A stretch of 64,000 nt of DNA, taken from contig CAWIKF010000002.1 of assembly GCA_963836755.1 (NCBI GenBank), forward strand, positions 928,001-992,000, written 5' to 3'. Below, piece by piece: positions 1 through 64,000 of the stretch. Both the position numbers and the translations under genes were made by a program. Source of the stretch: an uncultured Verrucomicrobiae bacterium (GTDB lineage Bacteria > Verrucomicrobiota > Verrucomicrobiia > Chthoniobacterales > Chthoniobacteraceae). Under the pieces are notes generated by a model, which worked only from the letters and a program-made list of their open reading frames with translations, did no database searches and was not told where the DNA came from. How positions within the stretch are numbered: the first letter of the stretch is position 1; every line of letters begins with the position of its first letter.

Positions 1-622
1 TTTCGCCGCTCGCGTTCCATTGGAAAGTTTCGGGATTGTCGAGCGCGAGCGCGACGTTTGCCCGGTTGCGAAACGATTGCGGCATGATCTTGCCGAAGCT
101 CATGCCGATGTCGGCATTATCCGCAATCCGATGCGGATCCGCGCCGGAACACTGCGCGTCAAAGTAGCGGCCGAGCCAGCCGGTCGTTTCGGGATTTCCG
201 TCAGAATCGCCGGCAGTTTGCCAGATTTCCATTGAGCGAAAATGCGACCGATTCGGGTTCGGATATCCGACGTTTTGGACGACCGCCAGTTTCCCGGCAT
301 CGAATTCCGCCTTCAGCGCCGCGAGCTCCGGATGCAGTGCGACATGGCTGTCGATCTTCAACGCCGCGTCGCCTTTGATCCCAATCGTCGGCCGCGCCTT
401 GTAATAAAGATCATCCGCGTAGGGAATCACTGTGTTTAAACCATCGTTGCCGCCGCTGAGCTGGATGACGACTAGGATTTTCGAGTCCGTTTCCGCACCC
501 GCGGCGATTGCGGTGCGCGTTAAAAACGACGGGACGTAGGCGCTCGCGGCGATGAGGCCGAGGCCCTTGATGCCGGTGGCGAGAAACTCGCGGCGGGTTT
601 GCAAAAGAGTGGAATTTTTCAT
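1..622 (-). CDS. DUF1501 family protein with Tat-type signal (3' end runs off the window)
   Basis: Translated by hand from ATG at 622: MKNSTLLQTRREFLATGIKGLGLIAASAYVPSFL...ILVVIQLSGGNDGLNTVIPY. Has RRxFL and the GGNDGLN motif; starts 3 nt after the DUF1800 stop. Not in the ORF track. Confidence 0.85.
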   Translation of the reverse strand, partial: MKNSTLLQTRREFLATGIKGLGLIAASAYVPSFLTRTAIAAGAETDSKILVVIQLSGGNDGLNTVIPYADDLYYKARPTIGIKGDAALKIDSHVALHPELAALKAEFDAGKLAVVQNVGYPNPNRSHFRSMEIWQTAGDSDGNPETTGWLGRYFDAQCSGADPHRIADNADIGMSFGKIMPQSFRNRANVALALDNPETFQWNASGE

Positions 623-625
623 GGA

Positions 626-2167
626 TCAGCAGAGTTGGTAATCGGGCGAGCTCATCATCAAATGGACGAGACCGCGCACGCGCTCGTCGAAATTACTGTC
701 GTTCAAACTGAAGGTGCGCCGGCCACCGGCTGCGTCGGTCTCAGCGAAGTCGAGCAGTTGATTGCGCAGCGCGGGCGCAACCTGGCGCGAGAGGAACTGC
801 TTTATATAATAGTCCACAATGTCCGCGGAAGTGGCCATCGTCCGGTCGGCGCCGAGCTCGCGGAGCTGCGCGCGCGGGTTCCACTCGATCGCGCGCGGAT
901 CGCGCTGGCCCTCGACGAATTCGCGGCGCTTCGCGGCGGAGCCGACTTTTTTCTGATTGAAAATTTTGAACTCATCCGGGCTCACGCCGTTGAGCAGGTA
1001 GTTCGCGAAATTGTAGCGGACGAGGAGCATGTTCGAGTTGATCCACGCGATGCCGCCGGGCCAGCCGTTCACGTCCGGCGGGAAGAATAAGTTTTGCCCC
1101 ATCTCGCGCAGCGCATCCGCGAGCACTTCCTTTTGCGGAACTTTTACGCGCATCGATTTTAGCGCGCCGATCGTAAGCACGATCGGGCTCTTCACGATCG
1201 CGTCAGTGGCGCGTTTCGAATAAAAAATCCGCGAGGAAAAAAGTGTCGTCAAAAAAAGCGACAGATCGTATTGGCAGCCGCGCAGCGTTCCTGCAGCGGC
1301 CTCGACGACTTCAGGCTCGGGCCGCTCGTAAACGAAGAATTCGAACAGCTTTCCGGCGATGAAACGCGCGCAAGCCGGCTGCTCGGTAATGATGCGCACG
1401 ATGTCGCCGCCATCCCAGTTTCCGCTCTGCCCGAGATAAGTTTTGACCGTGTCGTCATGCGCCCCGGTGTTTTTAACAAACGTCCAGTTTTCCCGATTCA
1501 CGCTCCAGCCGGTCAAGCCGCGAGCGGCGGCCTTCACGTCGCTTTCGGTGTAATTTCCGACGCCGAGCGAATGCAGCTCCATGATCTCTCTCGCGAAATT
1601 TTCATTCGGATGTCCGCGGCCTGAGCTGGCGTTGTCGAGATAAACGAGCATCGCCGGATCGCAGATCAGGGCGTTGAGCATGTCCGGGAACGGAACGAGC
1701 GCGTTGCGGCGGAACATTTGATTCTGCTGCCACATCGGGAAGGCGTGCTCGATTTTGTCGCTGAAGGAAGTGGCGAAATGGCCGTGCCAAAATAGCGTCA
1801 TCTTTTCCTCGAGCGGGCGCCCGGTCGTGAGCATGCGGTTCAGCCACCAAAAGCGAAGCTCGGCGATGCGGCTGTTTTCATCCTGCCGTCGCGCCTGCTC
1901 AGCCTTGTTGCGCGCTTCTTTCGACAAGCCGACGAGGCTTTTTTGAAAGGCGTGGTCATCCACTTCCTGCGGCTTCGCACAATCGGGCGGTGAATTTTCC
2001 TGCGACTGCGGGAATTTCACGAGCCAGTCAACCGCGCCGTTCAGGCCGCGCTTTGCAAGTGCCTCGACTTCCTCCCATGTGCCGCCAAAGCCGGCGCGCC
2101 AAAGCAGATGTGCGGCTTTGTTGACATTGAACTCAGCGCCGGGGAGCGGAGAAAATGGGAGCGCCAT
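626..2167 (-). CDS. DUF1800 family protein
   Basis: AAHLLWRAGFG, LEEKMTLFWHGHFA, PAMLVYLDN, PNENFARE and PPDVNGW motifs; ends SPDYQLC; paired with DUF1501. Confidence 0.9.
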   Translation of the reverse strand: MALPFSPLPGAEFNVNKAAHLLWRAGFGGTWEEVEALAKRGLNGAVDWLVKFPQSQENSPPDCAKPQEVDDHAFQKSLVGLSKEARNKAEQARRQDENSRIAELRFWWLNRMLTTGRPLEEKMTLFWHGHFATSFSDKIEHAFPMWQQNQMFRRNALVPFPDMLNALICDPAMLVYLDNASSGRGHPNENFAREIMELHSLGVGNYTESDVKAAARGLTGWSVNRENWTFVKNTGAHDDTVKTYLGQSGNWDGGDIVRIITEQPACARFIAGKLFEFFVYERPEPEVVEAAAGTLRGCQYDLSLFLTTLFSSRIFYSKRATDAIVKSPIVLTIGALKSMRVKVPQKEVLADALREMGQNLFFPPDVNGWPGGIAWINSNMLLVRYNFANYLLNGVSPDEFKIFNQKKVGSAAKRREFVEGQRDPRAIEWNPRAQLRELGADRTMATSADIVDYYIKQFLSRQVAPALRNQLLDFAETDAAGGRRTFSLNDSNFDERVRGLVHLMMSSPDYQLC

Positions 2168-2232
2168 TCGGGAGAAGCGACGTTACTCGCAAAGCGGCCG
2201 CGATGCAAAGGTGCGCCGCTGCAAAAAAGAGA

Positions 2233-2260
2233 TTGTCATTTCACGAGAACGCACTAACCT
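2233..2260 (+). promoter_or_regulatory. Putative sigma70 promoter of rpmI
   Basis: TTGTCA-N16-TAACCT, ending 9 nt before the rpmI ATG. Confidence 0.5.
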
Positions 2261-2269
2261 TCCCGCCCC

Positions 2270-2479
2270 ATGCCAAAAGCCATCGCACGTCGTAAGACGA
2301 AGAAAGCCGTCGCCAAGCGCTTCAAAGTGACTGGCACCGGCAAAATTTTGCGCGCGCATGCTTCGCGCCGGCATCTGATGTCGTCGAAGAACGCCAAGAA
2401 AAAGCGTCACCTCGCGAAAGCGGGCCTCGTCCATTCCACGGACATGGCGCGCATCAAAGACAACCTGCCGTTTGGTTAA
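2270..2479 (+). CDS. rpmI: 50S ribosomal protein L35
   Basis: KTKKAVAKRFKVTGTGKILR...RRHL motif; lies before rplT. Confidence 0.97.
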   Translation: MPKAIARRKTKKAVAKRFKVTGTGKILRAHASRRHLMSSKNAKKKRHLAKAGLVHSTDMARIKDNLPFG

Positions 2480-2599
2480 AGCGGCGCGATCCGTCCTCCT
2501 GCCCGCCACGCGCGGGCTCATCAGCGAGCGAGGTCGGGCGGATTGAAACTAAAGAACAGCCCGCTGAAAAAGGAGCGCGAATTTTTCGCGTAAAACAAT

Positions 2600-2977
2600 A
2601 TGCCAAGAGCCACTAACGCACCCGCGAGCCGCGAACGCCGCAAGCGGATGCTCGATAAAGCCAAGGGATTCCGCGGCCGCCGCAGCAAACTTTTCCGCTA
2701 CGCGAAAAACGCGATCATGAAAGCGGAATACTGGTCGTATCGCGACCGCAAAACCCGCAAGCGCAATTTTCGCCGGCTCTGGGTGCAGCGCATCAACGCC
2801 GCCGTGCGTGCGCATGGCATCACCTACAGCCGTTTCATGGAAGGTCTCGCCGCGACTGGGCTCGCGCTCGACCGGAAAATCCTCGCCGACATGGCGGTGA
2901 CCGACGAAGCGACTTTCAAGGGCATCATCGACCGGGTCGTGAAAGCGCTCGACGAAAAGTCGAAGCAGGCCGCGTAG
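2600..2977 (+). CDS. rplT: 50S ribosomal protein L20
   Basis: AKGFRGRRSK, YRDRKTRKRNFRRLWVQRINAA, LDRKILADMA. Confidence 0.98.
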   Translation: MPRATNAPASRERRKRMLDKAKGFRGRRSKLFRYAKNAIMKAEYWSYRDRKTRKRNFRRLWVQRINAAVRAHGITYSRFMEGLAATGLALDRKILADMAVTDEATFKGIIDRVVKALDEKSKQAA

Positions 2978-3052
2978 CTTTTCCGCGCTTCAAGCGGCTG
3001 CTGTTTCGCCGGCACATTCATTGTGCTTCGAGCGGCGCCTTTGCCCGTTTTC

Positions 3053-4069
3053 ATGGAACTGCAACTTGAGCAAATCCGCGCCGACGCGCTCGCCGCGATT
3101 GGCGCCGCGGCGGATGAAAGCGCACTCGAAGCCGCGCGAATCAAGTATCTGGGCCGCTCCGGCAGCGTTTCGCTGGCGAGTGAGGGAATGAAAACGCTGT
3201 CAAAAGACGACAAGCCGCGCATCGGCAAGTTGTTAAACGAAGTAAGACAGTCCGTGACCGCTGCGTTGGAGGAGCGCAAGATCGTGCTGGAATCGCAGCG
3301 CAATGTCGCCGCGCTTGCAGACGTTGACGTCACACTTCCCGGCACGCCGGTTCCGGTTGGCGCGCTGCATCCGCTCACGCAGTTGCAGGACCGCGCCATT
3401 CAAGTCTGCCGCCGCATGGGTTTCGTTCTCGCCGACGGGCCGGAAATCGAAACCGAGTTTCACTGCTTCGACGCGCTCAACACGCCGCCCGACCACCCTG
3501 CGCGCAACGAGCAGGACACTTTTTATTTGTCCGATGGCCGCCTGCTGCGCACGCACACTTCGACCGTGCAGATTCGCACGATGGAAGCGCAGCCGCCGCC
3601 GGTGCGTATCACCGCGCCTGGCGCGGCTTATCGCCGCGACGAGGTCGACGCCACGCACCTCGCGCAGTTCAACCAGATTGAGGCGCTTTACGTCGATGAA
3701 GGCGTCAGCGTCGCCGACCTCAAAGGCACGGTGGGATTTTTCTTTCGCGAATTGCTCGGGCAGGAAACGAAAGTGCGGTTCCGACCGCACTTTTTTCCAT
3801 TTACCGAGCCAAGCTTTGAGGTGGATTTAAAAGCGCCCGCGCTAGGCCGCGATAAATGGCTGGAGATGGGCGGCTGCGGGATGGTTGATCCGGCTGTTTT
3901 CGAAGCGGTAAACAACCGTCGCGGCGATCACGCCTACGACCCGGAGCGCGTGAGCGGTTTCGCATTCGGCTTCGGGCTCGACCGTCTCGCGATGATCCTT
4001 TCCGGCATCAATGACATCCGGCTATTTGCGGAAAATGACATCCGCTTCCTGGCGCAATTTCGCTCATGA
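3053..4069 (+). CDS. pheS: Phenylalanyl-tRNA synthetase alpha subunit
   Basis: FDALNTPPDHPAR, LLRTHTS, RFRPHFFPFTEPS, GFAFGFGLDRL; ATG at 3053 chosen as start. Confidence 0.97.
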   Translation: MELQLEQIRADALAAIGAAADESALEAARIKYLGRSGSVSLASEGMKTLSKDDKPRIGKLLNEVRQSVTAALEERKIVLESQRNVAALADVDVTLPGTPVPVGALHPLTQLQDRAIQVCRRMGFVLADGPEIETEFHCFDALNTPPDHPARNEQDTFYLSDGRLLRTHTSTVQIRTMEAQPPPVRITAPGAAYRRDEVDATHLAQFNQIEALYVDEGVSVADLKGTVGFFFRELLGQETKVRFRPHFFPFTEPSFEVDLKAPALGRDKWLEMGGCGMVDPAVFEAVNNRRGDHAYDPERVSGFAFGFGLDRLAMILSGINDIRLFAENDIRFLAQFRS

Positions 4070-6390
4070 AAATTTCGGTGAATTGGCTGCGCGAGTTTGT
4101 TGAGCTGCCGCCGGACACGGCCGGTTTGTGCGAATTACTGACGCTCGCCGGCGTCGAAGTCGAAGGCGTGCAGGCGCGCGGCGTCGATCTCGACAAAGTT
4201 GTCGTCGCGCAAATTTTCGAATCGGCTCCGCATCCGAATGCCGACCGGCTCAGCGTTTGCAAAGTCGGTGACGGCGGTAATGCGCCGCGTCAGGTCGTCT
4301 GTGGCGCAAAAAATTACAAGGTCGGCGACAAAGTTCCGCTCGCGCAGCCAGGCGCTGTGTTGCCGGGCGATTTTAAAATCAAAGTCGGCAAGCTGCGCGG
4401 CGTGGAAAGCGAAGGAATGCTCTGCAGCGCGAAAGAGCTCGGACTCGGCGAAGGGAGCGATGGACTTTTGATCCTGCCGCAAGATGCGCCGGTCGGTGCT
4501 TCGCTGGAGAAACTATTTCCTCCCGACACTATCTTGGATTTGGAAATTACGCCGAACCGCGCGGATTTGCTCAGCCACGCCGGCATCGCGCGCGAGGTCG
4601 CGGCGCTGACGCGAAAAAAATCAATGTTTGCTTTGCAGCCACCTCCACCTGCGCAGGCGAGCGGGGCGATTGAAATTTCCACGCCGGAAAAATGCGCGTT
4701 TTATTCCGCACGCAAAATCTCCGGCGTCAAAGTCGCACCGAGCCCGGCATGGCTGCGCGAAAAGCTGGAAGCTGTCGGCATCCGGTCGATCAACAACGTG
4801 GTCGACGTCACAAATTTCGCGATGCTGGAAATGGGCCAGCCGTTGCATGCATTCGATGCCGACAAGCTTGGCGTCAGCATCCGCGTGCGCGCGGCGCGCG
4901 ACGGCGAGCAGTTTCTCGCGCTCGATGGACGCACTTATAAATTGGGCGCGGATGATCTCGTGATCGCCGACGGTTCGCGCGTCGCCGCGATCGCCGGAGT
5001 GATGGGCGGCGAGGAAACGAGCGTCACGGAAAGCACGAAAAATCTTCTTTTGGAGAGCGCGCTTTTTCAGCCGGCGAGCGTTCGGAGGACTGCGCGAAAG
5101 CTACAATTAGCGAGCGACTCGAGCCATCGCTTCGAGCGGGGCGTCGATCCTGCGGGCGTCCTTCCCGCCTCGCAACGCGCGACAGATTTAATCCTCGAGT
5201 TGGCGGGCGGAGTTGCCGAAGCCACGGTGCAAACGGCGGGGACGCTGCCGGACGCGCGGCATAAAATCGAGTTTCGCGCCGAGCGCTGCGAAAAAGTTTT
5301 GGGCGTGAATGTGCCGCCTGAAGAAGTCAGCGAGATTCTTTCGGGATTTGGTTTGGAAAAATCGGGCGATTTTTGGGTCGCGCCATCCTTTCGCCAGGAT
5401 TTGACGCGCGAGATTGATTTGATCGAAGAGGTGAGTCGCGTGTTTGGAATCGAAAATATTCCGGCGCGCGAGACGAGCCGTTATTTCGCGCAATCGCAGA
5501 CGGATCTCGAGCATGACCGGCAGATGGAAATCCGCCGCGCGTTGGTCTCGCACGGATTTTATGAGGCGCGCACGCTTTCGCTGATGGATGAAAAAGGAGG
5601 CTACGCGTTCGACGCGGCGCTGCATGTGCGCAATCCGCTGACGGCGGACCAGACGATGCTGCGCCCAACTTTGATCCGCGGCGTGCTCGCAGCGCTCTCG
5701 AACAATGCGCGCGCCGGAATGAAGTCGCTGCGGATGTTTGAGATCGGCCGCACTTTTTGCGCGGGCGAGCGCGAGGAGCGGACGAAGCTGGCGCTCACGA
5801 TGACTGGTCCGATCTCGGAAAAATCGTGGCGCGCGGCGGCGGAGCGCAACGCCGATTTTTTTGATTTGAAAGGAATTCTTGAAAGTCTCGGCATCGACGG
5901 GATGAGTTTTGAGCCGATGGAAAATCCGGCGCTGGCGCTCGCGGCTTTTATTAAAATCGATGGTGAGACGGCCGGATGCGCGGGCCAGTTGTTGCCGGCG
6001 CGTGCACGCGAAATCGATTTGCAAAATCCGGTGGTGATCGCGGAGCTGGAATTGCCGACGGCAAAGCGCGTGGCGAAAAAATTCCGCGAGGTGGCAAAGT
6101 TCCCGGCGGTGACGCGCGACATCGCGATGCTCGCGCCGCGGGAGACGAGCCACGCACAGGTGATGAAGGTTTTGCACGATGTTAACGAGCCGTTGTTGGA
6201 CCACGCGCGGCTCTTCGATTTGTTCGTCGATGCGTCTGGCGAAAAAGTGGAGGCGCATCAAAAGTCACTGGCTTATTCGTTGACATATCGGTCAGCGGAG
6301 CGAACCTTGACGGCAGACGAAGTCAACGCGGCGCACGCCAGATTGAAGGAACGTTTGCGAGCGGCGCTGCATGTGAACTTTCGGGAATAG
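4066..6390 (+). CDS. pheT: Phenylalanyl-tRNA synthetase beta subunit
   Basis: MKISVNWLREFV, HPNADRL, SEGMLCS, ITPNRADLLS, RFERGVD; FDX-ACB C-terminus; ATGA overlap with pheS. Confidence 0.97.
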   Translation: MKISVNWLREFVELPPDTAGLCELLTLAGVEVEGVQARGVDLDKVVVAQIFESAPHPNADRLSVCKVGDGGNAPRQVVCGAKNYKVGDKVPLAQPGAVLPGDFKIKVGKLRGVESEGMLCSAKELGLGEGSDGLLILPQDAPVGASLEKLFPPDTILDLEITPNRADLLSHAGIAREVAALTRKKSMFALQPPPPAQASGAIEISTPEKCAFYSARKISGVKVAPSPAWLREKLEAVGIRSINNVVDVTNFAMLEMGQPLHAFDADKLGVSIRVRAARDGEQFLALDGRTYKLGADDLVIADGSRVAAIAGVMGGEETSVTESTKNLLLESALFQPASVRRTARKLQLASDSSHRFERGVDPAGVLPASQRATDLILELAGGVAEATVQTAGTLPDARHKIEFRAERCEKVLGVNVPPEEVSEILSGFGLEKSGDFWVAPSFRQDLTREIDLIEEVSRVFGIENIPARETSRYFAQSQTDLEHDRQMEIRRALVSHGFYEARTLSLMDEKGGYAFDAALHVRNPLTADQTMLRPTLIRGVLAALSNNARAGMKSLRMFEIGRTFCAGEREERTKLALTMTGPISEKSWRAAAERNADFFDLKGILESLGIDGMSFEPMENPALALAAFIKIDGETAGCAGQLLPARAREIDLQNPVVIAELELPTAKRVAKKFREVAKFPAVTRDIAMLAPRETSHAQVMKVLHDVNEPLLDHARLFDLFVDASGEKVEAHQKSLAYSLTYRSAERTLTADEVNAAHARLKERLRAALHVNFRE

Positions 6391-6409
6391 TTCTTTGCCA
6401 CATTTTCAA

Positions 6410-6588
6410 AATTTGCCCTGCGTTGTTCGTTTTTCGGTAGAGAACCCGATCCGATATGAATGCTAAAGGAGGCTGGGGTGCGTGGTGCCAATGACATGCC
6501 TTCGTTGGAAGTCAGCGGCCTGCGTCCGGTCGTCCGCCTGTTTCCAGAAGGGAACGGGAATCTGCCCAACGGCAAAGGCGGGGTAATT
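6410..6588 (+). ncRNA. ssrS: 6S RNA
   Basis: About 180 nt rod-like fold worked out by hand. aatttgccctgc..cgtt pairs with aacgg..gcggggtaatt; ggtaga..cccg pairs with cggg..tctgcc; central bubble (gatatgaatgctaaa); inner stem ggaggctgg/ccggtcgtcc. Sits downstream of pheT. Confidence 0.8.
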
Positions 6589-6643
6589 AAAGGCGTCTTG
6601 GAATAGCGATCGCTGAGATCTGACCGAGGCGCCTTTTCCTTTT
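6589..6643. terminator. Hairpin between the convergent 6S RNA and yebC, probable terminator
   Basis: aaaggcgtcttgg ... ccgaggcgccttt, followed by a T-rich tail. Confidence 0.6.
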
Positions 6644-6648
6644 CCGCC

Positions 6649-7380
6649 TCAAGCCAGGGCCGCCCAGACCCGATGAACGTCTTCGTGATCCTCGAGCGTT
6701 TGTAAAAACTCGCCCGCTTCCGTGCGATCCGCATCACTCAGCTCGACCAGATTTTTCGGAACGTAACCCAGTTCGCTCGTCACCACCGTCCACCCGTTTT
6801 GCCCGAGCCATTGTGAGACTGCGTGCAAATCAGTCCGCTCCGTGATGAATCGCGCGCCGGCAGCCGCGGACGGAATGTCCTCATTTTCCGCGTGCGCAAG
6901 CGGCTCTACATTTTGGGCGCCTGCCTCAATCGCGGCGGCTTCGATGTCAGCGCCGGCATCGGGATGATGCGCCTCCACGAGCCCGACGTGGTCGAAGAGA
7001 AACTTGTTGCTGCCCGGCGCGCCGAGCTGTCCTTTTTTAAAAAGCACGCGGATTTCCGGCGCCGTGCGGTTGTTGTTATCGGTGAGCACCTCCACGATCA
7101 CCGGCACTTTGTGCGGCGCGTAACCTTCAAAAACCACGTGCTCCATCACCAGTTTTTCGCCGCCGATGCCCGCCCCTTTTTTGATCGCGCGCTCGATCAC
7201 ATCGCGGCTCACACTCGCGCGGCGCCCTTTTTCAATTGCGGCAAAAAGGCGCGCATTGCCCGCGGGATCAGCGCCGCCGAGCTTTGCGGCGACCATGATT
7301 TCCTTCACTAGCTTGCCGACGACCTGGCCTTTTTTTAAGCCGGCGACTTCGCGTTTTGCCTGGAGCCATTGACGTCCCAT
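6649..7380 (-). CDS. yebC: YebC/PmpR (TACO1) family protein
   Basis: KEIMVAAKLGGADPAGNARL, IERAIKKG, EGYAP, VEVLTDNNNRT, LEDHEDVHRVW. Confidence 0.92.
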   Translation of the reverse strand: MGRQWLQAKREVAGLKKGQVVGKLVKEIMVAAKLGGADPAGNARLFAAIEKGRRASVSRDVIERAIKKGAGIGGEKLVMEHVVFEGYAPHKVPVIVEVLTDNNNRTAPEIRVLFKKGQLGAPGSNKFLFDHVGLVEAHHPDAGADIEAAAIEAGAQNVEPLAHAENEDIPSAAAGARFITERTDLHAVSQWLGQNGWTVVTSELGYVPKNLVELSDADRTEAGEFLQTLEDHEDVHRVWAALA

Positions 7381-7512
7381 AAGTTTCAAAATCAGGAAAG
7401 CAGGAACGCGGGAAAAATGGAAACAGAGCTTTCAGTTTGCGCATGGCATTCCGATATCCGGGCTTTGCGCGCAGCGTTGCACGTGGCGCGCGAAGTCCGT
7501 TAGCCTGTGCGG

Positions 7513-8463
7513 ATGAAAGTTTTGGTCACTGGCGGCGCGGGTTTCATCGGCTCGCACTTTGTGGAATATCTTTTAAAGGACGGCCATCAGGTGGCGGTGG
7601 TCGATGAGTTCAACGATTTCTACGATCCGGAGATCAAGCGCGCGAATCTTGCGGCGGTGCGCGGGCAAATCGAGCTTCACGAGGCGGATATCCGCGACGC
7701 CGACAAAGTTTTAAACATCATGAAAAACGGCGACTTCGACAGCATCGTCCATCTCGCGGCGCGCGCGGGCGTGCGGCCGTCGATCAAGGAGCCGCGGCTT
7801 TACATCGAGACGAACATCATCGGCACCTACAACCTGCTCGAAGCCGCGCGGCAAGCGGGCATTGGCCGCTTCATCTGCGCGTCGAGCTCATCCGTTTACG
7901 GCGTTTTAACAACCGTGCCGTTCCGGGAAGACATGGCGCTGACCGCGACGATCTCGCCCTACGCCGCGACGAAGCTGGCCGCCGAGCAGATTTGCTCCAA
8001 TTTTTCGCACCTCTACGGCATGCGCACCATCAATCTGCGGTTCTTCACGGTCTATGGTCCGCGGCAGCGGCCCGACCTCGCGATCCACAAATTCACGAAG
8101 TTCATCCACGAGGGCAAAGCCATCGATCAATACGGCGACGGCTCCACGCGGCGAGACTACACTTACGTCGACGACATCGTGCAGGGGATGGCGGCGTGCC
8201 TCACTTACGAGGGCGAGTTGTGCGATGTTTTTAATCTTGGCGAAAGCCAGACAACGACGCTCTCGGAGCTGATCTCGCACATCGAAACCGCCCTCGGCAA
8301 AAAAGCGATAGTCAACCGGATGCCGGATCAGCCGGGCGACGTGCCGCTGACCTACGCCGACATCTCAAAATCGAAAAAACTTCTCGGCTACGCACCCTCC
8401 ACGAAGATCAAGGACGGCATCCCAAAGTTCGTGGAGTGGTATTTGGACAGCGCGAAAAAGTAG
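7513..8463 (+). CDS. NAD-dependent nucleotide-sugar epimerase (UDP-glucuronate 4-epimerase-like)
   Basis: GGAGFIG, HLAARAGVR, SSSSVYG, YAATK, RFFTVYGPRQRPD, QPGDV. Confidence 0.9.
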   Translation: MKVLVTGGAGFIGSHFVEYLLKDGHQVAVVDEFNDFYDPEIKRANLAAVRGQIELHEADIRDADKVLNIMKNGDFDSIVHLAARAGVRPSIKEPRLYIETNIIGTYNLLEAARQAGIGRFICASSSSVYGVLTTVPFREDMALTATISPYAATKLAAEQICSNFSHLYGMRTINLRFFTVYGPRQRPDLAIHKFTKFIHEGKAIDQYGDGSTRRDYTYVDDIVQGMAACLTYEGELCDVFNLGESQTTTLSELISHIETALGKKAIVNRMPDQPGDVPLTYADISKSKKLLGYAPSTKIKDGIPKFVEWYLDSAKK

Positions 8464-8485
8464 CTGGGAAACAGCCCGAAAATAC

Positions 8486-8502
8486 ATGCAATACACTTGC
8501 AT
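8486..8502. promoter_or_regulatory. Palindromic operator box 1 (Fur/Zur-family-like)
   Basis: Perfect ATGCAA-tacac-TTGCAT, flanked by aaatac/gtattt. Confidence 0.6.
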
Positions 8503-8527
8503 TTAGTATTTGACGCATCGGGATGCT

Positions 8528-8548
8528 TAACGCATGTCACTTGCGTTA
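8528..8548. promoter_or_regulatory. Palindromic operator box 2, touching the receptor start codon
   Basis: TAACGCA-tgtcact-TGCGTTA; same geometry as box 1. Confidence 0.5.
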
Positions 8549-10722
8549 TGAAGTCAAAAAAATCCTGCCTGATTGTTTCGATGACCGTTTTGAACCTCGC
8601 CATTCTCGGCGAATCGCTCCGCGCACAGGACAGCACGCCGGCGGTAAATTCCTCGCGAAATTCCGCGCGAACGAAATTGGAAAAGCCGATTCTCGATGAA
8701 GATACTGGCGCGACCGAACTGCCGGAGGTCGATGTGGTCGCGAAGCTCGACGCGGCGCGCAACCAGATTTTGCCAAGCCTCGGCGCGACCGCTTATGACA
8801 TTCCGCGCGAGCAGATCGAGAGCCAGTCGGAGGGCCCAAACGCTCCTTTCAACCAGACTTTGCTGCGAGCGCCGGGCGTGGTGCAGGATTCTTTCGGCCA
8901 GCTGCATGTGCGAGGCGAGCACGCGAATTTGCAATATCGCATCAACGACGTGCTGCTGCCCGAGGGGATCACAGGCTTCGGCCCGGAACTCGACAGCCGC
9001 TTCATCGACAGCCTGCAATTGGTCGACGGGGCGCTGCCCGCGCAATACGGCTATCGCACGGCCGGCGTGGTGGACATCCATAGCAAAACAGGAGTTGCGT
9101 TGAACGGCGGGCAGGTCGGTGTCTATGGCGGGAGCTATGATACGATTCATCCGAGTCTGGAATACGGCGGCACGTCCGGCGCGTTGAGCTACTACTTTGA
9201 TCTCAACTATCTGCACAGCGATTTGGGAGTGGAGAATCCTACTTCCAGCGAACGGCCGCTGCATGATTACACGGACCAATACAAAGGTTTCGCCTACCTC
9301 TCCTATATCATCGATTCCAGCAGCAGACTTAGCTTCTTCGGCGGCACATCCTATTCGGACTTTCAAATTCCGGACAACCCTAACCAGCCCACAGGGTTCA
9401 TCGATCGCGGCAGGACTGATTTCAACTCCGCGCTATTGGATGAGAACCAGCATGAGAACAATGACTACGCGGTGCTGGCTTATCAAAAATCGGCTGGTGC
9501 TCTCGACTTCCAGGCAGCAGTTTTTGAAAGATACAGCGCGTTGTTGTTCACGCCTGATTCAACAGGTGACCTTCTCTTGAACGGCGTGGCGAGCCGCGTG
9601 GACCGGAGCATCATCACGCATGGGTTGGAAGTGGACGCGAGCTACAAGCTGACGAATGAACATACCTTGCGCGGAGGCATCCTGTTTACCTATTCGGGAC
9701 AGAAGTCTAACGATCCTACTTCTGTGTTTGCCACAGACTCCAGCGGTATGCAGATCAGCGATACTCCTTTCGTGGTCCAGCAGGAGTCTTATAAAGCCGG
9801 ACTTCTTTATGGCTTCTATCTGCAAGATGAGTGGAAGATCCTGCCGCCTCTCACCATAAACTTCGGCGGACGCTTCGACGTGGTCGATGAATATGACCAC
9901 GAGTCGCAACTGAGCCCTCGCGTGAACCTGACTCTCCAAGCCACGCGCAGCACAGTGTTGCACGCCGGCTACGCGAGATACTTCACTCCGCCACCGCTGG
10001 AAAATGTGCAAGCTGGCGACGTCAAGAAGTTTGCGAACACAACGAACGCGCCGGAAACTTTTCAGAACGATCCGGTAAAGGCCGAGCGCTCTAACTACTT
10101 TGACGCCGGCGTGACTCAAACCATTCCCGGCGGTTTCCAAGTAGGATTGGATGGTTACTATAAGTCTTCTCAAAACCAGCTTGATGACGGGCAGTTCGGA
10201 TCAGCTCTCGTCGTGTCTCCATTCAACTATCGCAAAGGCGAGATCTATGGAATTGAACTGACGACCACCTATACGCACAAAGGTTTCTCGGCTTATGGAA
10301 ACTTTGCCTTCTCGCGGGCAAAGGGGGAAGATATTGACTCAGCACAGTTTCTCTTCGGCCAGGATGAGCTGGCCTATATCAAGAACCATTACATTTTCCT
10401 CGATCATGATGAAACATTCGCGGCTTCCGCTGGTGCATCCTACTCTTGGGATAATACAAGGCTTTACGCCGACTTGATCTATGGCAGCGGCTTACGGCAA
10501 GGCTTTGCAAATACACAACGGCTGGAGGCTTATTGTCCGTTGAACCTGGGCATCGAACAAAAGATTAAGATGACCGCATTTGGCGCCTTTAAGCTCCGTT
10601 TCGATGTTGTGAACATCTTTGACCAGAGCTACGAAATTCGTAGCGGCTCGGGAGTCGGCGTCGGCGCGCCGCAGTTTGGGCAACGACGCGGCTTCTATGG
10701 CGGCGCAAGTTTTGAGTTTTAA
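8548..10722 (+). CDS. TonB-dependent outer-membrane receptor
   Basis: Signal peptide, TonB-box-like EVDVVA, plug region (LLRAPGV..HVRG), YLQDEWK, LSPRVNL, NIFD, C-terminal F; followed by exbBD-tonB. Confidence 0.93.
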   Translation: MKSKKSCLIVSMTVLNLAILGESLRAQDSTPAVNSSRNSARTKLEKPILDEDTGATELPEVDVVAKLDAARNQILPSLGATAYDIPREQIESQSEGPNAPFNQTLLRAPGVVQDSFGQLHVRGEHANLQYRINDVLLPEGITGFGPELDSRFIDSLQLVDGALPAQYGYRTAGVVDIHSKTGVALNGGQVGVYGGSYDTIHPSLEYGGTSGALSYYFDLNYLHSDLGVENPTSSERPLHDYTDQYKGFAYLSYIIDSSSRLSFFGGTSYSDFQIPDNPNQPTGFIDRGRTDFNSALLDENQHENNDYAVLAYQKSAGALDFQAAVFERYSALLFTPDSTGDLLLNGVASRVDRSIITHGLEVDASYKLTNEHTLRGGILFTYSGQKSNDPTSVFATDSSGMQISDTPFVVQQESYKAGLLYGFYLQDEWKILPPLTINFGGRFDVVDEYDHESQLSPRVNLTLQATRSTVLHAGYARYFTPPPLENVQAGDVKKFANTTNAPETFQNDPVKAERSNYFDAGVTQTIPGGFQVGLDGYYKSSQNQLDDGQFGSALVVSPFNYRKGEIYGIELTTTYTHKGFSAYGNFAFSRAKGEDIDSAQFLFGQDELAYIKNHYIFLDHDETFAASAGASYSWDNTRLYADLIYGSGLRQGFANTQRLEAYCPLNLGIEQKIKMTAFGAFKLRFDVVNIFDQSYEIRSGSGVGVGAPQFGQRRGFYGGASFEF

Positions 10723-10733
10723 AGCACGCGTCC

Positions 10734-11357
10734 ATGTTGCAAATTTTTCGTGAAGGCGGGCCCGTGATGTGGCCGCTGCTCGTGACTTCGCTGGCTGCAT
10801 TGACAGTGGTTTTCGAGCGGTTGTTTTTCATCGTTCGCATTAAATTCAGCCGCGATTCCAAAGCCGTCGCACAGATTTTTGAAGAAGTCGGACGCAATAA
10901 ATTGGCGGAGGCACAAGCGGCGGGCGAGCGCTCGCGCGACTTCGTGGCGCGCGTGCTCACCCACGCGCTCGAGCATCGCGACATCTCGTTTTCCAATGCG
11001 CTGCTGCAGGCCTCGAGCATTGAATTGCAGCGCTTCAATCGCAGGATTTCCGTGCTGGACACGACGGTGACGCTCGCGCCGCTGCTCGGACTTTTCGGAA
11101 CCGTGACCGGGATGATTCATGCCTTCGGGCTGCTGGGCCCGAATGAACTGAGCGCGCCGACGGCGATCACAGGCGGCATCGCGCAGGCACTCATCGCGAC
11201 TGCGTTTGGGTTGCTCATCGCGATGATTTCGCTGCTGCCTTTCAATTATTTAAACAGTCGTTTGGAACTGGCGAGGCAGGAGATCGAGACGGCGGCGGCG
11301 CAATTGGAAATGATGCTGCTGAAAAATAAAAATTCAGCCACGGATGAACGGGAATGA
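10734..11357 (+). CDS. exbB: MotA/TolQ/ExbB proton channel protein
   Basis: GGPVMWPL, APLLGLFGTVTGMI, GGIAQALIATAFGL. Confidence 0.93.
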   Translation: MLQIFREGGPVMWPLLVTSLAALTVVFERLFFIVRIKFSRDSKAVAQIFEEVGRNKLAEAQAAGERSRDFVARVLTHALEHRDISFSNALLQASSIELQRFNRRISVLDTTVTLAPLLGLFGTVTGMIHAFGLLGPNELSAPTAITGGIAQALIATAFGLLIAMISLLPFNYLNSRLELARQEIETAAAQLEMMLLKNKNSATDERE

Positions 11358-11426
11358 AACACAGATGACGCATTTGAATTCCAAAAAATCCGCGAGCAGC
11401 CGTGTCCATCGGCGGTCCAAAAATCC

Positions 11427-11849
11427 ATGACGCCGATTCCTTCTCCGCGCAGCAAGCGTCGCGCGCGGATCGAGATCATCCCGCTGATCGACATCATTTT
11501 TTTCCTGCTCGCGACCTTTGTGATGGTGTCGCTCTCGATGGTGAAAAATCGCGGCATTGCGGTAAATCTTCCCGCTGCCGCGACGGGCGCGCCGCAGGAG
11601 CATACCGAGTCGGCGACGATCTCGATCCGCGCGGACGGCACGCTTTTTTTCAACAAGCAAGCAGTGGATGAAATTCAGCTCGAAGCCGCGCTGCAGCAGC
11701 TTTTGCGGGAAAACAGCGACCCGCGCATTTATATTCGCGGCGACACCAAAGCGGCATTCGGCAACGCAATCGCGGCGCTGGACGCGGTGCGCAAACTCGG
11801 AATTACGAAAGTCGCGATCGAGACGCAGCCGCCGAACAATCAGCCGTGA
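11427..11849 (+). CDS. exbD: Biopolymer transport protein ExbD
   Basis: IEIIPLIDIIFFLLATF, VNLP, IRGD. Confidence 0.93.
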   Translation: MTPIPSPRSKRRARIEIIPLIDIIFFLLATFVMVSLSMVKNRGIAVNLPAAATGAPQEHTESATISIRADGTLFFNKQAVDEIQLEAALQQLLRENSDPRIYIRGDTKAAFGNAIAALDAVRKLGITKVAIETQPPNNQP

Positions 11850-12538
11850 AAGCGGAGACGGCCGCTGGCTTCGCAGCCGCGGTGATTTGTCATCTGCTGC
11901 TGCTGTTTGGTTTTCGCATCAGCACGCAGCCGCGTCCGCTCGCGATCAGCGAAGACGCTTCGCCCGTGAATGTGCAACTCGTCCAGGCTGCGCCGGAAAC
12001 AGCCGTCGCGCAACCGAAGGCGACCCCAGCGCCTACGCCTTTGCCCGAACCGACGCCGCCGCCCGAACCGCCGCCGACGGAACCAACTCCGCCGCCAGAG
12101 CCAGAGGCAACTCCCGTTGAAAAAGAAAAACCGGTGCCCGCGCCCGAACCTCGCGAAAAAGTTCATCCCGAGCGGCGGTCTGCTGCGACGCGAACGCGCG
12201 TCGAGTCAACGGCCGCAAAAACGGCGACTGCGCATGCAGGCGCGCGATCCGGCGTCAGCACCGATGCGCGGCCGCGATATCGCAGCAATCCAAAGCCGGA
12301 TTATCCGGCTGAGGCGCGATGGCAACATCAGGAAGGCGTCGTGCTGCTGAGTGTCGAGGTGAGCGCTGAGGGACGCGCGGTCGCGGTTTCGCTGAAGCGC
12401 AGCAGCGGCTTTCCGCTCCTCGATGACGCCGCTTTGCAGTCGGTGCGCCGCTGGACATTCGAGCCAGCGCGCGCGGCGGGTCTGCCGGTCGCGAGCCGTG
12501 TCGATGTGCCAGTGCGTTTTTCTTTGTCGGCGCGCTAG
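11846..12538 (+). CDS. tonB: Energy transducer TonB
   Basis: N-terminal TM with His, Pro/Glu linker, YPAEAR..EGVV, SSGFPLLD, WTFEPA. Confidence 0.93.
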   Translation: MKAETAAGFAAAVICHLLLLFGFRISTQPRPLAISEDASPVNVQLVQAAPETAVAQPKATPAPTPLPEPTPPPEPPPTEPTPPPEPEATPVEKEKPVPAPEPREKVHPERRSAATRTRVESTAAKTATAHAGARSGVSTDARPRYRSNPKPDYPAEARWQHQEGVVLLSVEVSAEGRAVAVSLKRSSGFPLLDDAALQSVRRWTFEPARAAGLPVASRVDVPVRFSLSAR

Positions 12539-12700
12539 GCCTGCGCATTTCGTCAAACTGTCACGCGGAAAAATTTGCAGTCGCTGGCAAAGCCGCTCAA
12601 ATGAGCTGAGCGACATGATGGAACCCACGCTGCCCGATTCCGGCAAACTCCGCGCTGCGCGTGAACGTCCTGCCGTGGCCGCTGGTCAAAGGAACGCCGC

Positions 12701-13660
12701 ATGAGTTGGTTCACTTTTCGGTTTTCCGATTTCGCATTTTCTTTTCTCAGCATTTTGTTCGAAGGCATTCCGTTTTTGCTGCTCGGCTCGCTGCTTTCCG
12801 GCGCCATCGACGCGTTCGTGCCGGCGCGTTTGCTGACGAAATTTTTGCCGAAAAATCCCAACGCTGCCATCCTGCTCAGCGGATTGCTCGGCGCGATTTT
12901 TCCGATGTGCGAATGCGGCAGCGTGGTCGTGATTCGGCGTTTCATTCGCAAAGGACTGCCGGTTTCGTGCGCGGTGACTTACATGCTCGGCGCGCCGATT
13001 GTGAGCCCGATCGTGGCGCTGAGCACGCTCGCGGCATTTCGCGGGCAGAGCCCGGTGGTGATGACTTCGCTGCGCTTGTTTCTCGGTTTTTGCGTGGCCG
13101 TGCTCGTCGGATTCGTCGTCCGTTTCATTCCTCACGAAAAACTTTTGCAGCGCCAGGTGATCGAAAGTTTGCCGGAGCGGCGGCGCGCGGCGTTCCGCAT
13201 TGCAGCAGGCTCCGGCGGCGATGCGCCGCTCGATCTCGATGAGGAAAATGGGTTCAAGCAAAAAACTTTTCGCGCGTTGCAGGCGGCTTCGGCGGATTTT
13301 CTCGACGTCGCTTTTTTCTTTGTCATCGGCGCGTCAATCGCCGCGACTTTCAACACAGCAGTCAACCAACAAATCATCCTGCCGCTCGCGACGAACTCGC
13401 TGCTTTCCATCGTCGCGATGATGGTGCTCTCGTTCACGCTCGCGCTTTGCAGCAGCACGGACGCGTTCATCGCGGCGAGTTTTGTGGCGTTTCCGTTTGC
13501 GGCGAAACTGGCGTTTCTGGTCTTCGGTCCGGTGTTCGACGTGAAGCTGTTTTTCCTCTACGGAATTATTTTCCGGCGCTGGTTTGTTGTCAGCCTGCTC
13601 ATTGGACTTTTCATCTTCATCGCCGTAATTTGCACGCGGATCGCCGTCTTGAAATTATGA
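12701..13660 (+). CDS. UPF0718/DUF318 permease (YcgR/YraQ-like)
   Basis: EGIPFLLLG, PMCECG, LCSSTDAF, FGPVFD; multiple TM segments. Confidence 0.85.
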   Translation: MSWFTFRFSDFAFSFLSILFEGIPFLLLGSLLSGAIDAFVPARLLTKFLPKNPNAAILLSGLLGAIFPMCECGSVVVIRRFIRKGLPVSCAVTYMLGAPIVSPIVALSTLAAFRGQSPVVMTSLRLFLGFCVAVLVGFVVRFIPHEKLLQRQVIESLPERRRAAFRIAAGSGGDAPLDLDEENGFKQKTFRALQAASADFLDVAFFFVIGASIAATFNTAVNQQIILPLATNSLLSIVAMMVLSFTLALCSSTDAFIAASFVAFPFAAKLAFLVFGPVFDVKLFFLYGIIFRRWFVVSLLIGLFIFIAVICTRIAVLKL

Positions 13661-14493
13661 CGAAAATTTTCAATCGCTGGCTGCCATGCGCGACGCTTTT
13701 CGCGTGGAGCGCCATTTTGCTCGCGTTTTATTTCAGCGGGCGGATCGCCTCATTTTTGCATCCAACTTTTCGCCCCGGCGTGCTGCTGGCTGGCTGCGCA
13801 ATGCTCGTGCTCGCGGCGTCGTTCGCATTTTTGCCGGGCGTCGCCGCTTGCTGCGATGAGGAAAATTGCGGGCATCCGTTCGGACGGATGACATTTGGCC
13901 GCGTGCTCACGTTTTTGATTTTGCTGCTGCCCATTGGGACCGCCGCTTTTTTTTCACCGACGAATTTCGGCGCGACGACGATCGAAAATCGCGGCGTCAT
14001 CACGGATGCAAAAAGTCTCGTCAGCCGCACTCCGCAGTCCGTTTACGCAGAGCCGGCAATGCCGACCAAAAGCGGCGCGCCAGCGGCGCCGGAGCAGGCG
14101 GCAGCCGCATCGGATTTGCTGCCGAAGAGCAAGGACGGCAACGTGAAGGTGGAGGTGATCGACCTTTTATACGCAGCTCAGGATCCAACGCTGCGTCTGG
14201 ATTTTGAGAACAAAAAAGTCGAGCTGATCGGCCAGCTGATGCCGGACAATGTCAGCAACGCGAGCGGCAATCGCTTTAAGTTGGTGCGGATGCTGATGGT
14301 TTGCTGCGCGGCCGATGCGCGACCGGTAGCGGCACTGATTGAGAGCAAGAAAAAGCCGGATGCAGCGGAGATGGGCTGGATCAAAGTCGTCGGCACTGCG
14401 ACTTTTCCGTTTGAAAGCGGTCGACCGATTGCGGTCGTGAAGGCCGATTCCGTCGTGCCTGTCGATCCTCCACAGGAGACGATGCTTTACTGA
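13657..14493 (+). CDS. TIGR03943/DUF1980 putative permease partner (YcgQ-like)
   Basis: Three TMs, CCDEENCGH loop, RMLMVCCAADA, GWIKVVG; ATGA overlap with the permease. Confidence 0.8.
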   Translation: MTKIFNRWLPCATLFAWSAILLAFYFSGRIASFLHPTFRPGVLLAGCAMLVLAASFAFLPGVAACCDEENCGHPFGRMTFGRVLTFLILLLPIGTAAFFSPTNFGATTIENRGVITDAKSLVSRTPQSVYAEPAMPTKSGAPAAPEQAAAASDLLPKSKDGNVKVEVIDLLYAAQDPTLRLDFENKKVELIGQLMPDNVSNASGNRFKLVRMLMVCCAADARPVAALIESKKKPDAAEMGWIKVVGTATFPFESGRPIAVVKADSVVPVDPPQETMLY

Positions 14494-15087
14494 CTAGTGG
14501 TCGGGAGTCTCGGGCGGGGTCACATTACCCGTCGTCGGGTTGCTCCCAGCCGAGCCGGACTGAGTCAGGAAAACGTCCGGGGAATTCGTCGTGGTCGCAG
14601 TCGTCAAACCGAAGGGAACGTTGCTTCCGCCGCCACCGCCGTTCGTGGTGAAGAGAATCTCCGCGATTTGAGTGGCATTGCCTTCAGCGATTGGCGGGAG
14701 ATTGGGATGTTCGGCAGACCAGCGAAGTGCGCGCATCAGTTTCCTGTTCAAATCTGCATTCAAGGTCGGGTCGGCCTCCATGCTGGCGTGCACGATAAGG
14801 ACGACCGCGTCAGGATTCACTACGCCATCCGGCGAAACCGCCGGCGCACGCACCGCGACCCGCACAAGCTCCTGAGCGACGTCGACTGGGACATCGTGAT
14901 TTTTTAAAGCCGCATAAACGGCCGCTGCCAGTTGCTTTACAGTCGCATGGGCGATCGTCACATGCTTCGGCAAAGCTCCTTGTAGCAACGCGGTCGCTTG
15001 TTCCGTGGTAGTCGCGGCATGGACCGGAATGAGGTTCGCCAAAAGCATCAGGCAGACGAAAAGACAGTTTTGTTTAATTTGTCGCAT
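14494..15087 (-). CDS. Hypothetical secreted protein with G/S/T/P-rich tail
   Basis: Signal peptide ending VHA-ATT; low-complexity C-terminus. Confidence 0.65.
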   Translation of the reverse strand: MRQIKQNCLFVCLMLLANLIPVHAATTTEQATALLQGALPKHVTIAHATVKQLAAAVYAALKNHDVPVDVAQELVRVAVRAPAVSPDGVVNPDAVVLIVHASMEADPTLNADLNRKLMRALRWSAEHPNLPPIAEGNATQIAEILFTTNGGGGGSNVPFGLTTATTTNSPDVFLTQSGSAGSNPTTGNVTPPETPDH

Positions 15088-15194
15088 AAATTTGAAGGTG
15101 GAGGCCCAGCACGACCCGAGGTCGCGCGCGAGTGAAATCTTTCATGTTTGCCCCGAAAAGCAAGCTCTTTTTCCGCACAGCTGGTTCACGCGGA

Positions 15195-16085
15195 TCAAAA
15201 TCGGCGGATGAAATTCTGCACGCGCTTTGCGAATTTTCTGCGCACCTCCACGAACACTCCTCCGCGCCTTCTCCATGCCCGTTTGCGCGCCGTGTTCGCG
15301 GTTTGCTTCCCTTCATTCCACGAAAAATCCGGATGATTCCGCGGATTGCCGGTCGGCGGCACTTGCAACCCGATGATGTAAGCGAGCCGCTCCTCGCTCG
15401 ACTGGTTGGGCCCCGCGTGGTGCAGCGTCCGGCAATGGTGCACGCTCGCGGCGCCGAGCGGCAGCGGACAGCAGACAGCCTTCGTCTCCTCGATCTCCGC
15501 CGCGCATTCCAACGTGTGCACACGCACGTTCCCTTCGGGCGAGCGGTGAGGCAGCACAGGTGCCGTGTGGGTTTTCGGTAAAAATTCCATGCAGCCGTTC
15601 AGCGGACCGACCGGCTGGAGCGGCATCCAGATGCTGATTTCCTGATAGCCGGGCGGATAGTCGCGGCGAAATGCTTCGTCCTGATGCCACGGCGTAGGCG
15701 CACCGTAACCGGCTGGTTTCAAAATAGCGTGCTGAAAATTCAGCTCCGCGCGCGGCCCGAGCAAATGCCGGGCGATCGCGAGGCAATTGACGCTGAAGAG
15801 TGTCTCCGTTAATTCCGGCGCGAAAAATTGCGGATTGATGATCTGCGGCGAACGCGCAGGCGCATCGTCGTCATCGGTGCCGACCATGTCGAATTGCGCG
15901 CCTTGCTCGCGACCGACTTTTTCCGCGAACAAATGGCGGAAAATCTGACGCAATTGCGCGATCTCTTCTTCGGTCGTGATCGGGTTCACCACGAGAAAAC
16001 CGTTTTCGTGAAACGATTGCACGTCCGCTTCAGAAAGCTGCACGGTCGGCTGTCGCGAAATTTTCCTGGAGAGCAAAGGCTTCAT
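15195..16085 (-). CDS. PhyH-family Fe(II)/2-oxoglutarate dioxygenase
   Basis: FHENGFLV, TPWHQD, WMPL..NGCM, HHCRTLHHAGPN..R. Confidence 0.88.
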   Translation of the reverse strand: MKPLLSRKISRQPTVQLSEADVQSFHENGFLVVNPITTEEEIAQLRQIFRHLFAEKVGREQGAQFDMVGTDDDDAPARSPQIINPQFFAPELTETLFSVNCLAIARHLLGPRAELNFQHAILKPAGYGAPTPWHQDEAFRRDYPPGYQEISIWMPLQPVGPLNGCMEFLPKTHTAPVLPHRSPEGNVRVHTLECAAEIEETKAVCCPLPLGAASVHHCRTLHHAGPNQSSEERLAYIIGLQVPPTGNPRNHPDFSWNEGKQTANTARKRAWRRRGGVFVEVRRKFAKRVQNFIRRF

Positions 16086-17986
16086 TTTTCCAGCCCCAAT
16101 TCCTGTCGGCCGACACGTTCGATGGAAGTGCTGCTGAGGCGATTTCCTTTTTCATACGCGGCGTTCGCATCCGCGGTGCGCCCCATCGCGGCGAGGTGGC
16201 TGCCGTAATAACCGTAAAGCACGCCAAGGTTCGGATCAGCCTTCAGTGCCGCGTCATAGAGATCTTCGGCCTCGGAAAATTCTCGCAGCCCGTCGAGAGA
16301 TTGCGCGCAGCGGATGAGCAAGTTTTCGTCGTCGGGAAAAAGTTTCAGTCCTTTCTGATACGCGTCGACCGCATCTTCATAATACGAATCGCGAATTGCG
16401 CGTCCAACGGTGGAAAGCGCCAGCGCGCGGTTCGCCTCGCCGACGTAGAAATAAAGGAACGGATTCAACCTGCTGCCTCCGCTCCATTCGACGAGTCGCT
16501 CCATGAGCCCCGGATTGTCGGGAATCTCACCGAGCGCGATGTGAGCATCATCCATTGAACCAAAGTCATTGCCGTCGCGCAATTCCACTCTCGCTTTCTC
16601 CGTGAAATATTCCGCAGGAATTTTCGGCAGTGCCGCCACGCCAATCCAGAGCCCGAGCAGCGGCAGCGCAAAACGAAACAGCGGCGCAATGCGCGCCGGC
16701 GAATCATCTTCCCGTCCAAAACCGGGATTCGCGATGATTCCGAAAACGAATGCGTAAAAAAGCGCGTTTCCCGGAATGTGCATGTTGAAATCCACTACCG
16801 AATGCACCGCGAGCGCCACGACTGCGGAGAGTGAGCCGACGACCAGCGCGAAACTATCGCTCAACGGATAGTAAGACGGAAGCAAACGCTTGCGTATCAA
16901 AAGTAAGTAAGCGCGCCAGCCGTTGCGCACGTGCATCACGAGGAAAAAAATCATGGCCGTGGCGCCAATGAGCCCGTATTCCGCGAGCAGCTCGAGATAG
17001 TCGCTATGCGCATGCACCGGATCCGTTTGAATCTGCATTCGCCGGAACAGCCGCCCATAAATCAAATGCGTGCCCGAACCCGTGCCGACGAGCGGCGACA
17101 TGCGAAACTGATCCCACGCCGCCTGCCAGTTATAAAGCCGCACATCGTGCGCGACCATCGTCCGCATCCGCTCCGAGAGCAGCGAGCTATGAAACATGAG
17201 AAACGCGGCCATCCCAATCAGCAAGACGAGCGCCACCAGGAGCGAAATCCCGATCAGCCAAAACCGCGGCCGACTTAAAACCCGCACCGCGTAAAGGCTC
17301 AGCGCCGAAAACGCCAGCAGCGAAAAAATCGTGCTGAAATAACTTCCGCGACTTCCGCTAATCGCCACACCCAGCCAGCAAAAAATCGCGACATATCCCG
17401 CGAAAATTTTCGCCCAGAGACGCCATTTGGACCAAACAGTCAGGCTCAGCGCAAAGATGCCAATCGCCTCAATGAAGCCGCCAAAATGATTTGGGCTGAC
17501 GAACATTCCGCTGGCACGCCGCCCATTTTCGGCGCGGATCAAACCGAACAGCATGAAATTATTTCCGTGCGTGAACTGCACCGCGCCGACCCACACCTCC
17601 GCGATCGCCAGCGCGAAAAGCACCGCCAGCAAAATCATCCGATCTGTCGCCCGCGTCACATAAAAAGCGGTCAGCCCGTAAACCATCAGGCACCCGCCCA
17701 TCCGAAAAAAATCGGGCAACGCCAGCTCATGCACCGGAGAAAAAGCGCTCCGCACAAAAACCACCGCACCGAGCAGCGCCGCGCCGCCGAGGCAGAAAGC
17801 ACATGGCGCGACTTTTTTGCGCCGCAGGGAAAAAACCGTCAGCGCCGACGCCAGCGCCAGCAGTCCGTAGCACGGCAGGCTGAAAATCAAAAGCGTGCCG
17901 CCCATCATGCACTGAATCGCCACGAACGTGAGCGCGAGAAGGAAAAGGTAAATGGAATTCACAAACCGAGCGGAGGCCGCCGTCAA
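16082..17986 (-). CDS. O-antigen ligase (Wzy_C)-family membrane protein with C-terminal TPRs
   Basis: About 12 TMs; RASGMFVSPNH, SGSRGS, GTGSGT, HAHSDYLELLAEYG, HSVVDFNMH; TPR-like helical C-terminus. Confidence 0.85.
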   Translation of the reverse strand: MTAASARFVNSIYLFLLALTFVAIQCMMGGTLLIFSLPCYGLLALASALTVFSLRRKKVAPCAFCLGGAALLGAVVFVRSAFSPVHELALPDFFRMGGCLMVYGLTAFYVTRATDRMILLAVLFALAIAEVWVGAVQFTHGNNFMLFGLIRAENGRRASGMFVSPNHFGGFIEAIGIFALSLTVWSKWRLWAKIFAGYVAIFCWLGVAISGSRGSYFSTIFSLLAFSALSLYAVRVLSRPRFWLIGISLLVALVLLIGMAAFLMFHSSLLSERMRTMVAHDVRLYNWQAAWDQFRMSPLVGTGSGTHLIYGRLFRRMQIQTDPVHAHSDYLELLAEYGLIGATAMIFFLVMHVRNGWRAYLLLIRKRLLPSYYPLSDSFALVVGSLSAVVALAVHSVVDFNMHIPGNALFYAFVFGIIANPGFGREDDSPARIAPLFRFALPLLGLWIGVAALPKIPAEYFTEKARVELRDGNDFGSMDDAHIALGEIPDNPGLMERLVEWSGGSRLNPFLYFYVGEANRALALSTVGRAIRDSYYEDAVDAYQKGLKLFPDDENLLIRCAQSLDGLREFSEAEDLYDAALKADPNLGVLYGYYGSHLAAMGRTADANAAYEKGNRLSSTSIERVGRQELGLEK

Positions 17987-18107
17987 AAAAAAACAGCTTT
18001 GGAACGAAATGCAAGATTGCCGAAAAAGTTTTGCGAGCGTCGTTCGACTTTTCTATCCGTTAAACAAAAGCCGGTGCGAACTTTGACGCGCAGCGATGCC
18101 GGTTTTT

Positions 18108-19154
18108 TTAAAAAACTTTGCCAAACAAATCCGACCGCGGTTCGCAGCCAATGCCGGTGAAATGCGGCGGCTGCAAAATCCCCGAATCAAACTTCCAGCC
18201 GCGAAACGGGTCGTCCGTGATGAGCCACGCGCCATCGAGATCGGCATAATCCGTTTGCTGCGCGACCACTGCGCCGGCCGAAATGAGCACGCTGCTTTCG
18301 AGCATGCAGCCGACCATCGTGCGCAATCCCAGCGCTCGGCCGCGTCGCAGCATCGCCAGCGCGGGCGTGATGCCGCCGCATTTCACGAGCTTGATATTGA
18401 AGCCGGAAAACTTTGATGGCATTCGTTCGACGTCGTCCATCGTGACGCAACTTTCGTCCGCGATCACCGGCAATGCTGATGCCGGCAGCGCTTGCGGCAT
18501 TTGTGCATCTTCGCCCGGCGGCAGCGGCTGCTCGATGAATTCGACATCGAGTGCGGCGAGTTCGTGTGAAAGTTCTTCGATATTCAGTCCGCTCCAGTCG
18601 CAATTCGCATCGACCGCGATGCGCGCGGAAGTTCGCTCGCGCACAAAGCGGACGGCATCAAGGTCAGCACTGTGATCCATTTTGATTTTGATGAATGGAA
18701 ACCCCGAAAGCTCCGCGATTTTCGCCATGAGCTCTTCGCGCGTGGAAAGTCCAATCGTGCAAAAAGTCGAAACGGCGCGTGGCTTTTCTCCCCATGCGAG
18801 TTCGCTCGCGGTTTTGTTTTTTTGCGTCGCCACCAAATCCCACAGCGCCACGTCGAGCGCGCATTGCGCCGCACGCGACGGTTTCAGCAGCGGCCACGCC
18901 TCATGCCAAATTTGCTCGATGTCCGCGACGCTTCCCGCTGCGCGGCCGCGAAGCCACTCGCCGACGCGCTGCAGTTTCGAGTTCACGTCCGCGGCTGTCT
19001 CCGCGTAAAAAATGTTCGGCGACGCCTCACCATGACCGACGATTCCATCCAGCTCCACGCGCACAAACACGTTGCGCACCTGCGCTCGCTCGCCGCGGCT
19101 GATGCGAAAAACTGCGCGCGGATGCAATTCGCAAATGGTTGTCGCAAGTTTCAC
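18108..19154 (-). CDS. L-Ala-D/L-Glu dipeptide epimerase (enolase superfamily)
   Basis: FRISRG, KIKM, VDAN, EQP, ADES, NIKLVKCGG, GCMLES, DLDG; GTG at 19154 chosen as start. Confidence 0.88.
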   Translation of the reverse strand: MKLATTICELHPRAVFRISRGERAQVRNVFVRVELDGIVGHGEASPNIFYAETAADVNSKLQRVGEWLRGRAAGSVADIEQIWHEAWPLLKPSRAAQCALDVALWDLVATQKNKTASELAWGEKPRAVSTFCTIGLSTREELMAKIAELSGFPFIKIKMDHSADLDAVRFVRERTSARIAVDANCDWSGLNIEELSHELAALDVEFIEQPLPPGEDAQMPQALPASALPVIADESCVTMDDVERMPSKFSGFNIKLVKCGGITPALAMLRRGRALGLRTMVGCMLESSVLISAGAVVAQQTDYADLDGAWLITDDPFRGWKFDSGILQPPHFTGIGCEPRSDLFGKVF

Positions 19155-19172
19155 GTTCGTTAACTTAAAGTT

Positions 19173-19976
19173 TTGTCCGCACTTTTTCAAAGCAGCATCG
19201 GCCAGAGCGTCGCAGGACGCGAGATCATCGCGCACATGAATTTTGCGCCGGATTTAATGCCGAAAAAAATCACGCTGATGATCGGAGGAATGCACGGCGA
19301 TGAGACGGCGGCGGTGCGGCTGATCGAGTCGTTTGTAGAAAAAGTTCTCGGCGAAATCGATGAACCGGCCGTTGCGCTGCCGGTCGCAAACCCTGATGGA
19401 TACAAGCGCCAGGTGCGTTACAACGCGCACAACGTCGACCTCAATCGCAACTTCATCTGGAACTGGCAGGCGCAGAGCGAAGAGCCGTCGGGGCCGGAGC
19501 CGTGGTCGGAACCGGAGAGCCGGGCGCTGCGCGATTTCATTTTGAAAATGCAGCCGGCAAAAATTGTGAGCCTGCATTGGGCGCTCGCGGAAATTGACGC
19601 CGACGGCCCGCAATCGACCGCGCTCGCGCAGCACATCTGGCATGCGCTGGATGAGGCCGAGCGCAGGCCGTATCGGCTCCGCGTGTCGGAGGTTGGCCGC
19701 GGTCGGCGTCGGCTCGAACGAACGTATGATTTTTGTCCCGGTTCGCTTGGGCAATGGTGCGGTTACGGTTTGAAATATGCGAGCGGCGCGCGGCCCGCGA
19801 TGATCACGCTGGAATTGCCTTTCGATCACGCGGCCGAATCGCGACCGATGCCTTTGCCGCCAACCCACCTCGCGGATTTGCACGAGCGCTGGCACGCGGA
19901 TCCAACTGCCTACATGGCTGGCGTGGAGATCGGCGTGCACAAAATGCTGCGCGCCGCGGTGGAGTTTCGCGGCTAA
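19173..19976 (+). CDS. Murein peptide amidase A-like M14 zinc carboxypeptidase
   Basis: HGDE, NPDG, RYNAHNVDLNRNF, SEPE, SLH, ITLELP; adjacent to the dipeptide epimerase. Confidence 0.82.
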   Translation: MSALFQSSIGQSVAGREIIAHMNFAPDLMPKKITLMIGGMHGDETAAVRLIESFVEKVLGEIDEPAVALPVANPDGYKRQVRYNAHNVDLNRNFIWNWQAQSEEPSGPEPWSEPESRALRDFILKMQPAKIVSLHWALAEIDADGPQSTALAQHIWHALDEAERRPYRLRVSEVGRGRRRLERTYDFCPGSLGQWCGYGLKYASGARPAMITLELPFDHAAESRPMPLPPTHLADLHERWHADPTAYMAGVEIGVHKMLRAAVEFRG

Positions 19977-20023
19977 GTGCTGGACACCTTTGCGGACCGC
20001 GCATGATATTGCGCCTCCGCGAA

Positions 20024-21325
20024 ATGCAGCAGCAAGTTCACATCGGCCTCGCAGGCATGGGAAACGTCGGCGCCGGCGTGTATAAACACCTGGTGAATAA
20101 CCGTGTGCTTCTCATGGAGCGCCTCGGTCTGGAATTGGTCGTCAAAAAGATCGTCGTCCGCGATCCTGCGCGCGCGCGCACGGTCGCCGCGCCCGCCTCG
20201 CTTTTCACGACGCGTTGGGAGGATTTGATCCACGATCCCGAAATCAAAATCATTGCCGAGCTCATCGGCGGTGTGCAACCGGCTCTGCAGCTGGTTTTGC
20301 GGGCGATCGAACACGGGAAGATCGTCGTGACTGGAAACAAAGCTTTGCTCGCGGAGCACGGCCGGGAAATTTTTGACGCGGCTCGTGCGCATAAAATTCC
20401 CGTTTTTTTCGAAGCTGCCGCGGCGGGCGGCGTGCCGATCATCAAGGCGGTGCGCGAAGCCTTTATCGGCAACCACATTTTGTCGATGCACGGCATCGTC
20501 AACGGCACGTGCAATTACATCCTCACGCGCATGACGGAATCGTGCATGAGCTTTGAAGACGCGCTTCAGGAGGCGCAGGAAGCCGGCTTTGCGGAGGCCG
20601 ATCCGGCGCTCGATATCAACGGCTGGGATGCCGCGCATAAGGCGATCATTCTCGCGTCGCTCGCGTATGGGTTTTGGGTCGGCACCGACAAAGTTTTCGT
20701 CGAGGGAATTGAAAAAATCACGCCGGCCGATATCCGATTTGCACGGCAGCTCGGCTATTGCATCAAGCTGCTCGCGATCATCAAGGCGGGCAAACGGAGC
20801 GAGATCGAAGTGCGCGTGCATCCAACTTTGATTCCACAAACGCATGTGCTGGCGTCAGTTAACGGAGTGTTCAATGCGATCGCGGTTCAAGGCGACGTCG
20901 TTGGTGAGACTTTGTTTTACGGGCGCGGCGCCGGCCAGGATCCGACGGCGAGCGCGGTGATCAGCGATCTCGCGGAAGCAGCGGTCGCGCTGGAATCGCC
21001 GCGGCCGAGCTACGGTTTCACGCCGCACAGACTTTACGGAACTTGCAAGCCGATCGACCAGATCGTGTCGCAATATTACCTGCGCATTTCCGTCGCGGAC
21101 CAGCCGGGCGTGCTCGCGCAAGTGGCGGGGATTCTCGGTGAATTGGTCATCGGAATCTCGTCGGTGATCCAACCGGAGGAACATGAGTCCGACGCCGTGC
21201 CGCTCGTGCTGATCATTCACGACGCGACCAATGCGCAGATGAATCTGGCGGTCGAGCGAATCAGCCGGCTGGAATGCGTAAAGCGGCCGCCGCGGCTGAT
21301 TCGCGTGGAATCTTTTTCCCCATGA
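20024..21325 (+). CDS. hom: Homoserine dehydrogenase with ACT domain
   Basis: GMGNVG, VVTGNKA, GIVNGTCNYIL, GFAEADP, YGRGAG; C-terminal ACT (DQPGVLA). Confidence 0.95.
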   Translation: MQQQVHIGLAGMGNVGAGVYKHLVNNRVLLMERLGLELVVKKIVVRDPARARTVAAPASLFTTRWEDLIHDPEIKIIAELIGGVQPALQLVLRAIEHGKIVVTGNKALLAEHGREIFDAARAHKIPVFFEAAAAGGVPIIKAVREAFIGNHILSMHGIVNGTCNYILTRMTESCMSFEDALQEAQEAGFAEADPALDINGWDAAHKAIILASLAYGFWVGTDKVFVEGIEKITPADIRFARQLGYCIKLLAIIKAGKRSEIEVRVHPTLIPQTHVLASVNGVFNAIAVQGDVVGETLFYGRGAGQDPTASAVISDLAEAAVALESPRPSYGFTPHRLYGTCKPIDQIVSQYYLRISVADQPGVLAQVAGILGELVIGISSVIQPEEHESDAVPLVLIIHDATNAQMNLAVERISRLECVKRPPRLIRVESFSP

Positions 21326-22404
21326 AAAACCTGCACGACCACGGAATCATCGCTCGTTACCGGCAATATCTGCCCGTTAACGATGCGACGCCTGTTGTTT
21401 CTCTTAACGAAGGTTCAACACCGCTCATTTTTTCTGAGCGCCTCAGCGAAAAAGTCGGCCGCGGCTGCGAAGTTTACATCAAATACGAGGGCCTGAATCC
21501 GACCGGATCATTCAAGGATCGCGGGATGACGATGGCGATTTCGAAGGCGGTGGAAAATGGCGCGAAGGCTGTAATTTGCGCGTCCACCGGAAACACATCG
21601 GCGGCCGCGGGAGCTTATGCAGCGCGGGCTGGCATCGAATGCATCGTTTTGCTGCCGGCGGGAAAAATCGCGATGGGCAAGCTCGTGCAAGCCTTCATGT
21701 ATGGCGCGAAAGTTATCGCGATCGATGGGAATTTCGACCGAGCGCTCGACCTCGTTCGCGACATTGGCGCGACCGAGCCGGTGTCGATTGTGAATTCAAT
21801 CAATCCTTTCCGGCTGCACGGTCAGAAGACGGCTGCGTTTGAGATCATCGAGGAGTTGGGCGACGCGCCCGACCTGCATTTGTTGCCGGTAGGAAATGCC
21901 GGGAACATCAGCGCGTATTGGATGGGCTATCGAGAATTTCACGAAGCGAAAAAATCGACGAAGCTGCCGCAGATGATCGGTTTTCAAGCGGCGGGTGCGG
22001 CGCCGATTTTTCATGGGGAACCGGTGGCCGCGCCGGAGACGGTGGCGAGCGCGATCCGCATCGGGAATCCCGCGAGCTGGCATCTTGCGGCGGAAGCGGT
22101 TCGTATTTCGCGCGGTGCGATCGATATCGTCACCGACCTGGATATTCTCGACGCGCAAAGATGGCTGGCTAGCAACGAAGGGATCTTCGTCGAGCCAGCC
22201 AGCGCCGCATCAATTGCGGGGCTTTTGAAATGCGCAGCTCACACGGACGCCGCGTTTTCTTTCGCGCAGATCGCAGAAAATTCACGCATCGTTTGCACCG
22301 TCACTGGTCACGGACTGAAAGATCCGGACATCGCGCGGGAGCAATGTGGGTCGATCATTCCGGCCAAGGCCGAGAAGAGCGAGATCTTGAAATTGATCGG
22401 CTGA
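21322..22404 (+). CDS. thrC: Threonine synthase
   Basis: EGLNPTGSFKDRG, CASTGNTS, PVGNAGN, TGHGLKDP. Confidence 0.95.
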   Translation: MKNLHDHGIIARYRQYLPVNDATPVVSLNEGSTPLIFSERLSEKVGRGCEVYIKYEGLNPTGSFKDRGMTMAISKAVENGAKAVICASTGNTSAAAGAYAARAGIECIVLLPAGKIAMGKLVQAFMYGAKVIAIDGNFDRALDLVRDIGATEPVSIVNSINPFRLHGQKTAAFEIIEELGDAPDLHLLPVGNAGNISAYWMGYREFHEAKKSTKLPQMIGFQAAGAAPIFHGEPVAAPETVASAIRIGNPASWHLAAEAVRISRGAIDIVTDLDILDAQRWLASNEGIFVEPASAASIAGLLKCAAHTDAAFSFAQIAENSRIVCTVTGHGLKDPDIAREQCGSIIPAKAEKSEILKLIG

Positions 22405-22412
22405 TTTTCGCG

Positions 22413-23024
22413 TTAAAATTCGCCGGCAAAAGTGGCGAGCGCGACAGTGATTTTTTTCAATCCCAGTTCGAGGCGCGTTTTGATCGTGCCCAGCGGAATG
22501 CCGGTGTGCGCGGCGATTTCGCGCTGGCTCATGCCTTTATAATAAGCGAGCTGGATCGCCTCGCGTTGGGCGGCCGGCAGGCTCTGCAAAACGCGCCCGA
22601 GCATTTCACGGACGTCGGAGAGGTAAATGTCCTCTTCCTGATCCACGGTGTAAGCCTCGGGCTGTTGCTCGACCTCGAGCTTGAGCCGATCTTCTGCGCG
22701 GCAATAGGCTTGGCGCTTGCGGAGACGGTCGATCGAGCGGCGCCGCGCGAGCGTCACCATCCAGCCGAGCGGCTTTCCTTTTTCCGGCGCGTAAGATGCA
22801 GCGCGGGACCAGATTTCCATGAAAATTTCCTGCAAAAGGTCGTCGGCCTCCGAATCGTTGTTCACCACTTTGAGGGCAACCGATTTGATGATCGGAGCGT
22901 GACGGTCGAAAAGATTTTCGAGCGCGTCAGCATCCCCTTTCTGCACACCCGCCATAAGTTGCTCGTCGGTGACGTCGAGCAGCGAGGCTTCTTCGATCGG
23001 CATATTGGCTTCGAGATTGATCAT
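22413..23024 (-). CDS. ECF RNA polymerase sigma factor
   Basis: DEQLM..GDADAL, ADDLLQEIF, W..TLARRRSID, LPAAQRE, EIA..GIPLGTIKTRL. Confidence 0.93.
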   Translation of the reverse strand: MINLEANMPIEEASLLDVTDEQLMAGVQKGDADALENLFDRHAPIIKSVALKVVNNDSEADDLLQEIFMEIWSRAASYAPEKGKPLGWMVTLARRRSIDRLRKRQAYCRAEDRLKLEVEQQPEAYTVDQEEDIYLSDVREMLGRVLQSLPAAQREAIQLAYYKGMSQREIAAHTGIPLGTIKTRLELGLKKITVALATFAGEF

Positions 23025-23290
23025 AGGATGTTAAGAGTTGGATTCTTCTTTGACTGCCCACAGGACTCCGCTCGCGAGCGCGGCGAAGATTAACGTGAAG
23101 GTTGATAGAGTTAGCATGCCGGAGCTTTAGCAACGGGCATACCAAGCGGCTTCTACGCAGGGAGCTGTCGAAAAATTTGAAAAGCGCGCGTCACGATTTT
23201 TGACACCTCTGTAAAAAAACTGGTCGAAAAAATGCAAGCATTCGCCGCCAGAACGACCACCCGCGCGCCGTCGCACGATGGACCTTTTGT

Positions 23291-23653
23291 ATGAACGAAC
23301 CTGACTACCGAACACCACCCGCAGATTTTCCCTCCCGCACCGGCGACACTTGGGAGGAAACGAAAGATCGCACCGCCCAGACTCTGCGCGAAGGCGAAGT
23401 CATCGTGCGCGAGAATTTGCTTTCGGCGCTTGTCGGCGTGTTTGCGTTCGGATTCTTGCTCGGCTTTCTCGCGCATCGTCCGCGGCCGAGTTTTCAAGAG
23501 AGGTATTTAAATGCCCCGCTCGAGGATCTCGGGGAAACTCTGCGCGCACTTGCGGACAAGACGGCAGACAAGGCTGACAAAGGCGCGGGAGTCGCCGCTG
23601 ACCTGATTCACGCGTTGGCTGACAAGCTCGAAAACGCGTTCAAACAGCGGTAG
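23291..23653 (+). CDS. Hypothetical membrane-anchored protein (DUF883/ElaB-like segment)
   Basis: VRENLLSALVGVFAFGFLLGFL hydrophobic helix. Confidence 0.6.
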   Translation: MNEPDYRTPPADFPSRTGDTWEETKDRTAQTLREGEVIVRENLLSALVGVFAFGFLLGFLAHRPRPSFQERYLNAPLEDLGETLRALADKTADKADKGAGVAADLIHALADKLENAFKQR

Positions 23654-23697
23654 TTTCGGCAGCGGTTTCGTAAGCCGAAAATTTTTCGAAAGTTTTC

Positions 23698-23807
23698 TTG
23701 CCGGGCGCGGTTTGGCCCGCTACTCTCACCATCCCGCGCGATGTGGTAGAACCGAATTCGCGCGCCAGTTAAAAAATACTTGCGCGGCCGTTGGATTCGT
23801 CTAGCTT
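23698..23807 (+). promoter_or_regulatory. Tandem sigma70-like promoters of the str/S10 operon
   Basis: TTGCCG-N17-TACTCT (23698-23726) and TTGCGC-N16-TAGCTT (23780-23807). Confidence 0.55.
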
Positions 23808-23924
23808 CGCGCTCCCCGCAACCAGTGGGTTACGAAAAGTGCCCGCTCGAAGCGGGTTTTTCGTCCCGTGAAAGTCCGGGGCGCGTGGCTGAAAGAGCCT
23901 AAACTTTTGTTGAACATAATTTAA

Positions 23925-24341
23925 ATGCCCACAATCAACCAGCTTGTCCGCAAAGGACGGAAAAAGGTGACGGTGAAATCGAAATCACCGGCGCTCAATA
24001 ATTGTCCGCAGCGCCGCGGCGTTTGCGTGCAAGTCATGACGCGCACGCCGAAGAAGCCGAATTCCGCGTTGCGCAAAGTGGCAAAAGTCCGTCTCACGAA
24101 CGGCCAGGAAGTGATCGCCTACATTCCCGGCGAGGGACACAATTTGCAGGAGCACTCGATCGTGCTCGTGCGCGGCGGACGCGTGAAGGATTTGCCTGGC
24201 GTGCGCTACCATATCGTCCGCGGCACGCTCGATTCGCTCGGGGTTGATGGCCGCCGCCGCAGCCGCTCGAAATACGGCGCCAAAAAGCCGAAGGCCGGGG
24301 CCGAGGCGGATGCCAAAGGCACGAAGGGGAAGAAAAAGTAA
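23925..24341 (+). CDS. rpsL: 30S ribosomal protein S12
   Basis: [30 protein letters not shown]. Confidence 0.99.
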
Positions 24342-24353
24342 CCTGATTTAGCC

Positions 24354-24827
24354 ATGTCACGTCGCCGCAAAACCATCAAGCGCAGGGAAAATATTGACGC
24401 TCGCTACGGCAGTTCTGTCGTCGCGCAGCTTATCAGCACGATCATGAGCGATGGCAAAAAATCGCTCGCTGAGCGCATTGTCTATACTGCCATCGAGAAA
24501 ACGCGCGAAGGCAGCGATGTCGTCGATCCGCTGGAAACGCTTCATAAAGCTTTGGACAACGTTAAGCCGCGTCTCGAGACAAAGTCGCGCCGAGTCGGCG
24601 GTGCAACTTATCAAGTGCCGATGGAAGTTCCGGCGCGCCGCCAGGTCGCGCTCGCGATGCGCTGGATCGTCGGTTTTGCGCAAAAGCGCAAGAATACGGC
24701 CATGCAGGACGCGCTGGCGAATGAACTCAAGGAAGCCGCGGCGGGGCAGGGCAATGCCATTAAAAAACGCGACGACACTCACAAAATGGCGCAGGCGAAT
24801 CGAGCCTTCGCGCATTTCCGCTTCTAA
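24354..24827 (+). CDS. rpsG: 30S ribosomal protein S7
   Basis: [33 protein letters not shown]. Confidence 0.99.
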
Positions 24828-24832
24828 CTTTT

Positions 24833-27010
24833 ATGGCGAACGCGACTTTAGACAAACCTGCCGTGTCCACGAATCCGAATTCGCCAAACCGCGCGTATCC
24901 GCTGGAGCGCACGCGTAACATCGGCATCGCAGCGCACATCGACGCGGGCAAGACGACGTTGACCGAGCGCATTCTTTTTTACACCGGCATGATTCACAAA
25001 ATCGGCGAGGTGCACGAAGGCACGACGGTCACCGATTGGATGGAGCAGGAGCGCGAACGCGGCATCACGATCACCTCGGCTGCGACCACTTGCGCGTGGA
25101 TGCAGAAAAAGGAAGAGGGCGTTTACAAAGTTTTTGACGGCATCAAAATGCGCGTGAACATCATCGACACGCCGGGCCACGTCGATTTTACGGCGGAGGT
25201 CGAGCGTTCACTGCGCGTGCTCGACGGTGCCATCGCGGTTTTTGATGCAGTCGCTGGCGTGCAGCCGCAATCGGAGACGGTCTGGCGGCAGGCAAACAAA
25301 TACGGCGTCCCGCGCGTCGCCTTTATCAATAAGATGGATCGCGTTGGCGCTGATTTCGCAGCGGCCATCGATTCGATGCGCAAAAAGCTCAATGCGAATG
25401 CCTGGCCTGTTTTGATTCCGCTCGGTGCTGAAGACAATCTTCGCGGGCAGCTGGACGTCATTAATAAAAAGGCGATCATTTATTCCGACAACGACGTAAT
25501 GGGCTCGACTTACACGGTCGAAGAGATTCCGGCCGAGCACAAAGCGATGGTCGATGGAGCTTACGAAGATCTCGTCAGCGCGATCAGCGATCTCGACGAC
25601 GAAGTCGGCACCGCTTTTCTCGAGGAAAAACCGATCACGCGCGAGTTGCTCAAGGCTGGTATTCGGCGTCAAACTACCGCGAACCGATTCGTCCCAGTGA
25701 TCGGCGGATCTGCTTTTAAAAACAAAGGCGTTCAATACCTCGTCGACGCCGTCATCGATTATCTGCCGAGCCCGATCGACATTCTGCCGACGAAGGGGAT
25801 GGAGCCGGACACGCGCGAGCCGATGGAGGCGCGGACTGATGACAACGGGAAATTTTGTTCGCTCGCGTTCAAACTTTGGAGCGATCCGTTTGTCGGCAAG
25901 CTCGTATTTTTCCGTGTCTATTCCGGCACGTTGTCAAAGGGGGACACGGTTTACAATCCGCGCACGAACAAGCGCGAGCGCATCTCGCGGTTGATCCAAA
26001 TCCAAGCCGACAAGCGCGAAGACATCGACACGTGTTACTCCGGCGACATCGCGGCGATCGTCGGCATCAAAAATATCACTACTGGCGACACGCTCTGCGA
26101 CGAAGATTTCCCCATCCTACTCGAGCCGCCGTCATTTCCCGATCCGGTTATTTCCATGGCGATCGAGCCGAAGACAAAGCTTGACCAGGAAAAAATGTCG
26201 ATCGCGTTGCAGCGGCTCGCGGAAGAAGATCCGACGTTCCGCGTTTTCACGAATGAAGACACGGGCCAGACGATCATCGCCGGCATGGGCGAATTACATT
26301 TGGAAATCATCCGCGACCGGATGTTCCGTGAATTTAAAGTTGAGGCAAACGCGGGCAAACCGCAGATCGCGTATCGCGAAACGATCACCGCTCCGGCGAT
26401 GGGCGAAGGCAAGCTGATCAAGCAATCCGGCGGTCGCGGTCAATATGGCCACGTCATCGTCAACGTCCGCCCGGCGGAGCGCGGCAAAGGTTTAACGATC
26501 GAAAACAAAGTTGTCGGCGGCAATATTCCGAAAGAATACATCGCGCCTTGTAAAAAAGGCATCGAGGAAGCTGTGCTCAACGGCGTCGTCGGCGGCTATC
26601 CCGTCATCGATCTCGAAGTCGACATCATCGACGGCAGCTATCACGACGTCGATTCGAACGAGCTCGCATTCAAACTCGCGGCGATTTTTGCGATGAAGGA
26701 TGGCTTTAAAAAAGCGAAGCCGATCTTGCTCGAGCCGATCATGAAGGTCGAGAACATCACGCCGGACGAGTATCAAGGCGACATCATGGGCGATCTCAAT
26801 CGTCGCCGTGGCCGCATCATGAGCCTCGAAACCAAGGGTGGATTGACGACCGTGCAAGCCGAAGTTCCGCTTGCGGAAATGTTTGGTTACTCGACCGCGA
26901 TCCGCTCGCTGTCGAAAGGGCGCTCGTCGTATTCGATGGAGCCGTCGCACTTCGAGCAAGTCCCGGCGCAAGTGCTGGCCGCAGTGCTCGACCAAAAAGG
27001 CAAAGAGTAA
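24833..27010 (+). CDS. fusA: Elongation factor G
   Basis: [32 protein letters not shown]. Confidence 0.99.
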
Positions 27011-27028
27011 TTTTACGCACGAATTTTT

Positions 27029-27340
27029 ATGACCAACGGCCAACGCATTCGCATCCGACTAAAAGCATTCGATTTCCGCATGCTCGACGCATCGTCGGCG
27101 GAAATTGTCGAGACGGCGAAGCGCACCGGCGCGAAAGTCGCAGGGCCGATTCCGCTGCCGACGCGCATCGAGAAATTCACGGTGAACCGTTCTCCGCACG
27201 TCGACAAAAAGTCGATGGATCAATTTGAAATTCGCACGCACAAGCGCCTGCTCGACATCATCGAGCCGACCGCAAAAACGGTGGACGAATTAAAGAAACT
27301 CAACTTGCCGGCGGGCGTGGATATTACGATCAAAATTTAA
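27029..27340 (+). CDS. rpsJ: 30S ribosomal protein S10
   Basis: [25 protein letters not shown]. Confidence 0.99.
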
Positions 27341-27355
27341 CGCCGCGTTAACACC

Positions 27356-28072
27356 ATGAGAATCGGACTTTTAGGCAAAAAAATTGGAATGACCCGCGTT
27401 TATGACGACAAGGGCCGCGCCACCGCGGTCACGGTCATCGACGTGAGCGATAACACGCGCCTTGACGTGAAGACGCTGGAAAAAGATGGCTACAGCGGCG
27501 TGCAGGTCGGCTTCGACACGCAGAAGGAATCACGCGTGAACAACGCGGAGCTCGGCATTTTCAAAAAAGCCGGATCAGCGCCGAAGAAACTCGTCGCGGA
27601 GTTTCGCTTGGAAGACAACGAAACTGTCGCCGAAGATTTGAATCTGAAGCCAACTTTGTTTCAGCCCGGCCAGCTCGTTGACGTCATTGGTCAGTCGAAG
27701 GGCAAAGGTTTTCAGGGCGTCATGAAAAAGCACAATATGAGCGGCCAGCCAATGTCGCACGGGCACATGATGCATCGCCGAAACGGCGCCATCGGCAACC
27801 GATCCACGCCAGGGCGCGTCTGGAAGAACATGGGCATGCCGGGCCACATGGGCGACGAGCGCGTGACCGTGCAGAATTTGAAAGTGTTGCAGGTGCGCGA
27901 GACGGACAATGTGTTGCTAATCACCGGGGCGGTGCCGGGCGCGAACGGCAGTTACGTTGTGGTGCGGCCGGCGATCAAGCATCCGGTCGGCACTCTCGCG
28001 AAAGAGCCTCAGGAAAAAGCGGCGGCATCGTCCGGCAAACCGGCTGCGAAAACCGCCGGGAAAAAGAAATAA
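27356..28072 (+). CDS. rplC: 50S ribosomal protein L3
   Basis: GLLGKKIGMT, DGYSGVQ, KGKGFQG, PGRVWK..MPGHMG. Confidence 0.99.
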   Translation: MRIGLLGKKIGMTRVYDDKGRATAVTVIDVSDNTRLDVKTLEKDGYSGVQVGFDTQKESRVNNAELGIFKKAGSAPKKLVAEFRLEDNETVAEDLNLKPTLFQPGQLVDVIGQSKGKGFQGVMKKHNMSGQPMSHGHMMHRRNGAIGNRSTPGRVWKNMGMPGHMGDERVTVQNLKVLQVRETDNVLLITGAVPGANGSYVVVRPAIKHPVGTLAKEPQEKAAASSGKPAAKTAGKKK

Positions 28073-28684
28073 ATGAGCGCAAAAGTTTTAACCATCGAAG
28101 TGGCGAAGAAAGCCAATCTCGAGTTGATCGAGAACGGCAAAGGAACGCAGGCTGTCCACGACGTGATCGTCGCGATGCGCGCGGCGCGCCGGAGCGGCAC
28201 GGCGAGCGTGAAAACGAAGGCGACTGTGAGCGGCTCGGGCGCAAAACCTTGGCGGCAAAAAGGAACTGGGCGCGCGCGCGCGGGCTATCGCTCGTCGCCG
28301 GTTTGGTCGGGAGGCGGTGTCGTGTTCGGCCCGCATCCTCGCGACTACACGAAGAAGGTTCCGAAGCAGGTGCGCCGCCTGGCGTTGCGCAAGGCGTTAA
28401 GCGTGCGAATCCAGGCGGGCGACGTTCTTTTGACCGATAATTTTGTGGTGAGCGAGCCGAAGACGAAGGCTTTTGTGAAGCTCGTCGCCGAAAGCACGCC
28501 CGAGTCGAAAGTGCTGATCGTGAGCCAGGAGTTCGATGAGAAAACTTATCTGGCGGGGCGAAATGTTCAGCCGACTTTGCTCGTGAAAGCGAGCGATGTG
28601 AATGCTGAGCAGTTGCTCGCGTTTAAAAAAATCATTCTCATCGGCGAAGCGCTCGCGACGCTGGCGGAAAGGACGAAAAAATGA
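28073..28684 (+). CDS. rplD: 50S ribosomal protein L4
   Basis: KPWRQKGTGRARAG, GGGVVFGP. Confidence 0.98.
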   Translation: MSAKVLTIEVAKKANLELIENGKGTQAVHDVIVAMRAARRSGTASVKTKATVSGSGAKPWRQKGTGRARAGYRSSPVWSGGGVVFGPHPRDYTKKVPKQVRRLALRKALSVRIQAGDVLLTDNFVVSEPKTKAFVKLVAESTPESKVLIVSQEFDEKTYLAGRNVQPTLLVKASDVNAEQLLAFKKIILIGEALATLAERTKK

Positions 28685-28962
28685 ACGAAATCTTTGATGT
28701 CATCGATACGGTGCGGCTGACGGAAAAAGGTTCGCTGCTCACGGAGAAGCACAACAAATACGTTTTCCGTGTGAACCCGCGCGCGAACAAATTGCAGATC
28801 AAGCACGCGATCGAAAAACTTTTCGGCAAGAAAGTTGCGGATGTGAACACCTGCAACTATGCGGGCAAATTGAAGCGGACGCGTGGTCCGCTCGGCCGCA
28901 AGCCGGCTTGGAAGAAAGCCATCGTCACGCTCAAGGAGGGCGAGAAAATCGACCTCGCATAA
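28681..28962 (+). CDS. rplW: 50S ribosomal protein L23
   Basis: LTEK, YVFRV..ANKLQIK, WKKAIVTL. Confidence 0.98.
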   Translation: MNEIFDVIDTVRLTEKGSLLTEKHNKYVFRVNPRANKLQIKHAIEKLFGKKVADVNTCNYAGKLKRTRGPLGRKPAWKKAIVTLKEGEKIDLA

Positions 28963-28965
28963 TTT

Positions 28966-29817
28966 ATGGCGCTCAAAACTTATCGCCCACTCACACCAGT
29001 CCAGCGCACCAAGCAGACGCCGGCCTTCGATGAAATCACGAAGTCGAAGCCGGAGAAATCGTTGGTCCAGACGCTGAAAAAAACGGGCGGACGCAACAAT
29101 CACGGTCGTTTAACAAGCCGTCACATTGGCGGCGGACACAAACAAAAGTATCGCATCATCGATTTCAAGCGCCGCAAACACGACGTCGTGGCGGAAGTAA
29201 TCGCGATTGAATACGATCCAAACCGCAGTGCTCGCATTGCGCTGCTGCAATATCAGGACGGCGAAAAAGCTTACATCCTCGCTCCGAATGGACTTTCAGT
29301 TGGCGCCAAAGTTAGCGCCGGCGAGAAGTCAGCGCCTGAGGTTGGCAACGCACTTCCGCTCAAAAGCATTCCGCTCGGGACCGCTATCCACAACGTGGAA
29401 CTGGTTCCCGGACGTGGCGGCCAGATCGCGCGTAGTGCCGGCCAGCAAGTGATGTTGAACAACCGCGAAGGCGGTTACGCACTCGTGAAAATGCCGAGCG
29501 GCGAGATTCGCAAAATCAACGAAAAGGCATACGCGACGATCGGCCAAGTCGGCAACGTCGATCACATGAATGTGAAAAGCGGCAAAGCCGGGCGCACGCG
29601 CTGGCAGGGACGCCGGCCGCACGTTCGCGGCATGGTCATGAATCCGGTCGATCACCCGATGGGCGGCGGCCAAGGCAAATCCAAAGGCGGCGGCGGACGG
29701 CATCATCCGGTCAGCCCGTGGGGGCAGCTCGCGAAAGGTTTCAAGACTCGCCGCAAGCACAAACAGAGCAGCACGTTCATCGTCGAGCGCCGCAAATCGA
29801 AGAAGAAAGTTAAGTAA
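28966..29817 (+). CDS. rplB: 50S ribosomal protein L2
   Basis: [29 protein letters not shown]. Confidence 0.99.
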
Positions 29818-29823
29818 CCAAGT

Positions 29824-30102
29824 ATGGGCAGATCTTTAAAAAAAGGACCTTTCGTCGAGCAGCATTTGCTCGAGAAGATCGACAAAATGGAAGCTGCCGG
29901 CGTGAAGAAGCCGATCAAAACCTGGTCGCGCCGCAGCACCGTAACGCCGGATTTTGTCGGTCATACTTTTTTGGTCCACAACGGCAAAATTTTTCAATCC
30001 GTCTTTGTAACGGAGAACATGGTGGGACACAAACTCGGCGAATTTTCGCCGACGCGCGTCTTTAAGAAACACGGTTCGCACACTGCGAAAGTGACCAAGT
30101 AA
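29824..30102 (+). CDS. rpsS: 30S ribosomal protein S19
   Basis: [24 protein letters not shown]. Confidence 0.99.
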
Positions 30103-30103
30103 A

Positions 30104-30886
30104 ATGAAATTTCCCGCCATGGCGGGTTGGACGTGTTTGACGCTGGCGTTGATGCCGGCGGCGCACGGCGCAGATAGTTCTTTGTCAACTTTGGATATTG
30201 AGTTCTCGGAAGCTAAAATGACGCTTCAGACGATGAATGCCGCCAACGCGGCATTGAGCGAGAAGTTGAAACTTTCGCAGGAGCAGGTGAAATCGTTGAC
30301 GGAAAGTCTGGCGATTTCCAATAGCGAAGCGGAAGTTTTCAAGCGCGAGAGCGGCGAGTTGAAGCTGCGCATGGAGGCCCTCGGGCTGGATGCGGGCGAC
30401 AAGGCGAAGCTCGAGCAGCGGCTGTTGAAAGCCGTGAGCGATCTAAAAATCGTCCAGGACGAAAAAGACAAGCTCGCGGACCAGCTTTTGCGGATGTCGG
30501 AGGCGATGCTGCGGTTTTTGAAAACCGCAGTCAGCACCGACGCGCAGGCGCGGATGGCAGTGGAAACCGAGATGCGCGCGACGAATGAAGCGCTCGGTCT
30601 GCCGAGTGCGCAGGCCGTGGACGCGCAGGCGATTCCGGCGACGCTGACCGATGGAATGGTAATCACCGTAAAAGAAGAATTTGCGCTGGTCGTCGCGAAC
30701 CTTGGCAGCAAGCAGGGCGTGAAAATCGGCATGCCGTTCCAAGTGTGGCGCGGCGACGGTCTCATCGGCCATGTGCGCATCGTCGATGTCCGCGACAAAA
30801 TCGCGGGCGCAGTGATTCAAGATCTCAATTCGAACAAGGACAAGGTGAAAGTAGGCGACCGCCTTCGGGTGGACGCCCAACAGTAA
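30104..30886 (+). CDS. Hypothetical exported coiled-coil protein with a C-terminal beta domain, inserted in the S10 operon
   Basis: 260 aa; fills the rpsS-rplV gap exactly (1 nt and 12 nt spacers); signal peptide, long helical region, beta-rich tail. Confidence 0.85.
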   Translation: MKFPAMAGWTCLTLALMPAAHGADSSLSTLDIEFSEAKMTLQTMNAANAALSEKLKLSQEQVKSLTESLAISNSEAEVFKRESGELKLRMEALGLDAGDKAKLEQRLLKAVSDLKIVQDEKDKLADQLLRMSEAMLRFLKTAVSTDAQARMAVETEMRATNEALGLPSAQAVDAQAIPATLTDGMVITVKEEFALVVANLGSKQGVKIGMPFQVWRGDGLIGHVRIVDVRDKIAGAVIQDLNSNKDKVKVGDRLRVDAQQ

Positions 30887-30898
30887 AATTTTAAAAAC

Positions 30899-31396
30899 AT
30901 GCAAGTGACTTCGACATATAAATACGCGCGCATCTCTGCTTTTAAAGGCCGGGAAGTGACACGCGAAATTCAAGGGCTGCCGGTTTCGGCTGCGCTCGAT
31001 ATCGTCGCGTTCAGCCCGAAAAAGGTGGCCGCGTTTGTCGCGAAAACTTTGAAGAGCGCAATCGCCAACGCGGAAAACAACAACGATCTGCGCGTGGAAA
31101 ACCTCGTCGTCAAAGAAGCGACCATTGGCGAAGGGCCAACGTTCAAGCGCTCGCAGCCAAAGGCGCGCGGCAGCGCCGGACCGATCCGCAAGCGGACCAG
31201 CCACATTCGCATCGTGCTCACCGACGAAATCGAAATCAAAACTCGCGAATCGAGAAAGAAAGCCGCGGGCGCGAAAAAGAGCAAAAAGCCGGCAGCGAAA
31301 AAAACTGCGGCGAAAAAAGAGCATGTTGCTGCTGAAACAAAAGTCGCGGAGAAGCCCGCTGAGACTGACGTCAAAGAAGGCCAAACCGCAGAATAA
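30899..31396 (+). CDS. rplV: 50S ribosomal protein L22 with Lys/Ala-rich C-terminal extension
   Basis: [29 protein letters not shown]. Confidence 0.98.
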
Positions 31397-31398
31397 TT

Positions 31399-32151
31399 AT
31401 GGGTCAAAAAGTTAATCCAATCGGCTTCCGCCTCGCGGTCAATCGCGACTGGCGCTCGCGCTGGTATGCTTCGCCGAAAGAGCTGCCCGAGTTTTTGCAT
31501 TCGGACATCAAAATCCGCGATTACGTGAAGAAAAAGCTTCAACTCGCGGCAGTTGCGAAAATCATGATCGAGCGCGCTTGGAACAGTCTGCGCGTGACGA
31601 TTCACACTGCGCGTCCGGGCATCGTCATTGGACGCAAAGGCTCGGAAATCGAAAAGATGACCGAGGACATTTCGAAAATGGCCGGCGGCAAATCGGTAAA
31701 AATCGACATCGTCGAAATCAAAACGCCGGAGCTCGACGCACAGCTCGTCGCGGAAAATGTGGCGTTGCAAATCGAGCGGCGCATTTCCTTTCGCCGAGCG
31801 ATGAAAAAAGCGGTGCAAACCACGATGGATTTTGGCGCGCAAGGAATCCGGATCCGCGCTGCAGGCCGTCTCGGCGGCGCAGAAATTTCGCGTGCGGAAT
31901 GGTATCGCGAGGGAAAAATTCCGCTGCACACTTTGCGCCAGCCGATCGATTACGGCTTTGCGGAAGCGATGACCGTTTACGGAAAAATCGGCATCAAATG
32001 CTGGGTTGTGAAACCAGAGGAAGGCACGCCCGTGCCCGAGCGTCCGGAGCGTGAACGTCGCGGTGGACGCAGCGAGCGCCCACAAGCGCCGCGTGAATCA
32101 GAACCGGCTCCCGCGCCCGCCGCGGCTGAACCGGAAGTAGCAACTGCGTAA
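31399..32151 (+). CDS. rpsC: 30S ribosomal protein S3
   Basis: [31 protein letters not shown]. Confidence 0.99.
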
Positions 32152-32172
32152 TTTTTTTCGAGGAGAAAAGCC

Positions 32173-32598
32173 ATGCCATTAATGCCCAAAAGAGTGAAGT
32201 ATCGCAAAACCCAGCGGGGCAGCCGCAAGGGTTTCGCTTCACGCAGCATCCACATCGATTTCGGCGAATACGGTTTGCAAACGCTCGAGCGCGCCTGGAT
32301 CACGAACATCCAGATCGAAGCCGCGCGCGTGGCGCTGACGCGCAACATGAAGCGCAAAGGCAAACTTTGGATCCGCATTTTTCCCGACAAATCCGTAACC
32401 GCGCGTCCGCCCGAAACCCGCATGGGCAAAGGCAAAGGCCAGCCCGAGCATTGGGTCGCGACGGTGCGGCCAGGCAATATTTTGTTTGAGCTCGACGGCG
32501 TGCCGGAGTCGGTCGCGCGCGAATCGCTGCGCCTCGCGGCGACGAAGCTGCCGATCCGCACGAAGTTCATCACACGTCACCACGCGATCGCGGCCTAG
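32173..32598 (+). CDS. rplP: 50S ribosomal protein L16
   Basis: [21 protein letters not shown]. Confidence 0.99.
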
Positions 32599-32601
32599 TT
32601 T

Positions 32602-32814
32602 ATGAAGACGAAAGAAATCCGTGAGTTGAGCATTCAGGAATTGCAGGCGCGCAAACGCGAACTGCGCCAGGAAACTTTTCATCTGAAGCTGCAACAGCAA
32701 TCTGGACAATTGGAAAAGCCGAGCCGAATTCGTGAGCTGCGCCGCGAGGTCGCGCGCATTGAAACATTTCTCACGCAGAAAAACCGCGCAGCCGAAGGAG
32801 TGTCCAAATCATGA
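32602..32814 (+). CDS. rpmC: 50S ribosomal protein L29
   Basis: EIRELS..GQLEKP..RREVARIET; position in operon. Confidence 0.96.
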   Translation: MKTKEIRELSIQELQARKRELRQETFHLKLQQQSGQLEKPSRIRELRREVARIETFLTQKNRAAEGVSKS

Positions 32815-33092
32815 GCGAACAAGTCACCATTACCGCCGAGGCGCCCGAGCGCGGCTTGCGCAAAACCCGCGTCGGCGAAGTCGTCTCGACAAAGATGAAC
32901 AAAACCGCGGTCGTCAAAACGATCACGCGCGTGCCGCACGCGAAGTTTGGCAAAATCACCAAGCAGGTAAAAAAGTTTTACGTGCACGATGAGGAAAGCA
33001 AAGCGCAGGTCGGCGACACTGTCCGCATCGCCGAGACGCGTCCGCTCAGCAAATTAAAACGCTGGCGTTTGGTTGAAATCGTCAAGCATTAG
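32811..33092 (+). CDS. rpsQ: 30S ribosomal protein S17
   Basis: GEVVSTKMNKT, HDE, ETRPLSKLKRW. Confidence 0.98.
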   Translation: MSEQVTITAEAPERGLRKTRVGEVVSTKMNKTAVVKTITRVPHAKFGKITKQVKKFYVHDEESKAQVGDTVRIAETRPLSKLKRWRLVEIVKH

Positions 33093-33119
33093 CATTACAC
33101 TCCGCACCCTTTTCCCGTT

Positions 33120-33485
33120 ATGCTCCAAGTTCGTTCCAGATTAGACGTTGCAGACAACACCGGCGCCCGCATGGCCAAAATGATTGGCGTCATCGGCAAG
33201 GCGACGCTGTTCGCGCAGATCGGCGACGTCATCACCGCTCACGTCCGCGAGGCTTCGTCCGGCGGCACCGTGAAAAAAGGCGAGGTTGTCCGTGCCGTCG
33301 TCGTCCGCACGCGGCAATCGATTAAGCGCGAGGATGGGTCGTCGCTAAAGTTTGACCGCAACGCCATCGTCATCATCGACAAAGATCTAAATCCCCGCGG
33401 CACCCGCATTTTCGGACCGGTCGCGCGGGAGTTGCGCGAGAAGAATTTCATGAAGATCGTGTCACTCGCGCCGGAGGTATTATAA
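33120..33485 (+). CDS. rplN: 50S ribosomal protein L14
   Basis: [33 protein letters not shown]. Confidence 0.98.
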
Positions 33486-33778
33486 TGGCCAATCGTCCGA
33501 AATTTCATGTGAAAAAAGGCGATGAGGTTGTCGTCATTTCCGGCAACCACAAAGGTTCGTCGGGCAAAGTTTTGCAGGTGCTCGCCGCGAAGGAGCGCGT
33601 GCTCGTGGAGGGCGTGCGCATCATTAAAAAGCACGAGCGCAAATCTCAGGATAACCCGCAAGGGCGTATCGCGGAGCGCGAGGGGCCGATTCATATTTCC
33701 AATGTGAAGCTGGTGGAAGCGCCTGCGGAAAAATCGAAAAAACCGAAGGCGGAGAAGCCGAAGAAAAAGGCGGCTTAG
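33485..33778 (+). CDS. rplX: 50S ribosomal protein L24
   Basis: [16 protein letters not shown] motif, IHISNV. Confidence 0.97.
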
Positions 33779-33784
33779 CAGATT

Positions 33785-34357
33785 ATGGCAGCAGAACTTT
33801 ACGAATTTTACAAAAAGAGCGTCGTCCCGACGTTGCAGCAGCAGCGCGGCTACAAGAACGTGCACCAAGTGCCGCACGTCGAAAAAGTCGTCGTGAATAC
33901 CTGCATCGCATCCCAGCAGGATGTTAAACAAGCGCTCGAAGATGCAAAAGCGGAGCTGAGCCTGATTACCGGTCAGAAACCGGCGGAGACGCGATCGAAA
34001 AAGAGCATCGCCAACTTCAAGCTGCGCAAGGACCAGCCAATCGGCGCGAAGGTGACGCTGCGCGGCGCGCGGATGTATGAGTTTTTGGAACGGCTGATCA
34101 AAGCCGCACTGCCGCGCATCCGCGATTTTCGCGGAGTTTCGACGCGCGCGTTTGATGGGAACGGGAATTACACGCTCGGCGTTTCGGACCAGTCCATTTT
34201 CCCGGAAGTCGAGCTCGACAAAATCAAGCGCAACATTGGATTTGACGTGACCATTGTGACGAGCGCGAAAAACAACGATGAAGCCAAAGCGTTGTTGATG
34301 GAGCTTGGCATGCCTTTCAGCGACAAGGCGAAAAAACCGACGGCGAAAGCTGCTTAA
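33785..34357 (+). CDS. rplE: 50S ribosomal protein L5
   Basis: ITGQKP, SIANFKLR, LPRIRDFRG, FDGNGNY. Confidence 0.99.
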   Translation: MAAELYEFYKKSVVPTLQQQRGYKNVHQVPHVEKVVVNTCIASQQDVKQALEDAKAELSLITGQKPAETRSKKSIANFKLRKDQPIGAKVTLRGARMYEFLERLIKAALPRIRDFRGVSTRAFDGNGNYTLGVSDQSIFPEVELDKIKRNIGFDVTIVTSAKNNDEAKALLMELGMPFSDKAKKPTAKAA

Positions 34358-34361
34358 TTTT

Positions 34362-34760
34362 ATGAGTCAAATGTCTGATCCCATCGCCGATTTTCTCACG
34401 CGCTTGCGCAACGGCGGCAACGCATTGAAGCCCGAAGTGCTCGCTCCTTACTCGAAAATCAAGGTCGAGATCGCCCGTATTTTAAAACAAGAGGGCTACA
34501 TTTCGGGCTACGAAGTCGATACCGATGACGCGCATCCGCAGATCAAGGTGAAGACGAAGCTCGCGAATCGCGGCTCGGCGATCACTGGGTTGAAACGCGT
34601 GAGCAAACCAGGTCTTCGCCGTTACGTCGGCGCGCAGGAAGTGCCGCGCGTGCTCGGCGGCATGGGCGTCGCGATTCTTTCTACGCCTCGCGGGTTGATG
34701 ACCGGCCGCGAAGCGAAAAAGCAAAATGTCGGCGGCGAGCTGCTCGCTTACGTTTGGTAA
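34362..34760 (+). CDS. rpsH: 30S ribosomal protein S8
   Basis: DPIADFLTR, SKPGLRRY, GGELLAYVW. Confidence 0.98.
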   Translation: MSQMSDPIADFLTRLRNGGNALKPEVLAPYSKIKVEIARILKQEGYISGYEVDTDDAHPQIKVKTKLANRGSAITGLKRVSKPGLRRYVGAQEVPRVLGGMGVAILSTPRGLMTGREAKKQNVGGELLAYVW

Positions 34761-34773
34761 CAAAGTTTTAAAC

Positions 34774-35313
34774 ATGTCACGAATCGGAAAAAAACCCATT
34801 GAGCTGCCGGACAAGGTGAAGCTGAACATTTCCGGCGACGGCGCGATCAACGTCGAAGGCCCGAAAGGCAAGCTCGCGTGGACGCTGCCGAAGCAGATCA
34901 AAGCGCGCATGGATGGCAAAAATGTGGTGTTCGAGCGGAGTGACGAAACACGTCAGGTGCGAGCGTTGCACGGCTTGTCGCGCGCCTTAATCTCGAACAT
35001 GGTGACGGGCGTCTCGGCCGGTTTCGTCAAGGATCTCGAAATTCAAGGCGTCGGTTTCAAAGCCGCCGTGCAGGGCAAAGTTCTCAACCTGAGCCTCGGT
35101 TTTTCGCATCCGATTTTGTTCCCGATTCCCGAGGGATTGAAAATCACCGTCACAGACAACACGAAAATCAAAGTCGAAGGCATCGACAAACATCTCGTCG
35201 GCCAGGCTGCCGCGGACATTCGCGCGTATTATCCGCCGGAGCCTTACAAGGGCAAAGGCGTCCGCTACGCCGGCGAGCAAATCATTCGCAAGGAAGGCAA
35301 AACCGTCCAGTAG
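34774..35313 (+). CDS. rplF: 50S ribosomal protein L6
   Basis: [23 protein letters not shown]. Confidence 0.99.
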
Positions 35314-35315
35314 CC

Positions 35316-35675
35316 ATGTCCAAAAAACTCGACTCCACCAAACTCCGGCACACGCGGCTGCGCAAACGCATCAGCGGCACGACCGAGCGCCCTCGTCTCG
35401 CGGTGCATTTCTCCGGCAAAAACATTTACGCGCAGGTCATCGACGACCTTTCCGGCGTCACACTCGCGGCGGCGAACACGACGGAGAAGGATTTCAAAAA
35501 TGCAAAGACGACGCGCGCGAACAAAGCGACTGCCGAGCAAATCGGCAAGACCGTGGCCGAGCGCGCGAAAGCGAAGAGCATCACCAAGGTGGTCTTCGAC
35601 CGCGGCGGGTTTTTGTATCACGGAAAAGTGAAAGCGCTGGCCGATGCGGCGCGCGCAGGCGGACTCGACTTTTAA
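35316..35675 (+). CDS. rplR: 50S ribosomal protein L18
   Basis: [23 protein letters not shown]. Confidence 0.98.
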
Positions 35676-35678
35676 ATT

Positions 35679-36230
35679 ATGGCTGACAATCAACAACGCA
35701 ACCGCGGTCCTCGCAGAGATCGCAACGCCGAAGCCGCCGACAAATCGGGGCTCACGGAGAAAGTCGTTTTCATCAATCGTTGCGCAAAAGTCGTCAAGGG
35801 CGGCCGCCGTTTCAGCTTCAGTGCCTTGATCGTAACGGGCGACAAGGACGGCAAAGTCGGCTGTGGTTTTGGCAAGGCGAATGAAGTCTCTGAGGCGATT
35901 CGCAAGGCTTCGGAATCGGCGAAAAAAGCGATGACGAAAGTCGCGCGCCGCGAGAACACGATTCCGCACGAAGTCATTGGTGAGTTTGGTGGTGGGCGTG
36001 TTTTGTTGAAGCCGGCATCGCCCGGCACCGGCGTCATCGCGGGCGGCGGCGTTCGGGCCGTGGTGGAAGCGGCGGGCATTCGCGACGTGCTCGCGAAATC
36101 GCTCGGCTCGAGCAACCACGCGAACGTAGTCAAGGCGACGATCGCGGCTTTGCTGCAACTGCGTCAGCGCGATGAAATTTACAAACTTCGCGGACAGGCG
36201 ATTCCCGCGAAATTTGTGCAGGAAGTTTAA
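35679..36230 (+). CDS. rpsE: 30S ribosomal protein S5
   Basis: [23 protein letters not shown]. Confidence 0.99.
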
Positions 36231-36232
36231 AT

Positions 36233-36691
36233 ATGAATTTGCACACACTCAAACCGCGCCCCGGCGCGAAGCACCGCACGAAACGGCTCGGCCAAGGCGA
36301 GAGTTCTGGCAAGGGCAAGACCAGCGGCAAAGGCCACAAGGGCCAGAAAGCACGCTCGGGCGGCAGCATTCGCCTCGGTTTTGAAGGTGGTCAGATGCCG
36401 CTTATCCGGCGGTTGCCGAAGCGCGGTTTTAACAACGCGCGATTCAAGAAACATTACGCGATTGTGAACTTGAGCGACCTCAATCGGTTCGATGATGGCG
36501 CGACCATCGACGAATCTTCGCTGCTCGAAGCGAAGCTCATTCGCGGAAAATATGTCGGCGTGAAAATTCTCGGCACCGGTGAGTTGACGAAAAAGTTGAC
36601 GATCTCGGCGGACCAGGTGAGTGCGGGTGCGCGCGAAAAAATCGAGAAAGCCGGCGGCACGATTTCGATCCCTGCAGCAGAGCAGAAGTAA
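36233..36691 (+). CDS. rplO: 50S ribosomal protein L15
   Basis: GKTSGKGHKGQKAR, FEGGQMPL..LPKRGF. Confidence 0.99.
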   Translation: MNLHTLKPRPGAKHRTKRLGQGESSGKGKTSGKGHKGQKARSGGSIRLGFEGGQMPLIRRLPKRGFNNARFKKHYAIVNLSDLNRFDDGATIDESSLLEAKLIRGKYVGVKILGTGELTKKLTISADQVSAGAREKIEKAGGTISIPAAEQK

Positions 36692-36707
36692 TCGATTCGC
36701 GCCCTCG

Positions 36708-38213
36708 ATGATCTCGGCTTTTACGAATACATTCAAAATTCCGGAGCTCCGGAATCGTGTTCTTTTCACGCTCATAATGCTTGTGGTAGTGCGCGTCGGC
36801 GCGGCGATCACCTGCCCGGGCGTTAACGCGCTCGTGCTGCGCGAGTGGTTCATGAAAGAGGTCAACACGCAGACCGGCGGCGGCGTCGCGGCGCTTTTTA
36901 ATTTGTTCAGCGGCGGCGCGCTCGAAAACTGCGCGGTCTTTTCGCTCGGCGTGATGCCTTACATTAGCGCGTCGATCATGTTGCAATTGCTAACTGCGGT
37001 GATTCCGCAGCTCGGCAAGCTCGCCAAGGAAGACGGCGGCCGGCAAAAGATCATGCAATACACGCGCTACGCGACGATCGCGCTGTGTCTGTTTCAGGGT
37101 TATTTGCTCGCGAAGTCGTTTGAGTATCCAAAGCAGAATCCGTTTTTGCAGGGGATCGATTTGACGATCGCGCGGCTTGGCATTCCGCTGGTGGCGACGC
37201 CCGGCCTCGGCTTCGAAATTTTGACCGTGCTCACGCTGACGACCGGCACGTTGTTTCTCATGTGGATCGGCGATCAAATCACCGACCGCGGCATCGGCAA
37301 CGGCATGTCACTCATCATCACCGTCGGTATCGTCGCTCGGCTGCCCGCGGCGCTGATTCAGGCGTGGAAAACTTTTGTCCCATCCGCCGGACAGAGCAGC
37401 CAGGTGAACCCAATGGTGCTCGTGATCATGATCGCATTTTTAGTGCTCGTGATCGCAGCCGTCATATGCGTGACGCAGGCACAGCGAAAGATTTCGGTGC
37501 AATACGCGAAGCGCGTCGTCGGCCGAAAAGTCTACGGCGGACAGACGCAATACATGCCACTGAAGGTGAATTACGCGGGCGTCATGCCGATTATTTTTGC
37601 GCAGGCACTGCTGATTTTTCCTTCAACAATTGTGAACATGGCGTTCAAACAATCGCCAACGGCGCAGAATATTGCCGCGATGCTGACGCAAGGCTGGCTC
37701 CATTACACAGTTTATGGCGCGATGATTTTTTTCTTCAGCTATTTCTGGGTTGCGACGCAGTTTCAGCCGGCTCAAATCGCCGACGACTTGAAAAAATATG
37801 GTGGCTACATTCCCGGCGTGCGGCCAGGAAAGCCGACGGCGGATTTTCTAGACTTCACGATGACGCGGCTCACTTTTGCCGGCGCGATTTTTTTAACGAT
37901 CATCGCGATTTTGCCGCAGATGCTTTCGCACCAGCTCTCCGTGCCTTACATCACTGCGCAGTTTTTCGGCGGCACTAGTTTGCTCATCATCGTCGGCGTA
38001 ATGCTCGACACCATGCGGCAAGTCGAGACGCATCTCATCCAGCGGCATTACGACGGATTTTTGCGCAAGGGCCGGCTGCGTGGGCGTTTTGACCGCACGC
38101 CAGCGGGCCGTGGCGAGGCGGTGCAGCAGGGCGCGCTCATCTGGGCTTACGTCGGCATCGCGCTGCTGGTCGTCGCAGGCGTAAGTATTTTCATCGCCAG
38201 CCACCTGCGCTAA
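36708..38213 (+). CDS. secY: Preprotein translocase SecY
   Basis: FSGGAL, LGVMPYISASI, GIGNGMSL, GVMPIIFA, IPGVRPG, GGTSLLIIVGV. Confidence 0.99.
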   Translation: MISAFTNTFKIPELRNRVLFTLIMLVVVRVGAAITCPGVNALVLREWFMKEVNTQTGGGVAALFNLFSGGALENCAVFSLGVMPYISASIMLQLLTAVIPQLGKLAKEDGGRQKIMQYTRYATIALCLFQGYLLAKSFEYPKQNPFLQGIDLTIARLGIPLVATPGLGFEILTVLTLTTGTLFLMWIGDQITDRGIGNGMSLIITVGIVARLPAALIQAWKTFVPSAGQSSQVNPMVLVIMIAFLVLVIAAVICVTQAQRKISVQYAKRVVGRKVYGGQTQYMPLKVNYAGVMPIIFAQALLIFPSTIVNMAFKQSPTAQNIAAMLTQGWLHYTVYGAMIFFFSYFWVATQFQPAQIADDLKKYGGYIPGVRPGKPTADFLDFTMTRLTFAGAIFLTIIAILPQMLSHQLSVPYITAQFFGGTSLLIIVGVMLDTMRQVETHLIQRHYDGFLRKGRLRGRFDRTPAGRGEAVQQGALIWAYVGIALLVVAGVSIFIASHLR

Positions 38214-38216
38214 GCG

Positions 38217-38864
38217 GTGAAAAAGCGGATCGTGCTGTTGGGGCCGCCGGCGTCGGGCAAAGGGACGCAGGCCGAAATGATTCGCGCGAAACATAAAATC
38301 GAAACGCCGTCGGTCGGCGCGATTTTGCGGGAGCAGGCCGCGGCTGGCACACCGATTGGACTCGAGGCGGAAAAGTTCACGCGCGATGGTTTGCTAGTGC
38401 CCGACGCGATCATCGTCGCACTCGTGGAATCGTGGCTGGTGAAACACGATGGGTCCGTGGTTTTTGATGGATTTCCGCGCACAGTCGGGCAGGCCGAGGC
38501 GCTCGAACAAATGCTAAACAGCCGCCAAACACCGTTAGACATTGCGCTTTTTTTCGAACTGAACATTGAGGCGATTGAAGACCGGGTCGCGCGCAGATTG
38601 GTTTGCTCGAAATGCGATTTCATCGTCAGCGTCGGTTGGCAGGTCGAGAGCGTCGATTCGCCATGCCCGCGCTGCGGCGGCGCGCTGCATCGGCGGAAGG
38701 ACGACACGCTCGAGGCGTTGCAACGCCGGATGATTGAATATCGCGAAAAAACCGAGCCGCTGATCGGCTTTTACAAAAAGCGCGGCATCCTGCGGCTCAT
38801 CACCGCGCACGAAAGATCGGGAGTTGTTTTTGAAAAAGTTTGTGCTGCGTTGGAGAGCCAATGA
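38217..38864 (+). CDS. adk: Adenylate kinase (Zn-type LID)
   Basis: GPPASGKGTQA, LVPD, DGFPR, CSKC..CPRC, RKDD. Confidence 0.93.
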   Translation: MKKRIVLLGPPASGKGTQAEMIRAKHKIETPSVGAILREQAAAGTPIGLEAEKFTRDGLLVPDAIIVALVESWLVKHDGSVVFDGFPRTVGQAEALEQMLNSRQTPLDIALFFELNIEAIEDRVARRLVCSKCDFIVSVGWQVESVDSPCPRCGGALHRRKDDTLEALQRRMIEYREKTEPLIGFYKKRGILRLITAHERSGVVFEKVCAALESQ

Positions 38865-39625
38865 TCCCGATTAAAACAGCGCGCGAGATTGAAAAAATGC
38901 GCATCGCCTGCCGGCGCGCTAGCGAAGTGCTCGAGCATGTTTCCGCGGTCGTGCGGCCGGGCATCACGACCGGCGAAGTCGATCGCGCGGCCGCGGATTT
39001 CATCGCCGATGCGCACTGCAAAAGCGCCTTCCTCGGATATCGCGGATTTCCCGGGAACATCTGCATTTCGCTCAATGAGGAAGTCGTCCACGGAATTGGC
39101 GGCCCGCGCAAAATCCAATATGGCGATATCGTGAAACTCGACATTGGCGTCATCGTGGACGGCTGGGTTGGCGACACCGCCACCACCGTGCCGGTGGGCA
39201 TCATCGAAAATGCGACCCAGCGGCTACTGAGCGTGACCGAGGAGACGCTCCACCTCGCGATTCCGTATGCGGTGGACGGCAGACCGCTCGGGGATTTGTG
39301 CGCCGCGATCGAGGAAGAAATCGTCGCCCACGGTTACAGCGTCGTGCGCGAATTTGTCGGCCACGGAGTCGGGCGAAAATTGCACGAGGAGCCGCAAGTG
39401 CCCAATTTTGGGCGCAAGGGAAGCGGTCCGAAATTGAAAGCGGGGATGACGCTTGCCATCGAGCCGATGGTTAACCTCGGAAAAGGCAGCGTGAAAATTT
39501 TGGCCGACAACTGGACGGTCGTGACGGCGGATCGGAAGCCCTCCGCGCATTTCGAGCACACGGTTCTTGTCACGAAAAAGGAACCTGAGATATTGACCTT
39601 GCGCGAAAAAACTCTCACGCAATGA
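38861..39625 (+). CDS. map: Methionine aminopeptidase type I
   Basis: CISLNEEVVHG, GDTA, GHGVG..HEEP, IEPM, SAHFEHT. Confidence 0.97.
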   Translation: MIPIKTAREIEKMRIACRRASEVLEHVSAVVRPGITTGEVDRAAADFIADAHCKSAFLGYRGFPGNICISLNEEVVHGIGGPRKIQYGDIVKLDIGVIVDGWVGDTATTVPVGIIENATQRLLSVTEETLHLAIPYAVDGRPLGDLCAAIEEEIVAHGYSVVREFVGHGVGRKLHEEPQVPNFGRKGSGPKLKAGMTLAIEPMVNLGKGSVKILADNWTVVTADRKPSAHFEHTVLVTKKEPEILTLREKTLTQ

Positions 39626-39747
39626 AGGCAAAGTTGCTCCAAAAAAATGCGACGGTCTTCATTAGCGGCTTGCCACGCAGAAATGTTGTGGTAGAAATAG
39701 CGTTCTTTCGACTGCCGGAGGCGTAAACGCCCTTGGCCGAAATTGAG

Positions 39748-39788
39748 ATCGCTCTGGAAAGAGTCCGGTTTTTTCCAGAGCGATTTTT
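39748..39788 (+). terminator. Strong hairpin plus T-tract upstream of rpmJ (terminator or attenuator)
   Basis: Perfect 13-bp stem atcgctctggaaa/tttccagagcgat, followed by tttt. Confidence 0.55.
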
Positions 39789-39813
39789 GTCCCTAAATGC
39801 AATTGTTAAACAA

Positions 39814-39927
39814 ATGAAAGTCAGAGCATCAGTCAAACGGTTGTGCGAAGCGTGTAAAATCGTGAAGCGCAAAAATGTCTTGCGTGTGATTTGCAAAAAT
39901 CCGCGGCACAAGCAGCGTCAGGGTTAG
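39814..39927 (+). CDS. rpmJ: 50S ribosomal protein L36 (Zn-ribbon form)
   Basis: [37 protein letters not shown]. Confidence 0.98.
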
Positions 39928-39939
39928 CCTTTTAAAAAT

Positions 39940-40335
39940 ATGCCACGTTTACTTGGAGTAGAAATTCCCGGCGACAAACGCATCGAAGCGTCGTTGACCT
40001 ACATTTACGGCATCGGGCCGAGCACCTCGAAAAAAATTCTCGAGCAGGTCAACATTGACCCGAGCATCCGCGCGAAAAATCTCTCGCCGGAGCAGCTCAA
40101 TCAAATCATTCAAGCGATCACCGGGAGCAAACTCTCGATCGAGGGCGATCTGCGCCGCGAGCTCCAGAGCAACTTGAAGCGTCTGCAGGCGATCAATTGC
40201 TACCGCGGAATCCGGCATCGGCGCAGCTTGCCCGTTCGCGGTCAGCGCACGAGCACGAACGCGCGCACGCGCAAGGGCCCACGCAAAACCGTAGGCGTGA
40301 TTCGCAACAAAGACGCCAAGGCAGGCAAAGTTTAA
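39940..40335 (+). CDS. rpsM: 30S ribosomal protein S13
   Basis: [21 protein letters not shown]. Confidence 0.99.
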
Positions 40336-40347
40336 AGGAATCCAAGT

Positions 40348-40992
40348 ATGGCCGACGAAAAAAAACCGAAAGCTCCCAAGGCAAAAAAAGAAGCGACGCC
40401 AGAGGCTGCTGCACCTGCGGACGAAACTCCCCATGCCGCTGCGCCTGCGACGGGTGAAACTCCTCAAGCGGCAGCGCCCGCTGCCGAGGCGCCTGCTGCT
40501 CCGGCTGAGGCGAAACCGGCAAAGGCTCCGAAGAAAACAAAAAAAGAAGCAGCGGCTCCGGCAGCAGAAGCTCCGAAGGAAAATTTCTCGCTCGATCCGA
40601 ATGCCGTTGAGCCGGTCAAAATCATCAAGGCGAAGGGGAGCAAAAACGTCCACACGGGCGTCGCGCATGTGCTCGCCACTTTCAATAACACCATCGTGAC
40701 GATCACTGATCAAAGCGGCGCCGTCATCGGCTGGTCGAGTGCCGGCAAAGTTGGGTTCAAAGGCTCGCGCAAAAGCACCGCTTACGCCGCGCAGATGGTC
40801 GCGCAGGATGCCTGCCGCCAGGCGATGGGTCACGGATTGAAAGAAGTCGAAGTTCGCGTCAAAGGCCCGGGCGCCGGTCGGGAATCCGCAGTCCGCGCGA
40901 TGCAGGCCATCGGGCTCGAAATTACGGTCATTCGTGATGTCACTCCGATTCCGCACAACGGCTGCCGGCCGCCCAAACAGCGTCGCGTCTGA
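40348..40992 (+). CDS. rpsK: 30S ribosomal protein S11 with long N-terminal extension
   Basis: [34 protein letters not shown]. Confidence 0.98.
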
Positions 40993-41018
40993 GTTTACCA
41001 AAGTTTAACACATAGAAA

Positions 41019-41630
41019 ATGGCACGTTACACAGGTCCCAAAACCAGAATCAGCCGCCGCTTCGGCGTCGCAATCTTCGGTCCGTCAAAAGCGCTCGAGC
41101 GCAAAAATTACGGCCCCGGCATTCACGGCCCGAAAGGCTCGCGTCGCAAGCAGTCGGAATACGCCGTCGCGCTCGCCGAAAAGCAAAAACTGCGTTATCA
41201 ATATGGTCTGCTCGAGCGGCAGTTCCGCCGGTATTTCCAGACTGCGCTGACGCGCCGCGGCGTGACGGGCGAGATCCTTTTGCAACTTCTCGAGACGAGG
41301 CTCGACAATGTCGTTTACCGTCTTGGATTCGCCAACTCGCGCAATGCCGCGCGCCAGATGGTTTCGCACGGGCACGTCGCCGTGAATGGCAGGAAGGTCG
41401 ACGTCTCCTCGTTCAATGTGAAACCGAACGACACGATCACCGTGAAGGACAAACCTGGCTCGCGTCGTCTCGCAGCGAAAAATATTGAGCTGACGCAGAT
41501 CGCGCCGGTGCCGGATTGGCTCGTCGCGGACAAGGAAAATTTCAGCGGCAAAGTTTCCCGCATTCCGACTCGCGAGGAGATCGCGCCGATCGTGAACGAG
41601 CAGCTCATCGTCGAGCTTTACTCGCGCTAA
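41019..41630 (+). CDS. rpsD: 30S ribosomal protein S4
   Basis: MARYTGP, EKQKLR, LETRLDNVVYRLG, IVELYSR. Confidence 0.99.
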   Translation: MARYTGPKTRISRRFGVAIFGPSKALERKNYGPGIHGPKGSRRKQSEYAVALAEKQKLRYQYGLLERQFRRYFQTALTRRGVTGEILLQLLETRLDNVVYRLGFANSRNAARQMVSHGHVAVNGRKVDVSSFNVKPNDTITVKDKPGSRRLAAKNIELTQIAPVPDWLVADKENFSGKVSRIPTREEIAPIVNEQLIVELYSR

Positions 41631-41649
41631 AACAGCGCGGCAAATTTAC

Positions 41650-41681
41650 AAAAGCGGCGACTTTCGGGTCGCCGCTTTTTT
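41650..41681. terminator. Bidirectional intrinsic terminator ending the ribosomal operon
   Basis: aaaagcggcgac-tttcgg-gtcgccgctttttt. Confidence 0.88.
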
Positions 41682-41919
41682 ATTTTGTCTCGAGAAACTC
41701 GAGCGCTTTGTCGTAGCTGCAACGCTCCAGAAAATGCCGCAGCCGCGGATTTGCATCGCTCGGAAGATTGGCTTCGAGTTCTGCGATTTTTTCCGACACG
41801 GCCTTCAATCTGTCGAGATGAGCGGCGGCGTCGCGTTCACGAAATTCGCGATCGGCGATGATGCTCAAGCGCTCGCGGAGCGCGGCGGCGAGCTGTTCGT
41901 GCAGGGGATCGGACTTCAT
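41680..41919 (-). CDS. Small hypothetical helical protein
   Basis: 79 aa ORF filling the gap and ending at the terminator. Confidence 0.6.
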   Translation of the reverse strand: MKSDPLHEQLAAALRERLSIIADREFRERDAAAHLDRLKAVSEKIAELEANLPSDANPRLRHFLERCSYDKALEFLETK

Positions 41920-41969
41920 TGGCGAAACAAAGTCGATGATGTGACGGGACGTGTCTAGCGGATCAAAGT

Positions 41970-43046
41970 TCAGCGCGGCTTCAAAATCGGTGAGCCGAGC
42001 CAGAACGGATCTGCGACGCCGCGCCGATAGGCATCGAGCGCCTCGGGCGTGGAATTGACGCGCAGGTTGCTGTAGGTGTCGTCTTCATTCTGCCAGCGTT
42101 CGTGCCAGAAAATCGCCGCTTTCAAGCGCGGATATTTTTTCATCGATTCGAAGGCTTCGTTGATGAAATTCGACTTGCTGCCAAACTTCGAGAATTCGCC
42201 GATGCCCCATTCTGCGAGCATGATCGGCTTCGTCGGATCGAGCTGCGCGAGCTCTTTGTAAGGCCAATCGAGCAACGGCGGAAACGGCGACCAGCGATCC
42301 TCGAAGTATTGCTGCCCGTAAACGCTCAGTCCCATCCAGTCGACATAATCGGGCCCCGGATAATAGCTCGCGGCGTAATTCCAACTGTCCTGCGGATAGG
42401 AATAATTCATCATGTGAAACACCCAGAGCACATTGTGAGCGCCACGCGCGCGAACGCGATCGACGACGTGGCGGTAGGCTTTTTTGTATGTTTCCGGCCC
42501 CTCGTATTGCTGCGGGTTCGTATTCGGAATCAAAGTTTTCGCACCGTAGAAATGGCCGGACCACGGGAACCATGTGCCGTTGGCTTCATTGGCAAACGAA
42601 ACAAAAAAGGGTTGTTTGAATGCGGCGGCGGCGTCGCCCCACTTGTCGATGTAGGCGTCCCATTTTCCCGCGATGATGCTCGTCAGCGAAAATTTGTCGG
42701 GACCTTTGTCCTCTTCGTAGGGCTGATCCCATGGCGACCAGAAGACAAGGGGAACTGAGCCGTGACGCCAGATGAGCTGGAGGTTCGCTGTGGGAAAAGT
42801 TTGCTGACCCCAGTAGCTCGACGAAGCGACGATCGCCTGGTGTTTGCCGACGAGTTTTTCAAAATCCTCGATTTGCTCGATCGTCACATCGTCTTCGGTG
42901 TCGCCGAAATCCACGTAGGCGCCGGTGTAGGCGCCTTTGTCGGGAACGATGAGTTGCTGCGGCGTGTTTGGATCGGCCGGCGGCGGGGCAACTTTTTCGC
43001 ACGCGCCGAGGGCGCCGAGAAGGATGACGGCGAGAAAGCGTTTCAT
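41970..43046 (-). CDS. GH26-like glycoside hydrolase, lipoprotein
   Basis: Lipobox LGAC; NEANGTWFPW, YYPGPDYVDWMGLSVY, IMLAEWG. Confidence 0.85.
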   Translation of the reverse strand: MKRFLAVILLGALGACEKVAPPPADPNTPQQLIVPDKGAYTGAYVDFGDTEDDVTIEQIEDFEKLVGKHQAIVASSSYWGQQTFPTANLQLIWRHGSVPLVFWSPWDQPYEEDKGPDKFSLTSIIAGKWDAYIDKWGDAAAAFKQPFFVSFANEANGTWFPWSGHFYGAKTLIPNTNPQQYEGPETYKKAYRHVVDRVRARGAHNVLWVFHMMNYSYPQDSWNYAASYYPGPDYVDWMGLSVYGQQYFEDRWSPFPPLLDWPYKELAQLDPTKPIMLAEWGIGEFSKFGSKSNFINEAFESMKKYPRLKAAIFWHERWQNEDDTYSNLRVNSTPEALDAYRRGVADPFWLGSPILKPR

Positions 43047-43050
43047 TTTT

Positions 43051-46000
43051 TCAAGCACGCACGGGCAGGGAAGCGGTCCGCTCGAGTTTGCCCCACGTGA
43101 CCCACGCGCCTTTGATCGCCTTATAAAGGGCGCGCCAGATGACCCAGCTCAGCAGTGGGCGATAAATCAGGCGCATGGGCAGGATGATCCAGGCTTTGCG
43201 CAGTTTTTCGCCGTCGAGCCAGCACGCCATCAGCGCGAGCAGCAAATCGGTGATGAGGAACGTGACGAAGTAAATCCACATCGCGCCGCCGCCGCCGCTG
43301 GTGAGTGAAAAGATCAGCAGCACATCGACGATCGGAGTGATGGCGACGAGGATGATCTGGAAAAACCAGACGCTCGGGAGGCTGAACCAGCCGAGCGCTT
43401 TGTATTGCGGGTTGAAAAAGAGGTCGCGGTGTTTCCAAAGACATTGCAGCGTGCCGAACGCCCAGCGGAAGCGCTGCTTCGCGAGCGAGAGCATTGATTC
43501 CGGCGCTTCCGTCCATGCATTCGCATCCGACGCATAGGCGATGCGATAGTTTTTTTTGTGCAGGCTCAGCGTCAGGTCAGTGTCCTCCGCGAGCGTGTCC
43601 AGCGAAAAGCCGCCGGCTTCGATGAGCGCTTTTTTGCGCAGCGAACTGACTGCGCCGGGAGCGACGGTGATGCAGTTCCACTGCGCGTAAGCGCGACGGT
43701 CGAGATTAAACCCGCAAATGTATTCGAGCGATTGGCAGCGCGCGATGAATGACCGGAGATTGCCGACTTTTGCGTGACCGGAGACTGCGCCGACTTTTGG
43801 ATCATGCAGCGGCTGCACGAGTTCCCGTAGCGTTGCGCGATCGAAATGCGTGTCGGCATCGAGAAAAACGAGAACCTCGTGTTCGGCCAAATCCGCGCCG
43901 GTGCGGAGCGCTTGCGATTTGCCGCCGTTCGGCTGCTGCACGAGGCGAATGCGCTTGTTGATGAATGCAGCTTTGCGCACCTCATCAGCGGTGGCATCCG
44001 TCGAACCGTCGTCGATCACGAGCACTTCATATTCGCCGGGATAATCGGTATCGGTCACCGAGCGCAACGTTGCCTGGATAACTTTGTCTTCATTGTATGC
44101 GGCCATGATGATGCTGATCGGCGGCGCAAACACCTGCACGGAAGGATCGACTTTTTTGCGGTGATGCCTCGACGCGAGCACTGCCACGAGCAGCGTGCGC
44201 AATGCGATCAAGCCCGTCGCCGCGATCATGAAAGCCCATGTAAATTGCTCGATACCGTGCCAGATACGAAAGCCGACGCCGGTAACGAAGCGCGTGAGCG
44301 GATCAGCATCGCGTTTAACAACTGGCATCAGATCGTCATGCGGGATATTCAGCAGCTCGCTCAGCGAAACAATGCGATCGCCGCGAGTTTGCAACCAGTC
44401 GATGATCTTCGGCAAAGCTTCCACGGTCTGCTGCCGATTCCCGCCGGCGTCGTGCAAAAGCAAAATGCTTCCGTCGCGCCTCAGCTCCTTCACGCGGTCC
44501 ACGATCACGTCCGTGCCCGGCCGCGCCCAATCTTCCGGGTCGATTTTTTCGAGCACGATCAAATAGCCGAGTTCATCCTGCACGAGCTTGAGCGGCTCCA
44601 ATTCCTCGAGTGTGCTCGGCGTCGAATCCGCGTTGTAAGGCGGGCGAAAAAGCGTCGTCGAATGGCCAGTGATGCTTTCGATCAGCCGCTGCGTCGCGTT
44701 GAGCTCGATGCGGATTTGCTGCTCGCTGATCTCCGCGAGATTGGAATGCGTGTAGGTGTGGTTGCCAATTTCATGCCCCTCCGCGACGATGCGCCGCACG
44801 AGATTCGGATATTGCTCCGCTTGCGTGCCGAGCAAAAAGAACGCCGCCTTCACTCCGCGCGCCTTTAGGATATCGAGGATCTTCGGCGTCCACGTCGGAT
44901 CTGGTCCGTCATCAAAAGTCAGCGCGACTTCGTGCTCACCGCCGGCGCCTTGGTGATACAAAATCGGATACGTCGGAAAGCCACGGTTCGGATCGGGATC
45001 GTTTGGATAACTCTCGATGAAGCGGCCGCCTTTTTTCTCCGGCTGAATGTCCCGCACACCGTTGTTGTGCGTGTCGTCGACAGTAACGATTTCACCTTCG
45101 CCGACGTTCGTCACCGTGTCGGAGCTCGACATGTGATCGAGCTGCTGAAGATTCGCGGCCGAAACTTGATCGAGATTTTTCCACGAGAGCACGTCCCAAA
45201 TTTGTGGATCTTCCGTGCCGAGCCGGCCGATCGCGACGCCGCCAAGTTGCGCCCAGCGCACCGCGCGGAGCTGATTTAAAAAAGTCGCGGCATCGAGAAA
45301 CCAGACGCTGTGGTCGCCCTGCGGCTCTTGATAGAAGTAAAACGGATTATAACTAGGTGTTTTCGCGTCAACTTGTTGCAAACCCGCATAACTCGCGCGG
45401 CTCATCGCATCGCAAAACGAAATCGTCTCCGCTTTTTTTCGCGAGCTGAGCCAATCATAGCCATACGCGCCGATCGCGCCGATCCATTGGTCGGATTCGC
45501 CGTAGGCGTTGATGACCTGCAACCAGCCCTCGAACCAATCCTGCGACGCGAGCGGTCCGGGCGAATCCTCCTCCGAAGTTTCGTCGTAAAGCATCGCTAC
45601 GAAATGGTCGACATGATCCGTCAGCGCCTCGAGATCGTAGACTTCAAACTCATCGCCCATCGGCACCTCGAGCCAAAGTTCCTTGTCGACCGCATGCAGC
45701 GCGTCCGAAATTTTCGAAAGCAGAAGCGTAAACTGTTTTTGATACGCGGGATCAAGCTGCTCCCAATCGATCACGACGCCGCCGGCCTTCGCCTCGGTCA
45801 GCGCTTTGAGCAGATCGACGATGAATTTTTCGCGCCGCTCGGGCGGGCCGTTTGCGAGATTTTCCACCGCTTCCGGCTGCCAAATGCTTTCGCGCAGATT
45901 GTTTAACAACGGCATGAGCACCAATCCCTTCGCTGCCGCGAGCCTCGCCACGCGGACATCTTCCTCGATGTGCAGCGTGCCGGCGCCATCCACGAGCGAC

Positions 46001-46434
46001 ATCCACTCCGGACAAACGTGCGTGAGTTGGCTCGCGTGCGCCTCGAGCGAATTGTAGCTGTTCGGATCCCAATCCACATAAAAGCCCATGCGGATTTCCG
46101 AGAACTTTCGCGGCTTTGGATGCAGTTGCGCGCGCAGTTTCGCCATCCGTTCCTGCGCCAGTGTCTTCGGGTAAAACTTCTGCCACGTCACGTCCTTCGC
46201 GGGAGAGGCCGATGCCACCGGAGCCTGTTGCTGAAAGGCTTTCAGCTGACCTTTCAATTTCCGCACCGACGCCGGCAGCCGCAATTCCGGCCGCACAAAA
46301 AGCGCCTCGACGAAGCAGACGACGGCGATGAAAAGCAGGACGCCGCCGAGCAGCAGCGCGAGCCGGAGACGCGGCCAGCGCTTCCCATTCGGATCGAGAA
46401 AAATGAACGGAGTTCCGCGATCGCCGGGGTCCAT
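43051..46434 (-). CDS. Fusion protein: GH18-like domain + NodB polysaccharide deacetylase + processive GT2 synthase
   Basis: GVVIDWE/MLYDE; LTFDDGP, HTYTH, FRPPY, LLHDAGG; DDGSTD, DADT, LAEDTD, QRFRW; TM segments. Confidence 0.9.
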   Translation of the reverse strand: MDPGDRGTPFIFLDPNGKRWPRLRLALLLGGVLLFIAVVCFVEALFVRPELRLPASVRKLKGQLKAFQQQAPVASASPAKDVTWQKFYPKTLAQERMAKLRAQLHPKPRKFSEIRMGFYVDWDPNSYNSLEAHASQLTHVCPEWMSLVDGAGTLHIEEDVRVARLAAAKGLVLMPLLNNLRESIWQPEAVENLANGPPERREKFIVDLLKALTEAKAGGVVIDWEQLDPAYQKQFTLLLSKISDALHAVDKELWLEVPMGDEFEVYDLEALTDHVDHFVAMLYDETSEEDSPGPLASQDWFEGWLQVINAYGESDQWIGAIGAYGYDWLSSRKKAETISFCDAMSRASYAGLQQVDAKTPSYNPFYFYQEPQGDHSVWFLDAATFLNQLRAVRWAQLGGVAIGRLGTEDPQIWDVLSWKNLDQVSAANLQQLDHMSSSDTVTNVGEGEIVTVDDTHNNGVRDIQPEKKGGRFIESYPNDPDPNRGFPTYPILYHQGAGGEHEVALTFDDGPDPTWTPKILDILKARGVKAAFFLLGTQAEQYPNLVRRIVAEGHEIGNHTYTHSNLAEISEQQIRIELNATQRLIESITGHSTTLFRPPYNADSTPSTLEELEPLKLVQDELGYLIVLEKIDPEDWARPGTDVIVDRVKELRRDGSILLLHDAGGNRQQTVEALPKIIDWLQTRGDRIVSLSELLNIPHDDLMPVVKRDADPLTRFVTGVGFRIWHGIEQFTWAFMIAATGLIALRTLLVAVLASRHHRKKVDPSVQVFAPPISIIMAAYNEDKVIQATLRSVTDTDYPGEYEVLVIDDGSTDATADEVRKAAFINKRIRLVQQPNGGKSQALRTGADLAEHEVLVFLDADTHFDRATLRELVQPLHDPKVGAVSGHAKVGNLRSFIARCQSLEYICGFNLDRRAYAQWNCITVAPGAVSSLRKKALIEAGGFSLDTLAEDTDLTLSLHKKNYRIAYASDANAWTEAPESMLSLAKQRFRWAFGTLQCLWKHRDLFFNPQYKALGWFSLPSVWFFQIILVAITPIVDVLLIFSLTSGGGGAMWIYFVTFLITDLLLALMACWLDGEKLRKAWIILPMRLIYRPLLSWVIWRALYKAIKGAWVTWGKLERTASLPVRA

Positions 46435-46440
46435 CGTTCT

Positions 46441-47304
46441 CTACGCCGCGCGGTCGAAGTGGAAAAACTCGTGCGCGTTTCGGGTCGTCTGTTGCGCGAT
46501 TTGGTCGAGCGTCACGCCACGCAGCGCGGCAATTTTTTCCGCGACCTGCCGCGTGTGCGCCGGCTCGCACCGCTGGCTGCGAAAAGGCACCGGCGCAAGA
46601 TACGGGCAATCGGTCTCGACCATGAAATCGCTCGCGCCCACCTGCGCCGCGCACGCCTGCACGATCGGCGCGTTTTTAAAAGTGACGATCCCGGTGAAAG
46701 AAACCATGTGTCCGAGACGGATCACCCGCTGCGCTTGTTCAAACGTATTGCCGAAGCAGTGAAAAACTCCGCGCACTTTGCCGGTGTATTTTTCCAAAAT
46801 CGCCAGCGTCTCGTCCCACGCCGCGCGCTGGTGAATCACGACGTTCAAACCGAGCTCCGCCGCGAGATCGAGCTGCTGCTCGAAGAGCGCCGCCTGCGCC
46901 GATTTGTAAGCGCCGTCGCGGATTTCCGCCGCGATTTGACGCGGGTCGTTCAACGGCATTTCCGCCAGCCACGCCGGCTTTGGGTTTAAAATTACCGCGC
47001 TCGGCAGCCGATGAAAGTCGAGCCCCGTCTCGCCGATCGCCACGACGCGGGGGCTTTGCGCCAATTCCCGCAAAGGCGTCAGCACATCGGCGGCCGCTTC
47101 CTCCGCCGAAGTCGGATGAACGCCAATCACCGCAAAAATATTCGGATGCGCCTCTGCCAGCGCGACCGCGCGGCGGCTGCTTTCCACCGAAGTGCCGATT
47201 GTCACGACCCGCTCCACGCCCGCGGCGTGCGCCCGTGCGAGCACCTCGGAAAAATCTGCGGCAAAATCCGGATAATCGAGATGAGCGTGCGTGTCGATGA
47301 TCAC
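46441..47304 (-). CDS. tatD: TatD-family hydrolase
   Basis: DTHAHL, GVHP, AIGETGLD, HQR, FHCF, ETDCPYL. Confidence 0.93.
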   Translation of the reverse strand: MIIDTHAHLDYPDFAADFSEVLARAHAAGVERVVTIGTSVESSRRAVALAEAHPNIFAVIGVHPTSAEEAAADVLTPLRELAQSPRVVAIGETGLDFHRLPSAVILNPKPAWLAEMPLNDPRQIAAEIRDGAYKSAQAALFEQQLDLAAELGLNVVIHQRAAWDETLAILEKYTGKVRGVFHCFGNTFEQAQRVIRLGHMVSFTGIVTFKNAPIVQACAAQVGASDFMVETDCPYLAPVPFRSQRCEPAHTRQVAEKIAALRGVTLDQIAQQTTRNAHEFFHFDRAA

Positions 47305-47308
47305 ACGC

Positions 47309-47539
47309 CTACCCCAAATCCTGCGCGGTCACCGACGTCTGCTCCCGGCTGGCGAGCAATCGCGCCTGCGAGATCACGCGCGGCGTATCGTCGTCAAAAC
47401 GGTAGCCGTAGCAGTTCGGGCACATCGCCACGCGCTCGGAGACAATCGACTCACACCCTTCGCAAATCTTGAAGTCTTGCGCCTTGGCGATGATCTTTTC
47501 CGCGCGCGCGACGCGGTCGGCAAAAGGAGGAATTTCCAT
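47309..47539 (-). CDS. Small zinc-ribbon protein
   Basis: CEGC-x10-CPNC; stop 4 nt before the tatD start; ATG at 47539 chosen. Confidence 0.7.
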   Translation of the reverse strand: MEIPPFADRVARAEKIIAKAQDFKICEGCESIVSERVAMCPNCYGYRFDDDTPRVISQARLLASREQTSVTAQDLG

Positions 47540-47657
47540 GGAAGCGGATGCGCACTCTACCACACGCCGCGACACTAGCAAGGTTGCAGCTTTGGCAGAA
47601 AGCCGCGCGGATTTCGCTGGCGCGTGCGGGTTCGCACGGCGATGGTGCGCGTTCCCA

Positions 47658-47852
47658 ATGCGCGCCCTCTTTTGTCTCGGGATTTTTTTTCTGGCGGGCT
47701 GTGCCACACATCAGCGGCAGCCGAAGTTTGACACCAACGATTCGGCGGCGGAGGACCGGAAGTTTTTTTGGGGCGAATGGTGGCACTCTGCGCCGTCGGA
47801 GGATGACGCGGAAGACAAGCGCTTTTTCTACGGCGGCTCGCAATTCCACTGA
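47658..47852 (+). CDS. Small lipoprotein with an internal repeat
   Basis: MRALFCLGIFFLAGC lipobox; AEDRKFFWG / AEDKRFFYG repeat. Confidence 0.6.
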   Translation: MRALFCLGIFFLAGCATHQRQPKFDTNDSAAEDRKFFWGEWWHSAPSEDDAEDKRFFYGGSQFH

Positions 47853-47951
47853 CGACAAAGTCTGCGAAGGATCCCGCGCTGCACGATCAAGCGCGCGCAA
47901 CGACTGCGGAAAATGCGCATCCGTTTTTTGCAAAACGCCGTATCATTCACG

Positions 47952-48575
47952 ATGAAAATTTTGCTCGCGGCGGTGGCGGCTTTCGCCACGATGCTGACGA
48001 CTGCCTGCTCCGAGGATCACGCCATGAATGACAAGCCCGCTCCCATGCCAAAAGTGCCGCCGGGCGCGGAGGTCGCGACGCTCGCCGCCGGTTGTTTCTG
48101 GTGCACCGAGGCGGTCTTTCAGCAAATTCCCGGCGTGATTTCTGTGACCTCGGGCTACACGGGCGGCTCGGTCCCGAATCCAAGTTACGAGCAGGTGTGC
48201 AACGGCGACACCGGGTTTGCGGAGGCTGCGGAGATTGTGTTCGATCCGAAGAAACTTTCGTTCGGGAAATTGCTCGAGACTTTTTGGAAAATGCACGACC
48301 CGACCACGCTCAACCGCCAGGGCGCCGACAGCGGCACGCAATATCGCTCAGCGATTTTTTACCACAGCGATGCGCAAAAGGCCGAGGCTGAGAAATCGAA
48401 GGCTGAGGCGCAGCCGGATTTCAATAGCCCAATCGTCACGGAGATCACAAAGGCAGGCTCCTTTTATCCGGCGGAAAACTACCACCAGGATTATTACAAG
48501 CAGAACAAGAACCGGAATCCGTATTGCCGGATGGTGATTCAGCCGAAGCTCGAGAAGCTCGGGCTGGAGCACTAG
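47952..48575 (+). CDS. msrA: Peptide methionine sulfoxide reductase A with N-terminal export signal
   Basis: GCFWC, SGYTGG, YEQVC, HDPT..NRQG, QYRS, AENYHQDY, PYC. Confidence 0.95.
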   Translation: MKILLAAVAAFATMLTTACSEDHAMNDKPAPMPKVPPGAEVATLAAGCFWCTEAVFQQIPGVISVTSGYTGGSVPNPSYEQVCNGDTGFAEAAEIVFDPKKLSFGKLLETFWKMHDPTTLNRQGADSGTQYRSAIFYHSDAQKAEAEKSKAEAQPDFNSPIVTEITKAGSFYPAENYHQDYYKQNKNRNPYCRMVIQPKLEKLGLEH

Positions 48576-48593
48576 CGGAACTTCTTCGGGCGG

Positions 48594-51500
48594 CTACGCG
48601 CGCTCTTTGTGAAAAATCCGCGTCGCAGCGCTGGCGATGGCAAATCCCGCGCCGGCCAAAAGCGCGATTTCGAGCGGCTTTAAGCCGGTCGGCTGATCTT
48701 CAGTAAAGTTCTGCTCGGGGAAATTTCCGGACGGGCCATTCGGGCCAGTTTCGCGCGCCATTTTCAAAATTTGCGCAGTGTGGAGAGCGCGCCGGTTGGT
48801 GAGTTGTTCAATCTGCTCGCGGCAGGAAAATCCATCGGCGATGATGAGCGTATCTTTGCCCGCTTCGCGCACCGCCGGCAGCAGCACGCGCTCGCCGCAC
48901 GCCTTTGAAACTTCGTATTTGTCGGCCTCGAATCCGAACGAGCCAGCCATGCCGCAGCAGCCCGTGTCGGGCATCTCGCAGTCGAGCCCGATCTGGTCGA
49001 GCAGCTTTTCCTCGCACGCCATCTTCATCACCGCTTTGTGATGGCAGTGGCCGTGCACGACCGCTTTGCGCAGAAGCCGCGGCGGATGATAATCGGGCGC
49101 TTTTTTCTCCAAAAATTCGCTGAGCATGTAGGTCTGTTCCTTGAGCCGTTTCGCGTCGATGTCGTGTGGGAAAAGGTTGCAGAGCTCGTCGCGGAAAACG
49201 GCCACACAGCTTGGTTCCAAGCCGACGACCGGCGTGCCGGCGCGGATTTCCTCGCGCAAGGCGCCGAGGATTTGCTTGAGCAATTTTTCCGCGAGATCGA
49301 GAAAACCGAAATCGTAAAGCGGGCGTCCGCAGCAGAGGGATTCGCGCGGGACGATGACGTGAAATCCGGCGTCTTCGAGCACCTCGCACGCGTCTTTCGC
49401 GGCGGCGGGCAGCAGGTAGTTGTTGAACGTGTCGGCCCAAAGAATCACGCGCGGTTTGTCGTTCGCGGGGCGTTGCGGTCGTTTGAAAAACCAAGCCTTA
49501 AAAGTCTCGGTCGCAAATCGCGGCATGTGCCGCTCCTGCGCGATTCCGCCGAGCGCTTTCGCGACGGTCGCTAACGGCTCAGTTTGCGTAAAAAAGTTGA
49601 CGATGTTTGGAATGCGCGACGCGACGCGCGCCCACCAGTAAATCAGCCCCATCGAATACGCCGGCCTCGGCCGCAGCCGACCTTCGTAGTAGTGCGACAA
49701 AAACTCAGCCTTGTAGGTCGCCATGTCCACATTCACCGGGCAATCGGCCTTGCAGCCTTTGCACGCGAGGCAGAGATCGAGCGCGTCTTTGACCGCATCA
49801 TCGTGCCAGCCATTTTTGCCGATGACCTCGCCGCGGAGCATTTCAAAAAGCAGCCGCTCACGTCCGCGTGTCGTATCTTTTTCCTCGCGTGTGACCATGA
49901 AGCTCGGGCACATCGTGCCGCCTTCGAGCCGCCGGCATTTGCCCACGCCGACGCAACGCAGAGCCGCACGTGCGAAGCTGCCTTGATCGTCGGGATAGCT
50001 GAAATGCGTCTTCGGCTCGCGCGGATTGTAATCGGTGCCGAGGCGGAGATTTTCGAGGATCGGATAAGCCTCGATCACTTTACCGGGATTCATTTTCCAC
50101 TGCGGATCCCAAATGGTTTTAAATTCGCGGAACGCCTGCATGATTTCCGCGCCATACATTTTCGGCAGCAGCTCGGCGCGCGATTGGCCGTCGCCATGCT
50201 CGCCGGAAAGTGTGCCGCCAAAACTCAGCACGAGATCGGCGGCCTCGGAGACGAACTCTCGATATTTCACGAGCCCTTTTTCCGTCTGCAAATCGAACGG
50301 AATGCGGCAGTGAATGCAACCCTGCCCGAAGTGTCCGTAGAGCGAAGCCTTGTAATCAAATTTGAGGAAGAGATCGCGCAGTTTGCGCAGATACGGGCCG
50401 ACTTGTGTCGGCGGCACCGCGCTGTCTTCCCAGCCCGGCCACGCGTCCGGCAGGCCCGGCACGAAAGCCGTCGCGCCGAGTCCTGATTCGCGGATTTCCC
50501 ACAGCTTGTCCTCGTGTTCCTTGTCGTCAAAAAGTTTCATGCTCGGCGCATTCGGCTTGCCTTTTAAAATGGCCATCACCTCTCGCGCTTTCGCATCCGA
50601 TTCCTCCTTCGTGTCGCCGCCAAATTCGACCAGCAGCCAGCCTTTTCCTTCGGGCAGCAACTGGATGTCGCCCGGATGCAAGCCGGTTTTTTTCATGTAG
50701 CCGATGAGCGTGTCGTCGAGGCCTTCGAGGCCCGTCGGCTTGTGCTCGAAAATCTCCGGCGCATGATCGCCCGCCTCATAGACATCCTTGTAGCCAAGCA
50801 CGAGCAGGCTGCGCGCTTTTGGATTGTGAATCAGATGCATCGTCGCCTCGAGCACGGTGACGAGCGTCCCTTCGCTGCCGACCAAAGCGCGCGCGACGTT
50901 GAAGCCGTTTTCGGGTAAAAGATCGGGAAGGTTGTAGCCCGAGACGCGGCGTGGAATGTCGGGGAATTTTTCGCGAATCATCGGCGCGTATTTGTCGCGC
51001 AGCGCTTTCATTTTTCCGTAAATCTCGCCGCGACGTCCGCCCTCGCGGATGATGCTTTCGAGCTCCTCCTCGCTCGTCGGGCCGACGCGTATTTGCAATC
51101 CATCGTAGGTCAAAATTTCCAGCTCGTGCGTGTTGTCGGAAGTGCGCGCGCCGGGGCCGAGGAACTGCGCCATCACGGAATGCACGCCGCACGAATTGTT
51201 GCCGATCATCCCGCCGAGCGTGCAGTGCGAATGCGTGGAAGGATCGGGGCCAAACGTCAGCCCATATTGATTGGCGGCCGCTTTCAGTTGATCGCAAATG
51301 CAACCCGGCTCGACGCGCCCGAGCTTCCGCGCCGCGTCAATCTCGATCACCTTGTTGAAATATTTCGACATGTCGATGATGACCGAAACGTTGCAACATT
51401 GACCCGCAAGACTGGTCCCGCAGCCGCGCCCGGTGATCGGCGCGCCAAAACTCCGCGCGACCTCGATCGCGCCGATCACATCGTCCTTGCTGCGCGGCAC

Positions 51501-51716
51501 CACGACGCCAATCGGCGTCTGGCGATAGTTCGAGCCGTCCGTCGCATAAAGCGCGCGGCTGCCGTCATCGAAACGGACTTCGCCGGAGATGCGTTTTCGC
51601 ATTTCCATCGGCAGCGTCCACGCGTCGGCGTGGGAAAGATCGGCCGCTCCCGGCGGTCGCATCGTGGTGTTCTCCGGCAAAACTTTTCCACCGGCTTCCA
51701 TCGTTGCTGGTTTCAT
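48594..51716 (-). CDS. FAD-linked oxidase with 4Fe-4S and Cys-rich domains (YdiJ/GlcD-GlcF-like)
   Basis: RGCGTSLAGQ, GGMIGNNSCG, GSEGTL, SGEHGDG, CVGVGKC, CLACKGC..CP, CCG, HGHCH, GFSCREQ. Confidence 0.9.
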   Translation of the reverse strand: MKPATMEAGGKVLPENTTMRPPGAADLSHADAWTLPMEMRKRISGEVRFDDGSRALYATDGSNYRQTPIGVVVPRSKDDVIGAIEVARSFGAPITGRGCGTSLAGQCCNVSVIIDMSKYFNKVIEIDAARKLGRVEPGCICDQLKAAANQYGLTFGPDPSTHSHCTLGGMIGNNSCGVHSVMAQFLGPGARTSDNTHELEILTYDGLQIRVGPTSEEELESIIREGGRRGEIYGKMKALRDKYAPMIREKFPDIPRRVSGYNLPDLLPENGFNVARALVGSEGTLVTVLEATMHLIHNPKARSLLVLGYKDVYEAGDHAPEIFEHKPTGLEGLDDTLIGYMKKTGLHPGDIQLLPEGKGWLLVEFGGDTKEESDAKAREVMAILKGKPNAPSMKLFDDKEHEDKLWEIRESGLGATAFVPGLPDAWPGWEDSAVPPTQVGPYLRKLRDLFLKFDYKASLYGHFGQGCIHCRIPFDLQTEKGLVKYREFVSEAADLVLSFGGTLSGEHGDGQSRAELLPKMYGAEIMQAFREFKTIWDPQWKMNPGKVIEAYPILENLRLGTDYNPREPKTHFSYPDDQGSFARAALRCVGVGKCRRLEGGTMCPSFMVTREEKDTTRGRERLLFEMLRGEVIGKNGWHDDAVKDALDLCLACKGCKADCPVNVDMATYKAEFLSHYYEGRLRPRPAYSMGLIYWWARVASRIPNIVNFFTQTEPLATVAKALGGIAQERHMPRFATETFKAWFFKRPQRPANDKPRVILWADTFNNYLLPAAAKDACEVLEDAGFHVIVPRESLCCGRPLYDFGFLDLAEKLLKQILGALREEIRAGTPVVGLEPSCVAVFRDELCNLFPHDIDAKRLKEQTYMLSEFLEKKAPDYHPPRLLRKAVVHGHCHHKAVMKMACEEKLLDQIGLDCEMPDTGCCGMAGSFGFEADKYEVSKACGERVLLPAVREAGKDTLIIADGFSCREQIEQLTNRRALHTAQILKMARETGPNGPSGNFPEQNFTEDQPTGLKPLEIALLAGAGFAIASAATRIFHKERA

Positions 51717-51729
51717 AAAGTGCGGATCG

Positions 51730-51966
51730 TTATTCTTCGATTTCGTGGAGCGCGAGCCAGAGCCCGAACGCCACTTCGGCGATCGCGCAAACCCGCGTCG
51801 CCTCGCGGTGCTCGGCAAAAAATTTCACAATTTCGCGATGGAATTTCGGGCCGACATTCCAAAAGCGCGCGTAACGCGTCGGCCGCAGCAGGCCGACAAC
51901 TCCTTCGCCGATCAGGAAAAGCGCGAGGATTTCCAAGCCGCGACTGGTGATGGTGTGTGTTTTCAT
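51730..51966 (-). CDS. Small membrane protein
   Basis: 78 aa, two hydrophobic segments, start overlaps the enolase stop. Confidence 0.6.
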   Translation of the reverse strand: MKTHTITSRGLEILALFLIGEGVVGLLRPTRYARFWNVGPKFHREIVKFFAEHREATRVCAIAEVAFGLWLALHEIEE

Positions 51967-53114
51967 ATTTTGATGCGATAACGCTCGGCGTCGGCGCGTT
52001 TGAATTCGATGCCGAGTCCGGGACGCGACGGATCGGGATACATCGCGCCGCTGCGCGGCTCGAGGAAGCCGTCAAAAAACATTCGCTCGATGCGCGCGTG
52101 ATCGTGAAAAAATTCCCCGTGCCGCAGATTCGGAGCTGCGCAACCGACGTGCGCCGTTTGTGTCGGCGCGCAATGCGCAGAGACGGGAATTTCAAATGCG
52201 TCACACACCGCGCTCGCCGCGAGAAATCCGGTGATGCCGCCGCAGCGCGTCGTGTCGGGCATTGCCACATCCACTGCGCCGGCTTCGAGCATCGCGCGAA
52301 AATACGCGGGCTCGTAGCCATATTCGCCATCGGCCACATCCATCGCCGCCGGGCCGCGTTCGCGCAGCCAGCGCATGCCCGCGCGATCCTCGGACGCGAG
52401 CGGTTGCTCCATCCAGATCGCGTCAAAATCTTCCGCGAAAATTTCCATGAAATGCAGCGCCTGCTTCCGGTCGTAAGCGCTGTTCGCATCGACAAAAAGT
52501 TCGGTCTCCGCACCGATCGCTTCGCGCGCCGCGCGGACGCGCTCGATGTCGCGCGCGGGCTCGCGTCCGACTTTCATTTTCACGCGCGGAATTCCCTCTT
52601 CGACCCAGCCGCTCAATTGCTCGCGAAGTTTTTCATCCGAATAACTTGTGAAACCGCCGCTGCCGTAAATCGGATATTCATCGCGCACCGCGCCGAGCAA
52701 TTTGAAAAGCGGCATGTCGAGCAACTTTGCCTTCAAATCCCACAGCGCGTTATCGACCGCCGAAATCGCCATCGCGCAAATTCCCGCGCGGCCGAGATTG
52801 CGCACTTCACGCACCATCGCCGAGTGCAAGCGCGCAATGTCGAGCGCGTCGGAATTTTTCACCAAGGGCGCGAGGATGCTCGTGATCACGCCCGCTGTCG
52901 CCGCATCGGCGTAGCTGTAGCCGATGCCAGTTTTTCCCGCGGTGGAAATTTCCACCAGCACCATCGTCGTCTTGTCCCACGCGACGGTGCCATCCGACTC
53001 CGGCTGATCCGTTGGGACCGTGTATCCCGAAACGTCCACTCGTTTGATTCTGGCCGAACGTCTCGCTTGATTCTGCCGCTCGTCGCCTACAGTGACGTGC
53101 GGAGAAGCGCTCAT
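51963..53114 (-). CDS. Mandelate racemase/muconate lactonizing enzyme family protein
   Basis: SAVDNALWDL, KMKVG, VDAN, EQP, DGEY, GGITG, SAH; ATGA overlap with the upstream gene. Confidence 0.88.
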   Translation of the reverse strand: MSASPHVTVGDERQNQARRSARIKRVDVSGYTVPTDQPESDGTVAWDKTTMVLVEISTAGKTGIGYSYADAATAGVITSILAPLVKNSDALDIARLHSAMVREVRNLGRAGICAMAISAVDNALWDLKAKLLDMPLFKLLGAVRDEYPIYGSGGFTSYSDEKLREQLSGWVEEGIPRVKMKVGREPARDIERVRAAREAIGAETELFVDANSAYDRKQALHFMEIFAEDFDAIWMEQPLASEDRAGMRWLRERGPAAMDVADGEYGYEPAYFRAMLEAGAVDVAMPDTTRCGGITGFLAASAVCDAFEIPVSAHCAPTQTAHVGCAAPNLRHGEFFHDHARIERMFFDGFLEPRSGAMYPDPSRPGLGIEFKRADAERYRIKI

Positions 53115-54899
53115 TTCGAATGCGGCAAAAAGCTTTGCAGCAGATCTTTCATCGAGCCGCGCAACATCGCCGCCGAATCCGGATCGGACATCAACGCAAT
53201 GTTGAAATTCGCAGCCTGCTTCAACGTGATATGTGGCGGCAGCGTTGGCACTTCCGGATCGGTCATCGCTTCGACCACGACCGGTCGCCGCGCCGCCAAA
53301 GCCTGTTCCCATGCGGGCGCGACCTCTTCGGGCTTTTCAACTTTGATGCCGATAAGCCCCAGCGATTCCGCATAGCGAGCGAACGGAAAATCGGGCACGA
53401 CTTGCGATGTCTCGTATTTCGGATCGCCCGACATCACGCGCTGCTCCCACGTCACTTGATTGAGATCGTGGTTCGCGAGCACGAGCACGATGAGCTGCGG
53501 ATTGCTCCATTCTTTCCAATAATGCGCGATCGTGATGAGGCAGTTGATGCCGTTCATCAACATCGCCCCATCGCCGACCAACGCGATCACCGGCCGATCG
53601 GGAAAAGCAAACTTTGCTCCCACCGAATACGGGACGCCCGGTCCCATCGTCGCGAGATTTCCCGAGAGCGACGCCATCATGCCGCGCCGCACCTTCAGGT
53701 CGCGCGCGAACCAATTCGCCGCCGAGCCGGAGTCGCTCGTGAGAATGCAGCGGTCGGGCAACCGCGGTGAAAGCTCCCAAAAAACGTATTGGGGATTGAT
53801 CGGATTCGCCGACTGCTTCGCACGCGCCTCGAGCACTTCCCACCAGTCTTTGATGTTCGCCTCGATCGACTTTCGCCACGTGCGGTCTTCCTTTCGCTGG
53901 AGCATCGGGATGAGGGCGCGCAACGTTTCGACGCTGTCGCCGACAAGGTTGATTTCCATCGGGTAACGGATGCCGATCATTTTTCCGTCGATGTCGATTT
54001 GCACGCCGCGAGCCTGACCTTCTTTCGGCAAAAACTCCGAATACGGAAAGCTCGATCCGACCATCAACAATGTGTCGCACTCCGTCATCATGTCATAGCT
54101 CGGTTTGCTGCCGAGCAATCCCGATGGGACCGGTGCAGCCCGGCGCTTCGTCCGGCACGGCCGCTTTGCCGAGCAATGCTTTCGCGATGCCCGCGCCGAG
54201 CAGTTCAGCGACTTGCATCACCTCGTCAGTCGCGCTGAGTGCGCCCGCGCCGACGAGCATCGCCACTTTTTTTCCTGCGTTCAAAATGTCTGCGGCTTTG
54301 CGCAAATCACTCTCGGTCGGGACAACGCGCGGCGTGCAAATGCCGACGCCCGAATGCACCGTGCCGTGCGCGCGCGGCGGTTCCACGACCGCAGGCATTT
54401 CCTGAATATCGTTTGGAATGATGAGGCAGGTCACCGTGCGTTCGACCTTCGCGATGCGGATTGCGCGATCGACGAGATGCCGGATCTGCACCGGCGACGA
54501 CGCCATGTGAACGTAATCGCCGGCGACATCTTTGAAGAGTGAAACGAGATCGACCTCCTGCTGATAATTGCCGCCGAGTGCCGCGCGCGCTTGCTGGCCG
54601 ACGATCGCGACCACCGGCTGGTGATCCATTTTTGCGTCGTAAAGTCCGTTCAGCAGATGAATCGCGCCGGGCCCGCTGGTCGCGAGACAGACGCCGACTT
54701 CGCCGGTGAACTTTGCGTGCGCGCATGCCATGAACGCCGACAGTTCCTCGTGGCGCACTTGCACATATTCGATTTTGTCACCCGCGCGATCGATCGCGCC
54801 GATGATGCCGTTGATGCCATCTCCGGGAAAGCCGAAGATCCGTTTGATGCCCCATTCATTGATGCGACGGAGCAAAAAGTCGCTTGTAGTTTCGCTCAT
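53111..54899 (-). pseudogene. Thiamine-pyrophosphate enzyme (pyruvate oxidase PoxB-like), split by a 1-nt frameshift
   Basis: N-half: GFPGDG, RHEE, TSGPG. C-half: GNLATMG, GDGAM..N. Removing one base from the CCC at 54120-54122 joins the halves as GPIGLLGSKPS. May be a sequencing error. Confidence 0.75.
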
Positions 54900-55219
54900 A
54901 AAAAACGTCGTCCTGCGACGGGAAGGCCACAAAGTATCGCGGACGGTCGCGCGATCGGGCGCATTCGTTTAGTCCCTAGATCGGCATCAGCCTTTTCCCG
55001 TGTGGCAGAAAAAACGCGCGAGAAAATCTTGTGAACGAAAACAAAGTTGTCGGGTCGTGAAGCTGCGCAGCGAGAGGCGCGGTTGCCTTTCTGCTGTCCG
55101 CGCATATCGTGCCTTCCAGTGATCTCCCGCTTCCGATTTCCCGTCTGCGCGGTGTTTGGAATCGTGGGCGGATTTTTTCAAATCGCACGTTCGCGAGGAC
55201 AAAATGCGGGCACGGTTTT

Positions 55220-58200
55220 ATGAATATTTCCGAGCCGTTCATCCGTCGGCCGGTGGGAACTTTGTTGCTCTCCGCGGGTTTGTTTTTGCTCGGCTGCGTC
55301 GCGTATTATTTCTTGCCGGTCGCGCCGCTGCCGCACGTCGATTTTCCGATGGTCTCAGTGAATGCGTCGCTGCCTGGCGCGGATCCGGAAACCGTCGCGT
55401 CGTCACTCGCTGCGCCGCTGGAGCGGCGGATCAGCCAGATCTCCGGCGTGTCGGAATTGACTTCCGTGAGCTCGCTCGGCGGCTGCTCTATCAACGTCCA
55501 GTTTGATTTGAACCGAGACGTGAACGGCGCGGCGCGCGATGTGCAGGCTGCGATCAACGCGGCCGCGAGTGAGCTGCCGATCAATCTTCCCGCGCCGCCG
55601 ACTTATCGCAAAGTGAATCCGGCGGATGCGCCGATCATGGTGCTCGCGATGACGAGCGACACGCGTGCGCCGACGGAAGTTTTTCAATATGCGGATGAGA
55701 TCATCGGACAGCGCTTGAGCCAGGTCGAGGGCGTGAGCCAGGTCATCATCAACGGCGCGGAAAAATCCGCGGTGCGTGTGCAGATGAATCCCGCGGCGCT
55801 CGCTTCGGCCAATCTCAGCCTCGAAGATGTGCGCACTTTTTTGAGCCAGGTGAATGTCGATTTGCCGAAAGGCAGCGTCGATGGCGACCAGGCCAGTTAC
55901 GCGATCTACTCGAACGATCAGCTCAGCAGCGCCGCGCAATATCAGCATCTAATCTTGGCGCAAAAAAAAGGGACGCCAATGATGCTGAGCTCGTTCGGCC
56001 ACATCATCGAGGGCGTGGAGAATACGCGACTGGCCGGCTGGGCTGGGACGAAGCCGGCGGTGCTGCTGATCGTGTTTAAACAACCAAATGCGAATGTCAT
56101 CGCCACGGTCGATCGCATCCGCGCGGCGCTCCCGCAGACGGAAAAATGGTTGCCGCCCAGCGTCAAAGTTTCGCTCATCAGCGACCGCACAATCACGATC
56201 CGCTCGTCGGTTGAAGAAGTGCAATTTTCGCTGCTGCTCTCCATCGCGCTGGTCGTGATGGTGATCTTCCTTTTTTTGCGCCGCTTCTGGCCGACTTTGA
56301 TCGCGAGCGTGACGGTGCCGCTCTCGCTCGCCGGGACATTCGGCGTGATGTATCTGTGCGGCTACACCCTCGATAATCTTTCGCTGATGGCGGTGACGAT
56401 TTCCGTCGGCTTCGTCGTGGATGACGCGATTGTCGTAATCGAAAACGTTTTTCGCTTCGTTGAACAAGGTGATACGTCGATGGAAGCCGCGTTGAAAGGT
56501 GCGCGGCAGATCGGTTTTACGATCGTCTCAATCAGTCTGTCGCTCGTCGCGGTCTTCATCCCGCTGCTCTTGATGGGCGGATTGATCGGCCGGCTTTTTC
56601 ACGAATTTGCCGTGACGCTGAGCGCCGCGATTCTCGTCTCCGGCGTGATCTCGCTCACGCTCACGCCGATGATGTGCTCGCACTTTTTGAAACCGGAAAA
56701 AGCGCACGCGCGCAAAAAACAAGGGATCGTGCAGCGGCTGAGCGAGCGGGGATTTGACTGGCTGCTCGGCCATTATGAAACGTGCTTGAGATGGGTGCTG
56801 CGGCACCAGGCGTTCATGCTGCTGGTCGCGCTGCTCACGCTGTTCGCGACGCTCTGGATGTATCGCGTGGTGCCGAAAGGATTTTTTCCGCAGCAGGACA
56901 CGGGAATGATGATGGGGATCACCGAGGCGTCGCAGGATATTTCATTTGCCGCGATGGAAAAACTGCAGAGCGAGGTCGCGCAAATCGTGCTGTCGGATCC
57001 GGCGGTGCAGACGCTCGGCTCGTTCATCGGAAGCGGCAACGGAAGCTCGACCGTGAACAACGGCCGGATGTTCATTTCGCTAAAGCCTTTGTCTGAGCGG
57101 GATGTAAAAGCCGACGAAGTGATCGCGCGGCTTCGGCGCAAACTCGCGCACGTGCAGGGCATTAGCCTTTTTCTGCAAGCGATGCAGGACATCCGTGTCG
57201 GCGGGCGCATGAGCAAAGCGCAGTTCCAATACGCGCTGCAAAGTGGAAATCTCGACGAGCTGAATCAATGGACGCCGAAGCTCGTGGATCGGCTGCGGCA
57301 AATTCCGCAGCTCAAGGATGTGACGAGCGACCAGCAGACAAGCGGATTGCAGACGAACGTGGTCGTTGATCGCGACGCCGCAGCGCGGCTCGGCCTTTCA
57401 CCGACGGATGTGGACAACACGATTTACGACGCCTTTGGACAGCGCCAGGTCTCGACGATTTACGAGCGCTACAATCAGCACCACGTGATCCTCGAGGTCG
57501 ATCCGGCGTATCAGCGGACGCCGTCGTCGCTGGAGAAAATTTTTGTTCGCACGAGCAATAACACGCAAGTGCCGCTCGCGGCGGTCGCGCATTTTCAAAC
57601 GTCAAATGCATTTCTTTCCGTGAACCACCAGGGACAATTTCCGGCGGTCACCGTTTCCTTTAATCTGGCACCCGGCGTTTCGCTTGGCGAAGCCACCGCT
57701 CTCGTCGAAGAGGCAAAGCGTGAAATCCACATGCCGGGCGAGATCCTCGGCAGCTTCCAAGGGACCGCGCAGGTTTTCCAGTCGTCGCTCGCGAGCACGC
57801 CGCTGCTCATCATCGCCGCGCTGGTCACCGTCTACGTCGTGCTCGGGATGCTTTACGAAAGCCTCATCCATCCGATCACGATTCTCTCCACGCTGCCCAG
57901 CGCCGGCCTCGGCGCACTGCTCGCGCTGATGCTTTGCGGCACAGATTTGTCGCTCGTCTCATTCATCGGAATCATTCTGCTCATGGGCATCGTGAAGAAG
58001 AACGCGATCATGATGATCGACTTCGCGCTCGAGGCGGAGCGGATCGAAAAGCTGACTCCAGAGGAGGCGATCTACAAAGCGTGCGTCATCCGTTTTCGCC
58101 CGATCATGATGACCACACTCGCTGCTATGTTTGGTGCGATCCCGCTGGCGCTCGGTCTTGGCGCCGGTGCGGAATTGCGCCAGCCGCTCGGCATCGCCGT

Positions 58201-58339
58201 CGTCGGCGGACTCGTTGTTTCACAAGTTCTCACACTTTTTACAACGCCGGTGATCTATCTTGCCTTTGAACATCTGCACGTGAAGTTCAGGACAGTTTTC
58301 CCCTCTCTCGCGAAAAATCCGCGCCCTGTTTTCGCGTAG
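55220..58339 (+). CDS. RND efflux permease, MdtB/MdtC-like
   Basis: FIRRPVGT, LPGADPE, GFVVDDAIVV, VKKNAIMMIDFA, RFRPIMMT, PLGIAVVGG. Confidence 0.93.
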   Translation: MNISEPFIRRPVGTLLLSAGLFLLGCVAYYFLPVAPLPHVDFPMVSVNASLPGADPETVASSLAAPLERRISQISGVSELTSVSSLGGCSINVQFDLNRDVNGAARDVQAAINAAASELPINLPAPPTYRKVNPADAPIMVLAMTSDTRAPTEVFQYADEIIGQRLSQVEGVSQVIINGAEKSAVRVQMNPAALASANLSLEDVRTFLSQVNVDLPKGSVDGDQASYAIYSNDQLSSAAQYQHLILAQKKGTPMMLSSFGHIIEGVENTRLAGWAGTKPAVLLIVFKQPNANVIATVDRIRAALPQTEKWLPPSVKVSLISDRTITIRSSVEEVQFSLLLSIALVVMVIFLFLRRFWPTLIASVTVPLSLAGTFGVMYLCGYTLDNLSLMAVTISVGFVVDDAIVVIENVFRFVEQGDTSMEAALKGARQIGFTIVSISLSLVAVFIPLLLMGGLIGRLFHEFAVTLSAAILVSGVISLTLTPMMCSHFLKPEKAHARKKQGIVQRLSERGFDWLLGHYETCLRWVLRHQAFMLLVALLTLFATLWMYRVVPKGFFPQQDTGMMMGITEASQDISFAAMEKLQSEVAQIVLSDPAVQTLGSFIGSGNGSSTVNNGRMFISLKPLSERDVKADEVIARLRRKLAHVQGISLFLQAMQDIRVGGRMSKAQFQYALQSGNLDELNQWTPKLVDRLRQIPQLKDVTSDQQTSGLQTNVVVDRDAAARLGLSPTDVDNTIYDAFGQRQVSTIYERYNQHHVILEVDPAYQRTPSSLEKIFVRTSNNTQVPLAAVAHFQTSNAFLSVNHQGQFPAVTVSFNLAPGVSLGEATALVEEAKREIHMPGEILGSFQGTAQVFQSSLASTPLLIIAALVTVYVVLGMLYESLIHPITILSTLPSAGLGALLALMLCGTDLSLVSFIGIILLMGIVKKNAIMMIDFALEAERIEKLTPEEAIYKACVIRFRPIMMTTLAAMFGAIPLALGLGAGAELRQPLGIAVVGGLVVSQVLTLFTTPVIYLAFEHLHVKFRTVFPSLAKNPRPVFA

Positions 58340-58347
58340 CTCCTTGG

Positions 58348-59370
58348 TTACCGCTGCACGCGGCCCGATGCGTCACCTGCGACCAAAGTTTCGACTTCCT
58401 TGAGACTCACGAGATTGTAGTCGCCAGAGATCGAGTGCTTCAGACAGCTGGCGGCTGCTGCAAATTCCACAGCGGCCTGTGCATCCCCGCCAGTCGCCAA
58501 GCCATAAATCAATCCAGCCGCAAAGGAATCTCCTCCGCCGACGCGATCGATGATTTGAATGTCGTAACGCCGACTAAAGTGCGCCGCGCCATTGGTGAAA
58601 AAGAGAGCCGACCAACCATTGCGAGAAGCCGAATAACTTTCACGTAAAGTAATCGCGACACCCTTGAACCCAAACCGCTCGGTAAGTTTTTGCGCAACTT
58701 CGATGTAGCGTTCCTTGTCAATCTCGCCTGCTTCCACGTGAGCGCCCGCGGCCTTGATTCCGAAAACCTTTTCCGCGTCCTCTTCGTTGGCGATGCAGTA
58801 ATCCACATTCGGCGCGATCTTGCTCATGACCGCGTTCGCTTTTTCAGAGGACCAAAGCTTTTTGCGAAAGTTCAAATCGCAACTGACATTCAATCCCATC
58901 TCACGCGCCTTTGCTGCAGCTTCGAGAGTCGCGTCGGCAGCCGAATCCGACAGCGCAGGAGTGATGCCAGTGAAATGAAACCAGCCGGCATCGGTGAAAA
59001 CTTCGCTCCAGGGAACTTCGCCTGGTTTGATCTGCGAGATCGCGCTGTGGGCGCGGTCGTAAAGGACATTGGAAGCGCGTTGCGACGCGCCCGACTCTAA
59101 AAAGTAGATGCCAATCCGGTCACCGCCACGAAGGATTTTCGAGGTATCCACGCCTAACCCACGAAGACCATTGATGGCATCCTGACCAAGTTCATTCTTT
59201 GGAAGCCGAGTTACAAATCTTGCCGGCAGCCCGAACTGTGAAAGAGAAACAGCGACGTTTGCCTCGCCACCTCCATAGGTCTTTTCAAGGAAGGGAGCTT
59301 GCGCGAAACGAAGTTGCCGCGGAGTAGCAAGCCGGAGCATGACTTCGCCAAAGGTGACAATAGTTTTCAT
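58348..59370 (-). CDS. kdgK: 2-keto-3-deoxygluconate kinase (PfkB family)
   Basis: FGEVMLRL, GGGEANVA, YDRAHS, DLNFR, DRVGGGDSF. Confidence 0.9.
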   Translation of the reverse strand: MKTIVTFGEVMLRLATPRQLRFAQAPFLEKTYGGGEANVAVSLSQFGLPARFVTRLPKNELGQDAINGLRGLGVDTSKILRGGDRIGIYFLESGASQRASNVLYDRAHSAISQIKPGEVPWSEVFTDAGWFHFTGITPALSDSAADATLEAAAKAREMGLNVSCDLNFRKKLWSSEKANAVMSKIAPNVDYCIANEEDAEKVFGIKAAGAHVEAGEIDKERYIEVAQKLTERFGFKGVAITLRESYSASRNGWSALFFTNGAAHFSRRYDIQIIDRVGGGDSFAAGLIYGLATGGDAQAAVEFAAAASCLKHSISGDYNLVSLKEVETLVAGDASGRVQR

Positions 59371-59382
59371 GAGATTTGAGAG

Positions 59383-60054
59383 TTAGTTCCGCGTGGTATT
59401 GCGAGTTGCGCGAATAGTTTGCACAGCTTCGGATGCAAGCTTCGTGATCTTTGACCAGTCCTTCTTCTGAATAAGCTCTCGCGGCGCAAGCCATGAACCG
59501 CCCAGCGCGCTGATCAAAGGATCGGCTAGATACGAACCCATGTTGCCTGCATTGATTCCGCCCAGCGGGACAAATTTGACGCCAAGGTGCAGATACGGCG
59601 CCGCAGCAGCTTTGAGATAAGACAAGCCTCCGCTCGGCTCAGCAGGAAAAAACTTGAGCAGCTTGCAGCCATGTTCCAACGCAACTTCCATGTCCGTGGG
59701 AGTGACCACGCCTGGACCAAACGATAGCCCGGCTTCGCGCGCTGCAGCCAGGATGCGCGGATTAACTCCGGGCGAGACGCCGAAGGCCGCTCCGGCCTCA
59801 ATCGCTTGTTTGAGTTGATCAATGGTAAGTATTGTTCCTACTCCCGCAATCATGTCGGGAACTTCAGAGCGGATGCGCATGAGCGCACCGAGTGCAGCTT
59901 CGGTGCGCAGCGTGAGTTCCATGATGTTGACACCTCCAGCCAGCAATGCTCTCGCAAGCGGCACGGAGTCCTCTTCGTTGTCGATGATCAGCACGGCGAT
60001 GATGCCGCATGCCTCGATGCGCGCGGAGAGATTGGGATCGAAAGCAGGAGTCAT
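59383..60054 (-). CDS. eda: KDPG/KHG aldolase
   Basis: ELTLRT, GVGT, VSPG, PGVVTP, LKFFPAE, PLGG. Confidence 0.93.
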   Translation of the reverse strand: MTPAFDPNLSARIEACGIIAVLIIDNEEDSVPLARALLAGGVNIMELTLRTEAALGALMRIRSEVPDMIAGVGTILTIDQLKQAIEAGAAFGVSPGVNPRILAAAREAGLSFGPGVVTPTDMEVALEHGCKLLKFFPAEPSGGLSYLKAAAAPYLHLGVKFVPLGGINAGNMGSYLADPLISALGGSWLAPRELIQKKDWSKITKLASEAVQTIRATRNTTRN

Positions 60055-60055
60055 G

Positions 60056-61207
60056 TCAGGCTGCAAGCGGGGGAAGGTCGAGCCAGCGCCGTTCTTCGCT
60101 GCTTTTCAAGCCGTATTCAGCGAGCTGCACTCCTTTAGCGCCTTCGAGTAAACTCCATCGAAACGGAGTATCGAGCACCACATGCTTCAAGAACAACTCC
60201 CACTGAATCTTAAAGGCATTGTCATAATGTTCCTGCTCCGGAAGTTTCGACCAGCCCTCGTAGAAGTTGATCGGCTGAGGCACGTCCGGATTCCAAGTAG
60301 GCCTCGGAGTATTTCCATAATGCTGAATCCAGACATCTCGCAGCCCCACAATCGCCGAACCTTTAGTCCCATCCACTTGCAAGGTCAGCAAATCATCACG
60401 ACGCACGCGCACATTCCATGAAGAGTTAAAGTGACAGATGATTCCGTTTTCCAATTCAAAGGTGGAGTAGGCGGAGTCATCGGCCGTGCAACGATAAGGC
60501 CTGCCTTCTTCATCGATGCGCTCCGATATGTGTGTCGCAGCCAAACAGGATACTGCTTTTACCGGACCAAAAAGATTGTCCATCACATAACGCCAGTGAC
60601 AAAGCATATCGACCACCATCCCGCCGCCATCTTCACGGCGATAGTTCCAGGAAGGACGTTGCGGTGGGATCGTATGTCCTTCAAAGACCCAGTATCCAAA
60701 CTCTCCTCGAACGGAAATGATGTCGCCAAAGAACCCATTTTCCTTAAGTCGCATGAATTTCAGGATACCGGGCAACCAAAGCTTATCCTGGACAACGCCG
60801 TTCTTAACGCCGGCGTCGCGGCAGACCTGGTAAAGCTTGTAAGCATCTTCTGTGGTGATCGCCGTCGGCTTTTCGCAGTAGACATGCTTGCCTACCTTCG
60901 CGGCTTGTTGCACGGCTTCGAATCGACGCAGCGTGCTTTGCGAATCAAAGTAGATGGTGTAAGCCGGATCACTCATGACGCTATCTAGGTCCGTGGAGTA
61001 TTTCGTCACACTCGTGCGCGAGATCAGTTCCTTGAGCTTGGTTTTGTTGCGCCCGATCAAAACCGGGTCCGGCATAATGGTCTCACTCTCGCTAATCTTG
61101 ACGCCTCCCTGTTTGATGATGGCATCGATGGAGCGAAGTAGGTGCTGATTGGTGCCCATGCGCCCGGTGACACCATTCATAATCACGCCGACTGTGTGTG
61201 TTTTCAT
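60056..61207 (-). CDS. Gfo/Idh/MocA family oxidoreductase
   Basis: NGVTGRMG, HVYCEKP, GGGMVVDMLCH. Confidence 0.88.
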   Translation of the reverse strand: MKTHTVGVIMNGVTGRMGTNQHLLRSIDAIIKQGGVKISESETIMPDPVLIGRNKTKLKELISRTSVTKYSTDLDSVMSDPAYTIYFDSQSTLRRFEAVQQAAKVGKHVYCEKPTAITTEDAYKLYQVCRDAGVKNGVVQDKLWLPGILKFMRLKENGFFGDIISVRGEFGYWVFEGHTIPPQRPSWNYRREDGGGMVVDMLCHWRYVMDNLFGPVKAVSCLAATHISERIDEEGRPYRCTADDSAYSTFELENGIICHFNSSWNVRVRRDDLLTLQVDGTKGSAIVGLRDVWIQHYGNTPRPTWNPDVPQPINFYEGWSKLPEQEHYDNAFKIQWELFLKHVVLDTPFRWSLLEGAKGVQLAEYGLKSSEERRWLDLPPLAA

Positions 61208-61226
61208 AAGTATAGTAGGAAGATGA

Positions 61227-61673
61227 CTAGGAAGGTTTTGCCGTGCATTGTGGTTGAGCGTCCGCAGGAAGCGGAGGTGCGTCGATTCCGGCCTTGGGTA
61301 ACGTGCCGTCCAACTCCTGTCGCCAATGCGCGACATCACCTGCAGGCCCATAGCAATAAATCATGCGCAGCGGAGTATCTCCGATGTTCGTAAGCTGATG
61401 GAAAACGCCGGAGGGAATGTAGACTGCCTGACCGGTAGTCAGCGTTTGACGTTCGTCTCCGAGGCACATTTCGCCTGTGCCCTCGACTACGAAGTAGATT
61501 TCTTCCTGTTCCTGATTGTGCCATGGAACCTGGCCGCCGTTTGGGTCTAGAGTAACGTTACCCATCGAGAAGTTTTGCGCCTGAACGGGAGCTACTCCTC
61601 CAATGAGGTTCTGTGTCAGCCGGCGAGCTGGGTAGCGACGGCCTTCAAGTTTGTTGAGATCGGAAATGATCAT
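61227..61673 (-). CDS. Cupin domain protein
   Basis: PWHNQEQEEIYFVVEG, GQAVYIPSGVFHQLTN. Confidence 0.88.
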   Translation of the reverse strand: MIISDLNKLEGRRYPARRLTQNLIGGVAPVQAQNFSMGNVTLDPNGGQVPWHNQEQEEIYFVVEGTGEMCLGDERQTLTTGQAVYIPSGVFHQLTNIGDTPLRMIYCYGPAGDVAHWRQELDGTLPKAGIDAPPLPADAQPQCTAKPS

Positions 61674-61676
61674 AGC

Positions 61677-63068
61677 TTATGAGTTGGAACTTTCGTGAAA
61701 GAACGTGTGATAACTCTTTCCATCGATAAATCTTTGCAAGTAGGTAGCGGCTTCCCGCGCATGATAATCACCCCACATGCTAGACTCACCGCAAGGAATT
61801 TTCTGGTCCGCCGGTATATAATCCCAGCCGTTCGGCCGATGATAGATGGAGTGAAGGATCAAGCCTTGATGATTTTCGTCCGTGCTGAGGTAAGGATCAT
61901 CGAAAAGAGAATTTAGAACAGTCAATCCGGCTTGAAAGTAGCGTTTTCCATTCGTCTGCTCTCCATGTTGATCAAGATAGTGCCCAAGTCGCAGGAGACC
62001 TTGAGCCGCTATGGCTGCGGCCGAGCTATCCACCGGTTCGTAGTCATTGTAAGGTTCTGCGGGAAGATCCAGATAGTTTCCCAACCTATGAAGAGATGGA
62101 GCGCCAGTGTCCCAATAAGGAATGCCATCTGCGGGAGTATGTTCGAGATAGAAATTGCAAGAGGCCAGAGCGGGTTTTAGCAGCATCGCTTCGATTTTTT
62201 CGCGGCCGCCGAATTCGTCCAACTCCGCGTCCTTCAAGTCGGCGATGAACTCAAGTTCTTCAGCGTAGCCGCACATGATCCATGCCAGGCCTCTAGTCCA
62301 TGTGCTGAAAGGGGAGTAGCCTTGTTGTGAGTTTGGCGCGCGATAGCTTCCATCATTCGGATTGAACAGGCTTTCATGCGCGACTCTGCCGCGGAGATCG
62401 TAGTAATCACGAGCTTCTCCATAGTAGACTGCGAAGTCTGCTGTAGTCCGCGCATGCTCCAACAAGCGTCGTAACAGCGAGATTTTAGCATCCTTTTCTC
62501 CCATGAGCAGATGGCCTAGCTTGTGCGAAAGAGCGAGTGATCGAAGTGAGCGAATAGTATCCGCGAACAAAGATTGCGGTCCGTTGAAGGAATAGATGTA
62601 ACCTTCTCCGTTTGAGATCTTCGTCCAGCGGGTTGCCTGCACGGCGCCAGAGCACTTTAACGCCAGTTCGTAGCAGTTCCGCTGCCACTCGTTTTCGGGG
62701 ATGCGGCCTTCGTTCATCATGCGCCATAGGTTGCCATAGGTGCTGACGTTGTTGAAGCCATGGTCGTGCACGCCGACGTGGGTGAGATGATGCGCCATCC
62801 GCGTGATGGTGCGGTCGCGTCCCAGCTTTAGAAAAGCCTCGTCGCCCGTGGCTTCGAATTGCAGGAGCGCTGAGCCGTAGACAAAGCCTTGTGTCCATTC
62901 GGTCCAGCCGCGTGCCGTATATTTTCCCTCCACGGTATACACAGGTGTCGCTTGTCCAGGCTTATCGGTCTTATCGATGGAGAGTATCTTCGGAGCGGAT
63001 ACTTCCCAGAGCCGGCGAATTTTTTTTGCCAGGTCACCAGGTTGTAGTGCGAAATCGATCTTGATCAT
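61677..63068 (-). CDS. GH88-like unsaturated glucuronyl hydrolase
   Basis: WTQGF, HDHGF, WTRGLAW, DSSAAAIAA, WGDY; no signal peptide. Confidence 0.8.
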   Translation of the reverse strand: MIKIDFALQPGDLAKKIRRLWEVSAPKILSIDKTDKPGQATPVYTVEGKYTARGWTEWTQGFVYGSALLQFEATGDEAFLKLGRDRTITRMAHHLTHVGVHDHGFNNVSTYGNLWRMMNEGRIPENEWQRNCYELALKCSGAVQATRWTKISNGEGYIYSFNGPQSLFADTIRSLRSLALSHKLGHLLMGEKDAKISLLRRLLEHARTTADFAVYYGEARDYYDLRGRVAHESLFNPNDGSYRAPNSQQGYSPFSTWTRGLAWIMCGYAEELEFIADLKDAELDEFGGREKIEAMLLKPALASCNFYLEHTPADGIPYWDTGAPSLHRLGNYLDLPAEPYNDYEPVDSSAAAIAAQGLLRLGHYLDQHGEQTNGKRYFQAGLTVLNSLFDDPYLSTDENHQGLILHSIYHRPNGWDYIPADQKIPCGESSMWGDYHAREAATYLQRFIDGKSYHTFFHESSNS

Positions 63069-63076
63069 GAGACCAG

Positions 63077-63868
63077 CTATAAACTGCGGAGGTGAAAGCC
63101 TCCGTCGATGTTAATGATGTCGCCGGTAGAAAAAGGAAAGTGTCCGGAGATGATGGCTTCGACAGCCTTGCTGAGATCATCAGGAGCGCCCCAGCGTCTC
63201 TGCGGGACCAACCCGGCCTTTATCAACGCATCGTATTTATCTTTGACGCCGGAAGTCATATCGGTGGCCATGATGCCCGGACGCAGTTCCATGACTTGAA
63301 TGCCTTCCGCCGCGAGCCTGTTCGCCCATAGCTGTGTTGCCATGGCGAGGCCTGCCTTTGAGATACAATATTCGCCGCGGTTGAGCGATGGGACTGCCGC
63401 GGAGAGCGATGAGACAAAGATGAGCTTGTAGCCAGCCGGGAGTAGACTTTGACCCGGATGTTTCAGCCAATGGCGCGCGACGAGTTGGGAAAGGAAGTAA
63501 GGTCCTTTCAAGTTCACATCGATGACTTCATCGAAGACCGTTTCGTTCGCTTCCGTAATATCGGCGCGCTCGCGAGGGGCAATGCCGGCGTTGTTGATGA
63601 GCGCGTCGATGCGGCCGAGCGCGGCGAGCGTTTTTTTAAAAACCTCGCGCCGCCCTTCGTCAGTGCCGATGTTGCCGGAAACTGTGGGAAAACGCTGCGC
63701 AGTATCGATCGCCTGCCCGGCACACGCAGCTGCAGTTTCCTCGGCAGCTTTTTCATTGGAAGCAAAGTGGATGGCGACGCTGATGCCGAGCCGCGCGAGA
63801 CCTTCCGCGATGCCGCGTCCCAAACCCCGGCTCGCGCCTGTGACCAATGCGACACTCTCCGGTTTCAT
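63077..63868 (-). CDS. Short-chain dehydrogenase/reductase
   Basis: TGASRGLG, INNAG, YCISK, PGIMATDM, IDGG. Confidence 0.9.
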   Translation of the reverse strand: MKPESVALVTGASRGLGRGIAEGLARLGISVAIHFASNEKAAEETAAACAGQAIDTAQRFPTVSGNIGTDEGRREVFKKTLAALGRIDALINNAGIAPRERADITEANETVFDEVIDVNLKGPYFLSQLVARHWLKHPGQSLLPAGYKLIFVSSLSAAVPSLNRGEYCISKAGLAMATQLWANRLAAEGIQVMELRPGIMATDMTSGVKDKYDALIKAGLVPQRRWGAPDDLSKAVEAIISGHFPFSTGDIINIDGGFHLRSL

Positions 63869-64000
63869 TGCGGCGATGAAGATTTACGAAAGCTTGAAAG
63901 ACCGAAGTAGTATGCCACGGGGAGGCGCATCATGCCCGGACGCCTTTTTATTTCAAGAAAATTAGACCGCGCGCAGAGTTATGGCGTCAAGGTTCAAGCG

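Follow-up and report, generated by a model that had tools for sequence, protein, structure and literature searches.

The X family is an undescribed variant of the FlgT-C/TsaP type of envelope accessory protein, encoded at an unusual site, between rpsS and rplV in the S10 ribosomal protein operon of many Verrucomicrobiota. The evidence gives about an even chance that X is a non-essential, periplasmic, TsaP-like accessory of the MUL2 machine (Amuc_1102-1101(PilM)-1100-1099-1098(secretin)) that rides on the S10 transcript. The gene was found in a stretch of 64,000 nucleotides, which we call the window, with the following features:

29824..30102, + strand: rpsS (uS19), upstream neighbour of X, gap 1 nt
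30104..30886, + strand: gene X, 260-aa ORF with an ATG start
30104..30169, + strand: predicted cleavable Sec signal peptide, aa 1-22 (AHG/A), from sequence and a family heuristic
30188..30382, + strand: helix 1, aa 29-93, with a coiled-coil register in the AlphaFold model, missing in Opitutales forms
30401..30592, + strand: helices 2 and 3, aa 100-141 and 147-163, in the AlphaFold model, missing in Opitutales forms
30641..30883, + strand: FlgT-C/TsaP-like beta-barrel, aa 180-260, by fold match, the sole domain common to all members read
30899..31396, + strand: rplV (uL22), downstream neighbour of X, gap 12 nt

The original prediction had placed a 260-aa ORF between rpsS and rplV, and both its coordinates and the gaps of 1 and 12 nt agree with the sequence. 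Its description of the ORF as host-like in composition and free of repeats also stands: the GC content of 0.54-0.57 is the same as that of the flanks, the codon adaptation of 0.685 lies within the 0.62-0.76 range of 17 r-protein genes, and the only repeats detected were one inverted pair and three short direct repeats of two copies each, every one of them imperfect. A homologue search and synteny survey, proposed as a check, yielded 3,926 homologues and 936 cluster representatives, with the order rpsS-X-rplV in 30/30 and then 29/29 loci. Since these two sets share four genomes, they amount to 55 different genomes, all with strong hits, and the order holds in every one of the 55 inspected. X is therefore a real gene, neither a chance ORF nor a misassembly, given the number of homologues and the same gene order at all inspected loci. 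Those of its close homologues that are named come from Chthoniobacteraceae, and its orthologue in the gut bacterium Akkermansia muciniphila is Amuc_0299 (B2UMT5, ACD04141.1).

Several further features of the surrounding operon were recorded. One sigma-70-like site lies within X, at chance level (1 vs. 0.5). In the window, uL22 (30899-31396) has a long Lys/Ala-rich tail at its C-terminus and uS11 (40348-40992) a long Ala/Pro/Lys-rich extension at its N-terminus, and rpmD (uL30) is missing between rpsE and rplO (35679-36691). PF00327 (uL30) was absent from all five Verrucomicrobiota genomes tested and detected in 13 of 14 controls; loss of uL30 in Verrucomicrobiota is already known. The ORF list has no tuf between fusA and rpsJ (27010-27029), no rpsN between rplE and rpsH (34357-34380), and no rpoA-rplQ after rpsD (41630 onward); all of these are presumably encoded elsewhere in the genome.

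X also holds its position across much of the phylum. Of 80 genomes picked across Verrucomicrobiota and enriched for apparent X-negatives, rpsS and rplV were both located in 77; a barrel gene stands immediately 5' of rplV in 39 of these, including a degenerate copy in G017, and G117 is a further probable case. In 15 of the 77 genomes a break in the S10 operon separates rpsS from rplV, and X remains with rplV in 11 of the 15. Ten split-operon loci (L089-L098) come from G055, G255, G273, G197, G182, G308, G324, G045, G042, and G258, and in single- or few-contig genomes the two halves lie 37-660 kb apart; the split may be a single old event. On a tree of 75 genomes X changed state at least 12 times. 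It looks ancestral to the phylum, its status as an ancient and native gene there is supported, and it has been lost many times, also from genomes of 4-6 Mb. The G017 copy (L061:369-908) is strongly diverged, with 179 aa and a weak barrel score, and the X match in G006 (L004) contains two stops within its N-terminal part. Among the named homologues, none lies outside Verrucomicrobiota except one protein from a Pyrinomonadaceae-labelled MAG. In an Atlas search with X, the leads in Omnitrophota and Planctomycetota all scored below 0.9, and a contig scan returned nothing beyond the query itself.

Judged from its N-terminus, X is probably an exported envelope protein. The signal peptide originally proposed ends in LALMPAAHG/A, as quoted, and was judged by a hydropathy heuristic. 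By the same heuristic, 113 of 122 Met-starting alignment rows have a hydrophobic N-terminus, 93 of the 122 an AxA-like site and one a lipobox, and a second TM-like stretch occurs in three of the X-family rows. The AlphaFold monomer (pLDDT 84.7) consists of three helices and one beta domain at about residues 180-260. The claim of a heptad-like helix held up, with the best registers of X 79% and 83% hydrophobic at a/d, and the resemblance to a FlgT C-terminal-type fold was confirmed by structure, although the Pfam score is below cut-off. The top fold match of the barrel is the FlgT C-domain (Z 12.0, rmsd 1.8 A over 74 residues), followed by the crown barrels of F1/V1 (Z 10-10.6), HerA (9.5), MreC (8.1-8.6), and TsaP (7.6), in searches that hardly covered the helical part. 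X scores below the cut-off of every Pfam and NCBIfam family: PF16538 (FlgT C-domain) scores 15.8 and 19.1 bits against a cut-off of 27, and PF04085 (MreC) 13.9-17 bits against 28. Weak PF16538 matches occur in 26 of 126 members, one homologue (P0344) carries a precomputed PF16538 label, two others bear the label PF26666, and TsaP is the best, though weak, PDB sequence match of the barrel profile (E 0.13 and 1). As this barrel is common to F1/V1 crowns, HerA, and MreC, the fold does not fix the function of X.

The constant parts of X appear to be the barrel and the predicted export signal, with the helical stalk dispensable, because Opitutales-type forms comprise a signal peptide and barrel alone (108-130 aa) in 14/14 loci read. 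In other forms, stalk lengths lie between 0 and about 250 aa. The periplasm-spanning design first suggested for X is accordingly not upheld as a trait of the family.

Pilus genes were tested for association with X because its barrel is the fold by which TsaP belts the PilQ secretin. [quoted passage not shown] A profile of the Amuc_1101-type PilM matched in 265 of 301 genomes. In a hand tally of 132 genomes of the window's class, 93 have both X and PilM, two have X without PilM, 15 have PilM without X, and 22 have neither, so that X was not found in 22 of 24 PilM-negative genomes; this tally leaves out G012, G013, and G018, in which the S10 region was not located, takes some X calls from profile score alone, and counts a weak match in G319, uninspected, as the paralogue Y (see below). 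Both exceptions with X and no PilM have a particular context: G033 has an Amuc_1098-type secretin at a contig edge, and in G240, 8,000 bases lay outside the sequence searched. G324 has X and the secretin with no PilM match. The dependence runs one way, as those 15 genomes of the class and many in other classes have PilM without X.

The same pattern appears after correction for descent. On the 75-genome tree (rplB, rpsS, rplV, and rpsC), with G033 scored PilM-positive by its secretin and G017 scored X-positive, X was concordant in 8.2 of 9 independent pairs differing in PilM and opposed in none (sign test p 0.008); strict relabelling of both genomes gave 7.6 concordant and none opposed, with the median p unchanged. 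The tree genomes were partly selected for lacking X, and the PilM idea arose from the same 80 genomes. Within family f19 (26 genomes, including Rariglobus), all four X-positive genomes are among the six with MUL2A, and none of the other 20 was scored X-positive. MUL2 was not detected in Methylacidiphilales (PMC13174399), and family f22, which is negative for PilM and X, agrees with this if f22 belongs there, as we infer. Other PilC/GspF proteins are retained in three of four double-negative genomes tested, which links X to the MUL2 cluster and not to type IV systems generally.

Co-loss of this kind could also arise if X did some unrelated work in the envelope and were simply a hitchhiker on the S10 transcript, the PilM link reflecting common gene loss in some lineages. 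Several double-negative lineages are indeed small (0.9-2.5 Mb), just two control families were used for co-loss, and MreC (PF04085), found in 77 of 80 genomes, is too seldom lost to gauge loss rates. Against this, double-negative genomes of 3.6-6.4 Mb exist (G029, G030, G286, and eight of family f19) while some of 1.3-1.9 Mb keep both genes, and the comparison of genome size with X is flat (medians 3.5 vs. 3.8 Mb, p 0.375). Genome size does not account for the loss of X, and we regard the hitchhiking explanation as unlikely.

Tracking of X with the N-terminal TPR region of the secretin was considered and rejected as a rule, the TPR region being kept in X-negative G193, G216, G181, G098, and G023 and in four genomes of other classes; short secretins occur in X-negative G219, G286, G050, G036, G145, and G154. 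Amuc_1098-type secretins with the TPR region shortened or missing were noted in lineages losing PilM or MUL2A (G219:C23, G286:C26, G050:C2, G036:C1, L143, and L198). Two separate matches to the PilM-like protein occur in many f29 genomes and in G266:C24 and G322:C217; in G266 and G322 the matches correspond to the two halves of the protein, read in adjacent frames, and the gene may be split.

Barrel profiles detect only X and its paralogue, Y, in the source genome, and a canonical TsaP was not seen there in this search:

L060:1486-2316 (G000:C1), - strand: Y in the source genome, with further loci at L101-L116, L118, and L121

Y has an N-terminal membrane anchor, a coiled coil of 150-200 aa, and the same barrel as X, and no Pfam family of its own. 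It is surrounded by changing housekeeping genes, with no conserved partner among its neighbours in 13 loci, and forms a tandem pair in Akkermansia and in L116. Intended as a negative control, Y also follows PilM (6.0/9 pairs, p 0.03), more loosely than X does, and follows X as well (6.0/10 pairs concordant, p 0.03). Because Y did not behave as a negative control, a wider envelope module may be co-lost with MUL2.

There is accordingly some chance, if a small one, that X and the membrane-anchored Y form a separate envelope module of barrel-tipped coiled-coil struts, co-lost with MUL2 through a common lifestyle of surface attachment and glycan uptake and making no contact between X and the machine. 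The shared barrel and coiled coil of Y, its association with both PilM and X, and an X level about tenfold below that of the MUL2 subunits would all fit such a module. It is harder to reconcile with the persistence of Y in the absence of X and PilM (G036, G030, and family f22), with G078, which has no secretin-family match, and with the tighter association of X with PilM than with Y; moreover, X and Y were never adjacent in the loci read.

Published expression data for Akkermansia bear on how X is made. In the PMC11480725 data, Amuc_0299 read counts track rplV with a log r of 0.99 over 21 samples, at 2.9x the rplV count for 2.1x the rplV length; Amuc_0299 mRNA does not track that of Amuc_1100, used as a control (r -0.06). 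The same source has the Amuc_0299 protein in 14/14 samples, about 33-fold under five r-proteins by iBAQ (range 21-46; about 3% of the r-protein level) and 7-19-fold under Amuc_1098-1102 (about 10% of the MUL2 subunit level), tracking uS19 (rho 0.90) over PilM (0.45) or MUL2A (0.38), with both mRNA and protein dropping in stationary phase. In a second dataset (PMC6538878), Amuc_0299 mRNA rose 2.0-fold against 7-34-fold for seven flanking r-protein genes. The expectation that X is expressed in step with ribosome synthesis, to be checked by RNA-seq and proteomics against r-proteins, thus holds at the level of mRNA in one dataset, in which X is cotranscribed with the S10 genes, and does not hold in the discordant second dataset or at the level of protein. 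In Akkermansia, by one of two datasets, X shares the S10 transcript but not r-protein output, and at about 1:33 by iBAQ it is not near the one copy per ribosome of a ribosomal protein or ribosome factor. It offers a case of one ribosomal-operon gene with about 30-fold less protein than its neighbours at similar mRNA. Amuc_0299 is absent from the text and one supplement of the outer-membrane proteome paper PMC4960237 and from a LipoP-annotated table of PMC6538878, and does not occur in the supplements of PMC7459334 and PMC9415379.

X had been proposed to link growth rate to envelope biogenesis or division, and co-folding with SecY had been suggested. We consider it highly unlikely that envelope building or division is tied through X to ribosome output or growth rate, or that X acts with SecY near the uL22 exit tunnel. 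The phylum-wide retention of the slot before rplV, including in 11 of 15 split-operon genomes, and the fall of mRNA and protein in stationary phase speak for such a role, but the split may be one ancient event, X is about 33-fold sub-stoichiometric and uncoupled in the PMC6538878 data, and the stalk is optional. A core role in growth or division is also not sustained by the repeated losses of X with PilM, which include 4-6 Mb genomes and point to MUL2. MreC is kept by all X-negative (and PilM-negative) genomes tested, and it was not found in any of three Akkermansia-genus genomes tested (G116, G139, and G222), all of which have X.

Taking X as a TsaP-like accessory of MUL2, its working may be outlined as follows. 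X would be transcribed on the S10 mRNA, as seen in Akkermansia in one of two datasets, and would build up to just about 3% of the r-protein and 10% of the MUL2 subunit level, by the published proteome table. Its predicted signal peptide would direct Sec export and be cleaved, and the barrel could then dock on the machine at some periplasmic component. The simplest site would be the outer face of the secretin, by analogy with TsaP on PilQ; the optional stalk may dimerise X or extend towards inner-membrane PilM/N/O-like parts. This docking step is drawn from fold analogy and co-loss. In growing cells X might aid the assembly or stability of new machines, and it would be lost after the machine decays. 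The S10 position would be an ancestral insertion providing growth-phase transcription, with action on the ribosome unnecessary. Lying 7-19-fold below Amuc_1098-1102, X is too scarce to furnish every secretin with a 7:14 belt of the TsaP kind. A complex prediction of X (aa 100-260) with the secretin (aa 262-862, leaving out its N-terminal TPR part) and MUL2A scored 0.00, which is neutral for either view. A bolder version, which we think quite unlikely, is that the low growth-phase supply of X sets the number of secretin machines built or activated, and that Y, anchored in the inner membrane, is a further part of this apparatus; if true, mucin and fucoidan foraging would be tied directly to ribosome transcription.

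Amuc_1100, the best known of the Akkermansia surface proteins, belongs to the Amuc_1098-1102 machine, which is linked to mucin and fucoidan uptake and whose parts list is incomplete; Amuc_0299 is a named candidate for a missing part, in an organism for which a genetic system exists. The proposal also suggests a possible function for the gene at an old and seldom-seen interruption of the S10 gene order. X had been singled out as the best candidate in the window for an undescribed system. Among the papers searched, none was found naming Amuc_0299, AMUC_RS01705, B2UMT5, or ACD04141, the one match listed for the last two concerning Amuc_0301. X is probably a helper of the MUL2 machine.

A comparison of X with known barrel proteins shows both shared and distinct features. 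In the flagellar basal body of Vibrio, FlgT is a protein of a periplasmic ring (bioRxiv 10.1101/2020.05.29.123786), and its C-terminal domain (PF16538; PDB 3w1e and 8z5n) has the same barrel as X (Z 11.6-12.0, rmsd 1.8-1.9 A over 74-75 residues, 24% identity). X lacks the FlgT N-terminal and middle domains, having no Pfam match there and a model that is helical, with a stalk in their place, and it stays below the PF16538 cut-off. The MreC barrel core (PF04085) resembles X in its N-terminal hydrophobic segment, coiled coil, and related barrel (Z 8.1-8.6), but X has a single barrel rather than two, a signal that is probably cleaved, and no co-occurrence with MreC. Classing X as a flagellar FlgT or as a second MreC would agree with the top fold match and with the weak Pfam and NCBIfam MreC scores, yet both identities are largely refuted and extremely unlikely: FlgH was found in none of five genomes tested (three of them X-positive) and in 3 of 14 controls, and a separate true MreC is encoded elsewhere in the source genome (E 5e-39). 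Compared with the subunits of MUL2 (Amuc_1098-1102), X is co-lost with PilM and MUL2A, but it is unlinked to the cluster, not cotranscribed with it, much rarer, and not among the components listed in PMC13174399.

The closest parallel is TsaP of type IVa pili (PDB 3jc8 and 6ve2), whose FlgT-C-like domains form a belt around PilQ; TsaP is not essential, and its gene lies away from pilQ (bioRxiv 10.1101/2020.05.29.123786). X likewise has a FlgT-C-like barrel (Z 7.6 against the 3jc8 model), is predicted to be exported, is encoded away from the secretin operon, occurs with a PilM/secretin cluster, and is proposed to be an accessory. Unlike TsaP, it has one barrel instead of two in tandem (CI and CII) and no N-terminal LysM (none among the Pfam matches of X or the 25 families seen most often in 126 members), and it adds an optional coiled coil, an abundance about a tenth that of the secretin, and a location in the S10 operon. 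By this analogy, X is most likely TsaP-like in its working mode while, with its single barrel and no LysM, standing outside the TsaP family proper.
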